Positions 1-64,000 are shown, counted from the first letter of the stretch. The stretch is 64,000 nucleotides of DNA from a virus (IMGVR_UViG_3300023053_000001:32001-96000); one strand, 5' to 3'. The notes: generated by a model not told the origin, from the sequence alone. A program made the numbers and translations.

Positions 1-906
1 AAGGAAGTCACGGACCATCTGACTGAGCTGGACTTCCAAGTCCGCAAGGATGGGAAGCTGCCGTCGTCCCAGCAGGGCGGCACTCCCAACGGCGGTGAGC
101 TGTTCCTCAACAATGAGGAGGTGCCGGCCTACCACGAAGACATCGTCTATGACGTCGGCGAACTGGGTCCGATCTACGGGCGCATGTGGCGCTACTGGCC
201 CAATCCGGACGGCACCGTCACCGATCAGCTGACGCAGGTACTCAACGACCTGCGCGATCGCCCGTTCTCCCGTCGCCACATCGTCATGGCGTGGAATCCG
301 TCCTTCCTGCCCGATGAACGCATCAGCGCGCAGGAGAACGTCAAGGCTGGCCGTCAGGCATTGGCGCCGTGCCACATGGGCTATCAGTTCATCGTCGAAC
401 AACTCGAGCGGGAGCAGCGCGTCCAGCTGTACATCGCGAAGAAGTACCCGGGCGGTCTGTGCGAGGCCCAGTCCTCGGCCGATCATCTGCTCGAGTTGGT
501 ACGCCTCAATGGTGAGCAGGTCGAAGAAGGTCGCAACTTCATGATCGATGAGATGCTGCGCCATAACGGCATCCCCGACAAGCGCCTGAACTGCGTGGTC
601 ATGCAGCGCTCGGCCGACATCCCGCTGGGCGTGCCGTACAACATCGCCAGCTATGCGATCCTCACCATGATGATCGCCAAGCAGCTGGACTTCGCCCTGG
701 GTGAGCTGGTCATGAACTTCCATGATGCGCACATCTACCAGAAGCAGATGGAAGGCGTGGCTGAACAGCTCCAGCGTGAGCCCAAGCCGCTGCCGCAGCT
801 TCTGCTCAACCCGGATGTGAAGAACATCTTCGACTACGAGTTCGAGGACTTCAAGCTGGTCGGTTACGACGCTCACCCCACCATCAAGTACGAGATCACC
901 GTCTGA
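1..906 (+). CDS. thyA: Thymidylate synthase (5' end outside window)
   Basis: Frame open from base 1; motifs LGPIYGRMW, SRRHIVMAWNP, ALAPCH (catalytic Cys), QRSADIPLGVPYNIASY, DAHIY. Confidence 0.95.
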   Translation, partial: KEVTDHLTELDFQVRKDGKLPSSQQGGTPNGGELFLNNEEVPAYHEDIVYDVGELGPIYGRMWRYWPNPDGTVTDQLTQVLNDLRDRPFSRRHIVMAWNPSFLPDERISAQENVKAGRQALAPCHMGYQFIVEQLEREQRVQLYIAKKYPGGLCEAQSSADHLLELVRLNGEQVEEGRNFMIDEMLRHNGIPDKRLNCVVMQRSADIPLGVPYNIASYAILTMMIAKQLDFALGELVMNFHDAHIYQKQMEGVAEQLQREPKPLPQLLLNPDVKNIFDYEFEDFKLVGYDAHPTIKYEITV

Positions 907-1376
907 TGAAGATTCTGAATCGGAAGTTCGGCACCGACATCGTACCGCGTGATCCGCGACTGAAACAGTTCGCCGGCAGGTTCTTGCGAGGAGCTAAATC
1001 GCTGGTCAGCTATCCTTTCGAGCCGGCACGCAGTTATCAGGTATTGGGCGAGTTCCCCCAATACTGCTTTGTGGAGAGCGCTCAGGTCAGCGTCATCTAC
1101 GTGGAGCGCAAGCTGCGTTGGTACCACCATCTGCTCAATCATCTCGGCGCGCGCTATAATGAGGTCCAAGAGATTCATCTGGACCCCATGACTGGCAACT
1201 TGCGTCGATACGGTGATGGCGGTACCACTGACATGATGGGCGATATTTCGCTGTACTTGCAGAAATATCGTCTGTACGTCAAGATCACCGAGATCGGCGT
1301 CTTGGAGGTGGCTAGCAGTGACCTCAGGACGCTGGGCATCGAACTCAAGGGTGAAGTTCGCTACCCTGACCGGTAA
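906..1376 (+). CDS. Hypothetical protein (156 aa)
   Basis: ATG overlaps thyA stop (TGATG); followed by terminator. Confidence 0.75.
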   Translation: MKILNRKFGTDIVPRDPRLKQFAGRFLRGAKSLVSYPFEPARSYQVLGEFPQYCFVESAQVSVIYVERKLRWYHHLLNHLGARYNEVQEIHLDPMTGNLRRYGDGGTTDMMGDISLYLQKYRLYVKITEIGVLEVASSDLRTLGIELKGEVRYPDR

Positions 1377-1388
1377 TCCGTCAACCCG

Positions 1389-1414
1389 CCCCTCCCCTTC
1401 GGGGGAGGGGTTTT
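1389..1414 (+). terminator. Intrinsic terminator
   Basis: cccctcccc-ttcg-ggggagggg-tttt. Confidence 0.8.
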
Positions 1415-1427
1415 ATGGAGGTGTGAT

Positions 1428-1571
1428 ATGTCATCTGCAGCAGCTGAATCCATTGCGCTCACCGTGGGTATCATCATCGGTGGGTTGATTCTGATCGGCA
1501 TCATGCTGGCCACGATGAAAGGAGATGATGCTCGCCGAGAGAAACGGTACGGCGGGGGAATTATCGAATGA
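1428..1571 (+). CDS. Small membrane protein (47 aa; below ORF-track cutoff)
   Basis: SD ggaggt; MSSAAAESIALTVGIIIGGLILIGIMLATMK...; ATGA overlap with next gene. Confidence 0.6.
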   Translation: MSSAAAESIALTVGIIIGGLILIGIMLATMKGDDARREKRYGGGIIE

Positions 1572-1846
1572 GCGCTATCTTCATTGTCCTTACAGTCACC
1601 GTCGGTGTACTGATACTCGGCGCCTGGCTGTCTGGTCATTGGGAGAAGTTCTGGCACGAGCGCATGGTGGAAGATTTGATGCGGCTGGACCAAAGCGGCG
1701 TTCCGCTATCATGGGAGGTGTTCCTCCGACTTCCGCGCCGACATCGCCAGTTCCTCATCATCTCCAAAACCCCCTCGTTCCTGCGTGAAGAGTTGAACCG
1801 TAACACCGGGAATCGGACTGGATGTGAAGTCGTTGTAAAAATGTAG
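1568..1846 (+). CDS. Membrane-anchored hypothetical protein (92 aa)
   Basis: N-terminal hydrophobic helix; coupled start. Confidence 0.7.
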   Translation: MSAIFIVLTVTVGVLILGAWLSGHWEKFWHERMVEDLMRLDQSGVPLSWEVFLRLPRRHRQFLIISKTPSFLREELNRNTGNRTGCEVVVKM

Positions 1847-1902
1847 GAGCTGTGTTAATTGATTGATCGCACAGCCCCGCCATTCTTCTTGAGGTTCGCT
1901 TC

Positions 1903-2151
1903 ATGTCTGCCCAGCAAGCCATTACCAGTCTCGTTGATACCGTCAAGCAGCAGCATGCTGACAACTCCGGCGTCCAAGCCAATGTGATCAACATCGCTGA
2001 TTTCCAGGACCCGTCCACCCACAGCGCGACGCGCAATCTGTCGCAGCTGCGCAGTGCGCTGACCCGCGCCGGTATGGCCGTCGGTCTGTTCTCCACCAAG
2101 ACCACTGGCGATGGCCAGTACGAGCTGCGCACCGCGCCGATGGGTGCGTGA
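1903..2151 (+). CDS. Hypothetical protein (82 aa)
   Basis: SD gaggt, phage-typical codon usage. Confidence 0.7.
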   Translation: MSAQQAITSLVDTVKQQHADNSGVQANVINIADFQDPSTHSATRNLSQLRSALTRAGMAVGLFSTKTTGDGQYELRTAPMGA

Positions 2152-2354
2152 TGGCTAAGCGACGCGGCACCATGCTCTGGCGTCTGGGCGATCTGATCGC
2201 CAGCGCCCGTGAACTGACCATGAGCCCTGCTCACGGTTCCCCGTACGTACCCTGTCGCCCGCTGGGTCATGCCAGCTTGAAATATCGACTGCGCGCTGCC
2301 TGGATGGTTTTCACCGGGCGCGCTGACGTAGTCATCTGGCCTCACGGCCAGTAA
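2148..2354 (+). CDS. Hypothetical protein (68 aa)
   Basis: Overlaps upstream stop. Confidence 0.65.
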   Translation: MMAKRRGTMLWRLGDLIASARELTMSPAHGSPYVPCRPLGHASLKYRLRAAWMVFTGRADVVIWPHGQ

Positions 2355-2625
2355 GAACTTGCTCCTCCTGTAGCGTTGGGAACCAAGCTCTCCTAAGCCG
2401 GGGGTCCCGAGAAACTCACTGCCGTATGCATGCGCCCAAGGGTGCGGAAGGTCCGTGGTAGGTGTACCTGCCGCAACGACGTCTGCGTACGTTTCCTACC
2501 ATGCGGTGAGTGAAGTCTATAGGCCGGGGCAAGGCGTAACCGAGTGTAGCTGCGGGTGCAGACTCGGTGGTCGTGACTTTAATTGCATAGCCTCACAGTC
2601 ACGGGCTAAACGTTTAACCCGATCG
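2355..2625 (+). ncRNA. Candidate structured ncRNA (about 270 nt)
   Basis: No convincing ORF; helices 2414-2419/2506-2511, 2455-2462/2495-2502, 2539-2545/2562-2568, 2572-2578/2597-2603; followed by terminator. Confidence 0.45.
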
Positions 2626-2658
2626 AGCCCGGCCTGTAAAAGGGCCGGGCTTTTATTT
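2626..2658 (+). terminator. Intrinsic terminator
   Basis: agcccggcc...ggccgggct-tttattt. Confidence 0.85.
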
Positions 2659-2678
2659 CCTCATTCAGGAGTCCAGCC

Positions 2679-2876
2679 ATGCCCAGCGGTAATCACAAGA
2701 AATACGAAGACGGAACCAACAAGCTCATGGCTGAGCACAACATTCCCTTCCACGGCGCCAACGATGTCATGTACCTGCGTAAGCAGGGTCTGCCGGAAGG
2801 CTCGCCGCAGGAACAGCAACTGATCCAAGAGTACCAGCAGGGTCATAAGCCCGACGTCACCAAGTTCACCAAGTAG
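2679..2876 (+). CDS. Hypothetical protein (65 aa)
   Basis: SD aggag. Confidence 0.7.
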   Translation: MPSGNHKKYEDGTNKLMAEHNIPFHGANDVMYLRKQGLPEGSPQEQQLIQEYQQGHKPDVTKFTK

Positions 2877-2891
2877 TTCGAGGAGTTTTAA

Positions 2892-3371
2892 ATGCTGGTC
2901 GACGGTCCTCAACCCAACCGTGTCGAAATCGAAATTGCCCGACGTGAACGCATCGTGGCGGCAGCATATGCCTACGAGATCATGAGTGAGTCATTCATGA
3001 CCGATGCGCAGTATGATGCCCAATCCAAATTGATCAATCCGGCGATCGACACCGGCGATGAAGTTTCCGATCGGTTCTTCCGTGAGAAGTTCGCCGAGCA
3101 CACCGGGTCGTGGATTTACGAATATCCGGACCTGCACAAGGTCCGGCATCTGTACTTCACCAAGTACGCGTCGCCTTACTACCAGAAGCGCTACGCGATG
3201 GCTCTGGACATCGGGGAGAAAATGCATCGTGCATACCAAGACCTCGCGAATCGTCACAACCTTGAAAAGTCTGTGGCGCTTGATCGTTTCGATCCGACCT
3301 CACCCCATGGCCAGTTGATGGCCAGTACGCTGATGGTCTTGGACGAAGAGAACTACCTCCGGTTGCGGTAA
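2892..3371 (+). CDS. Protein with stand-alone NAD-dependent DNA ligase subdomain Ia-like region
   Basis: AAYAYE...MTDAQYD pattern resembles the Y-Y...isD.eYD motif of LigA domain Ia; no ligase catalytic core. Confidence 0.55.
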   Translation: MLVDGPQPNRVEIEIARRERIVAAAYAYEIMSESFMTDAQYDAQSKLINPAIDTGDEVSDRFFREKFAEHTGSWIYEYPDLHKVRHLYFTKYASPYYQKRYAMALDIGEKMHRAYQDLANRHNLEKSVALDRFDPTSPHGQLMASTLMVLDEENYLRLR

Positions 3372-3414
3372 GTCTGGAATCCTATGAGGGATCGTCCCTC
3401 ATAGGAGACCTTTT

Positions 3415-3645
3415 ATGATCGCACTGCTCTTGGCCCTGCTCGTGGGTCTGATGTTCCTCCCGGCCCTGATCGGCCTGTTCCTGATCTGGCATGTGGTCCG
3501 TCCTCAGAAGGCGCCGGCCGATACGTCCAACCGGATCAACAAGATCCGCCTCATCTGGTTTGTCCTCACTCGCGAGAACCTGTTCACCGGGGTCTTCGGG
3601 TGGCTCAAGCACGATGAACTGGACAATGTGACCCCCTACCAGTAA
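3415..3645 (+). CDS. Small membrane protein (76 aa)
   Basis: Long hydrophobic N-terminus; SD aggag. Confidence 0.7.
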   Translation: MIALLLALLVGLMFLPALIGLFLIWHVVRPQKAPADTSNRINKIRLIWFVLTRENLFTGVFGWLKHDELDNVTPYQ

Positions 3646-3755
3646 TTCTCAACAGACCTCCTAATGGTGTGACGTACGCCATGGTATCAGACCCGGCAGA
3701 AGCCTTTGGCAGCCGTATCCGTCTGAGTGGGTGCGTCACCATTAGGAGTGTCACC

Positions 3756-4472
3756 ATGTCTGAAGTAAACATGCAGTCGGCGATCGAGGAAATTCAGAAG
3801 AACGTCGACCGGCAACGCTACCGTCCCAAGCAGCTCATCTTCATCGTTCGTAAAGGGCCTAAGAATCGGGCATTGAGCGAACGTCAGCAGATTCTGTTTG
3901 AGCGATTGAAACACCTGATCGAACTGGACCTGATGTCCACCGAGCTGATCGCCACCGAAGGTCGTCGTACTGCGATGGATCGTAACTTCTTCCAGGATAC
4001 GATCGACGGCTATTCGCAGGAGTTCAAGTTCTCCGAGCGGACCGATAAGCTGATCTACAACCAGTTCCGTGAGATGCGGGCGACTGACGTCTTGCAGTTG
4101 GCTGATGTGGAAATCCTCATCATCGAGCCGGGTCAAGACTACCTCACTGCAGCTGACGCGTGGCTGTTCCAGGATCTGTCACTGTTGCGCATTCGCAACG
4201 CCCACGCGCCGCAGCGCGACTACACCAAGGTAGTGGAACGTGATCCGGAAGGTAATGATCATGAGAACTTCACCACGACCATCGCGCTGTACGGTAGGCT
4301 CTGGCATCCGTTCGAACTGATGGAGTCGGCCAACTTCGAGCTGAGTCGGATGCAGTTGGTGAGTCTCAACCCCAACGAGCATCCAGCTTTCCTCGGCGCC
4401 CACAGCGTGGCGGTAGAGAGTCCGGCTGATCCGACCAGTACGGCTCACTGCGACGCGGCAGCGCGTCTCTGA
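3756..4472 (+). CDS. Hypothetical protein (238 aa)
   Basis: ATG 3756 with SD aggag; no recognised motif. Confidence 0.75.
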   Translation: MSEVNMQSAIEEIQKNVDRQRYRPKQLIFIVRKGPKNRALSERQQILFERLKHLIELDLMSTELIATEGRRTAMDRNFFQDTIDGYSQEFKFSERTDKLIYNQFREMRATDVLQLADVEILIIEPGQDYLTAADAWLFQDLSLLRIRNAHAPQRDYTKVVERDPEGNDHENFTTTIALYGRLWHPFELMESANFELSRMQLVSLNPNEHPAFLGAHSVAVESPADPTSTAHCDAAARL

Positions 4473-4527
4473 AATAAGCGTTAGTGCAGCACCCTTCGGG
4501 GTGCTGCATCTATGCTGTTCCCATGAG

Positions 4528-4545
4528 TTTTGAAACCTATAATAC
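4528..4545 (+). promoter_or_regulatory. Putative phage promoter, motif copy 1
   Basis: ttttgaaacctataatac; matches copies at 10893, 15707 and 61687. Confidence 0.55.
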
Positions 4546-4587
4546 CCCGTGAAGTTCCTCACCCCAACCACTACCCTGGATCTTGTA

Positions 4588-4803
4588 ATGGCTAACGAAG
4601 GTTTGCAGTGCTCTCCGCTCCACCGTCCGATGTACACCGGCATTCCTGATGCCTGTGTGGCGATGACCCACTTCCAGCATGCGACCCGCAATGGCTTCAT
4701 GCCCAAGCCCGGTCCGGCTGCCAAGCCGATTCGCATCCACGGCGAGAAGTACGGACCGCAGGCCCATGTGCCGCTGGAACCGTCGTTCAACCTGGTGAAC
4801 TGA
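4588..4803 (+). CDS. Hypothetical protein (71 aa)
   Basis: First ATG after promoter motif. Confidence 0.6.
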   Translation: MANEGLQCSPLHRPMYTGIPDACVAMTHFQHATRNGFMPKPGPAAKPIRIHGEKYGPQAHVPLEPSFNLVN

Positions 4804-4804
4804 C

Positions 4805-5011
4805 ATGCGGCCCAGTTCAGTACGCACTCTGCTGTACCCACTGACAACGGCCATGCTGTCGGCGACTATCGGCCCCACCGCGACGGCCGTCAGTCTCCCC
4901 ACCGCCCCCATCGAGATCAACGCCGATGAATCGGCCAAGGTCACGGGGAACCGTCAACAACGGCGCGCTCAGCGCGCCATCGAACAGCGTGAACGTAAGC
5001 GGAGAAAGTAG
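4805..5011 (+). CDS. Hypothetical protein with signal-like N-terminus and basic tail (68 aa)
   Basis: Coupled to upstream stop. Confidence 0.55.
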   Translation: MRPSSVRTLLYPLTTAMLSATIGPTATAVSLPTAPIEINADESAKVTGNRQQRRAQRAIEQRERKRRK

Positions 5012-5217
5012 TGAGTCGGCATGACCCTGATTACGATGGCGATGGTATCCCCAACCGTCACATCGTCGGTAAACCCAGCGGCGGCATTCCCTTTGGAGTA
5101 GTCCTGCTGTTCTTCGCCATTCTTGGCGCCATTCTGGTGAGTTGCAATCATGAACGAACCCAAACCTGCCCGCCCTCCGGAAGTCGAAGCACCGTCACTG
5201 ATAGTGGTGCGCGGTGA
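5011..5217 (+). CDS. Small membrane protein (68 aa)
   Basis: Hydrophobic stretch ending in LVSC. Confidence 0.5.
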   Translation: MSRHDPDYDGDGIPNRHIVGKPSGGIPFGVVLLFFAILGAILVSCNHERTQTCPPSGSRSTVTDSGAR

Positions 5218-5305
5218 GCCGGATCTAGGGCGCCCCTTCTCCCTCCTGCTCGTGGCCGTGGTCATCGCAGCAGTGATACTGGGGTCTCTGCGCTGAGGAC
5301 ACTGA

Positions 5306-5572
5306 ATGCTGATTAGCTGGCACCCGTTAGGCTCTGACACAGGAGTCTGGAAAGAAGTCAATGGAGATGGCATCTTCATCCCACCTACGCGATCGGAGAA
5401 CTTCCGGGCGAAGTTTCAAGGTGAAGAGATTTTGGTGATTACCCAGTCGCAGCTTATGGTTCGACCCCTACCCCGGCGGACGGGGTGGATGCGAGTACCG
5501 CGTTACTTCCGAGCCGACACGCTCGAGGTGATGGCGATGCCCGACCAGTTCGAACCTGTCATCGAAGTATAA
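5306..5572 (+). CDS. Hypothetical protein (88 aa)
   Basis: SD gagga; hairpin follows. Confidence 0.65.
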   Translation: MLISWHPLGSDTGVWKEVNGDGIFIPPTRSENFRAKFQGEEILVITQSQLMVRPLPRRTGWMRVPRYFRADTLEVMAMPDQFEPVIEV

Positions 5573-5625
5573 ACCCTAGGCCCTCTGAAAGGAGGGCCTT
5601 ATGTCCCACAAGGAACGTAACCGCC

Positions 5626-6084
5626 ATGATTTCGCTGCCCGGTCTCATAGCGAACATAGTCGCAGCCCTGACGGGCGTCTTGATATACCTGCTGTACGTC
5701 AACCCACAGTTTCGCGACGGGGACGCCCTCAATCGGTTTGCTCGACATCCACCACAGAACCGTGATGAGTGGTCCACGTTGCACGATGCGTTCTATCGTG
5801 GTCTGTATGGACACAGTCGCACCCTCTTCAGTTTCAACCTCCATGGTTGGTACTTCGCAGTGAAGATGTGGGTGGCCATTCACCTCGTTTTCCTGTACGC
5901 CATTACCGCATGTCTGTACTTCCCCGTCCTCCACTGGACCGTGGCCGCGCTGCTGGGTTCTTCTGGAACTGTGGGATTGGCATCGTACTGGTACCGTTAC
6001 CGCGCAGTCACCAACTACCCTGGTCCTGTACACGATCCACATGCACCCAGCACTCGACGCAACATTCCACCGAGTGCGCACTAA
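5626..6084 (+). CDS. Multi-pass membrane protein (152 aa)
   Basis: SD aagga; three hydrophobic segments. Confidence 0.6.
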   Translation: MISLPGLIANIVAALTGVLIYLLYVNPQFRDGDALNRFARHPPQNRDEWSTLHDAFYRGLYGHSRTLFSFNLHGWYFAVKMWVAIHLVFLYAITACLYFPVLHWTVAALLGSSGTVGLASYWYRYRAVTNYPGPVHDPHAPSTRRNIPPSAH

Positions 6085-6163
6085 ATAAGTTGCCAGGGAT
6101 TCTGGCGACTTTATCACTGAGGGTAACACCTCTCGTTTCAAACGACAGCACAAGGAGAAATCT

Positions 6164-6610
6164 ATGTCGAGTATCAATGAATCAATCGTAGTACGTTTCA
6201 ACTCCCTCATCATCACCGCCGAAGAAGCAGATGAGGTAGCAGCACGACTGCAGCAGATGTTGCGCGTCACCGGTTCCGGTGGCATCGCATTCGCTGAAGC
6301 TAGCGGTATTTCGCTCCAGGGCGCGTGGGAAATCTCGTACAGTGGTACGGTCCGCTACCCGCAGCTCGGGAACTCGGGCAACTTCCACACCATCGAATTG
6401 GAAGCACGCGCCGGTACCGTGGAGGACCACACTGCGGATGTCATCCGCACCATCGTGGCCATGCGTGATGAATGCCTGCGTAACGCCTACCGCGATGCCC
6501 TGCGCAGCGTCTCCAATGACATCGCTCGCCTGAACGTGGACGAAGTCAACGCCGGCGACATGATGGACCATCTGAAGGCTATCCTCGAAGCGTTCCCCAA
6601 CACCAACTGA
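6164..6610 (+). CDS. Hypothetical protein (148 aa)
   Basis: SD aaggag; hairpin after stop. Confidence 0.75.
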   Translation: MSSINESIVVRFNSLIITAEEADEVAARLQQMLRVTGSGGIAFAEASGISLQGAWEISYSGTVRYPQLGNSGNFHTIELEARAGTVEDHTADVIRTIVAMRDECLRNAYRDALRSVSNDIARLNVDEVNAGDMMDHLKAILEAFPNTN

Positions 6611-6691
6611 CGGTAAACTGTTAGTCGTGAAATGGAGACTCCCTACGGGGAGTCTTCCCACTCTTGCCCTTACTAGACCTCTATCACCTCA

Positions 6692-6847
6692 ATGCTTACT
6701 CTGAATAACGTCAAAGCTGGTTCCTTCATGCACAACTTCCTCCTGAGCCGTGGCGCTAAAGCCCCGCAGCCGGTGGAGTCATTCGCCATTCCTTCTTCTG
6801 AGTTCAAGCCCTCGACGGGGCCTGAATTCGAATTCGACGATTTGTGA
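6692..6847 (+). CDS. Possible small protein (51 aa, acidic C-terminus EFEFDDL)
   Basis: Fills intergenic gap; no clear SD. Confidence 0.35.
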   Translation: MLTLNNVKAGSFMHNFLLSRGAKAPQPVESFAIPSSEFKPSTGPEFEFDDL

Positions 6848-6854
6848 GACTGCC

Positions 6855-7484
6855 ATGACCCGCAAGTATAGCTCGCTCGAATTGTCCGCACCCAAAGCAG
6901 AGCATGACATCTACGTCATTGCTGTGTGTCAGCTGGTGCAAGTGTTACTCTCAGGCTTTGGTCGCTTCAAAAGCTTCCGTAGGTTTGCACGCCCCGACTA
7001 CGATCTGTGGATGGGGTTTGTCCAGAATCATGTTCGCGCCAATCCCGACTCGGGACTGATGGCCATGATCAAACCGGACGGTTTGTGGATGACCACCACC
7101 AGTGATGGGACGATCACCGGAACGATCAAACACTGTGAGCAAGACCTCCCGCAGGGTCGGCAGCCATACCCGGTCTCAACGGTCGTCAACATCGTCTCAC
7201 TGCTCCGCCGCATGTTTGAGCGACGTGGGGTCAAGTGTTATCACGCCCCGCGTGCTGATCGTTTGAGGGGCCCTCTGGGGGTGGATCAGATCTTCACTGA
7301 ACTGCCCGTGTTCGATGTCGATGAATGTGTGGGCGCCGTCCTTGCAGACGGTAGCCGCACGATTGTCATCGCCGTCTACGAAGGTGAGGTTCACCTCTAC
7401 GACGAAGCCGAACCCGAGCGCGGGCACGTGTTCAAGTTCGCCACCTACAACCCGGCCCTTGCGGGCTCTCTGCCGGAACTCTGA
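6855..7484 (+). CDS. Hypothetical protein (209 aa)
   Basis: Long ORF; start uncertain. Confidence 0.7.
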   Translation: MTRKYSSLELSAPKAEHDIYVIAVCQLVQVLLSGFGRFKSFRRFARPDYDLWMGFVQNHVRANPDSGLMAMIKPDGLWMTTTSDGTITGTIKHCEQDLPQGRQPYPVSTVVNIVSLLRRMFERRGVKCYHAPRADRLRGPLGVDQIFTELPVFDVDECVGAVLADGSRTIVIAVYEGEVHLYDEAEPERGHVFKFATYNPALAGSLPEL

Positions 7485-7485
7485 C

Positions 7486-7848
7486 ATGCTCTACTATTAC
7501 CTGTGGTGTGCATTGTACGTGTGTTGCGCAGCCTACGCAGCCTTCGGACTGATCGTGGTATATGAAGATGTGGTCATGGATCGCATGGCCTTCTACAAGC
7601 GGTCGCGGTGGCGTGACTACTACCGACATCCGTTCCGGTCCATGTTCAAGAACCTGACGATACCGGCTGTTCTCATCATCGTGGCGACCTTCAGTCTGGC
7701 CATGGGTGAAACCTACCGGGCCGATCCGATGCTGACATGGTACGAGCGAATCGGAGGTTCACTGATCTGGGCTTGGTTCTGGGCCCGTCTGTTGCAGAGT
7801 GCCTACATGTACTTCGGTACGGCACATGCGCGTCGCCATGCGACATAG
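7486..7848 (+). CDS. Membrane protein (120 aa)
   Basis: Three hydrophobic segments; coupled start. Confidence 0.65.
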   Translation: MLYYYLWCALYVCCAAYAAFGLIVVYEDVVMDRMAFYKRSRWRDYYRHPFRSMFKNLTIPAVLIIVATFSLAMGETYRADPMLTWYERIGGSLIWAWFWARLLQSAYMYFGTAHARRHAT

Positions 7849-7851
7849 CGA

Positions 7852-7905
7852 CATAACTCCCTCCACCCCGCAAAGGGTGGAGGGAGAGGCTATGCCTTTT
7901 TTCTT
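7852..7905. terminator. Hairpin between convergent genes
   Basis: ctccctccaccc-gcaa-...gggtggagggag followed by T-tract. Confidence 0.7.
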
Positions 7906-7908
7906 GGC

Positions 7909-9186
7909 TTAGGCAGCCGGCGCGGCGGCCGGAGCAGCAGCCGGCGCGGCGGCCGAAGTAGCGGCAGCCACTTCTTCACGAGCCTTCAGCATGGCGCTCA
8001 GGAACGCGTACATGTTGCGCAGGCCGATCACTTCCAGCTGACCCAGCGTGTGCAGCAGACGGCCGGAGAGGTTTTCCAGGGCAGCAGCCACATGCAGGTA
8101 GCTCGGATCGGTGATGTTGGCGACCTTCTGCTCGGCATGGGCCATGCCGGTCTGCACCTTGTTCGTCTCGGCCATCGCTTCGTCCAACGTCTTCAACGAA
8201 GCATCGGCGGACTTGATGGCGGCGGCCAGTTCACCCTTGGTGTAGGTGTATTCCTGCGACTGGCTTTCGGCATCGCCGCCGGCGTTGGGTACGAGGGAGA
8301 AGGTGATGCCGTTCAGGTAATGAACAGCGGTCTGGGCTTCGCCATCGAGGTCGCCTTCCGGGGCCTTCATCACCACATCGAACGGCGTTTCCACACCATG
8401 ACGACCGCCGTAGATACGGTAGACGTCGCCTTCCTTCTTGGCCCGGGCCTTGAGCTTGGCCACGCCGGCGTGGATGCCCTTGGTCGCTTCCAGCACGCGA
8501 CGCAGCGCTTCGTTTTCATCGCCGAACATCATCAGTACCGGGGTGATCGCATCGGTGAGCGGACGCAGGTTGTGCGTGCCGATCATGTTGCCGATCAGCT
8601 CATCGCCGAGCAGCTTGCCGTTGTAGGTCATCATGTCGTGGATGGCCGGATGCATGCGAACGGTCACCTTCTCGCCGGAGAGGCTTTCCACGTGCTTGGC
8701 AGCAGCTTCAACGGCGGCCTTCACGCGATCGCGGCCGGAGGTGATTTGGGCCCACACCTTCTTGATGTAAGCCTTCACGCGGGCCACGGCGGCCTGGATG
8801 GCTGCGATGATGCGCTTGATCAGGCTTTCGTTGGCTTCGGCCTTGACGGCAGTCTGCGCTTCCGGGGTAGCGTCTTCTTCCATCGACGGCAGGGTGATGT
8901 TGAAGCGCGCCAGGTGATGGTCCAGAATGATGCCGACGGCGCGGTGCGCGGCCGGGGAAGTCGAGCCGGCGAGCGATTCGACGGCAGCCTGCAGGTTCTG
9001 GGCCGAACCCAGCTCGTCCTGCAGATCTTCGATCTGGCCAGCGGTGTCGTCCATCTGGCTCTGCACTTCCTGCAGATCGCCGGCAGCAGCGGACAGCTCT
9101 TCCTGCAGTTCTTCCAGCGAGGGCAGGGCGATGCCAGCGGGGGTCTTCGGCGCGAAGGCGGCATGCAGCATGGTGCGTGCGTTCAT
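7909..9186 (-). CDS. phiKZ-like internal head protein (425 aa)
   Basis: Acidic coiled-coil propeptide with S-x-E sites (LPSLEE, LPSMEE), then IIAAIQAAVARVKAYIKKVW amphipathic helix. Confidence 0.7.
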   Translation of the reverse strand: MNARTMLHAAFAPKTPAGIALPSLEELQEELSAAAGDLQEVQSQMDDTAGQIEDLQDELGSAQNLQAAVESLAGSTSPAAHRAVGIILDHHLARFNITLPSMEEDATPEAQTAVKAEANESLIKRIIAAIQAAVARVKAYIKKVWAQITSGRDRVKAAVEAAAKHVESLSGEKVTVRMHPAIHDMMTYNGKLLGDELIGNMIGTHNLRPLTDAITPVLMMFGDENEALRRVLEATKGIHAGVAKLKARAKKEGDVYRIYGGRHGVETPFDVVMKAPEGDLDGEAQTAVHYLNGITFSLVPNAGGDAESQSQEYTYTKGELAAAIKSADASLKTLDEAMAETNKVQTGMAHAEQKVANITDPSYLHVAAALENLSGRLLHTLGQLEVIGLRNMYAFLSAMLKAREEVAAATSAAAPAAAPAAAPAA

Positions 9187-9264
9187 GGGTGAAGCTCCTG
9201 AATTGGGTGTCCGAAAGTGGACGTTGAAAAGCCTTGGCGTTCAGCCAAAGTCATACGATGCGAA

Positions 9265-17379: not shown

Positions 17380-17718
17380 ATGCGTAAACAACCCGTCACT
17401 GTCGCTAACCGTCGCTTCGATTCCATGAAGGAAGCGGCACGGGTCAAAAAGCTCCACCCTGCAACGTTGCGTTACCGCTGCTATTCGGAAACCGAACGCA
17501 TGCGTCCGTTCAAGATCGTTCGCCCCAAAGTCAACCGTCCGAACAAACGGGGTAAGAACGTCGTGGTCATCGCAGGTGGCCGTCGCTTCAAATCCTTCGT
17601 AGGCGCTGCGTTCTACTACGGCGTCTCCGATTCCACCATCCGTGCTCGCTGTGCGAGCGATCGTTATACGTCCTACTACCTGTGGGATACCGTCCGTAAC
17701 TGTGAGGTCATTCTCTGA
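17380..17718 (+). CDS. Tandem NUMOD1-like HTH DNA-binding protein without nuclease domain (112 aa)
   Basis: Two repeats: RRFDSMKEAARVKKLHPATLRYRC and RRFKSFVGAAFYYGVSDSTIRARC. Confidence 0.65.
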   Translation: MRKQPVTVANRRFDSMKEAARVKKLHPATLRYRCYSETERMRPFKIVRPKVNRPNKRGKNVVVIAGGRRFKSFVGAAFYYGVSDSTIRARCASDRYTSYYLWDTVRNCEVIL

Positions 17719-18485
17719 TGAGCACCGAAAATCCCACCCGTATCGAAACCCTGATCGCCGATCTGCTCAAGCTGGCCGATTTCCTCAACAACATCCATCC
17801 TGACGATCTGATGGCTGACATCCTCAGCCTGCACGGCTTGGGCCCCAACAGCCTGTTCCCGCCCAATGGCTTGACCAACATCAAGCTCACCCGTGCTGAC
17901 ATCCTGGAACACCTGATGAAGCACTATCCGGAATACTACGGACCGCTGCCGTCGCATCTGTACGAAATCAACTCCAAGGCCATGCAGGCGCTGAAGGAGC
18001 AGATGGTGGCTCACACCAAACATTACCATCCGAAAGGTCAGCCGTACAGCAAGACCAGCGCCGGCGGGTTCTACAGTGCCGGCTACAGTGAGAACGGAGA
18101 TCAGTTCGACCTGCCGATGGAAGTGTTCCGTGTGAAGTCTGAGGATGTCATTGCATATCTGGCCGATTGGCTCATGTGTAATGGCGGTCACTCGAAGTTC
18201 CAGTTCAACCTCGCGCAGGCACAGCGTCATGAGGAGCTGATCAACGTCATGGGTAATGACCCGACGGGTGATGACGTAGCGTTTGCCCGTACCGGCAACC
18301 TGTACGTGGCCGATGTCAGTGGTCGTCAGTCGTGGCTGTACAAGACCTCCTTCTTCATGCATACCCACATCGGTCGGCGTCAGCAGGATACGGCCCAGAT
18401 GATCGAAGACCTCCATGAGTTCTACGATCAGGTCTTTGCCGAACGCGGTCTGAAGATGCGCATCATCTACATCGAGGACTTGTAA
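17718..18485 (+). CDS. Hypothetical protein (255 aa)
   Basis: TGATG coupling. Confidence 0.8.
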   Translation: MSTENPTRIETLIADLLKLADFLNNIHPDDLMADILSLHGLGPNSLFPPNGLTNIKLTRADILEHLMKHYPEYYGPLPSHLYEINSKAMQALKEQMVAHTKHYHPKGQPYSKTSAGGFYSAGYSENGDQFDLPMEVFRVKSEDVIAYLADWLMCNGGHSKFQFNLAQAQRHEELINVMGNDPTGDDVAFARTGNLYVADVSGRQSWLYKTSFFMHTHIGRRQQDTAQMIEDLHEFYDQVFAERGLKMRIIYIEDL

Positions 18486-18566
18486 TGCCCAGCCCCCTCC
18501 CGTTATGGGAGGGGGCTTTAGGCCGTCTTTTCATTTGGTTAAAAATTCACCAGCTCGTAACATCGT

Positions 18567-19490
18567 TTGACTTATTGCGAAATGGCCGCCATGTTCGAAG
18601 ACCCGCAGCACCTTACGGCTTTCATCCCGCCCGTCAACTCCAAGTTGATGATGATCGACTTTACTCCTGCTGCGCGTTCGAGCGATGCCCGCGACCTGAC
18701 CAAGATCCTCAAGGCTTTCCCCATCGGCGCCGGCTCCGATCAAATCGGGTATGTCGAAGCGAAGTTCATGGGACAGCTGGTGGTTTTCCCGATCCTGTGT
18801 TTCGCCCACGATCACTCGGTGGACTTCAAGCGCGTAGTGAATGCGCTGGAACGTACCCTGAAGCGTCGCCAGATGGTACTGGTCGAACTGATCCTGTTGG
18901 GTCGCAACGATCGTGCTTACGGTGAATACATGGCCGAGCAGATCCTGACCAACGTTGCGGTACTGGAGTCCAATCTTCCTGCTGCCATGCTGAATCAGGC
19001 ATATCTGGCCATGAGCGCGGAATGGAAACGTTACGCCCGCGAAGCTGAGGAGTTGCCGGAACGTGGACCGTTCAGCGCCGAGTATCTCAACATGCTCGAG
19101 CAACGTTTGCGCGATACCAGCTATGAGAGCAGTGTCGTGCAATACGCCTATCAGGCCCAGTCGAAACTTCAGAACGCCGTGCGCGATGAGTTCCGGTTCG
19201 TCAAGATGGATTACAACGACCTGATGAACCGATACGCGGTGCCCGCTGAGGACCCTGCGGCCGATCTGGTTCGCGCTGCGTTCAAGAAACTCGAAGACGT
19301 TGCCATGGAGCATCCGTATAGCGGACATCCTACGGGAGCGTTGATTGCCCACCTCCTGCATGAGATGGTCAGTTTCGCACCCATTGCCAAGGTCAAGATG
19401 CGCGAACGTTACAAGGCGCGCGTTGCCGCGCTCAGTCGCTGGCAGCGCCTGCTCCACCATCTCCACATCCGAAGGATCGACGTGCGATGA
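18567..19490 (+). CDS. Hypothetical protein (about 305 aa)
   Basis: Long ORF; start 18567 (TTG) or 18582 (ATG). Confidence 0.75.
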   Translation: MTYCEMAAMFEDPQHLTAFIPPVNSKLMMIDFTPAARSSDARDLTKILKAFPIGAGSDQIGYVEAKFMGQLVVFPILCFAHDHSVDFKRVVNALERTLKRRQMVLVELILLGRNDRAYGEYMAEQILTNVAVLESNLPAAMLNQAYLAMSAEWKRYAREAEELPERGPFSAEYLNMLEQRLRDTSYESSVVQYAYQAQSKLQNAVRDEFRFVKMDYNDLMNRYAVPAEDPAADLVRAAFKKLEDVAMEHPYSGHPTGALIAHLLHEMVSFAPIAKVKMRERYKARVAALSRWQRLLHHLHIRRIDVR

Positions 19491-19633
19491 CTCAGCTTCC
19501 TCCAGGCGGTGCACTGCGCACGCGCCCTTATCCCAATCAGCCGGGGAATCCCGGTCAGCCCCCGATGCCGAAACAACCCCGCGATCGAATCGTGGTGCTG
19601 GTCTCGGATGTCGACAACACACCCGAGAAGACC

Positions 19634-20221
19634 ATGACCACCAAGATTGCCAAGACCCCCGCCAAGCAGGGTTCGAAAGTTGCCAAGAAGATCGCCGCCA
19701 AGACCGCTGCGAAGAAGGCTGCCGCCAAGAAGACCGTGCTGAAGGCACCGGCCGCTGCCCAGCGCAAGAAGCTCAACACCGCCCTCGACGCCCAGGGCCC
19801 GAGTACCCTGACCGTGGACGTGTACAAGGGCAAGGCCAAGCCGGCCACCGGCGGCATCATCAACAAGCTCAGCGCCGGCCTGCAGAAGCTCGGTGAAGAG
19901 AACGCTACCGCCAAGACCGGCCGTGGCCTGACCGCTCCGGTTATCCACATCGACGCGGCGGCGTTCCTCCCGGCCAAGCCGAAGGCGCTGGTCTCCAAGC
20001 ACGTCCAGATCGACTTCAGCAAGGGCAAGCAGCTGGTTGGTCGTACGCTCGCCCAGGCCACCCGTGGTCTGAAGGCCTACGTGGTTGCCACCCACGCCGA
20101 GTCCAAGACCGACTACGTGTTCTCGTTCAACGCCCTGTCGACCAAGCCGGCCGTCGTCAAGGCGACGCTGCGCAAGGCGCTGGCCCAGCGCGGCTTCACC
20201 GTCAAGACCATCGCGGCCTGA
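19634..20221 (+). CDS. Lys/Ala-rich histone H1-like basic protein (195 aa)
   Basis: KTPAKQGSKVAKKIAAKTAAKKAAAKKTVLKAPAAAQRKK; SD gagaag. Confidence 0.7.
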   Translation: MTTKIAKTPAKQGSKVAKKIAAKTAAKKAAAKKTVLKAPAAAQRKKLNTALDAQGPSTLTVDVYKGKAKPATGGIINKLSAGLQKLGEENATAKTGRGLTAPVIHIDAAAFLPAKPKALVSKHVQIDFSKGKQLVGRTLAQATRGLKAYVVATHAESKTDYVFSFNALSTKPAVVKATLRKALAQRGFTVKTIAA

Positions 20222-20240
20222 CGTCCAACGTTCCAGGGGG

Positions 20241-20277
20241 AGCTTGTCGGGGGACTTCGGTCCCCCGGCAGGCTTTT
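20241..20277 (+). terminator. Intrinsic terminator
   Basis: agcttgtcgggggac-ttcg-gtcccccggcaggct-ttt. Confidence 0.85.
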
Positions 20278-20285
20278 ATGCCGCG

Positions 20286-20311
20286 TCATCGTAAACATTT
20301 ACAAACCTACA
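20286..20311 (+). promoter_or_regulatory. 26-bp motif, copy 1 (putative promoter)
   Basis: tcatcgtaaacatttacaaacctaca; 25/26 identical to 40777-40802. Confidence 0.6.
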
Positions 20312-20392
20312 TTATCCAATGGCTAGTACCCACCAGCCCTCTCCGCGATTTTAGGCGGGCTAGTCCATTTATGTTCAGATGAGAAACCAATC

Positions 20393-20923
20393 ATGTCCGA
20401 TGACGCACCCCGCAAGCTCACCTCGATCGATCGTCATTTCATTCCGGCCTACCATGCGTGGTTGGTCGAGAACGGCTTCACTCCCGATGTCCTGATCTTC
20501 GCCGACCATCCCGGCGTAATCATCCCGCCGAACCTGACGTTGGCCGACGCCACCCCGGTGTTCGACCCGGAGTTTGGCATGGTCCAGATCCCGCTGCGTT
20601 CGATCGTGCTCAACATGTCTCCGAAGGCGTGCTCGGGTCTGAGATTTACCGATGAGGCGATCTACTTCGCTGCCCGCTTCGGCGGCAAGCGTCATCAGGT
20701 CGTCATTCCGTACTCGGCAGTTATCTGCCTCAACGCGCGCGAAGACCAGTGGAACATCTACCACTTGCTGCCGCGCAAGGTGCTGACGATCGAGAACGCC
20801 CAGATGTCGCTACTGCCGGAAGATGTCGTCTACGGCTTGATCGACTTGGCCCCGGTCGCCCCCAGCAGTGAACCGCCCCGGCCGGTCAAGCGTGAGCGTC
20901 CCCAACTGTCTATCGTGAAGTAG
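20393..20923 (+). CDS. sspB: Stringent starvation protein B (ClpXP adaptor)
   Basis: AYHAWLVENGFTP, IVLNMSPKAC, AARFGGK..V.IP..AV..L.ARE and C-terminal RPQLSIVK tail. Confidence 0.85.
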   Translation: MSDDAPRKLTSIDRHFIPAYHAWLVENGFTPDVLIFADHPGVIIPPNLTLADATPVFDPEFGMVQIPLRSIVLNMSPKACSGLRFTDEAIYFAARFGGKRHQVVIPYSAVICLNAREDQWNIYHLLPRKVLTIENAQMSLLPEDVVYGLIDLAPVAPSSEPPRPVKRERPQLSIVK

Positions 20924-20931
20924 GAGTTGTC

Positions 20932-21720
20932 ATGAACAAGTTCGTGATTCGCGTCACCCGCTATCATGATGAAATGGTGGCGGTAGGCGGCAGTGAGATC
21001 TGCCCGGAAGTCTCCCATCGTGAGATCCTGTACATCGTGCAAGATGGTCCGCGAGCGTGGACTGCCCAGGGCGAGTGCAAACTCGATGTTGCCAGCAATC
21101 TCGACGAAGCGCTGATCTTGAATGAAAACAAGGCCAGTGAGATGTACCGTCGCATTCTCGATGATGGGCTGTACAGTCCGGGCCACGGTTCCATCGAACG
21201 CCTGCGACCGCTTACCCGTCGTTTGTTCGGCCTGGGACTGACCCACGGTACGATCAAGCCGCGCGTACGTGAAGTGTTGGTCGAGGTGGTCCCGCTCGTA
21301 CTGGGCATGGCTCGCACGACGGAGATGGCGGTCATCTCTGCCACGATGGAAGTGGACATCCACAACGGCGATCGTTTCTCAGCCACGCGCAGTGTGCGTG
21401 AGTCGGTGAGCGATGATCCGTTCACGATGACCAAGCAAGATGAGATTGGGCGACCGGCCCCGCTCACTGACCGGGCGGTGTGGTATCTGACCCACACCAG
21501 TCATTCGCTGACGATGGCGCGTGACATGGTGGGGCGCCACACCCTCAATGCCGTGGGCTTCGATCGCATCCATTCGATCATCCGCGACGCACAGCGCCTC
21601 CGTGACGAACATATCCGCAAGCTGAGCGTCGATAACCCCACCCAGAACACCCCACTGTTCATTTCCAAACTGACTGGCGTTGAGCTGTCGGTTGTGGAAG
21701 CTGCCCTCAAGGAATCCTGA
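20932..21720 (+). CDS. Hypothetical protein (262 aa)
   Basis: SD aggag. Confidence 0.8.
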   Translation: MNKFVIRVTRYHDEMVAVGGSEICPEVSHREILYIVQDGPRAWTAQGECKLDVASNLDEALILNENKASEMYRRILDDGLYSPGHGSIERLRPLTRRLFGLGLTHGTIKPRVREVLVEVVPLVLGMARTTEMAVISATMEVDIHNGDRFSATRSVRESVSDDPFTMTKQDEIGRPAPLTDRAVWYLTHTSHSLTMARDMVGRHTLNAVGFDRIHSIIRDAQRLRDEHIRKLSVDNPTQNTPLFISKLTGVELSVVEAALKES

Positions 21721-22484
21721 TGTCCCTCCTGTCTGACAAATCCATCCACAAGCGCTGCGTCGTTCCCAATCGCATCTTCGATCAGGCTTACTTCGATGTC
21801 CTGGTCGCCAGCCAGAACGGTAAGGGTTGGCCGATGACTGATGTGGCGATCAGCGACCTGCGCGCCGAACTGCGTCGGCAGGCCACACGTGAACCCACGG
21901 CCGAAGAGCAGCGTGACTTCAAGCCGATGATCGCACCGTATCACCCGCGCCTGCTGCGCGAAGTGCCGGTCGGTCCGGATGGCCGCATGTTGAAGATCAT
22001 CTCCAAGGGCCAGTCGTCGTATGGTTACGACGTCACCCTCTCCCCGGAACTGCGCCTGTTCACCAACACCTTCTCCAAGATCATCAACCCGAAGAAGGTG
22101 GATGTGGAGAAGTGCACCGTTCCGATGGAACTCCATCACGATGAGGAGTTCGGCGACTACGTCATCATGCCGCCCAATTCCTACGCGCTGGGCCGGACGG
22201 TGGAATACTTCCACATGCCGCGCAACCTGACGGTGGTGTGCCTGGGTAAGTCCACCTACGCTCGCGTGGGCGTGGCGGTGAACGTTACTCCGATCGAAGC
22301 CGGCTGGCACGGTAACGTGGTGCTGGAGTTCTCCAACAACACCAACTCGCCGGTCATGCTCTTCGTCCGTGAGGGCGTGGCTCAGTTCCTGTTCTTCGAA
22401 GGTGATGAGGACTGCGAAGTCAGTTACGATGACCGTGGTGGCAAGTACCAGGGTCAGACCGGCATCACCCACGCGAAGGTGTAA
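21720..22484 (+). CDS. dcd: dCTP deaminase with N-terminal insertion
   Basis: ISKGQSSYGYDV, MPPNSYALGRTVEYF, CLGKSTYARVG, TPIEAGWHG, YDDRGGKYQGQ. Confidence 0.95.
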   Translation: MSLLSDKSIHKRCVVPNRIFDQAYFDVLVASQNGKGWPMTDVAISDLRAELRRQATREPTAEEQRDFKPMIAPYHPRLLREVPVGPDGRMLKIISKGQSSYGYDVTLSPELRLFTNTFSKIINPKKVDVEKCTVPMELHHDEEFGDYVIMPPNSYALGRTVEYFHMPRNLTVVCLGKSTYARVGVAVNVTPIEAGWHGNVVLEFSNNTNSPVMLFVREGVAQFLFFEGDEDCEVSYDDRGGKYQGQTGITHAKV

Positions 22485-22486
22485 TC

Positions 22487-22993
22487 ATGAACTACTTTGG
22501 TAAGCGTACGATCGAACCCCAGTCCCATAGCGTCAAAGATCGCCATATGTGCGGGGATGAAATCATCTTCACCCATGTGGCTCCTGTTGAGGTGGGGCAA
22601 GATCAAACGCTATTGAACGTCAATGGGGACGGTGACCAGGAGTTGTACGATCGTGGCCTGTTCATGATGACCGACCACTTGGACATTCGTGCCATCACCC
22701 ACATTCTCGATGTGGATGATGTCTTGCACACGGTGTCGATCGGTAGCTCCTTCAATCGCAACCAGCGACTCGCTCACCTGGCTGCACGCCTCCGGTCGGA
22801 GCATCAAATCCTGCGACTGGACGTGATGGTCGAAACATCGACTGGCCATGTCACCAGTACGGGTAATGATCGCGTCAAGGGTTTCATTCTGGGCGGCAGT
22901 CGTGGGTTCAACTGCAACATCCCCAATCTGAATGTCAGTGACCTTCCGCGCGGTAAGGGCAAGCGCGGCAGTAGGCCCAAGGTGCGGGTATGA
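22487..22993 (+). CDS. Hypothetical protein (168 aa), basic C-terminus
   Basis: Adjacent to dcd. Confidence 0.7.
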   Translation: MNYFGKRTIEPQSHSVKDRHMCGDEIIFTHVAPVEVGQDQTLLNVNGDGDQELYDRGLFMMTDHLDIRAITHILDVDDVLHTVSIGSSFNRNQRLAHLAARLRSEHQILRLDVMVETSTGHVTSTGNDRVKGFILGGSRGFNCNIPNLNVSDLPRGKGKRGSRPKVRV

Positions 22994-23166
22994 CTGCGGC
23001 GAGCAAGGTCATCATCCACAGCCTGATTGGCGGAGTCGTCGCGTTTGTCCTCCTGCTTATCGTCGTGTTCGCTACCGGTTCTACTTTCGGCCAGCGCTGC
23101 GCCAAGATCCATTCTGAAAAGGGTGAGGCTTGGCAGCAGTGCATCAAAGACCTCCAAAGGGGTTAA
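22990..23166 (+). CDS. Small membrane protein (58 aa; below ORF-track cutoff)
   Basis: MTAASKVIIHSLIGGVVAFVLLLIVVFATG...; ATGA overlap upstream, TAA-C-ATG downstream. Confidence 0.6.
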   Translation: MTAASKVIIHSLIGGVVAFVLLLIVVFATGSTFGQRCAKIHSEKGEAWQQCIKDLQRG

Positions 23167-23167
23167 C

Positions 23168-23464
23168 ATGTCCAACGATCAATTCCAAATCCCTGCGCGG
23201 GCAGATATGCGCATCAGTCTCCGTACGCATGAGCGTGCTGAGATGCCTCCGGGTTGGAGGGCGCCGCACACACGCGTGCAGGCGATGCTCAACATCTTCC
23301 ACCAGCGGAAATGGATGTTGGGAATCCGTCGTCGTAACAGCAACGCTGCTATCGAGGGACTGCAGAGGTATGTCGACCTGATGGTCGTCCAAGGGATGTT
23401 CAGTCCGCCGGTGTCTCGCTGGCGCCGTTGGACTCGCCCGTTCCGTCGTCTGAAGGCAGCCTGA
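23168..23464 (+). CDS. Hypothetical protein (98 aa)
   Basis: Coupled start. Confidence 0.6.
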   Translation: MSNDQFQIPARADMRISLRTHERAEMPPGWRAPHTRVQAMLNIFHQRKWMLGIRRRNSNAAIEGLQRYVDLMVVQGMFSPPVSRWRRWTRPFRRLKAA

Positions 23465-23487
23465 CATGTCCGCACAAAGGAGTTGAA

Positions 23488-23871
23488 ATGCCCTGTTATT
23501 CTGGGCCGGAAATGCCCGATGTAAATGCCAGCATCAATGCACAGGGGGCTAAAATCCTCTGCGCGCTGGCGCGCAATCTGTACGAGACCAAACAGTTGGA
23601 TGGCAACCCCGCACTTCGCGCGTGGTTCATGGCACATCTGGCCTCCGACATCTACGGTGCTCGTTACGTCCAAGGTCATGGGGAGCAGAAGGCGAAAGAC
23701 ATCGCCATCCTCGCAGATCTGATCGGTCCCAACCCACCGCTTTCGACGGAGTACCACGCCGGCATGAAGAATGGCTACATGGCCATTTTGATAGTTACTC
23801 CGTCCAATGGTCCGGAACCGTTGCTGGTGGATGTGGAATACCGCGAAGTCACCTCAGGGAGGAAGCGCTAA
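23488..23871 (+). CDS. Hypothetical protein (127 aa)
   Basis: SD aaggag. Confidence 0.7.
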   Translation: MPCYSGPEMPDVNASINAQGAKILCALARNLYETKQLDGNPALRAWFMAHLASDIYGARYVQGHGEQKAKDIAILADLIGPNPPLSTEYHAGMKNGYMAILIVTPSNGPEPLLVDVEYREVTSGRKR

Positions 23872-24356
23872 TGGAGGTTTCCGAAATCCAACAGCTCAAG
23901 CACACCGCGTTGTTTACGGTACTGTCTCACCACTTCCTGAAGAAGGCAAACCCGGAACGTACGGGACCGACCTGCTTGGAAATCAACGATTTCCTCAAAG
24001 CGATCGGTGTGATGCGCCTGAGCGCTGAACTGGAACGAGAGATCCGACACGTGGTGGAAAAGACGTTGGAGCCGTGCGTTGATCGCATGTACTACGACGA
24101 TGTGCTGCGCGAGTACACGATCTACTTCAACGAGAAGATCGCAATCGAGTACCCGTTCGTCTTCCTCGGTACGCACGGGCACAAGATCCCTGAGCACATG
24201 CAGCGCGAGTTCAACATCAAATCTCCGTCCATCCCTGCGGAGCAATCGGCTCCTCGCCCGTTACCGCAACGTCCACCGCTGCAGTTTGAATGTGAGAGCT
24301 ACTCTGCCTCCCTTCCCTCGAAAGCATCATTGAGAGCGGAAGGTCTAGTAAGGTGA
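23871..24356 (+). CDS. Hypothetical protein (161 aa)
   Basis: TAATG coupling. Confidence 0.7.
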   Translation: MEVSEIQQLKHTALFTVLSHHFLKKANPERTGPTCLEINDFLKAIGVMRLSAELEREIRHVVEKTLEPCVDRMYYDDVLREYTIYFNEKIAIEYPFVFLGTHGHKIPEHMQREFNIKSPSIPAEQSAPRPLPQRPPLQFECESYSASLPSKASLRAEGLVR

Positions 24357-24414
24357 ATCAGTACGTATCCCCGACTGCTTAACGCAGTCGGGGTATGTCC
24401 GTCAGGAGAACATC

Positions 24415-24678
24415 ATGCAAGAGAAAATGAAGTTGCGCCAGCACCGCGGTTCGCTGGCCGAATCACTGGCTACGGAGGTGGAGATCTACAACACTCTCTA
24501 CGCACTCCACATCCACGTGGCCCGTGACCTGAAGCAGTTCGGTGTGGTGGTCCAACCCGAACAGATCAAAGTGAGCTTCTATGTTCACGATCCCCGAATT
24601 CATTGTGACACCTACTTGGTCGAAGTCGAAGGCTACGGCGTGTATGGGTTCACCAACAAACCACTGCGAGAAGAATGA
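24415..24678 (+). CDS. Hypothetical protein (87 aa)
   Basis: SD aggag. Confidence 0.7.
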   Translation: MQEKMKLRQHRGSLAESLATEVEIYNTLYALHIHVARDLKQFGVVVQPEQIKVSFYVHDPRIHCDTYLVEVEGYGVYGFTNKPLREE

Positions 24679-24679
24679 C

Positions 24680-25609
24680 ATGAAAAAGTACATCAGCTAC
24701 TCCCTGCCCCTCACCCGCGAACAAGCGCAGGAAGTGATCGATGAACGTTCCAATGGCGGTTGGATCGAAGACACTGACGGTAAGCTCAGTCCCAATGGGG
24801 AATGGTGCTTGGCCGAGTTGGAAGCTTTCGTCATCCGGCGCCGTTATGACGAAGAGCAGAAGTTCACCTACCATACCCTGCCCGCGGGTAAGGAGGAGCA
24901 GGAACCGTTGTTCGGGTATACGCGCCAGTTGGCCGCAGACTGTGTCGCTGAGTTCCTGAAGGAAGAGCGCAAAGATCAGCCGCGGTTGGACGGTGTCTGC
25001 GCGAGCAAGAGTGGCCGTGCGTGGATCGACGGTTACTGGCACATCTCCCAACTGGAGTCGCTGTGCGCCCACCTGCGCTTCATCGCAGGTGACGGCGCTG
25101 ACGGCGCACTGGAAACCATTGCACTGTGGCAATTCTGGAAGGTGCGTGATTTCTTCCCGGAACCGCAGAGCGAGGAAGATGTCACGTGGCTGGATGCATT
25201 CCATCCGCTCATTCTCAAGATGCTCGCCGCCGGCATCAATCCGGATGCGTTCCCGCGCGTTTGGACGGCATTCCTGGAACATCAGCGCAAAGGCTGGAAG
25301 CTCCCCCGCATCGTCAGCGCCGCCAACGAGATCATCTACCGCGATCAGACCGGTCATGTGCGGAAGCTTGTAGTGGCCGGGGCCCGTCACTGCGACCAGA
25401 TCATGGGCGGTGTCACCGTGGCGTTGGAAGCACGTCATGGCACCTTGCCCGGCAGTCAGGTCTACGTCGATGAGGGGCAGGGCTTCATCGACAACTTCGG
25501 CAATTACTGGACGCGCTACGAGGCGTGGACCATTGCCGAGTTCCATGGACAGATCACCGAACGCATGGGTTGGTTGACCGGCCGTCTCCATTCCGAAAAC
25601 CTGTACTGA
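24680..25609 (+). CDS. Multi-module phage hypothetical protein (309 aa)
   Basis: C-terminal IVSAA...GARH...QGFIDNFG.Y.TR.EA..IA...GQI...LHSENLY module, recalled from other phage proteins. Confidence 0.75.
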   Translation: MKKYISYSLPLTREQAQEVIDERSNGGWIEDTDGKLSPNGEWCLAELEAFVIRRRYDEEQKFTYHTLPAGKEEQEPLFGYTRQLAADCVAEFLKEERKDQPRLDGVCASKSGRAWIDGYWHISQLESLCAHLRFIAGDGADGALETIALWQFWKVRDFFPEPQSEEDVTWLDAFHPLILKMLAAGINPDAFPRVWTAFLEHQRKGWKLPRIVSAANEIIYRDQTGHVRKLVVAGARHCDQIMGGVTVALEARHGTLPGSQVYVDEGQGFIDNFGNYWTRYEAWTIAEFHGQITERMGWLTGRLHSENLY

Positions 25610-25618
25610 GGTAGAGTT

Positions 25619-25981
25619 ATGCGTATCGTAAAAATGAAAGAATTCCTGCAGCTGCCCGAGGGCACTATCTTCTCGTTCTTCATGCACCATCACAGTACGG
25701 GACTTTACCGTTTCTGTGGCGCGTGCGGCGAGAACGACTTCAACTACGCTTCAGTGATCGGTACCGAGGATCTTGAAGCGGTCAGTTCCGAAGAGCATTT
25801 CGACGCCATCGGAAAGGCCAAGGAAGATTCCAGCATCGAACTGCCGATGTCCGGCGCCACTAACACTGAGCGTCGCGGGACTCGCGACAAGTACATCAGT
25901 GATACCGACCGGTTCTTGGTGTATAGCGATGAAGATGTGCGCGGCATGGTGCAGGCACTGCAGCATTCCTTCGTGATGTAA
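25619..25981 (+). CDS. Hypothetical protein (120 aa)
   Basis: SD gaggt. Confidence 0.7.
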   Translation: MRIVKMKEFLQLPEGTIFSFFMHHHSTGLYRFCGACGENDFNYASVIGTEDLEAVSSEEHFDAIGKAKEDSSIELPMSGATNTERRGTRDKYISDTDRFLVYSDEDVRGMVQALQHSFVM

Positions 25982-25994
25982 AATCGGAGGTAAT

Positions 25995-26645
25995 ATGCGG
26001 ATTACCCTGATTCGACATGGTGAGTCCATGGCGAACATCAAGCAACACGATTACAGCGCAGTGGGGGATCACATGGTCCCCCTGACCGAACGCGGCGTGT
26101 ATCAAGCACAGGTCGCCGGCAACATGCTCGGCGATGAACTGCAAGATGCACTGGATGGAAAGACGCTGGTGTACTGCTCTCCGTATCTGCGCACCCGCCA
26201 GACGTTGGAGAACATGTTCATCGGCGCCTATCTCAAAGATCGTCCTACGATCTACGAAGATCCGCGACTGCGTGAAACCGATCACGGCTACGAAGGTGCG
26301 AGCGAACAAAAACCGCTGCGCGCCATCCACGGCTGGTTCTACTACCGCTATCGTGGCGGTGAGAGTCCGGCCGATTGCTCTGATCGTGTCAGTAACTACC
26401 TTGAAAGCATGATGCGCCAGCGTAAGCGTAAGGGCGCAGAGAACATCGTCATTGTGAGCCACGGGTTGACCATCCGTTGCTTCTTGATGCGGTTCATGCA
26501 TTTGAAGGTAGAGGAATTTGAGAAGTTGGCCAATCCGGACAACTGCGACATCATCACCATTGGCCTGAAAGAAACCATCGCCGATCCCACACATACCTGC
26601 GGGCGATGGGCAATGACAGGCATCAAAGAGCGCAAGCAGCGCTAA
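25995..26645 (+). CDS. Histidine phosphatase (phosphoglycerate mutase-like) family protein
   Basis: RHGE, SPYLRTRQT, LRE, GGES, SHG motifs. Confidence 0.9.
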   Translation: MRITLIRHGESMANIKQHDYSAVGDHMVPLTERGVYQAQVAGNMLGDELQDALDGKTLVYCSPYLRTRQTLENMFIGAYLKDRPTIYEDPRLRETDHGYEGASEQKPLRAIHGWFYYRYRGGESPADCSDRVSNYLESMMRQRKRKGAENIVIVSHGLTIRCFLMRFMHLKVEEFEKLANPDNCDIITIGLKETIADPTHTCGRWAMTGIKERKQR

Positions 26646-26652
26646 GGAAATC

Positions 26653-27267
26653 ATGAACGACATCGTCAAGCGTAAAGAAGACCTCGAACGCGCTGAGGGA
26701 CTGCGTCGCCTCAAGAGCGTGGACATGCCTGATGACGTGGCCGAGATGGTCTTCGAGCAGTTGCGCGCCTACCGGAATTTGATCTCCGTGCAGCAACCGG
26801 AACTGCGTTCGACCCAACCGGTGGACCTGACCGACATCGAGATCCTCGATTCGGCCTGGGCGTTCTCGGCTGAAGGTATCAACTACTTCCGTCTGGCCGT
26901 CAACGAAGCATTCGATCCGGACCAGTACGAGCGACTGGCGTGGATGGGCTTCGGATTCGAGCACGCTCTGGAACACAATCTCCGATTCACCCCGGAACAA
27001 GTTACCGCCACGGTTACCAAGTATTTCGATGCATGGATGCGCGAGCAGGGTGAGTTGCATGGCGTGCCGGAGGAAGAGTTCTCGGTCAACCTCGTCATGG
27101 GCTCGTTCTACTTCGCCTACCTGATGGCCCATTCCTGCGACGTCGGCATTTACCAGCGTGAGGCCGGTGGCCTGACGGTGTTCTTCAAGATCCTTCGCGG
27201 TTTGAAGGGAATCGACACAGTCCGCGTGGACTACTACCAAGATGCATGGGAGCATTACCAGAAATGA
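26653..27267 (+). CDS. Hypothetical protein (204 aa)
   Basis: SD aagga. Confidence 0.75.
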   Translation: MNDIVKRKEDLERAEGLRRLKSVDMPDDVAEMVFEQLRAYRNLISVQQPELRSTQPVDLTDIEILDSAWAFSAEGINYFRLAVNEAFDPDQYERLAWMGFGFEHALEHNLRFTPEQVTATVTKYFDAWMREQGELHGVPEEEFSVNLVMGSFYFAYLMAHSCDVGIYQREAGGLTVFFKILRGLKGIDTVRVDYYQDAWEHYQK

Positions 27268-27764
27268 GCGGTCAATACTGCGAGACCTGCTTCGGCACGC
27301 CATGCGCGTGCCTGGGGCCGGGGTTGCTGGTTTCCAGCAGTCCCAACCAGCCCCATGAGGCTGGACTGATCTACAAGGCCGGTGATAGCACGCCGCTGCC
27401 GCTGAAGCCGGTGTACTCGGAAAGCGCGGTGGTCATCACTCGCTGGAACCGTCACCGCGAATACCGCTGTAAGCATCACCCGGCAGTGGAAGGCATGTCC
27501 TATCAGGACGTGGAAACGATCTTCCACACCTCCGGTTGCCATCCGGTCACCGGTGACGACTGGGCGGTGATGGGGCAGATCCGTAACATCCAGGGTGTGC
27601 TCGTAGTGTGCCCGGGTCAGTGCGTGGTGGACCTGTTCCCCGGGTTCTATCTCGTGCTCAACTACGATGACGCCAAGCGCATGTTCCCGCACGCGCCGAT
27701 CGTCAACGACTTCACTGAACAGGAGCGCGCCCAATGGCCCGCAAAACCCGGTCTGGTATCGTAA
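27264..27764 (+). CDS. Hypothetical protein (166 aa)
   Basis: ATGA overlap; N-terminal CxxCxxxPCxC. Confidence 0.7.
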   Translation: MSGQYCETCFGTPCACLGPGLLVSSSPNQPHEAGLIYKAGDSTPLPLKPVYSESAVVITRWNRHREYRCKHHPAVEGMSYQDVETIFHTSGCHPVTGDDWAVMGQIRNIQGVLVVCPGQCVVDLFPGFYLVLNYDDAKRMFPHAPIVNDFTEQERAQWPAKPGLVS

Positions 27765-28225
27765 AGACCTATGTGGTACAGATCGTGCGCAATGGCAAAG
27801 TCGAACCGCTGAAGTTCAAAGCAGTTTCGATCCGTCATGCCGATCGAGTGTTGAGTGGGATGTTCATCTCCGGCGATTATGCGAACTGTTATCTGCTCAG
27901 TCCGGCTGAAAGACCCAAGCGGATCGGGAACAGTTCGTACCTGCGCTACATGGGACATCTCACCGGACCCGGTCCGTTCTACAGTGGTGTGTTCCGTCCT
28001 CAGGTGGAAACCGTCAAGGGTTGGCACATCAGTCCGCACCGCCGAGCCGATGCGTCCTACTTGCAGAACCACCGCGAGAACCTGTTCAACCTCTTCGGAC
28101 CATACAGCAAGCAGCTGTTGTCCAACAAGTCCAAGCACAAGGAACGCACCCGCCGTGAACCCTCAAGTCCCCTTCCTGGTAATGCCGGTGGTCAACCCGG
28201 TCCTGCTCTCCCCGTACAACCATGA
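27734..28225 (+). CDS. Basic hypothetical protein (163 aa)
   Basis: SD aggag; overlaps neighbours. Confidence 0.6.
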   Translation: MARKTRSGIVKTYVVQIVRNGKVEPLKFKAVSIRHADRVLSGMFISGDYANCYLLSPAERPKRIGNSSYLRYMGHLTGPGPFYSGVFRPQVETVKGWHISPHRRADASYLQNHRENLFNLFGPYSKQLLSNKSKHKERTRREPSSPLPGNAGGQPGPALPVQP

Positions 28226-28805
28226 GAGCATGTGGACCATCAAAAAGCCGCTGGTGGTCAAAGCCAACGGCGCTGATGTCACGCTGACCCACATCGCAGC
28301 GACAGGTCATTGGCACGATACCGTGGATCTGGTTCTTCTCTTCCGCAACCTCGAAGATCCGCTGGACATCATCAAGACCGTGTTGAGTAAGATCAACCGA
28401 GGACCGCACGGGAAACTGCTGTACTTCATGTCCGATCGTGGTCCTGTCATCATGACGTTTGATCACGATGATGCCGAGTGCTATCTGTACAAGGAGCCGG
28501 TGGTCATCACTCGGAAGGACTATGACCTGCGCGATACGGTCAAGTACGTCATCGGCGACATCCGTTACAACCAACTGCGGTTGGAAGATAAGTTGGAGCT
28601 GGTCCAGGAAATGTGGCGTTACGCCAAGGAAGGGTTGGGAAGCGATGGCCGTTACTTCGGCCAGCATATTCATACCGCCCTGGCCGAATTGCGCAAGACC
28701 TTCCGTAGCCCGGCGCTGTTTACGGAGGTTCCGGAAGTGGAAATCCATGCGCTCTTCCGCGAAGTTTACCGTGTCATGAATCCGGCCATCGAAGCCTCGC
28801 GTTAA
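28155..28805 (+). CDS. Hypothetical protein (about 215 aa; start uncertain)
   Basis: GTG 28155 with SD aagga, or ATG 28230. Confidence 0.65.
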   Translation: MNPQVPFLVMPVVNPVLLSPYNHESMWTIKKPLVVKANGADVTLTHIAATGHWHDTVDLVLLFRNLEDPLDIIKTVLSKINRGPHGKLLYFMSDRGPVIMTFDHDDAECYLYKEPVVITRKDYDLRDTVKYVIGDIRYNQLRLEDKLELVQEMWRYAKEGLGSDGRYFGQHIHTALAELRKTFRSPALFTEVPEVEIHALFREVYRVMNPAIEASR

Positions 28806-28860
28806 CCCCGGCCGTATTTTTTAGCTAGCTGTACTCACCCTATAACCCCTATCCCAAAGA

Positions 28861-30564
28861 GTGCTTCAATTGAACGCTGAAACCAACACCGATACCCTCG
28901 ACGCCGTCCAGGACGTGATTGCCAAAATGGAAGATCCGACCATCACCGCTCCGCGCCTGACGGCCAAGCAGACCCGCACGATCCTGTCGCGCCTGGACAA
29001 CCACGTCCAGAAGCAGATGCGTGAGCTGGGCCTGTACCAGTCCATCGCCGGCCGCGCGTTCCGCTCGGGTCTGAATGCCTTCCTGAACCGTTCGGTCCAG
29101 CCGGCAGCTGCTGCCCTGCACATCGAGATGGGTAAGGACGCCGATACCGGCGCCAGCCTGTTCACCGTGGGTCTGGACCGCACCGCTTTCGGCGCCAGCA
29201 TCAACCCGATGGACACCGGCGGTTACGACCTCGATCCGGACAACAGCGCCGAGCGCCACACCCGCATCTACGACCGCCCGTTCCTGCTGGTGTCCAGCCA
29301 GAAGTTCCCGGCCGGCACCGAAGACCTGCCGGAAGCGGACCTGCTGACCATGTCCATGGTGCCCAACGGCATGGCCAACCTGGAAGGGCAGGCCCAGCAG
29401 ATCGTGGCGAACTCCCCGGACCGTGGCCTGATCACGTTCTACCAGGCGTTCGTGACCTACTTCATCAACGCCCTGTGGACCAGCGACAAGCTGCGCAAGA
29501 ACCTGAAGGCGCGCACCTTCCTGCCGCACGTGCGCCACTACCAGCTCGAGCCGACCGATCGCCAGATCCGTTTCGTGTTCGACATCGGTACCCGCGTGCA
29601 GGAAGACGGCATGGTCGAAAAGACCATCGGCATGGGTGAAGACGTCAAGGTGGAAATGGTCCCCGGCAAGGTGTGGCGTTTCACCGGCGAGTGCGAGCGT
29701 ATCACCGTCTGCATCGATCCGCTGCAGATGTTCCAGTCCTCGCGCATCGACCAGTGGTACCCGCAGCTGTACGCTGCCCAGGACGCCGCCGCCGAAGCTG
29801 CTGCCCAGCAGGCAGCCGAAGCACTGGTGGAAAAGCAGAACGGTGACACCTCCGCGCCGATCGATGTCTCCGAGATCGTCGGCAATGACGATGTCGAATT
29901 GACCCTGGAAGATGCCGTCCTGCTGCCGCTGGGTCGTCCGACCCTGGCCGGTCGCATCTACCCGCCGGAACTGCTCGAAGCCCAGTTGGCTGAAGGCGGT
30001 CAGCTGCACGGCCTGATCGAGCGTGACACCGTGTACGGCGAATTCGACGTACCGCGCAACCCGGTCGGCTCCACCGGCCAGCAGTGGGCGGCTCGTGTCG
30101 CTGAAGTCAAGCTGGACCGCGTCGCGCTGAAGGTGGAGAACATCCGCGTCAACGAAGCCCGTGACGCGCTGATCGGCAAGGTCATCCCGTTCGGCCCGCT
30201 GGCTCCGGCACTGCGTGAGCTGATCGCTCGCAAGGCACCGGTGGCCTTCGCCATGCGTTCGTTCACCGTCGAAGACGGCGAGAACCCCAAGCGCGTGAAG
30301 GAACTGCGTGCCGTGGTGGCGTTCGATCTGGTGGGCAATACCTCCACGCCGGAACTGCTGGAAGAGATCCGCCAGTCCCTGCCGGAAGGCGCGGTCATCC
30401 CGACCGACCCGAGTGGCCAGCCCTACTCCTACGGCACGCATCTCGCCGATCCGGAAACGGGCGTGATGGAACGTCGTCCGGATCTGGACAACCCGGTACC
30501 GGTGGAACCGATCAAGGTTGCTGACGCAACCCAGGTCGAAGCCTTCGACGGTCAGAGCAAGTGA
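28861..30564 (+). CDS. Two-domain protein with C-terminal prohead-protease-like domain (probably inactive)
   Basis: GRIYP...GEFDVP...PFGP...FAMRSFT...VVAFDLV follows the phiKZ gp175-type pattern but lacks the GHP His and FSIR Ser. Confidence 0.65.
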   Translation: MLQLNAETNTDTLDAVQDVIAKMEDPTITAPRLTAKQTRTILSRLDNHVQKQMRELGLYQSIAGRAFRSGLNAFLNRSVQPAAAALHIEMGKDADTGASLFTVGLDRTAFGASINPMDTGGYDLDPDNSAERHTRIYDRPFLLVSSQKFPAGTEDLPEADLLTMSMVPNGMANLEGQAQQIVANSPDRGLITFYQAFVTYFINALWTSDKLRKNLKARTFLPHVRHYQLEPTDRQIRFVFDIGTRVQEDGMVEKTIGMGEDVKVEMVPGKVWRFTGECERITVCIDPLQMFQSSRIDQWYPQLYAAQDAAAEAAAQQAAEALVEKQNGDTSAPIDVSEIVGNDDVELTLEDAVLLPLGRPTLAGRIYPPELLEAQLAEGGQLHGLIERDTVYGEFDVPRNPVGSTGQQWAARVAEVKLDRVALKVENIRVNEARDALIGKVIPFGPLAPALRELIARKAPVAFAMRSFTVEDGENPKRVKELRAVVAFDLVGNTSTPELLEEIRQSLPEGAVIPTDPSGQPYSYGTHLADPETGVMERRPDLDNPVPVEPIKVADATQVEAFDGQSK

Positions 30565-30638
30565 TTCAAGCGGCGTGAGGTTTGCCGCAGCCTCACGCCG
30601 TTCTTTTCTGCGGCGACTACCAAAGAGGATGTAAACTC

Positions 30639-31376
30639 ATGAATACCCCGACTGGAATCCAGGTGTCTTCTAAGCTCCTGCCAGCGATTGATGAGACCCT
30701 CGGTCAGACTGACCTGATCGTGATGCTGGTTCACCCCGGCGCGGACCGTTTCACTGTGGAAGAACATTGGAACCGACTCCAGCAGGAGTTGGAGGGACAG
30801 GCGATCTTCCGCGACAAGCGTGGTGAGACCGAGTCCCACGGAGAGTTCCAAATGTGGCTTGGTAACATGCGCCGTAGTCGAGATCGTCGACTGAAGCCCA
30901 CGTTCATCATCTTCACCTTCTCCCAGCGTTTCGCTCAGCTGGAAATGGAAAGCGATGTCAGCTTCCACTACTTCCCGGGACACTGGCAGGTGAACCTGCA
31001 GCGTGGTAAGTTGCGTCGAGAGACCGTACCGACGGAACCGAACGTGCTGGTGCTGCCCCGGTTGCAAAACCAGTCGTACCGCGCCGACAATGGTGCAATA
31101 CCACCGCGTCTACAGGTCGCCATCACTGGCGATCGTGCGCAAGACGGTAAGTCCACCCTTGCGCTGGAATTGCGGGAGTTCCTCCGTCAACGTTACCCGA
31201 GCATCGAGGTGGAGCATTACTCCTCCGAAATGAATCTGGAAGCGTGGGAACACGCTGGTGAGGATAAGCGCACGATCAACGCATCGGTCATTCAGATTCT
31301 CGATGTCAATGAACGGGTAAAGCCCCAGTCCAAGCTGAAGGGCATGCACGTTCGCCATTTCAATCATAAGCCGTAA
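30639..31376 (+). CDS. Hypothetical protein with C-terminal P-loop-like motif (245 aa)
   Basis: VAITGDRAQDGKSTLA. Confidence 0.7.
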   Translation: MNTPTGIQVSSKLLPAIDETLGQTDLIVMLVHPGADRFTVEEHWNRLQQELEGQAIFRDKRGETESHGEFQMWLGNMRRSRDRRLKPTFIIFTFSQRFAQLEMESDVSFHYFPGHWQVNLQRGKLRRETVPTEPNVLVLPRLQNQSYRADNGAIPPRLQVAITGDRAQDGKSTLALELREFLRQRYPSIEVEHYSSEMNLEAWEHAGEDKRTINASVIQILDVNERVKPQSKLKGMHVRHFNHKP

Positions 31377-31401
31377 CGTAGTACAGGAGTAAGGTAACCC
31401 C

Positions 31402-33117
31402 ATGGCTGTTTTGACAAGGCGCAATAAAGGAGAGCTGGCCAGTCACTGGCCCAGCCATCTGCCGGAGTGGTTGTGCCACATCTACGCAGCACGTGGGGTT
31501 ACCTCCGCCCACGAACTGGATCGTCGTCTTTGCAACCTCATCAGCCCCTCGCTGATGGGTGGCATTGAGAAGGTCGTGGAGGTGATGTGTGATGCCGTGA
31601 CGACCGGTAAGCACATCACCGTTGCGGGCGACTACGACTGTGACGGTGCTACAGGCACCGCTACGGCCGTACGTGGCCTTCGTCTGCTTGGAGCCAAGAA
31701 GGTATCGTTCATCGTACCGGATCGCTTCAAGCACGGTTACGGGCTGTCTCCGGCCCTAGTGGATGCGATGGACCCGACCACGGAAGTGATCGTGACTGTC
31801 GATAGCGGCACTTCCTCCATGGAAGGTGTCGTACACGCCAAATCCCTCGGTCGTACTGTGGTGGTCACCGATCACCATTTGCCGGCTGAGTACCTGCCTC
31901 CGGTTGATGCCATCGTCAACCCGAATCTGAAGGGCGATCCGTTCCCTTCCAAGATGCTGGCCGGTGTAGGCGTGATGTTCTACGTGCTGTGCGCCATGCG
32001 CAAGCAGCTACGGGAACAGGGTTGGTTCCGGGAAGAACTTCCGGACCTGACCACACTGTTGGATCTGGTGGCCATCGGCACAGTCGCCGACTTGGTGCCG
32101 CTGGATCACAACAACCGTATTTTGGTCGAGGCGGGATTGAACAACATCCGCAATGGCCGTACCAGTCAAGGTGTGCTGGCACTGATCACCTCGGCCGGTA
32201 AGAATTACCAAACGCTCACTGCTACCGACATCGGGTTCTCCGTCGCCCCGCGGCTCAATGCCGCAGGACGATTGGAGAACATGGCATTGGGCGTTATTGC
32301 TTTGCTTTGCGATGAGAAGGAACGGGCAGAGGCGTTGGTCCATCAGCTGGAAAAGATCAATACCGATCGCCGTGAGAAACAAGCCAGCATGATCGAAGAG
32401 GCCGAGCGTATCGCAGCCTCTACCGAGAAAGCTGATGGGATGGGCATTACCGTCTACGATCCGACATGGCATGCCGGTCTGGTTGGACTGGTGGCCTCAC
32501 GACTGAAAGAGTCGATGTGGCGTCCGGTGTTTGCACTGGCCTCGGCCGGTGAGGACCATCCCGATGAAGTACGTGGCTCCGGTCGTTCCATCCCAGGATT
32601 CCATTTGCGTGATGCCCTGTCCATTGTGGATGCGCGCAACCCGGGACTGATGCCCAAGTACGGTGGCCATGCAATGGCCGCAGGTCTGAGTCTGAAGACG
32701 GCTGACATTCCTCGATTCACCAAAGCCTTCGATGACGCAGCTCGTGAAATGCTGACGCCAGACATGCTGGAAGTGGAGATCATCTCTGAAGGCGAATTGC
32801 CGGCAGGGCAGATCAACCTTGATACCGGTTGGCTGTTGCGTCGATCCGGTCCGTGGGGTCAGTTGTTCCCCGAACCTGTGTTTGATGGCGTCTTCGACGT
32901 GGTCAATTTCAAGATCATGGGGAAAGACCAGACCCATCTGAAACTTACGTTGGCCGATGTCCGCGATGGGTCCACTGTGGATGCCATCTGGTTCGGCGGT
33001 TACGCCAAGGGCGAAGATCCGCCCAAGCGTTGCCGTGTCGGGTACACCCTCGACGTCAACATCTACTATAGCCGACAAACGCCCCAGCTGATGGTGCGTT
33101 TCTTAGAGGGAGTTTGA
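31402..33117 (+). CDS. recJ: Single-stranded-DNA-specific exonuclease RecJ
   Basis: GDYDCDG, TVDSG, TDHH, GTVAD, PRLNAAGRL, GSGRSI, GGHAMAAG. Confidence 0.97.
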   Translation: MAVLTRRNKGELASHWPSHLPEWLCHIYAARGVTSAHELDRRLCNLISPSLMGGIEKVVEVMCDAVTTGKHITVAGDYDCDGATGTATAVRGLRLLGAKKVSFIVPDRFKHGYGLSPALVDAMDPTTEVIVTVDSGTSSMEGVVHAKSLGRTVVVTDHHLPAEYLPPVDAIVNPNLKGDPFPSKMLAGVGVMFYVLCAMRKQLREQGWFREELPDLTTLLDLVAIGTVADLVPLDHNNRILVEAGLNNIRNGRTSQGVLALITSAGKNYQTLTATDIGFSVAPRLNAAGRLENMALGVIALLCDEKERAEALVHQLEKINTDRREKQASMIEEAERIAASTEKADGMGITVYDPTWHAGLVGLVASRLKESMWRPVFALASAGEDHPDEVRGSGRSIPGFHLRDALSIVDARNPGLMPKYGGHAMAAGLSLKTADIPRFTKAFDDAAREMLTPDMLEVEIISEGELPAGQINLDTGWLLRRSGPWGQLFPEPVFDGVFDVVNFKIMGKDQTHLKLTLADVRDGSTVDAIWFGGYAKGEDPPKRCRVGYTLDVNIYYSRQTPQLMVRFLEGV

Positions 33118-33118
33118 C

Positions 33119-33409
33119 ATGAACACCATTCCGATCCCCGGACCCGACGCCGTCCGACTGATCGATGAACAGAAGGTCAGTTCCGCCTCCGGTGAAATCG
33201 CATCGTTCCTGATCGACCCGGAGAAACTGAAAGGCTTTATCATCAGTCGCAGTCCGCGTCGCTTCCAGTTCCACCTCAACCGCTACCAGCTCAACAGCGA
33301 TGAGCAGGACAAGTTGGCCCAGATCTTCCAGTCCGGCGGTTGGAAGGCCAAGATTGTCCATGGCCAGATGACCGACCAAGACTCGGTCTACCTGAACTTG
33401 GAGGGTTGA
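33119..33409 (+). CDS. Hypothetical protein (96 aa)
   Basis: SD gaggga; coupled. Confidence 0.75.
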   Translation: MNTIPIPGPDAVRLIDEQKVSSASGEIASFLIDPEKLKGFIISRSPRRFQFHLNRYQLNSDEQDKLAQIFQSGGWKAKIVHGQMTDQDSVYLNLEG

Positions 33410-33410
33410 T

Positions 33411-33815
33411 ATGGCACGTGTAATGGACGGTAAGTTGGTGGGCGATCCACCTTCGGACAACGACCTCATTGCCAAGATGTTGGACGGCAGTCGTCCCATG
33501 TCCACGCATACCCTGCAGATCGACGATGATCGCGTACAGCACGTTCGGTTGGCCTATGAGCTGCCCGCCACCAGTCGCCGACCCTACGCTGCTCCGATCA
33601 GTCCCTGGGCCCTGCATGATGGCCTCGATGACTTCTGGGTCATCGGCAAGCGTCGCGATGGTACGGAGTTCTATCTGCAGGCGCAGGTGGATTACACCAT
33701 CGACCGGAAGGAGCGGAATGCGGTCATGACGGAGAACGGCGAGCGGTTGATCCGCACGCAGGGTCTGCAGATCGAGATCTACGCTCATTACGCCTCTATG
33801 GGAGGCCGGCACTGA
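33411..33815 (+). CDS. Hypothetical protein (134 aa)
   Basis: SD ggagg; coupled. Confidence 0.75.
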   Translation: MARVMDGKLVGDPPSDNDLIAKMLDGSRPMSTHTLQIDDDRVQHVRLAYELPATSRRPYAAPISPWALHDGLDDFWVIGKRRDGTEFYLQAQVDYTIDRKERNAVMTENGERLIRTQGLQIEIYAHYASMGGRH

Positions 33816-34297
33816 TGACCATGCGCATCATGGAGCCCAAGGACGTCCGGGCCATCGTCGTCCACTGTACCGCCACGCCGGTTGGTATTCCCTCGGTCGT
33901 GGAACATGTCCGGCGTATGCATGTGGTGGAGAACCAGTGGGATGCCATTGGGTACCACTTCATCATCGATCGTGCGGGCGTCAGGCACGGTTGCCGCCCC
34001 ATGATGTTCCGCGGCGCACATGCCGTGACTGCCAATGCCCACTCTTTGGGCATTGCGCTGGAAGGCGGTATCGACGGCGAGGCCAAGCCGGTCAACAACT
34101 ATACTGAGGAGCAGTTCAAAACTCTGTACACGTTGATCCGCGAACTCCGCGGTAAGTTCCCCACGATCTTGGAAACCTTCGGCCACTGTGACCTGCAGCG
34201 CGACGCGGGTTTCAAGTCATGTCCGTGCTTTGACGTGCGGGCATGGTTGACCAAGGAAGATCAGAAGTGGTGGAGCCGGCAACTGAGGCTGGCGTAA
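33815..34297 (+). CDS. N-acetylmuramoyl-L-alanine amidase (T7 lysozyme-like)
   Basis: IVVHCTAT, IGYHFII, GAH, SLGI, GH.DL, K.CPCFDV. Confidence 0.9.
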   Translation: MTMRIMEPKDVRAIVVHCTATPVGIPSVVEHVRRMHVVENQWDAIGYHFIIDRAGVRHGCRPMMFRGAHAVTANAHSLGIALEGGIDGEAKPVNNYTEEQFKTLYTLIRELRGKFPTILETFGHCDLQRDAGFKSCPCFDVRAWLTKEDQKWWSRQLRLA

Positions 34298-34427
34298 TCA
34301 TCCCCCGAGTCCGTAAAGGGCTCGGGGGGCTTATGTCGTTTTTCTTTTACCCCCTCGGGAGGGATGATATGGGGAAAGTCGTGCCCATCCACTAGATGGG
34401 TCAATTTACGCAACAGGGGTTACACCC

Positions 34428-35237
34428 ATGGCTAAGAACACAGCTGCCCGGAAAGAAAAGAAAAGTCGCGGTCGAGACAACGCACGTTTCAATACCGTGA
34501 CCGACATCAGTGAAGCTCGTCAAGCTCGTAACACGCCCAAGAGTCTGAAACACCGGGAACGTGACAACGAGCGCTTCTCTGAACAGCGAGCGCTTGTTGC
34601 ACGAAATCCGCAGCAGGCCGCCTTGATCGCCGCACTGGACAGCAACCGCATTACGGTTGCCACCGGACCGGCTGGTACGGGCAAGACTTTCGTGGGCATG
34701 ATGAAGATGTGCCAGCTGCTCCAGGCCGGGAAGATCGAGCGGATCGTCCTGACCCGCCCGATCGTCGAGGCGTGCGGTGAGAAGCTGGGGTTCCTGCCGG
34801 GCGACATCATGGAAAAGGTGATGCCCTACCTGAAGCCCTACTTCAAGGCACTGATCCAGTTCTACGGAACCCGCGAGCACGTGGAGCGTCTGGTCAAGGA
34901 AGGCAAGATCGAAGTCTCCCCGCTGGCTTACATGCGCGGTGAAACCTTCGACGACGCCGGCATCATCCTGGACGAAGCGCAGAACACCATCCCTGAGCAG
35001 ATGAAGATGTTCCTGACCCGCATGGGCCGGAACTCGCGCGTGCTCGTGGACGGTGACGTGCGCCAGTCGGACATGCGTGGCCGCGATGGTCTTTCCGACC
35101 TGATGGCCCGTGTGCATCTGATGGACAGCCTGGGCCACATCGAGCTGACCAAGATCGAGCGCGATCCGATCGTGGAAGAAGTGCTCAATGCTTACGCCGT
35201 GGACGTCTACGCCAACCCGGCGCCTGTTGCTGAATGA
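34428..35237 (+). CDS. phoH: PhoH family ATPase
   Basis: GPAGTGKT, LTRP, LGFLPGD, PLAYMRGETF, LDEAQN, GDVRQSD. Confidence 0.96.
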   Translation: MAKNTAARKEKKSRGRDNARFNTVTDISEARQARNTPKSLKHRERDNERFSEQRALVARNPQQAALIAALDSNRITVATGPAGTGKTFVGMMKMCQLLQAGKIERIVLTRPIVEACGEKLGFLPGDIMEKVMPYLKPYFKALIQFYGTREHVERLVKEGKIEVSPLAYMRGETFDDAGIILDEAQNTIPEQMKMFLTRMGRNSRVLVDGDVRQSDMRGRDGLSDLMARVHLMDSLGHIELTKIERDPIVEEVLNAYAVDVYANPAPVAE

Positions 35238-35325
35238 CCCACTGCCCCTCCTGCCTTCGGGCGGGAGGGGTTTGTGTCGGTATTTATTTGGCGTTCGATC
35301 TCACCCTATGACCAAGGAGAGAGCC

Positions 35326-35589
35326 ATGGCCACAACTACCCGTCGCAAATACGCCCATCGCCCGATCCAGCAGTGCACTGGCTGCAACTGGTTCGACAGC
35401 GGTGAAGAGTTCAATAGCGGTGAGCAATCACTGCCCTGTCCGTGCTGTGGTAAGAGCACCACTGCCCGAGTGGGTCGTTTCATCGACACCATCCGTACCT
35501 ATCTGTTCGGGCTGATCAACCTGCGCATTCGCCGTGAGGTGGAATGGTGGTTTGATCCGATCAATGAAGTTCCGCCGGGTAAAGTTTAA
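35326..35589 (+). CDS. Zinc-ribbon protein (87 aa)
   Basis: CTGC...CPCCGK; SD aaggag. Confidence 0.7.
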   Translation: MATTTRRKYAHRPIQQCTGCNWFDSGEEFNSGEQSLPCPCCGKSTTARVGRFIDTIRTYLFGLINLRIRREVEWWFDPINEVPPGKV

Positions 35590-35688
35590 CCGCCGGCAGC
35601 GATAGTTTGTAAGAGTAGTCGTGCAACACCAGTGTGGATTCGGTTAGGGACTGAATGACCTTGCTACGGTCAACCTAACTGGTGAAAC

Positions 35689-36114
35689 ATGAATACTCTT
35701 ACTGTCAAAGATACGTCCATTGCACTTCCTGATTTCATTGTCGAACGAGCCGGCATCCATCCTACCCAGGGGGCATTCCAAATCCACTTCACGAATGGCA
35801 ACATTCTGGAGTTGATCGACAATGGTCAAGACTGTTGCGAAAACCGGTACATCACGTGCGATGATGATCTCGAAGGCCTTCAGGGTCAGCGGATTGTTTC
35901 CATTGAGGTGGCCGGTATTGCAGAGGTACTCGAAACGAACGACGGCGACAGTCATGAGCAGGTTTTCGTCCGTATCCAGTTCTCACGGTTCGCCGTGACG
36001 CTGTGTACGCACAACGAACACAACGGCTACTACGGAGGCTTCTGCCTCGAGGTACGCCTGCTGGCTCAGGACGGTCGCTGCGTCGCTCACAAAGAGCTTT
36101 CTACGGACGTCTGA
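35689..36114 (+). CDS. Conserved phage hypothetical protein (141 aa)
   Basis: QDCCE...HNGYYGG motif, recalled from other phage proteins. Confidence 0.75.
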   Translation: MNTLTVKDTSIALPDFIVERAGIHPTQGAFQIHFTNGNILELIDNGQDCCENRYITCDDDLEGLQGQRIVSIEVAGIAEVLETNDGDSHEQVFVRIQFSRFAVTLCTHNEHNGYYGGFCLEVRLLAQDGRCVAHKELSTDV

Positions 36115-36445
36115 GGCATACCCGAGGCCCTCCGGGGCCTCGGTTTTTATGCCGTCTGGGCGTTTTGGCAACCTGACCAAATAGGATAAGGGTGCGGAAA
36201 AAATCACCCTCCCGATCCGACTCCATTGGTATGAGTCAGGAAGAAAAACCCGCGCCCAAAAGACCCTGCGACGCACTTCAAAGCAGGTCTATGTGGCGGG
36301 TGAAGGGGGCTATGGCCTCTGGGTGTAAAACTTGAACAGCCGATCTGACGGTATAGACGGACACCGCCTACTCACCCAAATTCCGATCATGCGTAGCGGG
36401 TGTGATCATTGTCCATTCGAATTCAGTTACAGGAACTTTTCAATC

Positions 36446-36691
36446 ATGAGCGACAACAAGAGCCCCATCATCGTCTTCTCCAAGAACGGCTGCGTCCAGT
36501 GCGACATGACCAAGCGGCGCCTGCAGGCACGTGGTCTGGACTTCGAAGTGAAGATGATCGATGCCACGGGTGACGTGGGTCAGGCCAACATGGCCGAGTT
36601 CCAGACCCACGGTCTTCGCAACATGCCTGTCGTGGTTGCCGGCGAACGCAAGTGGGCCGGTTTCCAGCCTGACCAGATCGCCGCGCTGTAA
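36446..36691 (+). CDS. nrdH: Glutaredoxin-like NrdH
   Basis: VFSKNGCVQC...G.R.MPVV...W.GFQPD.I; first gene of nrd operon. Confidence 0.93.
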   Translation: MSDNKSPIIVFSKNGCVQCDMTKRRLQARGLDFEVKMIDATGDVGQANMAEFQTHGLRNMPVVVAGERKWAGFQPDQIAAL

Positions 36692-36696
36692 GCTGC

Positions 36697-37137
36697 ATGA
36701 GCATCTTGGTCTACTATTCGACCAAGTCCGGCAATACCCACCGATTCGTTGAAAAGGTGGGGTTGCCGGCTCGACGCATCCCCATTTCCAAGGCGGATGG
36801 GCCGATGCTGGAGGTCGATGAGGACTACATCCTCATCTGCCCCACCTACGGTGGTGGAGAAGTCAAGGGTAGCGTTCCGATGCAGGTGAAGCGATTCCTT
36901 GCAAACGAAAACAATGCGCGACACCTCAAAGGGGTCATCGCTGCAGGTAACACCAATTTCGGCACGGCGTTCTGCCTGGCCGGCAAACTCATCTCTCAGC
37001 GCTTCGACGTTCCGCATCTCTACAACGTGGAGATCTTTGGTACGCCGGAGGATGTCGAAAAAGTCAAAACCGGAGTAATGCAATTTTGGACACGATCGCA
37101 ACCAGTACCGCAGTCGCCCAGCGCGATGATGTCATGA
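36697..37137 (+). CDS. nrdI: Flavodoxin-like NrdI
   Basis: [34 protein letters not shown]. Confidence 0.95.
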
Positions 37138-39224
37138 GCTATTTCGACCTGAACGCGATGTTGGCGTTCAAGGACGCCAACGGCAAGCTGCAGCTGGGTA
37201 AGGACCGCGAGGCGGCCAAGCAGTATTTCCTCCAGTTCGTCAACCAGAACACCACCTTCTTCCACAACCTGGGCGAGAAGCTGAACTACCTGGTCGAGCA
37301 CAAGCACTACGACGAAAGCATCCTGTCGCTGTACGACTTCGAGTTCATCAAGGCGCGCTTCAAGCAGGCCTACGCCTACAAGCACCGCTTCCGCACCCTG
37401 ATGGGCGCCCTGAAGTATTACACCAGCTACAACCTGCGCACCAACGACGGCAAGCGCTTCCTGGAGCGCTTCGAAGACCGCGTGGTCATGAACGCCCTGA
37501 CCCTGGCCAACGGTGACCGTGAGCTGGCCATCGCCGTGGTCGATGAAATCATGACCGGCCGCTACCAGCCGGCCACCCCGACCTTCCTCAACGCCGGCCG
37601 CAAGCAGCGCGGTGAGCTGGTCTCCTGCTTCCTGATGCGCATGGAAGACAACATGGAGTCCATCGGTCGTGGCATCAACGGTTCCCTGCAGCTGTCCAAG
37701 CGTGGCGGCGGCGTAGCCCTGTGCCTGACCAACCTGCGTGAAGCTGGCGCTCCGATCAAGGGCATTGCCAATGCCGCCCGTGGTCCGGTGCCGGTGATGA
37801 AGATCCTGGACACCGCCTTCGCCTATGCCGACCAGCTGGGTCAGCGCCAGGGCGCCGGTGCGGTGTACATCTCGGCCGCCCATCCGGACCTGCTGAAGGT
37901 GCTGGACACCAAGCGCGAGAACGCCGACGAACTGACCCGCATCAAGATGCTCTCCCTCGGCGTGGTCGTGCCGGACATCATGATGGAGAAGGCCGCCGCT
38001 GGCGAGGACTTCTACCAGTTCTCCCCGTACGACGTGCAGCGCATCTACGGCAAGGCTCTGAGCGACATCAGCGTCACCGACATGTACGAAACCCTGCTCG
38101 ATGACGGCCGCATCCGCAAGACCAAGGCCAATGCCCGTGCCATCCTCACGCGCATCGCCGAGCTGAACATGGAATCGGGCTACCCGTACATCCTGTTCGA
38201 AGACGCCGCCAACCGCCAGAACCCGATCGCCGGCCGGATCTCCATGTCCAACCTGTGTTCGGAAATCCTGCAGGTCAGCGAGCCGTCGACCTACAACGAA
38301 GACCTGTCCTACAACCAGATGGGCAAGGACATCTCTTGCAACCTCGGTTCGATGAACGTGGCCAACGTCATCGCCGGCGGTGATCTGGACGCATCGGTGC
38401 GCATCGCAGTGCGCGCACTGACCGTGGTGGCAGCGACCTGCAACATCAGTTCGGTCCCCTCCATCCAGAAGGGTAACGATGACACCCGTGCCATCGGCCT
38501 GGGTCAGATGAACCTGCATGGCTTCCTGATGTCCAAGGGCGTGGCCTACGACAGCCCGAAGGCCCGTAGCTTTGCCCGTGCGTACTTCGCAGCGATCAAC
38601 TACTACAGCCTGAAGGCCTCGATGGAACTGGCCCGGGAAACCGGCCGTCCGTTCGCCGGCTTCGAAAACTCCGCATATGCGGACGGTTCGTACTTCACCA
38701 AGTACCTGGAGAAGGACTTCAACCCGAAGACCGACGAAGTGCGCGCCCTGTTCGGCGACTGCGCCCTGCCGACCCTGGAGAACTGGGAATGGCTGATGGG
38801 CATGGTCCAGCAGCACGGTCTGTATCACGCCTACCGTCAGGCCGTCGCGCCCAACGGTTCGATCGCCTACATCAACGACGCCACCTCTTCGATCCATCCG
38901 ACTGCCTCGGTCATCGAGCGTCGTCCGGAAGGCAAGACCGGCGAACGTTACTACCCGGCCCCGTACCTGACCGATGAGAACGCGTCGTCCTACCTGGACG
39001 CGTACCAGATCGGCTGGAAGGCGCAGATCGACATGTACGCCGAAGCGAACGTGCACGTGGATCAGGGCCTGTCCCTGACCCTGTTCATGCCGGCCTCGGT
39101 GACGACGCGCGACATCAATCAGGCCCAGATCTACGCGTGGAAGAAGGGTATCCGTACCATCTACTACGTGCGACTGGCAGAGAAACCGCTGGAAGGCACC
39201 GAGTGTGAATCCTGCAAGGCATAA
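37086..39224 (+). CDS. nrdE: Class Ib ribonucleotide reductase alpha subunit
   Basis: [45 protein letters not shown]; TTG start overlapping nrdI; no ATP cone. Confidence 0.97.
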
Positions 39225-39235
39225 CGAGAAACATC

Positions 39236-40246
39236 ATGCTTGACGCAACCGCTGCAACCGAATACCCGGATGTTGAAGCCATCAACTGGAACGAGCCTGC
39301 CGACCCGAAAGACGTCGAGGTGTTCGACCGGCTGGTGAAGAACTTCTGGGTTCCTGAAAAGATCCCGATGTCGGGTGACCTGCCCTCGTGGGCAACCCTG
39401 ACCGCTGAAGAGCAGGAAACGACCGAGCAGGCCTTTGCGGGCCTGACGCTGTTGGACACCCTGCAGTCCTCGCACGGCGCCAAGATGCTGATCGACGACG
39501 CGGTGACGCAACAGGAAGAGGCGGTCTACGCCAACATCATCTTCATGGAAGCGATCCACGCCAAGTCCTACAGCAACATCTTCACCACGCTGTGCTCGAC
39601 CGAGCGCATCCGTGAGATCTTCCGCTGGGCCCGTGAGAACGAGTTCCTGCAGAAGAAGAAGAACATCGTGCTGAGCCGTTACTACGGCAGCGACCCGTTC
39701 AAGCGCAAGATCGCCTCGGTCCTGTTGGAGTCGTTCCTGTTCTACAGCGGCTTCTTCCTGCCGCTGTACTGGGATAGTCGCCAGAAGCTGCCCAACACCG
39801 CGAACATGATCAAGCTGATCATCCGCGATGAAGCAGTCCACGGCTACTACATCGGCTACAAGTACCAGACCCAGGTGGCCAACCTCTCGGCCGAGCGCCA
39901 GCAGGAACTGAAGGACTTCACCTACGAGCTGCTGATGGAGTTGTACGACAACGAGGTGCTCTACACCCAGTCGCTGTACGACAAGATCGGTCTGACCGAG
40001 CAGGTCAAGAAGTTCCTGCACTACAACGCCAACAAGGCCCTGATGAACCTGGGCTACGACGCGCTGTTCCCGGCGTCGGTGTGTGATGTCAATCCGTCCA
40101 TCCTGGCCGCGCTCGCCCCGGAAGGAGCCGTCAACCACGACTTCTTCTCGGTGCAGGGTTCGACCTACAAGATGGCCGAAGTGGCGCCCACCACCGACGA
40201 TGACTGGAAAGTCACCGTCGACGAAGACGAAGAGGAGGAAATGTGA
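39236..40246 (+). CDS. nrdF: Class Ib ribonucleotide reductase beta subunit
   Basis: LTLLDT, MEAIHAKSY, LESFLFYSGF, IRDEAVHG. Confidence 0.97.
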   Translation: MLDATAATEYPDVEAINWNEPADPKDVEVFDRLVKNFWVPEKIPMSGDLPSWATLTAEEQETTEQAFAGLTLLDTLQSSHGAKMLIDDAVTQQEEAVYANIIFMEAIHAKSYSNIFTTLCSTERIREIFRWARENEFLQKKKNIVLSRYYGSDPFKRKIASVLLESFLFYSGFFLPLYWDSRQKLPNTANMIKLIIRDEAVHGYYIGYKYQTQVANLSAERQQELKDFTYELLMELYDNEVLYTQSLYDKIGLTEQVKKFLHYNANKALMNLGYDALFPASVCDVNPSILAALAPEGAVNHDFFSVQGSTYKMAEVAPTTDDDWKVTVDEDEEEEM

Positions 40247-40247
40247 C

Positions 40248-40730
40248 ATGAAGATCATCCGCATGATCCTCGTGTATCTGGCCTCGATGGTCCTGTCCAA
40301 GGAACTGGCCGCACTGGAACGCTACCGGCTGAGCATTCAGCAGGCCGACCAGTGGCTGGCTTCGCACCCGGAGTACGTGGAACTGCTGAAGTGGCTGAAG
40401 GGCGAAGGTGAAGGTACCGACGCCCTGCACATCGGCAAGCTGCGTGCGGATCTGGTGGCCCGGCAGGAGAACCACTTCGAGCAACTGCTGCAGAAGTACC
40501 TGGACGGTTACCTGCGTGCTGATGGTTCCCGTCAGTACGTCCCGCCCATGGTGCGTGAGCGTCTGGAACAGTTCATGGCCGGTGGTCCGGTCATCGATCT
40601 GTCCAAGGGCAGTTCGGCACATCTGGAAGCCGTGGGTGAGCGCATGCGCACCGGACTGCATCTGGCACAGCTGCGTATCCCGCTGCCCGGTGAACCCGGT
40701 GCAGAGCCCACCTCCGAAGTGTCGGCATAA
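40248..40730 (+). CDS. Hypothetical protein (160 aa)
   Basis: SD gaggagg; coupled to nrdF. Confidence 0.75.
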   Translation: MKIIRMILVYLASMVLSKELAALERYRLSIQQADQWLASHPEYVELLKWLKGEGEGTDALHIGKLRADLVARQENHFEQLLQKYLDGYLRADGSRQYVPPMVRERLEQFMAGGPVIDLSKGSSAHLEAVGERMRTGLHLAQLRIPLPGEPGAEPTSEVSA

Positions 40731-40776
40731 GCGTCACGCCCCTCCTGCCTTCGGGCGGGAGGGGTTTTATGCCGGA

Positions 40777-40802
40777 TCATCGTAAACAATTACAAACCTA
40801 CA
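40777..40802 (+). promoter_or_regulatory. 26-bp motif, copy 2 (putative promoter)
   Basis: tcatcgtaaacaattacaaacctaca. Confidence 0.6.
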
Positions 40803-40880
40803 ACATCCATATGCTACCCATAAGGATCGAATGTTCGGTCGGCGTAGCTTTCTGTTGTTTATACCTATTGAGAGGTAGCG

Positions 40881-41747
40881 ATGAGTCAGTTTGTGAAAAC
40901 CATTGAGATGCCCGGCGAGTGGATTCAATCCAACGTTGGCAACGGCGTTAACCTGAGACCGATCCACGAGATCTATGACTGGGCCATGGAGAACATGCAG
41001 CCTGGCGAGGAAGTCGTGGGGTTCTATCCGGGTTGGACGCAGAACCACTACACGCGCAACACGTTCCGCATTCGTCGTCGCAGCTGTTACGCCGAGGGTG
41101 TCGTCTGCATGCCCAATGAAGTCATCGTACTTCGCTGCGGTGAAGTCGGTCTGTACTACCTGCCAGGGTTGATCGACGTTGGGATGATTGAATCGCGCCT
41201 GTCCGAACGTGCCAGCGCTAAACGTTTTGAACGTGACCGCGCGCAACACAAAACGTACCTGCGGGTACTGGACATGTCGACTGGCAAGCATAGCTGGCAG
41301 GATACTCGCCAGTTCCGCGTGGAGGATACCTTCTCCATGCTGCACGATCAGATACCGGCCCACATCGGCTGGGCGTCCATGACGATGCGTCGGATGTTCG
41401 CCTCGGCCAGGCCGTGGGAACTCTACACCGAAGACCTCGACGACGAACGCAGGGCCGAAGTGCTGGAAGAAGCCAAGTCCCGCGCTATCTTCCCCACAGG
41501 ACAATCGCGCGACGTACGGGATCTGCTGTACAACACTCCTTACAACGATGCGGCCCGATTCATTTTCGACGGCGGAAACACGTCCTATGAATTGGTTACG
41601 CCTGAATTCATCCAGGCCTACCGCGCAGTGCGTGACTGGGTCGACCAATTCCCGATTCATCTCAAGGTCTCGGACAAGGACGAACAGCGCGCCAGTCTTT
41701 TCGATCTCATCGAGCAGCTCCGCTCCCTTCTGAACATCAAGATCTGA
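40881..41747 (+). CDS. Hypothetical protein (288 aa)
   Basis: SD gaggt. Confidence 0.8.
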   Translation: MSQFVKTIEMPGEWIQSNVGNGVNLRPIHEIYDWAMENMQPGEEVVGFYPGWTQNHYTRNTFRIRRRSCYAEGVVCMPNEVIVLRCGEVGLYYLPGLIDVGMIESRLSERASAKRFERDRAQHKTYLRVLDMSTGKHSWQDTRQFRVEDTFSMLHDQIPAHIGWASMTMRRMFASARPWELYTEDLDDERRAEVLEEAKSRAIFPTGQSRDVRDLLYNTPYNDAARFIFDGGNTSYELVTPEFIQAYRAVRDWVDQFPIHLKVSDKDEQRASLFDLIEQLRSLLNIKI

Positions 41748-41762
41748 CCACAAGAGAACCCA

Positions 41763-42227
41763 ATGAAGATCCTCGCTTCTTTCCCTGGTGTGGGTAAGTC
41801 CCACCTCGCTACCCAGCACCCGGAGCTGTACGACATCGAGCAGCACGAATGGCCGCAGTTGCGTCAGGCCAATCCGGATAAAACCGTGGCCGAACTGGCG
41901 GTGATGTTTGCCGACCGTGTGGACTCGGCCATCCAGAAGGGCTACTCGGTGTTCATCCCGGCCCACAACGAAGTGGCCGATGAACTGGTGCGCCGTGGAC
42001 ATGAAGTCATCTTCGTGTACCCGACCCGTCAGTGCAAGGATGAATACATCCGTCGCATGGCGATGCGCGGTACGCATCAGATCGCTCAGCTGTTCGCCCA
42101 ACGCTGGGATGAACTGATCGATCGTGCGCTGGTGCGTAAGTACGTCAAGCACGTGGTGATCGGTGCCGGTCAGTATCTGTCGGACATCGTGACCTTCGAC
42201 GCTGACGGCTTCGTCGTCAAAGCCTGA
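41763..42227 (+). CDS. Small P-loop NTPase/kinase-like protein
   Basis: N-terminal ASFPGVGKSHL. Confidence 0.75.
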   Translation: MKILASFPGVGKSHLATQHPELYDIEQHEWPQLRQANPDKTVAELAVMFADRVDSAIQKGYSVFIPAHNEVADELVRRGHEVIFVYPTRQCKDEYIRRMAMRGTHQIAQLFAQRWDELIDRALVRKYVKHVVIGAGQYLSDIVTFDADGFVVKA

Positions 42228-42271
42228 CCCTAGTGGGGAGGGCAACCTCCCCACTCTCAGCGAGAACTGAA

Positions 42272-42535
42272 ATGAAAAACAGCATTGCCGACGCCCACTA
42301 TAAAGCCCACGTCAAGGCCCGCTGGAAAATGGTTCTGGCCACGATGATGATGGCCCTCCACGCTAGCATCGTCGCGTGGTCAGTGTGCAACTTCGCCGGT
42401 TGGATTGACGTCGTAGTCATCATGCTCAACCTGATCGGTTTCCACTACTACTTCCATATGCGCCGCCGGCTGGAGCAGACCGCATTGGCGGCGCTGCATC
42501 GTTACAAGGCCTACCAGCACGAGGTGGCGATGTGA
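42272..42535 (+). CDS. Two-TM membrane protein (87 aa)
   Basis: Two hydrophobic helices. Confidence 0.65.
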   Translation: MKNSIADAHYKAHVKARWKMVLATMMMALHASIVAWSVCNFAGWIDVVVIMLNLIGFHYYFHMRRRLEQTALAALHRYKAYQHEVAM

Positions 42536-42804
42536 CCGCGCGCGAAGAGCATGCCAAGTACCTGAACTGGTGCTTATTCAGTAACGTCATTCAGATCGAA
42601 TGGCGAGTGCTGTTGGTGATTGCCTCCATCGCCGCCCTCATCTACCACACGTTCTGGCGCGAGTGGGACATGTTCACCCCGCTGGCATGGTGGTCCCTGG
42701 CCTACGTTGCCTATCAGCTGTGGGCAGAGATCATTCACCACCACGATGCCTTGAAGTATTACGTCAAGCATTACACCTTCTACCTCGACTCCATACCGAC
42801 ATGA
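42532..42804 (+). CDS. Two-TM membrane protein (90 aa), similar layout to upstream gene
   Basis: GTGA overlap; SD gaggt. Confidence 0.65.
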   Translation: MTAREEHAKYLNWCLFSNVIQIEWRVLLVIASIAALIYHTFWREWDMFTPLAWWSLAYVAYQLWAEIIHHHDALKYYVKHYTFYLDSIPT

Positions 42805-43211
42805 ACTTCGAAATCAATTACCCGGAAAGCCCGCTCTTTGTCATCGCCAAGGCGGTGGATGAGGGCCTGACCCGCTTGGCGGCGCGTGAGCGTTCCGGAC
42901 AGATGGGCGCTGAATACATCGTCAACCCCAAGGAAGTGCAGTTCGCCTGCCTGACTTGGTTCGGCTTCCAGGTTGCCACCCGCACCCAGATCGATGAAGT
43001 CTTCGAAGCGCTGGAAACGGCCTTCGCATTCGTACTCGATCCCAAGAAGATGGCTGACCTGCGCGAGTTCTTGGAAGTGCTCAACAAGAAGCTGCCTGGC
43101 GCCGACGTGCCGGCGGTCTCGGCACAGTTGGCCGACGCCTTCGCCGTCAGTGAGAACGCTGCGGTGCTGATCCTCGCCATCCGTTTCTCCATCCTGCGCA
43201 GGAAAGGTTGA
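42801..43211 (+). CDS. Hypothetical protein (136 aa)
   Basis: ATGA overlap. Confidence 0.7.
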   Translation: MNFEINYPESPLFVIAKAVDEGLTRLAARERSGQMGAEYIVNPKEVQFACLTWFGFQVATRTQIDEVFEALETAFAFVLDPKKMADLREFLEVLNKKLPGADVPAVSAQLADAFAVSENAAVLILAIRFSILRRKG

Positions 43212-43212
43212 C

Positions 43213-43815
43213 ATGATCGGAAACCTGAAAGAACTGGTCACGATGTTCGCCAACTTCGACCAGATGGAACGTGCATTGGTCCGCGACCTGCAGGCCACGC
43301 AGCCCGATACCCAGGAACGCGCCAGTGCGCAGGTCTGGGTGGACCACATGCGCAACTCGCTGTTCACCCTCAACCGCGTTTTCGGCACCCCCACCAATAC
43401 CGCCGCCGACAACGAGCTGTTGATGCGCACCCTCCATGAGAAGGTGCAGCAGATCCTCAGTGCCATCGAGACCACGCACGGCATCCTGTGTAAGGCCAGT
43501 GCTGGTGGTCCGCTGGCCTTCAACCACGATCATCTCGAGCGTATCCTCTCGGCCGATGTGACTACGGCCCTGACGACCCAGCATGAAGGGTCGATCGATC
43601 GCAACCATTCGGTGCTGCTGGACAACCTGAACTACCTGCTGGCTTTCGTCTCGGACGTGGAGCACTTCAGCTGGTTGATCGGTCAGCGTGTCAATGTCGA
43701 GCGCACGCTGTTCTCCACCTGTCAGGAAATCCGTCGGCGGATGCAGTCGCCTTCAGTCATGCCGGCCACCACCCTTTCTCGCATCCTGCGCCGCATGTGC
43801 GCAGACTATCGTTAA
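43213..43815 (+). CDS. Hypothetical protein (200 aa)
   Basis: Coupled start. Confidence 0.75.
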   Translation: MIGNLKELVTMFANFDQMERALVRDLQATQPDTQERASAQVWVDHMRNSLFTLNRVFGTPTNTAADNELLMRTLHEKVQQILSAIETTHGILCKASAGGPLAFNHDHLERILSADVTTALTTQHEGSIDRNHSVLLDNLNYLLAFVSDVEHFSWLIGQRVNVERTLFSTCQEIRRRMQSPSVMPATTLSRILRRMCADYR

Positions 43816-43827
43816 CGAGGTATCTCC

Positions 43828-44214
43828 GTGAGCAAAGAAGTCAAGTACATCGTCGGACTGGACCTGTCTGACATCAACAAGCGCAAGCTCGAAGCCATCG
43901 TCTTCGCCACGTCCATGACCCACAAGGATGCCGCCAAGATGTTCGGCTTCGGCGACAACGTCGTCGGCGCCGGCTTTGCCCGTCTGGGCCTGAGCGATGG
44001 CAAGATCGAAGTGTCCGTGTACGGTCGCTCCGAATCGCTGGGTATCGAACGCCATCCGCTGGATGGTAAGTACGTGCGTCGTGCGCTGGGTCTGCAGGAT
44101 GCGGACATGTCCAATGAAGAGCGCATCGCCGACTACCAGGCCGGCGTTGATGTGGTCAGCCCGCGTAAGCGCGCTGCCGCGCAGGGCCGTACCCTGTCGG
44201 GTCGTGCTGGCTGA
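43828..44214 (+). CDS. Conserved phage hypothetical protein (128 aa)
   Basis: IVF...M.H...VVGAGF...YGRSESL motif, recalled from other phage proteins. Confidence 0.75.
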   Translation: MSKEVKYIVGLDLSDINKRKLEAIVFATSMTHKDAAKMFGFGDNVVGAGFARLGLSDGKIEVSVYGRSESLGIERHPLDGKYVRRALGLQDADMSNEERIADYQAGVDVVSPRKRAAAQGRTLSGRAG

Positions 44215-44495
44215 TGTTAGCCCATGAAATCGAACGCGCCCGTCTGAACGAGCGCATCCGGTCGATCAGTGACGATGAGCTGCGCAGGAACCTGCGCGAC
44301 TACCGTCGTGACATCAATAAGCGCGAGAACATCCTCAAGCGTGGTGCTAAAGCAGTCATGGCTCCGCCCAAGGCTGACGGCAGTTACGTGAAAGGCAATC
44401 GCGCTTACCGTGCCCATGATGAACTGGAACTGTGTCACAAGTTCCTCGATGAGCGCGGCGTCCCGCGTTGCGACTGGCACGTCCAGTTGTCCTGA
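44214..44495 (+). CDS. Hypothetical protein (93 aa)
   Basis: TGATG coupling. Confidence 0.7.
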   Translation: MLAHEIERARLNERIRSISDDELRRNLRDYRRDINKRENILKRGAKAVMAPPKADGSYVKGNRAYRAHDELELCHKFLDERGVPRCDWHVQLS

Positions 44496-44539
44496 TCCCT
44501 AACCCCACTCCTTAACCGGGGTGGGGTTTTATTCCCTCT

Positions 44540-45256
44540 GTGAGAACCCCGATGAGCACCCGATCCAATTCCTACTATCACCTCGCCATTGCTCAGCAGT
44601 TCTATCTGGCCATGCGCGGCACGCCCGTGCCGGCCCAGCTGCCGCTGTACCAGCCCCACCAGAACCCCGACACCGGCCTGTACCGCTACGATGATAACGG
44701 CCTGCTGGCAGTTTACCTGGAGTCGTCCATTGCCGATACGCTGCTGGCCGTGTTCGAACGCACCGACGAAGCTGCGGTGAACTACTGCAGCGTGGCGTTG
44801 ATCATCAACGGCCAGATCATCGAAGACGTGCGTGATCCCAAGTACCGCACCGGTTCCAGCGAACGCCTGGCGGCGCTGGACAACGACATGATGCGGCGCT
44901 TTGCCGAACAGGCGCGCGATGAGATCACTGGTCCGTCGATGGATCAGGAGATCGTGTACCTGTGCGGGTACGTGCACCAGTATCCGGATCGTCCCTCCCA
45001 GATCTTCTTCTGGACGGGTAACCCGGAACATCCCTTCGTCATCGACAAGGAAGTGGAACTGGCTCTGCCGTTCCTGAACTTCAATGCCGCCACGATCATG
45101 GGCAACATCCTGGATTCGGCCCGTGAAGTGCTGGGCGTCACCGATCCGGACTGCGTGTTCACCGGCATGACGGTGCAGCTGAAAGAGCAGATCAGCAATC
45201 ACGCTGAGCCCACCCCGGAAGAGCTGATTGCCTCGGCGGATAAGCAGCTGCGCTGA
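44540..45256 (+). CDS. Hypothetical protein (about 235 aa)
   Basis: Long ORF with strong codon bias. Confidence 0.8.
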   Translation: MRTPMSTRSNSYYHLAIAQQFYLAMRGTPVPAQLPLYQPHQNPDTGLYRYDDNGLLAVYLESSIADTLLAVFERTDEAAVNYCSVALIINGQIIEDVRDPKYRTGSSERLAALDNDMMRRFAEQARDEITGPSMDQEIVYLCGYVHQYPDRPSQIFFWTGNPEHPFVIDKEVELALPFLNFNAATIMGNILDSAREVLGVTDPDCVFTGMTVQLKEQISNHAEPTPEELIASADKQLR

Positions 45257-45454
45257 GGTAAAAAATAGTCGTGAAGGCTATGTGTATGGACGGGGTCTGT
45301 GAAAATAGACCCCGGTTTCATACCTAGATATTCTGCCACACTTCCGGAGATGCTTTACAACCTGGCAATACCCACACTCACCGTCACATTCCGCGCATGA
45401 GAAACCGCAGACTTCTGTACGACGTTGGGCACAGTTCTTCCAGAGATAACGATC

Positions 45455-46081
45455 GTGTTCAAGATTTCCACTCAGATTTTCCTGCTCTTTGTTGCGTTGA
45501 TGTTGTCGGCGTGTGCCAACCTGGCTGATCGCTCCTCCACCTACATCGCAACCGCTCCTGTCGGCGTACCGGAATTCCCGGTCATTGCAGTTCTGGACAT
45601 TCCGCCGATGGAAGTCAAGGAACTGCCGATCCCGATCGTCCCATTGAACGAGCGTGCGCGCATCGTCATGAGTGAGGCCGAGATCCAATGCATGGCTCGC
45701 AACATGTACCACGAAGCACGTGGTGAAGGCGATACCGGCATGATTGCCGTTGGGTACGTGGTACTCAACCGCATGGGTTCCAAACGGTTTGACACGCGCA
45801 CCGTGTGCGCTACGGTCAACAAATCTGGCATCGTCAAAAAGACCGGTAAGCGGTCGTGCCAGTTCAGCTGGGTCTGTGCAGGGCGTACTGTCGCCTCCGG
45901 AGCCAAATCACAAGCGTCGTATGAGCGTGCACTGACGCTCGCACGGCAGGTTATGCTGCGATCGGTAGAGAACCCGATTGATGACAGCGTCTACTTCCAC
46001 AACAAAACAGTGCGCCCCTCCTACGCCCGAGAAGCGTATCGTGGGATCATAGGAGCACATCGCTTCTACGCATCTATCTGA
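45455..46081 (+). CDS. SleB-like cell wall hydrolase, predicted lipoprotein
   Basis: Signal peptide with lipobox LSAC; CMARNMYHEARGE, VGYVVLNR, CQFSW, YFH, IGAHRFY. Confidence 0.88.
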   Translation: MFKISTQIFLLFVALMLSACANLADRSSTYIATAPVGVPEFPVIAVLDIPPMEVKELPIPIVPLNERARIVMSEAEIQCMARNMYHEARGEGDTGMIAVGYVVLNRMGSKRFDTRTVCATVNKSGIVKKTGKRSCQFSWVCAGRTVASGAKSQASYERALTLARQVMLRSVENPIDDSVYFHNKTVRPSYAREAYRGIIGAHRFYASI

Positions 46082-46155
46082 CAGGAGTCAGGTAAACCTT
46101 CACCCGAATGAACCTTCTTGGCGGAAGGGTACATTCAATAGTTTGCGAGGTAGCT

Positions 46156-46404
46156 ATGAATACCCCGAGGCTGTCCCGGCTGCGTGAGCGCTTGGACAGT
46201 TTGAGTGAAGTGGGCCGAGCACGTGTGCTGTCCACTATTGGTTTTACGATCGGTCTGCTGACGACCCTGTTCCTGTGGTTCTACTACGACCACACCCAGG
46301 CGCTGTTCTGGTCCTCCAACGAGGGCCTGACGTTCATGCAGAGCGTACTTGCCTCCGTGCTGCTGTTGATCGTGATGATCTTTTCATACCTGATCCCCAG
46401 CTAG
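46156..46404 (+). CDS. Two-TM membrane protein (82 aa)
   Basis: SD gaggt; two hydrophobic helices. Confidence 0.65.
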   Translation: MNTPRLSRLRERLDSLSEVGRARVLSTIGFTIGLLTTLFLWFYYDHTQALFWSSNEGLTFMQSVLASVLLLIVMIFSYLIPS

Positions 46405-46453
46405 ATCCCATTCACGCCCCTCCTTCGGGAGGGGCTTTTTGACGCCTACCCAC

Positions 46454-46840
46454 ATGAACAAGAACGAACAGATCCAGGCTGCCATCCTCAATATCCGTAA
46501 AGAAGGCAGTCGTCGTGCAATGGCCTATAGCGAGGCCATGCGTCGTCATCGGGAAGAACAGAGCAAACGCCGTGGTGAACGCGACGGTCGATTCATGGCT
46601 GTCCTGCTGCGTAACATTCCCACGATGTTGTTGCTCTTCGTAATCGCTGCATGGTGTTTCAACGCTGCGTGGCTGTTGCTGGTGACGGTGGAGCCCAGCT
46701 TCGGGGCATGGTTCACAGGTGCCGTTCATGCGGCCGCTGGTATCCTCGCAGTGTGCGCAGCCATCTTGCGAGTGGCCTTCGAGTATCTGGACCTCAATCC
46801 GGAGATTCTCCCCCGTAAGTCCGAAGCTGCCAGTACCTGA
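46454..46840 (+). CDS. Two-TM membrane protein (128 aa)
   Basis: Basic N-terminus then two TM segments. Confidence 0.65.
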   Translation: MNKNEQIQAAILNIRKEGSRRAMAYSEAMRRHREEQSKRRGERDGRFMAVLLRNIPTMLLLFVIAAWCFNAAWLLLVTVEPSFGAWFTGAVHAAAGILAVCAAILRVAFEYLDLNPEILPRKSEAAST

Positions 46841-46843
46841 TGA

Positions 46844-46894
46844 CATAAGCCCCTCCTCCCGCAATGGGAGGAGGGGCTCTATGCTTTTTCTTTT
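46844..46894. terminator. Hairpin between convergent genes
   Basis: agcccctcctccc-gcaat-gggaggaggggct then T-tract. Confidence 0.75.
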
Positions 46895-46898
46895 GGCT

Positions 46899-47447
46899 TT
46901 ACGCCGGCAGTTCGTAGGTCAGGCCCGGCAGCACGTTGTTCACGATGACTGCGGCCAGATCGACGGTCGCCGACTTGATGGTCAGCAGCACGGTGCCGAT
47001 GTACTTCTCGGAGGTGGCCAGGATGGTCACCAGTTCTTCGCGCTCTTCGCCCGGTGCGCCGGTGAATTCTTCCAGATCGCGATCGGTGTAATCGCGACCG
47101 GCGGTCAGGTCGGTAGCGAACTTGACATTGAAGTCAGCAACCGCGTCAGAAAGCTTGAGCTTGCCCACCGAGTCGATCAGCAGGTCAGCCTTGGCGCCGA
47201 TGTCATCGCCGATGTGCAGGCGGGTGTAGCGCAGGGTCTGGCTACCGACGTAGGCAGTGCTACCTTCGGCGGCAGTCACGACGATTTCGGTGTTGGCCAG
47301 CGGGTTGGCCGGATCGGCGGCGCCGGAGTACACGGTGGGTGCTGCGTGGGTGTAGTCGGTCTGCTTCAGATTGGCAGCAGTATCCGGATTCACTGCCACG
47401 ACCATGTCATGCAGCAGCGTCTTGAAAGGAAGGGTCAGATTGCTCAT
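46899..47447 (-). CDS. phiKZ-like virion structural protein (182 aa)
   Basis: NT.IVV.A...Y.G...LRYTRL...SEKYIGTV pattern shared with 51484, 52625 and 60176 genes. Confidence 0.6.
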   Translation of the reverse strand: MSNLTLPFKTLLHDMVVAVNPDTAANLKQTDYTHAAPTVYSGAADPANPLANTEIVVTAAEGSTAYVGSQTLRYTRLHIGDDIGAKADLLIDSVGKLKLSDAVADFNVKFATDLTAGRDYTDRDLEEFTGAPGEEREELVTILATSEKYIGTVLLTIKSATVDLAAVIVNNVLPGLTYELPA

Positions 47448-47530
47448 GGCACGTACCTCTTGGTGTGAACAGGGGGATTTTTGGGAAGTCCCATAGTATG
47501 TCGACTCAAAAAACACAAGAGGTAAAGACC

Positions 47531-48697
47531 ATGTCCGTCCGGACATTCTTCAATTTCGATGGGGTCGGTGCCGAAGTGCAGGGTCCGACCGGCGAGGCGG
47601 CATTCGCTCCCAAGGTAAATGTGGGCATTGCCAATACCCGTAATTCTGACATTCAGGTTCTGCTTTACGTCCCCACCGCGCCGCAGTACAACGCGATTGG
47701 TGTCACGGGCCTGGAGCGTCACAAGGTCGGTTCAGGCGCAGACCGTCGCAATGCGTTGGTCCTGCACCGCAGTTCGAATCTGGCCAGTATCACCAACGGA
47801 GCACGCATCGGTCTGGGCAAAGACATTGATGCGCGTACCAATCGTTCATGGCGACAGATCTACGGTTTCACCTACGTGGACTTCTCCGACCGTGAACCCA
47901 CGCTGGCATACGGCACGGTGTTTGCCATGCGCAACGCGTCCCGGTTGGCGCTGATCACCCGTCGTAACAACAACACGCTGCTGATCGGTAGTGAATCCTT
48001 CCCGTTTGAACGGGGTCGGGAGTATTACATCGAGGTGGAGCTGTTCTGCGACCTGCCCGAGCGTCCGGCCAGCGCCAATCCCATCTCCGCCCGTGTGCTG
48101 ATTGACGGTCAGGTGATCTACACCTGGAATCAGACGTTGGGTTCGATCGCCGCCAGTGGCGTCAACACTGCCGGTATCGAAATCGGGTTTGCCGATCAGT
48201 CCTCCAATCCCTTCCCGTTGCAAATTGGTGTCTCAGACATCTACGTGGCCGACGGTGAAGGTGAAGCGCCTTACAATGCACCGCTGGGCGCGCAGAAGGT
48301 TCAGGTCAAGCAGGTCGTGTTGGCAGATTCGCCGAACTGGAAAGTGGTAGGTGCCGATGATCCTCAAGAAGCGCTCAGTGATGACTCCGACGCTTCCTAC
48401 ATCGAAAGCCCCTTGAGTGACGCCGATGCCCTGCTGATGTTTGATCTGGATCTCAACCAAGGTTCGGTCGTCAACGGCATCCAGGTCTACGCGCGCGGCA
48501 GTCGCGGTAGCGGCGCCGTACGTTCCCTGTCCAGTGTCATCCACGTGGGTTCAGAAGAACTCAATCCCAAGACCGTAACTTTCCCTAGCGTTACCGCACC
48601 CCGTACGTTGAGTGGCATCCTGCCCTCGAAAACGGAACAGATGGCGCTGCTGGAAGGTACGGCCCTGAGCGACCTTCTCATCAAGATCGAAGCTTGA
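47531..48697 (+). CDS. Putative virion/tail beta-rich protein, paralog 1 (388 aa)
   Basis: N-terminal FFNFD; central REYYIEVE; C-terminal DDSDASYIESP. Confidence 0.6.
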   Translation: MSVRTFFNFDGVGAEVQGPTGEAAFAPKVNVGIANTRNSDIQVLLYVPTAPQYNAIGVTGLERHKVGSGADRRNALVLHRSSNLASITNGARIGLGKDIDARTNRSWRQIYGFTYVDFSDREPTLAYGTVFAMRNASRLALITRRNNNTLLIGSESFPFERGREYYIEVELFCDLPERPASANPISARVLIDGQVIYTWNQTLGSIAASGVNTAGIEIGFADQSSNPFPLQIGVSDIYVADGEGEAPYNAPLGAQKVQVKQVVLADSPNWKVVGADDPQEALSDDSDASYIESPLSDADALLMFDLDLNQGSVVNGIQVYARGSRGSGAVRSLSSVIHVGSEELNPKTVTFPSVTAPRTLSGILPSKTEQMALLEGTALSDLLIKIEA

Positions 48698-48712
48698 CCA
48701 AAGGAACTTCAT

Positions 48713-49927
48713 ATGTCCATTCTTTTCTTCGCAGGCTTTGACTGCTTCGATACCGGCGTTAAGGGCGGTTCCGGTGTCGATAAAAACGACCCGATTGATG
48801 TGGGTATCAAAGACACCCCGTTGGCGGATTGGCTGACCGTCAACTACGGCAGCTCCTATCCGACCAACGCCATGATCAACACCTCTGGTGTCACGGGTGA
48901 GGAAGGGTACAAGGTCGGTTCGGGCAAGGAACGTCGTAATACGTTCATCCTGCAGGCCGGGCGTATCAACAACAGCGTGGCTTCGGCTCGCCTGAACCTC
49001 AAGAATCTGCCCAGCGCAGGTGTGGTCGGTAAGGAGTGGATCTATCGCGTCGGGTTCAACCTGACCGATTTCACCACGGTGGCTGATACGGCCTCTTCCG
49101 GCGCCGGTATCGTGTACATGATGGCCAACGGATCGGGCGTCAATAACATCATCATCCGCGCTAAGGATGCCCAGGGCGTTTACTACTCGTTCAACGGTAC
49201 GATCTTTGCCCGCCCGGTTCGCGGGGAGCCCATGCATATCGAATTGGAGTTCGGTATGTTTGCCCCGACCATGGCCAGCACGTTCAACGTCTCTGTGCGC
49301 CTGTACGTGAACGGCGACTACATCGGCTTCTTCCAGCCGTGGAGCAGCTCGCAGAGTACCGTTACTCAATACTCCGTGATCTGGAATACGCTGGCCCAAG
49401 CATCCGCCACCAGTCAGATGACGCTCGGTCTGTCCGACATCGTGGTCTCTGACAACCTCGGCCCCGGCGGCGTGGACCCCGGTCCGCTCGGCCCGCAGCT
49501 GGTACTGCCGGTGGAAATCAGCGAAGTGTCTGCTCCGAACTGGACCGCCACGGGCGGCACAGCGGTTGAAGTGTTGAAGGACAGTAGCGACGCTACGTTC
49601 ATCACTTCGCCGCTGGCATCGGGTAAAATGGATGTTGCCCTGAACATGGGTCTGCCGGTGGGTGCGGATCTGAACGGCCTGAAGCTCTTCGCTCGTACTC
49701 GCCGCGACATCGGTGCAGCATCGGTACTGTACTACGATGCCATCGTCAAGCGTAAGAGTGATGATGGCATCTTGGCCACCACCTCCAACATCCCGCTCAC
49801 TTCCAACGCGTTGAATCGGACGCTGTTGGACATCGGTAAGGATCGTGCCGATTACGCCGGTCAGCTGGCGTTTGCAGACACTGGTCTGTTCAACCTCAAC
49901 CTCAACATCAAGAAGAACGGAGCCTGA
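48713..49927 (+). CDS. Putative virion/tail beta-rich protein, paralog 2 (404 aa)
   Basis: FFAGFD; PMHIELE; DSSDATFITSP. Confidence 0.6.
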   Translation: MSILFFAGFDCFDTGVKGGSGVDKNDPIDVGIKDTPLADWLTVNYGSSYPTNAMINTSGVTGEEGYKVGSGKERRNTFILQAGRINNSVASARLNLKNLPSAGVVGKEWIYRVGFNLTDFTTVADTASSGAGIVYMMANGSGVNNIIIRAKDAQGVYYSFNGTIFARPVRGEPMHIELEFGMFAPTMASTFNVSVRLYVNGDYIGFFQPWSSSQSTVTQYSVIWNTLAQASATSQMTLGLSDIVVSDNLGPGGVDPGPLGPQLVLPVEISEVSAPNWTATGGTAVEVLKDSSDATFITSPLASGKMDVALNMGLPVGADLNGLKLFARTRRDIGAASVLYYDAIVKRKSDDGILATTSNIPLTSNALNRTLLDIGKDRADYAGQLAFADTGLFNLNLNIKKNGA

Positions 49928-49929
49928 TC

Positions 49930-51084
49930 ATGGCACTTCTCAATATGTTCGGCTTCGACATGTTCGCAGCGAAGGCCGAAAATGGCCAGCCGGTTCTGCG
50001 CGCTGGCATCGATGGTACGCCCTACCAGACGTTGCTGCGCGCCATCCGTTCGGCCGATGCGCGTCTGTTTGCAGGCGTCTCCGGATTGCCCGAACACAAG
50101 CTCGGCTTCGGCGCCACCGAGCGTAACGGTTTGCTGTTCCGCCGCCTCGGCACGGGCAGCACTGGCAATCTGAACAACAGCATGGCCACCCCGTCTCGTC
50201 TGGCCGTCGGTACGGCCGGCACCGCGTGGCATTCCATCGTCGCGTTCACGTTGAAGATTTTGCCCGATACGGATCTGAAGGGCAATTCGATCAACGTACT
50301 GGGTTTGGCTGACAGTGGCGGTTCGCTGCTGTACCCCATGCTGGCTATCCGTCCTCACACGGTGGCCGGACAGTACGCTTTCACGGCAGTGAACGTTACC
50401 GTTCCTGCAACGACGATGGTGCTGCAGGCCGGTCGGGAATACCACATCGAAGCCAAGATTTATCACACCGCCGCTCACGCTGCCAACATGTACGGCTTTG
50501 AGCTGCGCATCGATGGCGAAGTGGTTGCGGATGTGGCCAGCTACGCCCAGAACGCCAATCTGGCAGCATCGGGCTTCAGCTGGAACATCGGTTCGTGGTT
50601 GCTCAATGCCCTGCTCGGTTACAGCTTGCTGTACGGCGATCTGGTCCTGGCTGACAGCACCGGTACGTCGTTCAATACCACCATCGGTCCGACGATGATT
50701 CTGCCCAACCGCGTCACTGCAGTCAACGCAGGCGACTGGCAGAAGGAAGGTGGCGCTCTGCCAGTGCCGTCGATGAACGACAACGACGACACCAGCTTCT
50801 TCACCTCACCGCTGGACGATTCGGCCTTCACCGCGCGACTGGAAGGTCAGCCCATTCCGTACAAGTCGCTGTCCACCGAAGTCTACGTACGCGCCTCGCG
50901 TGATCGTGACGCCGGCCGCGCTCTGCGCGTGGGATTGCGCGGCACTGGCGATGCTCAGCTGATCGCCGATCAGGATGTGGCCGCACAGACGACGCTGGCT
51001 GACATTCGTCTGCCGCGACTGGAAGGCGTTGCCGAAGCCGACATGCGCTCCAACACGGTTCGCATCAAAGCCGTCACCCCGTAA
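49930..51084 (+). CDS. Putative virion/tail beta-rich protein, paralog 3 (384 aa)
   Basis: MFGFD; REYHIEAK; DNDDTSFFTSP. Confidence 0.6.
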   Translation: MALLNMFGFDMFAAKAENGQPVLRAGIDGTPYQTLLRAIRSADARLFAGVSGLPEHKLGFGATERNGLLFRRLGTGSTGNLNNSMATPSRLAVGTAGTAWHSIVAFTLKILPDTDLKGNSINVLGLADSGGSLLYPMLAIRPHTVAGQYAFTAVNVTVPATTMVLQAGREYHIEAKIYHTAAHAANMYGFELRIDGEVVADVASYAQNANLAASGFSWNIGSWLLNALLGYSLLYGDLVLADSTGTSFNTTIGPTMILPNRVTAVNAGDWQKEGGALPVPSMNDNDDTSFFTSPLDDSAFTARLEGQPIPYKSLSTEVYVRASRDRDAGRALRVGLRGTGDAQLIADQDVAAQTTLADIRLPRLEGVAEADMRSNTVRIKAVTP

Positions 51085-51096
51085 TAGGAGACGACC

Positions 51097-51474
51097 ATGA
51101 GCGAATACAAAGTCCCAGAGGTACGAGCCCAAACGTTGATGCGTTTGGACCAGACCTACTCTGTGCGGGAAGTGCGCTCTCAAACGCTGGTGGCACCTGT
51201 TGCCAGCGGGCAGCTTAACCGCCTCATGGGCATGGGTCTGTGCAGCGTGGCCACACCGGCGCGCATGACTGGTCTCAAGGGAATGTATCTGCGGTCGGCA
51301 CGTCTGAAGGACATGTCCAAACCGCTGTTCGTCTCCGAGGCACGGTCACAGTCACTGGTGCAGATTACCACGGATGTGAAGTTGGCCAAGGTCGAAGCAG
51401 TTGTCATGCAGTCGCAAGTCGACAAGGTGATCTCTGACGAAGCCGACGGCACGCTTCAGTCCCACATCTACTAA
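51097..51474 (+). CDS. Small protein with internal E-V-R-x-Q-T-L repeats (125 aa)
   Basis: EVRAQTL, EVRSQTL, EARSQSL. Confidence 0.65.
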   Translation: MSEYKVPEVRAQTLMRLDQTYSVREVRSQTLVAPVASGQLNRLMGMGLCSVATPARMTGLKGMYLRSARLKDMSKPLFVSEARSQSLVQITTDVKLAKVEAVVMQSQVDKVISDEADGTLQSHIY

Positions 51475-51483
51475 GGTGTTCCA

Positions 51484-52035
51484 ATGAGCGTAGATTTCAG
51501 CAAGACTCCATTGGACAACCTGATGGAGATGCTCAATGCCAAAAGTTCGGTGGTCGCTAAGGCCACCGACTTCATTGAGATTGATCGCCTGACTGTTCTC
51601 ACGGACGACGTCGATGGCCGCAATACGCAGCTGTCGTTGCGTACGAACATGGAGTTCAGTCACGCCGGCCGTGTCAATCCCAAGTTCAACCGTTTGCCGC
51701 TCAATAGCGTGATTACCCCTCGTGTCAACGTCACGGTGGAAGATTACGCAACCTTCGAGCAGGTGCTGGAAACCTACCGCCGTAAGTACGGCGTGTATGT
51801 GGACGTGCTCGATGTACAGCCCGACCAGCCCTTCGATGTGTCCGGTGGTGATCTGAGCTATGCGGTGGCAGTGACCTCACCGGCCACGTCCTTCGGTTAC
51901 AAAGGCACGGCTGTACTGAACGTCAATGTGAACTGGCGTTTCGACGACCCGGAAAAGGTGGAGATGGACATGAACCAGCTGCGACAGCTGGTGCAGTTTG
52001 ATCTCCCCCTTGCCCTCAACTCACTTTCCTTCTGA
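51484..52035 (+). CDS. phiKZ-like virion structural protein (183 aa)
   Basis: RNTQLSL...FNRLPL...KYGV...SFGYKG. Confidence 0.6.
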   Translation: MSVDFSKTPLDNLMEMLNAKSSVVAKATDFIEIDRLTVLTDDVDGRNTQLSLRTNMEFSHAGRVNPKFNRLPLNSVITPRVNVTVEDYATFEQVLETYRRKYGVYVDVLDVQPDQPFDVSGGDLSYAVAVTSPATSFGYKGTAVLNVNVNWRFDDPEKVEMDMNQLRQLVQFDLPLALNSLSF

Positions 52036-52046
52036 GGTAGACGGCC

Positions 52047-52613
52047 ATGGCCGAAGAAACTCCCCTGACCCAGCAAGCCCTGCTGGAAGAACAGCAGCGC
52101 CTGGTGGGCGTGCTCAATGACCAGGTTGCCACGCTGCACGGCTTCCTGAACAAGCCGGCCGGTGAGACGGTACAGACCGAGTCCGGCTCGATCCCCTCCC
52201 TGCGTGGTGTGATCGAACAGATCCGCCTGCAGTCCGGGTATCGTACCTACACGGTGGACATCAATCGCGAAACGCTCGGCCGTTACGCCGGCGGTGCCGA
52301 AGCACTGGGTCGCATCGTCCATCTGATCCCGGTCTACGTCAGTCCCGGCTTGCCTGGTGCAGCGTTCCGTCTGGGCACCACCACTGCACAGGCAGTGGAT
52401 CTGGACATCACCTGGGGCTCGGCCACCTTCAAGGTGCGCTTTGCTGCCAACTCCGATACCGGTGTAGTGGTGGATTCGTCCATCTCCGAACCGACCCTGA
52501 TGCCAGCTGGCACCATGGTGACCGTCAAGGTCAACGGGGCGGTATGGACTGCCGCAGGTCTGGTGATGGCCATCCCGGCCCAGATCGATCTGCTGCCTGA
52601 CGTTGCAGGTTGA
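52047..52613 (+). CDS. Putative virion structural protein (188 aa)
   Basis: VQTESGSIPSL segment; position within structural cluster. Confidence 0.6.
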   Translation: MAEETPLTQQALLEEQQRLVGVLNDQVATLHGFLNKPAGETVQTESGSIPSLRGVIEQIRLQSGYRTYTVDINRETLGRYAGGAEALGRIVHLIPVYVSPGLPGAAFRLGTTTAQAVDLDITWGSATFKVRFAANSDTGVVVDSSISEPTLMPAGTMVTVKVNGAVWTAAGLVMAIPAQIDLLPDVAG

Positions 52614-52624
52614 GGAGGTGATCT

Positions 52625-53755
52625 ATGGGTCATCTCACCAAACCCAGTAACGAGCTGATCTACGATCTGATCCTGAAAGCCAACCCCGACCTGATGGGTA
52701 AGCTGCAGATCGGTCACCTGAGCTTTGATGCCCCCATCCCGCAGCAGCCTGGTTCGTCCACCAATTCCAGCGTGGTGGCCCGTGGTTTGGCCAATGCGCA
52801 AGGCATCGGTTACCGCGGCGCTCGCACCTTCCGCTACGACCGTCTGAACATGGCAGTCAAGATGCCGCCAGACGATGCTCAGACGTTGGAAGTGATGGTG
52901 CCCAACGACGGCTTTGAAACCAAGCTGGAAGTGGTCGATCGCCTCAACAAGAAGTACGATCTGATGATCGGTGCTGCCGACATTGTCGATGGCCCGGTGG
53001 ATGTCAGCGTGCTTCCGGCCAAGACCACAATCGTGGCCAAGGCATCGTCTCTGGCATGGACCGGTCAACTCACCATCAACTTCGTGCCGGATCGTCCGTT
53101 CTACAAGGACACCTTCAGCACGCAAGTGCTCGATGGTCTGCCGATGCCGGAAGTAACTGATCCGGCACTGGACACCCCGGTGGCCTCCTCCAACCTGTCC
53201 CCGACGTTCGCCGTGGACGGTAAGCTGTACCAGCCTGGTGATGGCGCCTACCCGGCCGATCACTTTGCGGTATCGCGCAACCCGGAGGTAGAAGTTGCAC
53301 TGGCTCCCAGGATCGGAACCGGTGAAGTAGCCACGGCACCCACGGCTGGCTTTGAGTACGCACTGACCCTGGCCGGCGCTGCCGACTGGATGCTTTGCTA
53401 CAGCGTTGGTTCACGCGAAGAACCGGCAGTGGATGTGTTGCAACGCTATCGCATCATCGCCCAGATCACCGGTCCGGATGGTAGTGAGCTGATGCTCACC
53501 GTCACCTCGATCGATGATGCCCTGTGGTTTGCCAACGCAGACCAGAGCATCAAGATTGCCGTCACCACGGCAGTGGGTGATCTGGTACTGCAGGGTGCGT
53601 TGAGCATGAATGAGCTGTCTGCAAAGTTGGGTGAGGTTATGCGCAATGGAGCTGGTGCTCCGCTGGGCAAGTACACCTTGCGTCTGATGGCGCGACGCAT
53701 CAACTCGGTGGTGCCGCGCGTGCTGGCCTCTTGCGCAGCCCGTGTGATCAATTGA
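52625..53755 (+). CDS. phiKZ-like virion structural protein (376 aa)
   Basis: NSSVVARG...GYRG...YDRLNM...LNKKY...SLAWTGQ. Confidence 0.62.
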   Translation: MGHLTKPSNELIYDLILKANPDLMGKLQIGHLSFDAPIPQQPGSSTNSSVVARGLANAQGIGYRGARTFRYDRLNMAVKMPPDDAQTLEVMVPNDGFETKLEVVDRLNKKYDLMIGAADIVDGPVDVSVLPAKTTIVAKASSLAWTGQLTINFVPDRPFYKDTFSTQVLDGLPMPEVTDPALDTPVASSNLSPTFAVDGKLYQPGDGAYPADHFAVSRNPEVEVALAPRIGTGEVATAPTAGFEYALTLAGAADWMLCYSVGSREEPAVDVLQRYRIIAQITGPDGSELMLTVTSIDDALWFANADQSIKIAVTTAVGDLVLQGALSMNELSAKLGEVMRNGAGAPLGKYTLRLMARRINSVVPRVLASCAARVIN

Positions 53756-53887
53756 CATAAGCCCCTCCTCCTTCACGGGAGGAGGGGTTCTATGCCGTGT
53801 TTTAAAACAGATCGGGTATATGCATTGGAACTTATTTCACCCACACATTACTCCCTTGTTCAACCACCCTCAATGACATAGCCAACC

Positions 53888-54334
53888 ATGAACAACATCC
53901 CGCTCACCACCGTCCACCTCGATCAGACCTTCAGCGATTTGGTTCGTTTTGCCAAGGGCCATTACGGTACCTACTACGCCGACAACCAAGCGCTCAAGCT
54001 GGCAGTGCTGCTTCGCCATTACTTCCTGATGGACGCTGATCCCAAGCTGGATGCCAATGGTCTGGTCACTAGCCGTCTCTACCGGGAGGCGCTGATCAGC
54101 ATGTCCATCGCCACTTTCAAGGCGTTGGGCAACAAGATCAACAATCATGAAAAGCTCTTCGAAGAGTTGTTGATCAAGTGCGCCGGCCAGCCCATCGAGA
54201 AGTACATGGAGGAGATGCTCGGCATTTTCTCCAACGTCGTGGTGTTCCAGGGTGAGGGTGAGTTGCGGCACGAACGTGTGCGTCTGAGCGAACTCAACCT
54301 GAAGCTCAAGGCTGAACTCGAAGCCATCGGGTAG
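53888..54334 (+). CDS. Hypothetical protein (148 aa)
   Basis: Intact ORF. Confidence 0.7.
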   Translation: MNNIPLTTVHLDQTFSDLVRFAKGHYGTYYADNQALKLAVLLRHYFLMDADPKLDANGLVTSRLYREALISMSIATFKALGNKINNHEKLFEELLIKCAGQPIEKYMEEMLGIFSNVVVFQGEGELRHERVRLSELNLKLKAELEAIG

Positions 54335-54338
54335 GATA

Positions 54339-54773
54339 ATGTTCAAGCGCAAGATTCGCATCAGCGAGCAGATTTTTGACTCCATTGCTGATGCTGCCCG
54401 GTTCCTCAACGTATGTCCCTTGTCGCTGCGTAACTGGATCAAGTCCTCCAATCCGAAGTGGGCGCACATCCGTTACGAAGACCAAGAAAAAGTCAGCGTA
54501 GTGACCCGCACCAAAAACGTGCGGGTTTGCTATCGCGGCAAGCTGTATGATTCGTTGTCTATCGCCGCTCGCGCCAACCAACTCACCGCGCCGGCCATTG
54601 CCCACGCCATCAACAGCGAACACCATCCGGACTGTTACTACCTCAAGTCCAATGGTGAGCGTATCAAGCACGTCGAAAAGCCGAAGTACCGTATCTCCGA
54701 GCAGACCCGGCAGCGTGCCGTGAAAGCTCAGCAAAGGCGCCAGTTCTTCCAAGAGCTGAACGCCATCCCCTAA
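54339..54773 (+). CDS. Tandem NUMOD1-like HTH DNA-binding protein without nuclease domain (144 aa)
   Basis: QIFDSIADAARFLNVCPLSLRNWI and KLYDSLSIAARANQLTAPAIAHAI. Confidence 0.65.
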   Translation: MFKRKIRISEQIFDSIADAARFLNVCPLSLRNWIKSSNPKWAHIRYEDQEKVSVVTRTKNVRVCYRGKLYDSLSIAARANQLTAPAIAHAINSEHHPDCYYLKSNGERIKHVEKPKYRISEQTRQRAVKAQQRRQFFQELNAIP

Positions 54774-54797
54774 CCTCCTCTATCCAAAGTGAAGACC

Positions 54798-55508
54798 ATG
54801 TCCAAGCATGACCATCTGCCTGTCAACGTTTCCTCCGTCATCGAATACCCGCAGCAGTGGGCCGATGAAACCGGCCCCTTCGGCGGCGCATTCCAATGGG
54901 CGCTGGACCATCTGGCCCCCAATGCGGAAGTCCAAGGCTTCCGTCAGGCGATCAACAGCTACGGTCGCCTGGAGCTGTTCAAGTTCCGTCTGATCCGCGG
55001 TCACGACGATGACGTGCGCGGTAAGATGGAAGCCGAAGGCGGCACCAACTTCAGCATGAAGAACGGCAACCTCGGCCTGGTTCAGCGCAACGAGGAGTGG
55101 ACCCGCCGCTATGTGTTGGTCGAAGCCGACGGCAAGCTGAAGTGGAAGCTGGAATGGGAACGTGTCATGTACCACCAGCCGGTGGATGCGGACATGCCGA
55201 CCATGGCAGCGGCCCTGATCAGCAAGTGCTCGGAGATGGCCAACCTGATCTCCCGTCACCTCAAGCGCAGCTGGTGCCGTGAGGTGTTTGGTTGCAGCTT
55301 TGAGAAGCTGCGCGATCATCGCCTCTACCGTCACCTGCTGACCGGCCGTGTCACCGACACCCACCGCGCTCTGTACACCCACTTCGTGGAAGAGTACGGT
55401 CAGGTCATCAACCTGCACGTGCGTCGCGCTGAAGGGCGCGAAGCCAGCTTCACTGACGCCGATATGGATGCGCTGGTGGCTGCCACCAAGATCATCCTCA
55501 ACGCCTAA
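54798..55508 (+). CDS. Hypothetical protein (236 aa)
   Basis: Strong codon bias. Confidence 0.75.
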   Translation: MSKHDHLPVNVSSVIEYPQQWADETGPFGGAFQWALDHLAPNAEVQGFRQAINSYGRLELFKFRLIRGHDDDVRGKMEAEGGTNFSMKNGNLGLVQRNEEWTRRYVLVEADGKLKWKLEWERVMYHQPVDADMPTMAAALISKCSEMANLISRHLKRSWCREVFGCSFEKLRDHRLYRHLLTGRVTDTHRALYTHFVEEYGQVINLHVRRAEGREASFTDADMDALVAATKIILNA

Positions 55509-55541
55509 CCACAACCTCCTCAATGCTCAGGTATATCCCCA

Positions 55542-56156
55542 ATGAATGACCTCACCCTGCATAAGAACTTCACCCTGCACGTCTACCGCGATGCCGGTGA
55601 AGACCAGCGTGTCCGTTCCACCACCATGAACATGCTGGACATGCCCACCGCGCAGGAACTGTCGGCGGTGATGGACACGCTCAAGCTGCCCAAGGACGGT
55701 TACGCCAAGGTCACCGCGCTCGGTGACTGGAAGGCACTGTCGGGAAACCGTCAGGTGCTGTACCGTGCCTATCGCATCGATGTGGTGGGCGACGATCGCG
55801 ACATCGAGAACGTGGTGCTGTACCAGAACAACCGCAACGTTGCTGGCCGCTACCTGCTGCCGTACGTGGCCGTCCATCTGGACAGCGACTGGAACGATGC
55901 GGAAGTGCTGCGTGAAGCGGTCGATGCGATCCTGTGGCGCTGGGGCGTTGATGCAGCCAGCGGCTTCGACATCGACTTCACCACCCGCCACGACGTCGGC
56001 GAAGACATCAAGCACATCGATCGCCTGCTGTCCCGCCACGAGTATCCCTTCGGCGCCGGTGCGCGTTCGGTCCGCTACGATCGCCGCAACAACGCCATCA
56101 TCGCCGAACTGACCAGCGACAAGGAGGCCAAGGATGTCGCATACCCCCGCCTCTGA
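55542..56156 (+). CDS. Hypothetical protein (204 aa)
   Basis: Strong codon bias. Confidence 0.75.
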   Translation: MNDLTLHKNFTLHVYRDAGEDQRVRSTTMNMLDMPTAQELSAVMDTLKLPKDGYAKVTALGDWKALSGNRQVLYRAYRIDVVGDDRDIENVVLYQNNRNVAGRYLLPYVAVHLDSDWNDAEVLREAVDAILWRWGVDAASGFDIDFTTRHDVGEDIKHIDRLLSRHEYPFGAGARSVRYDRRNNAIIAELTSDKEAKDVAYPRL

Positions 56157-56769
56157 CCAGACGGGCTTGCCCAAGGTGCGCATTTATCCCAAGCTCAAGG
56201 CTTGGGACAATGCCATCCGGGCAGTGCTGGGACAACTGAACGGCTCGGCGCTGCATGACGCTCTCCGCGCCGCGGCGATCTATGCCACTAAGAACCATCC
56301 GCAGGGGATCTATTGGCTCAACCCCACGCACGTGATGTTGAGCTACAAGGACCACAGCTTGGTGTTCTTCGGCAATGTGGCTGGCGGGATCGAACAGGCA
56401 GCCGGGCAGTTCATGGCCATCAGCGAGACCAATCATCGGTATCGCTGGTTCAGTCCCTCGTACTGGATAGCGCGCAAGCAGCGCAAGCGGTTGACGAAGG
56501 TGGGTGAGCCGTCCAACATCACCCCACCCATCGTCGATCTGCTGCATTTCCGCCGACCATCCGAGTTCCCACCGGAGATGGACATCGTCTACGAATTCCT
56601 CCGGCAGTTGAGCCTGAGGGTCGGTGGCGATGACGTGTACTACAACACCTACAACATCTACAATGAGTTGGAAATCATGATCTGCACCGATCGGGCAACC
56701 TATTGGGCAGTGATTGATTTCACGGTGTTCGGCAACGAGAATGATGGGAAATTCCCAGTGGAACTGTAA
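56134..56769 (+). CDS. Hypothetical protein (211 aa)
   Basis: SD aaggagg. Confidence 0.75.
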   Translation: MSHTPASDQTGLPKVRIYPKLKAWDNAIRAVLGQLNGSALHDALRAAAIYATKNHPQGIYWLNPTHVMLSYKDHSLVFFGNVAGGIEQAAGQFMAISETNHRYRWFSPSYWIARKQRKRLTKVGEPSNITPPIVDLLHFRRPSEFPPEMDIVYEFLRQLSLRVGGDDVYYNTYNIYNELEIMICTDRATYWAVIDFTVFGNENDGKFPVEL

Positions 56770-56774
56770 TTTTC

Positions 56775-57575
56775 TACAGACCAAACTGATCTGATAGAGA
56801 GAGTTGTTGCAGTTGTCTGTGGAACGTGCCTGCGCTTCGGCGCTGCTGCCATACCCATTACCTTGACCGCCCAAGGTAGCAGACCCCCGGGTAAGCTGGG
56901 AAAGCCCGGTTTTCATCGACCCTTCGTGTGGTACCTGCCGTCCTCGCCAGGTATTGCGTGTTGGGTCGACCTTCTTCCATGTCATGCTGCACGGTGTACT
57001 TTTCCCTAAACGGGGGATGTCGTCTAGAACCGTAGCAGCGTGGCGCCTCTACGCCCTTGCCCATTGCCGCCAGCGTCGTCTACGGACTAACGCCGGCGCG
57101 TTGGGCCGGGCACCCTCCATGTTCGCCTCCGCGCGCTTTAGGCCACCGCGGTTACGCGCCGGCCAGTGCCGGAGGCGGACGCCATCGTTCGATCTTGCAA
57201 GCCCTCAGACAGGCTCAGCCGAATAGTAGAGCAGCAATGTTGTCCATCCTCGATCGTCCCGTTGCAACCACGCCTACTGGTGAGTTGCTAGGTGTGCGTC
57301 CTCATCTCCCCAGAGGGACGTGCGACCTGCTAACGGTAATAGACGGCACTCCTCCCTCCCCAGGGGCTGTGCAAACCCCAATCGAGTCGGGCGTCCGCGC
57401 CTAAGAATGGATGGTCGCAGCTGCACGGTACCAGTGAGCATTCGCACTGGTCGAGTCGTGGGTAAAAATTGCAAGGTTCCCGTACCTCTTACTGATAATG
57501 AAGCTGGTCCGCACACGCGGATGGGTGGAGTCGACCTGAGGGGAATCAGCCGGTAAACGGGATAGCCGGTTTTTA
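56775..57575 (+). ncRNA. Candidate large structured ncRNA (about 800 nt)
   Basis: No credible ORF; C(UUCG)G hairpin 56832-56843, helices 56916-56922/56963-56969, 56986-56995/57029-57039 and 57430-57436/57445-57451; hairpin terminator after. Confidence 0.5.
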
Positions 57576-57580
57576 CATAT

Positions 57581-57619
57581 AAGCCCCTCCTACCTTCGGG
57601 TGGGAGGGGCTTTATGCCG
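57581..57619 (+). terminator. Terminator hairpin
   Basis: aagcccctcctacc-ttcg-ggtgggaggggcttt-atgccg. Confidence 0.8.
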
Positions 57620-57672
57620 CTGTATTTTATTGCTCCACATACCCATCTAATAACTACCAGGGGGCCACCAAC

Positions 57673-58416
57673 ATGTACGAAGCATCAGATGTACTGCAAG
57701 AAGAGCGCGTCCATCACATGAACGCACTCACCAAAGGTTTGACCCAGGCATCGCACGAAGTACCCCACCTCGATCCTGTGATCGATGTCCTGCACCACAG
57801 CTTCCGTACCGCCCTCAAGAACGTCTCCAGCCGACTGGGCCTGATGTCCATGGACGTCTCCTCCCATGTCGTGGATGACAACGCATTCCTCTTCAACCTG
57901 CGCGACCACCGCAAGTTGATTCGCAACCGGCATACCGGCAGGACCGAGCACGCTGCGCAGCATTCCCACGCCCATCGTCCGCTGCTGCGTGTGTACGCCC
58001 GCAAGGCGTCGGTGTTCTCGCGCATCCGTCGCCTCAGCCGCCGACTGACAGCGACGGCCACTGCGGCCAAGCCCGTCGAGATCCTGCAGTATCTGGTGGA
58101 TCTGGAAAAGAACGCAATGGCAGCGCCCATGGCCTGTCCCGAACAGTGCCGCTTCCTGGCCACCGTGTTCCAGGAACTGCTGGCCCACGGTTTCTTGCCT
58201 GAGGCAGTGAGTGCTCACCAAGGGCACTTTGACCAGAGCGACGCAGAACAGGCGGTGGGCCATCGCACGTGGGCCGGTCCCGATACCTACCAAGTCATGC
58301 TGGCCAATCGTGACATCGAAGTGTTCTTCAACGTACGTCCGAGGGGGCTGTACGAATTCGGCGAGATGCCGGAGATGAACCATTACGTCGAGGAACGGCA
58401 AACGGCCGTGGCCTAA
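57673..58416 (+). CDS. Hypothetical protein (247 aa)
   Basis: Intact ORF. Confidence 0.7.
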   Translation: MYEASDVLQEERVHHMNALTKGLTQASHEVPHLDPVIDVLHHSFRTALKNVSSRLGLMSMDVSSHVVDDNAFLFNLRDHRKLIRNRHTGRTEHAAQHSHAHRPLLRVYARKASVFSRIRRLSRRLTATATAAKPVEILQYLVDLEKNAMAAPMACPEQCRFLATVFQELLAHGFLPEAVSAHQGHFDQSDAEQAVGHRTWAGPDTYQVMLANRDIEVFFNVRPRGLYEFGEMPEMNHYVEERQTAVA

Positions 58417-58443
58417 TGGTTTGGACAACCCTTTAAGGATCGT

Positions 58444-59067
58444 GTGATGAGTCTTGCAGAAGCATTTGCCGCCGTGATGTCGGTGGAGGAACTGCCGGCT
58501 GACGGTAAAGCGCGCGTGGAGCGTGAGTTTACCTACTACGCCAAACTGGTCGATGAATCGCAGTTGGACAAAGCCAACTCGCGCGAAGATCAGGAACAGT
58601 GGTCGATTCGTGTCGCCCCCAGTGACACGATTACCTACGCCGGTGAACTGCGCGTACGCCGCTGTGAGAAACCAGGCGAGGAACCGCGCTTCATCCTCAC
58701 CAGCAAGACCTTCAAGATCGGGGACTTCGGTAAGGTTGAGTCGGAAACGGAAGTGAGCGAGGACATGTTCCTCCAGTTCCGCAAGCTGTCCAACTCGGGC
58801 ATGATCAAGACTCGCTACTGCTTCGAGCGCACCGATGGTCTGGTGTGGGAAGTGGACGTGTACAAGTCCCCGGATGGTCAGCGCATCGACTGGGTCAAGG
58901 TCGATCTGGAAGTCAAGGACGATCGTGAACCGCCGCGTGACTTCCCGGTGGAGCTGACCGATGTCATTGGCGGTGATCCGCGCACGCGCACTGAAGTTGA
59001 GCGCAAGCAGGTGGCCGACATCTTGGACAATCACTTCGTGCTGAAGAACCAATACCCCAAGGGGTAA
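58444..59067 (+). CDS. CYTH-domain (triphosphate tunnel metalloenzyme) protein
   Basis: EREF, LRVRR, LTSK, E.E.E, IKTRY.F, WEVDVY, DLEV motifs. Confidence 0.75.
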   Translation: MMSLAEAFAAVMSVEELPADGKARVEREFTYYAKLVDESQLDKANSREDQEQWSIRVAPSDTITYAGELRVRRCEKPGEEPRFILTSKTFKIGDFGKVESETEVSEDMFLQFRKLSNSGMIKTRYCFERTDGLVWEVDVYKSPDGQRIDWVKVDLEVKDDREPPRDFPVELTDVIGGDPRTRTEVERKQVADILDNHFVLKNQYPKG

Positions 59068-59078
59068 GAGGAACGGTA

Positions 59079-59255
59079 ATGGAAGAGTTGCTGAAGCAAG
59101 CCAAAGTGAGCCAGCAACGTCCACCGGCGGGGCTGGGCGGATACCAACAGGTGTCCTGCCCATGCTGCCGCGGTTACGCGCTGGAAAGTAGCTGGTGTGA
59201 TCATTGCAATCGCACCGGCGTAATTGCTGTATTCAGAGCCCCTGCCGCAAGGTAG
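59079..59255 (+). CDS. Small zinc-finger protein (58 aa; below ORF-track cutoff)
   Basis: SD gagga; CPCCRG...CDHCNRTG. Confidence 0.6.
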   Translation: MEELLKQAKVSQQRPPAGLGGYQQVSCPCCRGYALESSWCDHCNRTGVIAVFRAPAAR

Positions 59256-59284
59256 GGGCTTTATGTCCCCCTAGAGAGAAAACC

Positions 59285-59608
59285 ATGAGCAATGATTTCG
59301 ACGCCATCCTCGGCACTGACCCGGAAGACCCCGCCCTGATCACCACTGCCGGGCACGCTGTTCGCATTACCAGTGCACCCTTCCAGACGAAGGAGGTGGC
59401 CGCACAGGAGCTGTTGACCCTGTCCTTGACGCCGAAGTACCTGTTCGGCTACATCGACCCTGACACGCTGCGTGTGATCGCGTTCTTTGAAGATGAGAAT
59501 CCGGGCTATGGTTCGGATGCCAAGTTCAAGGAAGTGATCTACGTCGATTCGCCCACCAAGGATCAGCGCCGCAACGCTGGTCTGCCTGATGAAGAGGACA
59601 CCGAGTAA
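59285..59608 (+). CDS. Acidic hypothetical protein (107 aa)
   Basis: TAATG-coupled to folA. Confidence 0.7.
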   Translation: MSNDFDAILGTDPEDPALITTAGHAVRITSAPFQTKEVAAQELLTLSLTPKYLFGYIDPDTLRVIAFFEDENPGYGSDAKFKEVIYVDSPTKDQRRNAGLPDEEDTE

Positions 59609-60111
59609 TGGACATGAAGTTGATTGCCATCGCCGCCATGAACGATCGCAACATCATCGGCAGTGATAACAAGATCCCGTGGAAGTGCAAGGAAGACATG
59701 CGCTTCTTCAAGGAGATGACTTCCGGCCATGCGGTGGTGATGGGTCGCAAGACGGCCGAGTCGCTGGGCAAGCCCCTGCCCAACCGCTACAACCTGGTGC
59801 TCAGCTCCTCCGGTCCGAAGGTCGTGGAAGTGGGCGATGACAAGTTCTACTACTTCCCCACGGTCGATGACCTGATCTTCGCAGCCGAAGCTACGGGCCA
59901 GAAGAAGCTGTTCATCATCGGCGGCGCCGAGATCTACTCGCTGTTTGCCGACTCGGTCGATGAACTGCTGCTCACGCGTATCCGCAACGACAGCAAGGGC
60001 GATACCCTGTTCCCGCTGCATGCCTACCAGCAGCTTTTCGCAGTGGGTGATCGTGAGCAGATCCAGCTCAGCGAGCAGGCCATCGTTACGCGTTACCACT
60101 ACCGCAAGTAA
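59608..60111 (+). CDS. folA: Dihydrofolate reductase
   Basis: IIGSDNKIPW, EDMRFFK, VVMGRKT, PLPNR.N, IIGGAEIY, GDTLFP. Confidence 0.96.
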   Translation: MDMKLIAIAAMNDRNIIGSDNKIPWKCKEDMRFFKEMTSGHAVVMGRKTAESLGKPLPNRYNLVLSSSGPKVVEVGDDKFYYFPTVDDLIFAAEATGQKKLFIIGGAEIYSLFADSVDELLLTRIRNDSKGDTLFPLHAYQQLFAVGDREQIQLSEQAIVTRYHYRK

Positions 60112-60175
60112 CGGCATATGCCCCTCCCGCCCCGTCAAGGGCGGGAGGGGCAGTGTGACGCTTTTGCTTTGGCGA

Positions 60176-60958
60176 TTACTCGCCGTCGCCCGCATCGGCA
60201 GCGGTGACTTCCACCAGCACTTCGGTGGTGATGGCACCGATGGTACCGGTGACCACCACGCCAGCGTTGGCGACCAGGCCCTTGATGCTCACGCCGCCGC
60301 TCGGCAGGCCGGTCACTTCGACATCGGCGCTGTCAGCAGTCCAGACGATGCCGTCCAGCTTGGCATCGGCCGGGACCGGGGCAGCATTGACGGTGGTGGT
60401 TTCACCCACGGCCACCGAGACGCTGTCCGGGGTGGCGGTGATGGCGGTCAGTACGGCATCTTCCGGTTCCGGTTCCGGAGCGGTGGCGGTGCCGGTCAGC
60501 ACCACTGCCAGCGTGCCGTTCCAGAACAGGCCCTTCGGGTTGGTCTGGATGGCCAGCGAACGCGGGTAGTCGCCGGTGGTCGGCAGGGCCACGTTCAGCA
60601 GGTCGTCGGCGACCAGGATGGGGAAGCCGGCCGCGGCGTTGATCTTGGCGACCAGGTCATGCGAGGAGGTTTCGCCTTCATGCGCGACCGTCAGCGAACC
60701 GAGCAGTTCGTGGGAGGCGATGTCCTTGGACTTGACGTACACCGGGTAGCTGGTATCGGTGGCCTTGACCAGCACCTTCAGCTCACGGTCCGGGTCGTCC
60801 GGGTACTGGCCGGTCGGGATGGGAGCTTCCCAGGCGATTTCGAGATCTTCCGGCTTGAAGTTGCGTGCGGTGTTGCCCAGGTTGATCAGGGCAGTGACGA
60901 TGGCCTTGCTGGTCCGGTTCAGATCGAAGTCATCCGGGACGGTCTTCTGCGTCGACAT
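60176..60958 (-). CDS. Virion structural protein with C-terminal bacterial Ig-like domain (260 aa)
   Basis: KINAAAG...LFWNG segment plus LTAITATPDSVSVAVGETTTV...IVWT Ig-like pattern. Confidence 0.65.
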   Translation of the reverse strand: MSTQKTVPDDFDLNRTSKAIVTALINLGNTARNFKPEDLEIAWEAPIPTGQYPDDPDRELKVLVKATDTSYPVYVKSKDIASHELLGSLTVAHEGETSSHDLVAKINAAAGFPILVADDLLNVALPTTGDYPRSLAIQTNPKGLFWNGTLAVVLTGTATAPEPEPEDAVLTAITATPDSVSVAVGETTTVNAAPVPADAKLDGIVWTADSADVEVTGLPSGGVSIKGLVANAGVVVTGTIGAITTEVLVEVTAADAGDGE

Positions 60959-61047
60959 GGTTAAAGCTCCAGAGTAATTATTTGATCGCGGGATCACTGC
61001 TATGAAGCAGGCCCTCATATCCTGATGGCCATACTAGGAAATTAACG

Positions 61048-61662
61048 ATGAACACGGAAACCGATTCGGCCCCTGAGCAAAACAAGCTGGTCCCCATGCG
61101 GCTGTATCGTGATGCCCCGGCCTCGGAGCACGATCACTCCTACCGACGCGGGGACGTTTTCGTTGATCGGCTGCAACACATCCACCAGTTGCGTGGTGCA
61201 TTCATTCGCAGCCCGGAGTCCATTCGCCGACTGGCGGACATGATCATCGCCCCGCTCGTGGAGTGGGAGCGTGAGTACGGCATCTTGCCTGACCAACTGA
61301 CTTTCCGTGAGTTCACCGACGGTCAGGGGCACATGCTGGTGCGTTCGGAATACGACCATAACCTGGGCGTTTCCCATGTCGCTGTCAAGTTGGAACATCG
61401 GCGCTTTGCCGGTGAGATGGCGCGCGATCTGGAGGAGGATGAAACCCGCCCGGTCTTCAACGTCCTGCAGCCCGACGGGGGCTTCAGCCAGCGCTTGGCC
61501 AAACATTTGAGCGTCATCTTTGTGAGGGAGAACATGACGCCTCGAGCGGTCGTCTGTGACGATCGTTGTCGCACCATCATCTTCCGCTGGGAAGTGGAGG
61601 ATGAGGAGTTCCGCGTCTCCCTCAGCCTGCGCCAAGCGGTCAAGGCGCCGGTCCTGATGTGA
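61048..61662 (+). CDS. Hypothetical protein (204 aa)
   Basis: Intact ORF. Confidence 0.7.
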   Translation: MNTETDSAPEQNKLVPMRLYRDAPASEHDHSYRRGDVFVDRLQHIHQLRGAFIRSPESIRRLADMIIAPLVEWEREYGILPDQLTFREFTDGQGHMLVRSEYDHNLGVSHVAVKLEHRRFAGEMARDLEEDETRPVFNVLQPDGGFSQRLAKHLSVIFVRENMTPRAVVCDDRCRTIIFRWEVEDEEFRVSLSLRQAVKAPVLM

Positions 61663-61686
61663 TTGGATAGGGATCTAACCCATTCT

Positions 61687-61704
61687 TTTTCAGACACATA
61701 ACAC
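61687..61704 (+). promoter_or_regulatory. Putative phage promoter, motif copy 4
   Basis: ttttcagacacataacac. Confidence 0.55.
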
Positions 61705-61740
61705 CGTAGTGGAATGACCGTTGTATAAGGAGAAGCGACG

Positions 61741-62118
61741 ATGCCCAACGCCATCCGCAAGTGTGGCTTGGTAGCGGTGCTGGTTATTTCACTCACCGGC
61801 TGCTGGTTGACACCGGCCGTGGAGGAGAAAGAATCCAACGCCAACCTGCTGCAGACGGCTAGGGAAGAAAGTCTGGGACCGGATGTTTGTAAGATCCAGT
61901 TCTGGGCTGCCCAAGCCATGGCCCAAGCAAACGGCCGCACCAGTGAGCAAGCCGTCTATGATCGTGCTGCATGGAATCTGGCCCAAGTCCGGGTCGCAGC
62001 GATTTTGGACAAATCCCCTGACGTACCTGAAGAACAGGCCACAGCTGAAGTAGCCAAGGCCCTCCAGGAGCTGTACAACAGTTCCGACCCACCTGTCGAA
62101 TGTAAGACCGGCAAGTGA
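61741..62118 (+). CDS. Predicted lipoprotein (125 aa)
   Basis: SD aaggag; MPNAIRKCGLVAVLVISLTGC with lipobox LTGC. Confidence 0.75.
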   Translation: MPNAIRKCGLVAVLVISLTGCWLTPAVEEKESNANLLQTAREESLGPDVCKIQFWAAQAMAQANGRTSEQAVYDRAAWNLAQVRVAAILDKSPDVPEEQATAEVAKALQELYNSSDPPVECKTGK

Positions 62119-62179
62119 TGGCAGTGCCGGGTAACACCGGCACTGCTTTTATGCCCACCCCTCTATCTGGACTGACCAC

Positions 62180-62635
62180 ATGAAAATCTCTGCACTGCTG
62201 ACCACCCTCCTCAATTTCCTGCGTGCGATCATCGATGATCGCATGAACGCCGTGTTCGGCCGCCACAGTCTGGTGGGCGACATCTACTTCAACGTCGCAC
62301 GCGACGAAGCCCACGGCATGTTGGAGGTGCGTCGTAACGCCGCCAGCGGCGGTCACAGCTTCATCTCCTTCCGTGTCGGCCGCCCCTATCAGGTCGACCC
62401 GCGACGGATCTCTGGGCGCGCCATACAGGCCATCATGACCCATGCCATGCTGGAGGGTTACGATCCGGTCCGACTGACCATCATGGGTAAGGAAGTCAAC
62501 ACCTACCGCAAGGTGGTGCGTATCGTGCAGCAGGACATCCGCGAGCACGAGTTCGGTCAGACGTACTTCCCCCAGCGCATCGTCTCCCCAGCCGATGCTG
62601 GCCTGTGCCTGACGCAGATTCCTGAAGCGGCATAA
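62180..62635 (+). CDS. Hypothetical protein (151 aa)
   Basis: Intact ORF; hairpin follows. Confidence 0.7.
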   Translation: MKISALLTTLLNFLRAIIDDRMNAVFGRHSLVGDIYFNVARDEAHGMLEVRRNAASGGHSFISFRVGRPYQVDPRRISGRAIQAIMTHAMLEGYDPVRLTIMGKEVNTYRKVVRIVQQDIREHEFGQTYFPQRIVSPADAGLCLTQIPEAA

Positions 62636-62701
62636 ACGCCACAAGCCCCCTCCCTGCCCAATCGGCAGGGAGGGGGTGTATCTTCCTTTCTTTTTTCCTT
62701 C

Positions 62702-63046
62702 CTACGTGTTATGCACCATCAACCCCATGGTGCAGTAGGAAAGAAGAACCAGCAGTTCGCCAAACACGTGAGTTCTTATCAGCTTGCTGTAGGTTGCCTG
62801 CCGTTCCAGAACACACGCCACGCAAAGCATGGCCAGCTCCAGCAACAGTCCAACCGTAATTTCAGGAATCCAAAAGGCCCAGATGATCACCACACTCGCC
62901 GCCAATTCTAACAAGCAGTGACAGAGAAGACCGAGATACCACAAACGTTGCCTTTTGGACCTGCTGCGGCTATAGCCGTAATCAACTACATGAACGAGCA
63001 AGCCGTGCTTCAGGAGGAAGAGTCCTACGAGCGCCAAGAAAGACAT
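62702..63046 (-). CDS. Multi-pass membrane protein (114 aa)
   Basis: SD gaggg; FLLKH..VHVVD pattern and several TM segments. Confidence 0.55.
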   Translation of the reverse strand: MSFLALVGLFLLKHGLLVHVVDYGYSRSRSKRQRLWYLGLLCHCLLELAASVVIIWAFWIPEITVGLLLELAMLCVACVLERQATYSKLIRTHVFGELLVLLSYCTMGLMVHNT

Positions 63047-63182
63047 GTCGGAACCCTCGCAAAGGTACAACGCCAGCCACGTCAAACAGCCCGCACTCAA
63101 CAACGTGCTGTTAACTGTGACCATAAAATAGCGCATAAAACCCTACCACCCCTTCACAGGGTGGTAGGGCTCATATGCCGGT

Positions 63183-64000
63183 TTAGGCAAACCAAGGCGT
63201 TTCTTCACCACTGCCGATCGCACCACCACCTGGCTGACGCAAGGTGATCTCTTTCTTACCCCAGTCATCGGGGATGTCGGCGATGTCTTCGAAGGGCAGC
63301 ACGATGTAACGATCACGTTCCTTGGTGGCGGTGATCTTACGATGCTTACCGCGCTGGATGGTCAGGTAGGAGCGTCCTGCGACCTTGACGATGTGGATGA
63401 AGATCTCCAGATCCACTTCCTGATCCACCGTCGAGCAGCTGTCGTAGTAGCCCTTGCCTTCAATCTCCTTGACGAAGTCCTCCACGTTCTGTCGCACCAG
63501 TGCCTTGGCACCGGGAGACAGCTGATGGGGCGAGATGAAGAGGATACCGCGCGGTGCATGGAAGTTACGCATGCGACGCCACAGGTCACGCACCTCAAAG
63601 CCCATCGCGCCCTGCACGCAGCCCTTCTTGTTGTACATGTTGAGGTAGTCGCCTACCACGGCATGTACTTCGTAGCCTTGCGCTTCGAGCTGGTTGATGA
63701 AATCGAAGTGGCTCTGGAAGGTCGTTTCCGACGGGTCCCAGCGGGTCATGATGATCTCATAGCCGGTGGCCGTGAGCTTCTCATGGACGTACTTGGCAGC
63801 CTCGTTGAAATCGACCTCGGCCAGAATGACGCGCTCGCCGGTTTCGTTTTCCTTGATGTTGCGGTACAGCCACAGGATGTTCGACTTCAGTTCGTTCTCA
63901 GTGGAGATGTGGACCAGCACCGGTTTCTTGGTCGGGTCTTTCATGTACGGCTTGTTGTACATCGCCAACTGCTTGAAGACCGTCAGCGTGAAGCCGGTCT
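63183..64000 (-). CDS. DnaB-like (SF4) replicative helicase, C-terminal part (5' end outside window)
   Basis: (K)TGFTL at window edge, then VVGDYL, FISPHQLS, DQEVDLEI, LTIQRGKHR. Confidence 0.8.
   Translation of the reverse strand, partial: TGFTLTVFKQLAMYNKPYMKDPTKKPVLVHISTENELKSNILWLYRNIKENETGERVILAEVDFNEAAKYVHEKLTATGYEIIMTRWDPSETTFQSHFDFINQLEAQGYEVHAVVGDYLNMYNKKGCVQGAMGFEVRDLWRRMRNFHAPRGILFISPHQLSPGAKALVRQNVEDFVKEIEGKGYYDSCSTVDQEVDLEIFIHIVKVAGRSYLTIQRGKHRKITATKERDRYIVLPFEDIADIPDDWGKKEITLRQPGGGAIGSGEETPWFA

What the first reader, a model, noticed from the sequence alone, without database searches (positions are those of the whole stretch)
56775..57619. Second non-coding interval of about 800 nt with dense hairpins and a terminal terminator
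Seen: flanked by tightly packed genes yet without a credible ORF. It has a C(UUCG)G tetraloop (56832-56843, implying a + strand RNA), taccttg/caaggta, ccggg/cccgg, tcgaccc/gggtcga with an inner stem, gctgc-acggt/accgt-a-gcagc, cgcg-gtta-cgcg, accagtg/cactggt and gtccgc/gcggat. No group II domain V, RNase P or tmRNA signature was recognised. Inference: a large structured ncRNA of unknown class.
Basis: partly seen in the sequence, partly recalled or inferred. Interest (0 to 1): 0.75.

Follow-up and report, generated by a model that had tools for sequence, protein, structure and literature searches.

The report
New large structured jumbo-phage RNA
An uncultivated soil relative of the giant phiKZ-type phages carries, between two small orphan genes, a gene for a roughly 800-base, intricately folded non-coding RNA that matches no known RNA family, is kept at the same spot in at least three other related phage lineages, and appears more abundant than its neighbours in soil RNA libraries; what it does is unknown.

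Summary
Window 56770-57672 is non-coding: it lacks the codon-position GC pattern of its neighbours and has no conserved ORF. The interval ends in the intrinsic-terminator motif described for phiKZ.

The interpretation, a large structured ncRNA of unknown class, is supported. Pattern and DNA searches found no relatives. Flanking orphan proteins led to four syntenic counterparts on Logan contigs: L023, L024/L025, L016 and a 3' fragment, L017. Neighbouring proteins are 39-95% identical, yet the gap keeps invariant blocks, lineage-specific hairpin insertions and compensatory changes.

The consensus fold energy lies 8.1 SD below column-shuffled alignments. The flanking genes of the same phages give z -2.4, -0.4 and +0.2. 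The single-sequence folding z-score alone is not decisive.

In four soil metatranscriptomes, contigs over the gap are about 4-20 times deeper than contigs over neighbouring genes.

Rfam gives no match in any lineage. Covariance models found nothing in three cultured Xanthomonas jumbo phages or in a 324-kb IMG/VR relative.

The mechanism is inferred only: a stable scaffold RNA that presents invariant loops to an unknown partner.

The scan earlier reported a different ~780-nt RNA elsewhere in this genome (e1-5389217); I found no similarity between the two.

The parts
56770..56812 (+). Conserved, relatively A+T-rich 5' block (TTTTCTACAG..CTGATC..ATAGAGAGAG..GTTGCAG) that begins right after the stop codon of the upstream gene. 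It is either the 5' leader of the RNA or its promoter.
   Evidence: Conservation jumps at the stop codon, while the last 100 nt of the upstream ORF are poorly conserved. The block is unique in the genome at up to 3 mismatches. In one RNA run the deep contig starts at 56814.
56793..57174 (+). 5' domain, containing:
- P1 56793-97/56813-17
- P2 56818-22/56849-53, enclosing the UUCG hairpin 56828-46
- P3 56858-65/56872-79
- P4 56887-92/56904-09, with the conserved loop UAAG..GAAAG
- the invariant single strand UUCUUCCAUG 56972-81
- P5 56981-95/57029-44, with inner hairpin 56998-57020
- the long hairpin P6 57055-57110
- a variable arm 57121-57180, absent in L024
   Evidence: Helix table: P1, P2 and P3 have 2 compensatory pairs each and P6 has 6. 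The P4 hairpin is conserved in all three lineages. Domain consensus-fold z is -5.6.
56914..56971 (+). Lineage-specific inserted hairpin (tcgaccc...gggtcga with an inner stem). It is present only in the window and L023.
   Evidence: The anchored alignment shows a clean insertion between P4 and UUCUUCCAUG relative to L024 and L016.
57191..57478 (+). 3' core domain, a multi-helix junction closed by a long-range helix 57191-57204/57460-57478. Inside it are:
- 57231-35/57420-24
- 57265-71/57280-87
- hairpin 57291-57326, with the invariant apex UCUCCCCAGAGG
- hairpin 57351-54/57363-66, with the invariant loop CCUCCCCA
- hairpin 57431-36/57445-50
   Evidence: The closing helix has 9 compensatory pairs of 13 across a span of about 280 nt. 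Sub-domain 57248-57375 has 36 pairs, 94% of cells paired, and 15 pairs changed on both sides, against 4.8 +/- 1.9 in shuffles and 0-4 with slid partners. Domain z is -8.3.
57484..57582 (+). 3' tail, the part most conserved in sequence. It holds helix 57485-88/57538-41, hairpin 57503-11/57518-26, the block GGGUGGAGU, and hairpin 57549-54/57565-70 whose loop AAACGGGAUA is invariant in all four lineages.
   Evidence: Alignments A6 and A10. There is one compensatory C-G to U-A change in L017. 95% of cells are paired but there is little variation. z is -3.6.
57581..57619 (+). phiKZ-type intrinsic terminator: C-rich/G-rich 14-bp hairpin with a UUCG loop, followed by CTTTATGCCG. It is the probable 3' end of the RNA. 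Its TATG is also the late-promoter consensus of the phiKZ non-virion RNA polymerase.
   Evidence: Inverted repeat I1. Three compensatory pairs among the lineages. The same module occurs at 6 places in the window and across the genome. Terminator motif as published for phiKZ (PMC10914365). TATG start-site consensus (PMC12809450).
56134..56769 (+). Upstream orphan gene (211 aa), used as the anchor for synteny.
   Evidence: No Pfam or PHROG family. Relatives are 95% and 51% identical, each followed by the same gap.
57673..58416 (+). Downstream orphan gene (247 aa), used as the anchor for synteny.
   Evidence: No Pfam or PHROG family. Relatives are 68% and 39% identical. The model has pLDDT 67.6 and no PDB fold match.

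Best explanation
Window 56775-57615 (+ strand) is a gene for a stable, highly structured non-coding RNA of about 800-840 nt. It belongs to a small clade of uncultivated phiKZ-like (nucleus-forming type) jumbo phages.

Shown here:
- It is non-coding.
- It is kept at the same position between the same two orphan genes in at least three further lineages.
- Its fold is conserved far beyond that of neighbouring genes.
- It has two multi-helix domains plus a conserved 3' tail.
- It ends in the phage's own terminator module.
- RNA-library contigs over it are deeper than those over its neighbours.

Inferred:
- It is made either from a promoter in the conserved block at 56770-56812 or by processing of the upstream operon transcript. 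It then accumulates because it is compact.

Mechanism (inference only, roughly 35% among the alternatives): it acts as an RNA scaffold or decoy. It holds a few invariant single-stranded elements on a conserved frame for an unknown partner, either protein or RNA. Those elements are the loops CCUCCCCA, UCCCCAGA and AAACGGGAUA and the strand UUCUUCCAUG. This is the way other large phage RNAs of unknown function (GOLLD, ROOL) are thought to work. It is not a member of either family.

The confidence given here is for 'conserved structured non-coding RNA gene', not for the mechanism.
For: Non-coding:
- The gap has a flat GC-by-codon-position profile, against strong periodicity in both flanks.
- There is no conserved ORF.

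Homologues:
- Gaps of 819-911 nt lie between the same genes in L016, L023 and L024/L025, and L017 holds a 3' fragment.
- The gaps align with invariant blocks although the flanking proteins are only 39-51% identical in the distant lineages.

Structure:
- Consensus-fold z is -8.1, against -2.4, -0.4 and +0.2 for the flanking genes.
- Each domain is significant on its own.
- A structure predicted from one lineage is kept in the others more often than in coding controls: 57% against 41% after changes on both sides, and 33% against 21% after a change on one side.
- The strict helix scan gives 5 against 0-1.
- The sub-domain has 15 compensatory pairs, against 4.8 +/- 1.9 in shuffles.
- The long-range closing helix has 9 compensatory pairs.

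Strand:
- Consensus energy is -196 on + against -161 on -.
- The terminator is oriented for the + strand.

RNA:
- In four metatranscriptome runs, contigs over the gap have depths of 5-94. The other bins of the 18-kb stretch lie at about 0-10, mostly 1-6.

3' end:
- It is a phiKZ-type terminator motif.

No known family:
-.
Against: - Only three full lineages and one fragment are known, so covariation statistics are thin.
- RNAalifold 'compensatory pair' counts are just as high on coding controls, so they cannot be used alone.
- The single-sequence MFE z-score is matched by 3 of 16 control windows.
- No promoter was identified. Neither the 5' end, the 3' end nor the strand of the RNA could be read, because only assembled contigs, not raw reads, were available.
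- The runs were chosen for holding this stretch, which biases the depth comparison.
- Two deep contigs run on across the terminator into the downstream gene (57070-58018 and 57319-57891). In one run the deep contig covers only 56814-57427.
- Nothing bears directly on function. The neighbouring proteins gave no clue.
Confidence: 0.77

Rival explanations
1. It is not an independent RNA gene. It is a long structured untranslated region: a 3' UTR of the upstream operon that survives processing, or a regulatory leader or attenuator of the downstream gene.
For: - There is no terminator between the upstream ORF and the gap, and no recognisable promoter.
- Deep RNA contigs bridge the terminator into the downstream gene in two runs.
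- In other phages, abundant ncRNAs arise by 3'-UTR processing without a start site of their own (PMC10914365).
Against: - Contigs over the gap are several-fold deeper than those over both the upstream and the downstream gene.
- A strong terminator module separates it from the downstream gene.
- A conserved fold of about 800 nt in two domains is far larger than any known leader.
- A processed 3'-UTR product would still be a structured ncRNA, so this rival differs mainly in biogenesis.
Confidence: 0.12
2. It is a decayed or unrecognised protein-coding gene: a pseudogene, a frameshifted gene, or one or more small ORFs.
For: Stop-free frames of 115-136 codons exist on both strands, as expected in 58% G+C DNA.
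Against: - There is no codon-position GC pattern.
- ORFs differ in place and strand between lineages.
- The lineages differ by large indels that coincide with whole hairpins.
- Translated frames find no relatives. The single hit of another frame is a compositional artefact on a repeat protein.
Confidence: 0.03
3. It is a DNA-level element, such as a replication origin, a packaging or partition site, or a protein-binding array. Its inverted repeats would act in DNA, not in RNA.
For: It has conserved blocks, many inverted repeats and a few internal direct repeats.
Against: - Helices are kept through compensatory changes and through many G-U pairs, which the opposite strand cannot form: 81 G-U against 9 A-C cells, although the structure was predicted on the + strand.
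- The + strand folds better than the - strand.
- There are no iterons, no A+T-rich unwinding element and no GC-skew turn.
- RNA contigs are deeper here than over the neighbours.
Confidence: 0.04
4. It is the remnant of a self-splicing intron or other mobile RNA element that has lost its host gene or its endonuclease.
For: - The size and ornate fold resemble group I/II introns.
- An ORF about 2 kb upstream (54339-54773) has a weak, sub-threshold match to the I-TevI DNA-binding domain (E 8.7e-4, 19.6 bits against a cut-off of 27).
- The interval lies in a variable island that is absent from cultured relatives.
Against: - No intron family matches, even at E<=10, in three lineages.
- The flanking ORFs are separate, complete genes with their own starts and stops in every lineage, so there are no exons to join.
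- The element ends in an ordinary terminator.
Confidence: 0.04

Closest known systems
GOLLD RNA (Rfam RF01998) and ROOL RNA (Rfam RF03087): large ornate RNAs of phages and prophages
   Same: It is phage-encoded, about 600-800+ nt, made of many helices, of unknown function, and apparently abundant. GOLLD likewise has a well-conserved 3' region and a more variable 5' region (PMC12286853).
   Different: - Neither covariance model matches in the window or in the homologues.
- No tRNA genes are nearby, whereas GOLLD and ROOL often sit by tRNA islands.
- The carrier is a virulent-type phiKZ-like jumbo phage of soil.
- Self-assembly into cages is untested here.
The other ~780-nt structured RNA of the same phage (window 14878-15693; earlier finding e1-5389217)
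   Same: Same genome, similar size, also ends in a terminator, and also matches no Rfam family.
   Different: - There is no sequence or model similarity. nhmmer, blastn and the three covariance models hit nothing at that locus on the + strand.
This one has none in RTH11, Xoo-sp14 or LucasX.
[quoted passage not shown]
   Same: They come from the same phage group, have the same type of terminator module, and have no assigned function.
   Different: They are four to nine times smaller, are mostly premature-termination or processing products of mRNA leaders, and have not been reported to have conserved multi-domain folds.
phiKZ intrinsic-terminator motif 5'-BCCYCCCCHWWDGGGRRGGBYTTATKYYGT-3' (PMC10914365)
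   Same: The last 39 nt of the interval (57581-57619) have a C-rich arm, a short loop and a G-rich arm, followed by CTTTATGCCG. The tail fits the published YTTATKYYG. The module recurs throughout this genome.
   Different: The stem is longer (14 bp) than in the phiKZ consensus, and the last position is C instead of T. This explains only the 3' end, not the 800-nt body.

Membership tests
GOLLD RNA (RF01998) | Match to the Rfam covariance model (conserved 3' half) | tested here: not met
   No match at gathering score in the window, none at E<=10 in 56600-57800, and none at E<=1 in L024 or L016.
GOLLD RNA (RF01998) | Frequent association with tRNA genes or tRNA islands | tested here: not met
   ARAGORN finds no tRNA gene in the 64-kb window.
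ROOL RNA (RF03087) | Match to the Rfam covariance model | tested here: not met
   No match.
GOLLD/ROOL-like RNA-only assemblies | Self-assembly into symmetric multimers (nanocages) | not testable with these tools
   This needs native gels, SEC or cryo-EM of the transcript. The only hints are self-complementary UUGCAA in both arms of the closing helix in the window lineage, which is not conserved in L024 (read).
Group I / group II self-splicing introns | Catalytic core recognised by Rfam models, and insertion within a host gene whose exons are joined | tested here: not met
   No intron family matches at E<=10. The flanking ORFs are complete separate genes in all lineages.
RNase P RNA, tmRNA, SRP, 6S, OLE, HEARO, raiA and all other Rfam families | Match to any of 4227 covariance models | tested here: not met
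   ARAGORN finds no tmRNA.
phiKZ-type intrinsic terminator (3' end only) | C-rich/G-rich hairpin followed by TTAT-KYYG | tested here: met
   57581-57619 reads AAGCCCCTCCTACC-TTCG-GGTGGGAGGGGCTT-TATGCCG. There are 6 such modules in the window, against 0 expected. The published motif is in PMC10914365.
Conserved structured ncRNA (general criteria) | Homologues with a conserved fold beyond the sequence-conservation null, and absence of coding signal | tested here: met
   Consensus-fold z is -8.1, against -2.4 to +0.2 for the flanking genes. There is no codon periodicity.
Conserved structured ncRNA (general criteria) | Discrete transcript with defined ends and strand | tested here: inconclusive
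   Only assembled contigs of RNA runs could be laid. They are deeper over the gap, but they do not give ends or strand.

The most novel reading that the evidence does not exclude
This would be a founding member of a new class of large ornate RNAs specific to nucleus-forming jumbo phages, and the same phage carries at least two unrelated ones. Such RNAs might do a job peculiar to that lifestyle. One possibility is an abundant decoy or sponge for host RNA-directed factors: RNA-targeting immunity, RNases or ribosomes. The decoy would act through its invariant pyrimidine-rich loops, CCUCCCCA, UCCCCAGA and UUCUUCC, which resemble the anti-Shine-Dalgarno sequence. Another possibility is an RNA-only assembly like GOLLD and ROOL.
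Probability: 0.12. Interest if true: 0.85.

Novelty: new variant of a known kind. Interest (0 to 1): 0.62.

Why it matters
Very few classes of bacterial or phage RNA larger than about 400 nt are known. Each one found so far (ribozymes, OLE, GOLLD, ROOL) has turned out to have unusual biochemistry or architecture. The literature I searched records no large structured ncRNA for nucleus-forming jumbo phages: the 2025 review does not mention non-coding RNA at all, and the phiKZ ncRNAs described are under 200 nt.

A conserved, apparently abundant 800-nt RNA in this group would be a new player in an infection cycle where RNA must cross the phage nucleus and where RNA-targeting defences are the main threat.

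Its value is limited for now. The clade is small and uncultivated, and nothing points to a function.

Tried and rejected
**Direct searches for relatives that found nothing real**
- blastn of the window, L024 and L016 versions against 50,697 phage records found nothing.
- Three exact-pattern scans of IMG/VR gave one chance hit inside an 882-codon ORF and two empty results.
- The metagenome scan (4 hits) and the genome scan (6 hits) with the invariant hairpin pattern gave only chance 20-mers without surrounding similarity.
- The search for related loci with single flanking proteins, and with an alignment of the downstream protein, found nothing useful.
- One search gave only a distant 324-kb relative that lacks the RNA.
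- Spurious-ORF searches failed. A translated frame found nothing. Another hit only a BIG2-like repeat protein by composition.

**Searches in cultured relatives**
- Covariance models R1-R3 and blastn found nothing credible in Xanthomonas phages RTH11, Xoo-sp14 and LucasX or in IMG/VR record G001 (best E 0.29-1.2).
- Those phages also lack the flanking orphan genes and have no 800-nt gap upstream of the conserved phrog_14791 gene.

**Weak tests I do not rely on**
- RNAalifold compensatory-pair counts: 62 pairs in the gap, but 42-55 in coding controls.
- The single-sequence MFE z-score.

**Ideas rejected**
- An antiterminator pairing between P3 and the terminator (I2) is not conserved in L024.
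- Loop AACGGGA pairing with UCCCGUU at 57258-64 is not conserved in L016 or L024.
- The 5' block is not a reiterated promoter consensus, because it is unique in the genome.
- Enrichment of CCUCC motifs is too slight to argue from (by eye, about 4-5 against about 1.4 expected).

**Neighbouring proteins**
- They have no Pfam or PHROG family.
- The model of the downstream protein (pLDDT 67.6) has no PDB fold match.

**RNA contigs**
- Parts without cover, and the ends of contigs, are not used as evidence of transcript ends.

Full report
**Setting.** The window is bases 32001-96000 of a 268,458-bp virus record with direct terminal repeats. Its genes are tightly packed, mostly on the + strand, at about 58% G+C. 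They include RNR, a RecJ-like nuclease, a head protease and virion proteins typical of phiKZ-like jumbo phages. The nearest cultured relatives by a conserved neighbouring gene are Xanthomonas, Ralstonia and Burkholderia jumbo phages, Goslar and a Pseudomonas phage.

**Observation.**
- The interval 56770-57672 lies between an orphan gene of 211 aa (56134-56769) and one of 247 aa (57673-58416).
- The flanking genes have a strong codon-position G+C pattern (third position about 0.8, second about 0.35). The interval is flat in all three phases.
- Stop-free frames of 115-136 codons exist, as expected at this G+C. They are not conserved between lineages.
- Rfam gives nothing at gathering thresholds in the whole window. 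At E<=10 it gives only three sub-threshold sRNA hits on the terminal hairpins. There are no tRNA or tmRNA genes.

**Is the folding more than chance?**
- The + strand folds to -369.9 kcal/mol against -326 +/- 6.7 for dinucleotide shuffles (z -6.6). The - strand gives z -4.0.
- I calibrated this on 16 other 845-nt windows of the same phage, mostly coding. Most give z between +0.3 and -2.9, but three reach -4.9, -6.5 and -11.5.
- The single-sequence test therefore supports structure but cannot decide the matter.

**Finding relatives.**
- Direct DNA searches failed. These were blastn against phage records and exact-pattern scans of IMG/VR, JGI metagenomes and GTDB genomes, which returned only chance matches.
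- The flanking orphan proteins did lead to relatives on Logan assemblies. The downstream protein has relatives at 68% (L017, a 1.25-kb contig) and 39% (L016, on a 270-kb contig). The upstream protein has relatives at 95% (L023) and 51% (L024/L025).
- In every case with enough sequence, the same two genes are separated by a gene-free gap: 903 nt in L023, 819 nt in L024/L025 and 911 nt in L016. L017 begins inside the 3' part of the element.
- L016 has the same gene order over 12 kb: a DUF7941 virion protein, five small genes, the gap, the 233-aa gene, and so on to DHFR.
- The cultured Xanthomonas phages lack the gap and its two flanking orphan genes. The RNA therefore sits in a lineage-specific island.

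**Conservation.**
- The gaps align (and the anchored realignment) at 72% (window-L024), 62% (window-L016) and 58% (L024-L016) identity over aligned positions.
- Invariant blocks are TCTACAG, TAGAGAGAG, GTTGCA, TTCTTCCATG, CTCGATC, TCCCCAGAGG, CCCTCCCC and CCGGTA(G)AACGGGATAGCCGG.
- Conservation starts abruptly at the stop codon of the upstream gene, whose own 3' end is poorly conserved.
- The differences between lineages are largely whole hairpins gained or lost. One is a 57-nt hairpin at 56914-56971, found only in the window and L023. Another is an arm at 57121-57180 that is missing in L024.

**Structure tests.**
- RNAalifold predicts 196-253 pairs with 43-62 compensatory pairs. The same procedure on alignments of the flanking genes gives 42-55, so that count does not discriminate with three lineages.
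- Four better-controlled tests do discriminate.
  1. *Cross-lineage test.* I predicted the MFE structure from one lineage and asked whether pairs survive where another lineage has changed. In the gap, 57% survive after changes on both sides and 33% after a change on one side. In the coding controls the figures are 41% and 21%.
  2. *Structure conservation index.* The mean is 0.40 (maximum 0.66) in the gap, against 0.26-0.28 (maximum 0.46) in the controls.
  3. *Energy-free helix scan.* I scanned for helices paired in all three lineages. The gap has 5 helices of at least 5 bp with at least 2 compensatory pairs, against 0-1 in the controls.
  4. *Column-shuffle test.* Consensus energy is -196 against -127 +/- 8.5 for column-shuffled alignments, z -8.1. 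The three flanking genes give -2.4, -0.4 and +0.2.
- By part, the column-shuffle z is -5.6 for the 5' domain, -8.3 for the 3' core and -3.6 for the tail. The reverse complement gives a weaker energy (-161) and z -6.2.
- In the sub-domain 57248-57375, realigned to a covariance model, 94% of cells pair. Fifteen of 36 pairs change on both sides, against 4.8 +/- 1.9 in shuffles (0 of 500 shuffles reach the observed value) and 0-4 with slid partners.
- The 3' tail is almost invariant, so it shows little covariation.

**Architecture (approximate).**
- The 5' domain (56793-57174) has five local helices and hairpins, the invariant single strand UUCUUCCAUG, a nested hairpin pair P5, and a long hairpin P6 with 6 compensatory pairs.
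- The 3' core (57191-57478) is closed by a helix 57191-57204/57460-57478. That helix spans about 280 nt and has 9 compensatory pairs of 13.
- In L016 the inner helix GCAGC/GCUGC becomes GUAGC/GCUAC. This fixes which of the two GCUGCACGGU copies (D6) pairs there.
- Two apical elements are invariant: UCUCCCCAGAGG, and the loop CCUCCCCA on a 4-bp stem with three compensatory pairs.
- The 3' tail (57484-57582) carries GGGUGGAGU and a 6-bp hairpin whose loop AAACGGGAUA is identical in four lineages.

**The 3' end.**
- The final hairpin plus CTTTATGCCG is a module repeated across the genome. The window has 6 exact-pattern matches against 0 expected. The genome has 47 TATGCCG sites, most of them right after a G+C-rich hairpin.
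- It corresponds to the conserved terminator motif mapped by ONT-cappable-seq at 61 phiKZ terminators, 5'-BCCYCCCCHWWDGGGRRGGBYTTATKYYGT-3' (PMC10914365).
- Its TATG is also the start-site consensus of the phiKZ non-virion RNA polymerase (PMC12809450). It may therefore restart transcription of the downstream gene.

**Expression.**
- Twenty-one soil metatranscriptome runs hold the stretch. I laid the four with the lowest share on 18 kb.
- In all four, the two bins over the gap have the highest depths of the whole stretch: 15.9/25.1, 5.0/18.9, 26.6/15.1 and 93.6/2.6. The other bins lie at about 0-10, mostly 1-6.
- The bins just upstream (0-2.1) and downstream (0-1.7) are among the lowest.
- There are several caveats. 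These are contig means, not read depths. The runs were found with this stretch. The studies may be one campaign. RNA libraries can contain DNA. Contigs give no ends or strand.
- Two deep contigs run across the terminator into the downstream gene. In one run the deep contig covers only 56814-57427.

**What it is.** The best reading is a gene for a stable structured non-coding RNA, new as a family. Biogenesis is open. No TATG-type promoter lies upstream. The conserved block at 56770-56812 is unique in the genome, so it could be a private promoter or the RNA's 5' leader. Helix P1 within it has two compensatory pairs, which favours the leader reading. Processing from the upstream operon is equally possible.

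**Function.** Nothing bears on it directly. The neighbouring orphan proteins have no family. A model of the downstream one has no fold match. From the anatomy, I infer a scaffold or decoy that presents invariant loops to a partner: a conserved frame, variable peripheral hairpins, and a few invariant exposed pyrimidine-rich or GGGA-containing loops. I rate this mechanism at about one in three.

**Comparison.**
- The closest known things by kind are GOLLD and ROOL. Both are large, ornate, abundant phage RNAs of unknown function that form RNA-only cages (PMC12286853). Membership fails on the defining covariance models and on the tRNA association.
- The earlier-reported ~780-nt RNA of this same phage (e1-5389217) is unrelated by sequence and by my models.
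- The phiKZ ncRNAs described so far are under 200 nt. The 2025 review of nucleus-forming phages does not mention non-coding RNA.

**Verdict.** This is a new RNA family of a known general kind. Interest is moderate to high, limited by the small uncultivated clade and the unknown function.

Noticed in passing
window 1389-1417, 14242-14273(-), 40739-40771, 46850-46883, 53762-53794, 57584-57616; genome-wide: A G+C-rich hairpin (CCCCTCC..GGAGGGG) followed by (T)TATGCCG recurs throughout the genome. Some copies have a mirrored CGGCATA on the 5' side, which suggests bidirectional sites. It matches the terminator motif published for phiKZ, so the module is conserved in a distant 58% G+C soil relative. 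It contains the TATG late-promoter consensus.
   Followed up: partly
window 20277-20321 and 40768-40812: Two near-identical ~35-nt A+T-rich stretches (GTCATCGTAAACAWTTACAAACCTACAWYATC) directly follow terminator modules. They may be a repeated promoter or leader element.
   Followed up: no
window 31500-32344 and 44500-45344: Two 845-nt control windows fold far better than their shuffles: z -11.5 inside the RecJ-like gene and z -6.5 over ORF 44540-45256 (12 shuffles each). This is unexplained. It could be embedded RNA structure, or repeats.
   Followed up: no
window 54339-54773: A small ORF in the same variable island has a weak, sub-threshold match to the I-TevI DNA-binding domain (PF20987, E 8.7e-4, 19.6 bits against a cut-off of 27). 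It may be a remnant of a free-standing homing endonuclease.
   Followed up: no
window 56956-56982 / 57096-57122; 57306-57316 / 57356-57366; 56986-56995 / 57420-57429: There are internal direct repeats within the RNA: 27 nt at 74% identity, CTCCCCAG(A/G)GG twice, and GCTGCACGGT twice. They hint that the RNA grew by duplication of modules, or that it can form alternative or intermolecular pairings.
   Followed up: partly
window 57619-57628 and 15752-15762: After the terminators of both large RNAs of this phage, the sequence continues TATGCCG(T)CTGTAT. GCTGTATTTT is invariant in all lineages of this RNA. It is complementary over 5 nt to the invariant UACAG at the 5' edge (56775-56779), but there is no covariation to test that pairing.
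   Followed up: partly
window 45190-45460: A short stretch of about 170-270 nt between ORFs 44540-45256 and 45425-46081 has a flat codon-position G+C profile. It is another small non-coding gap.
   Followed up: no
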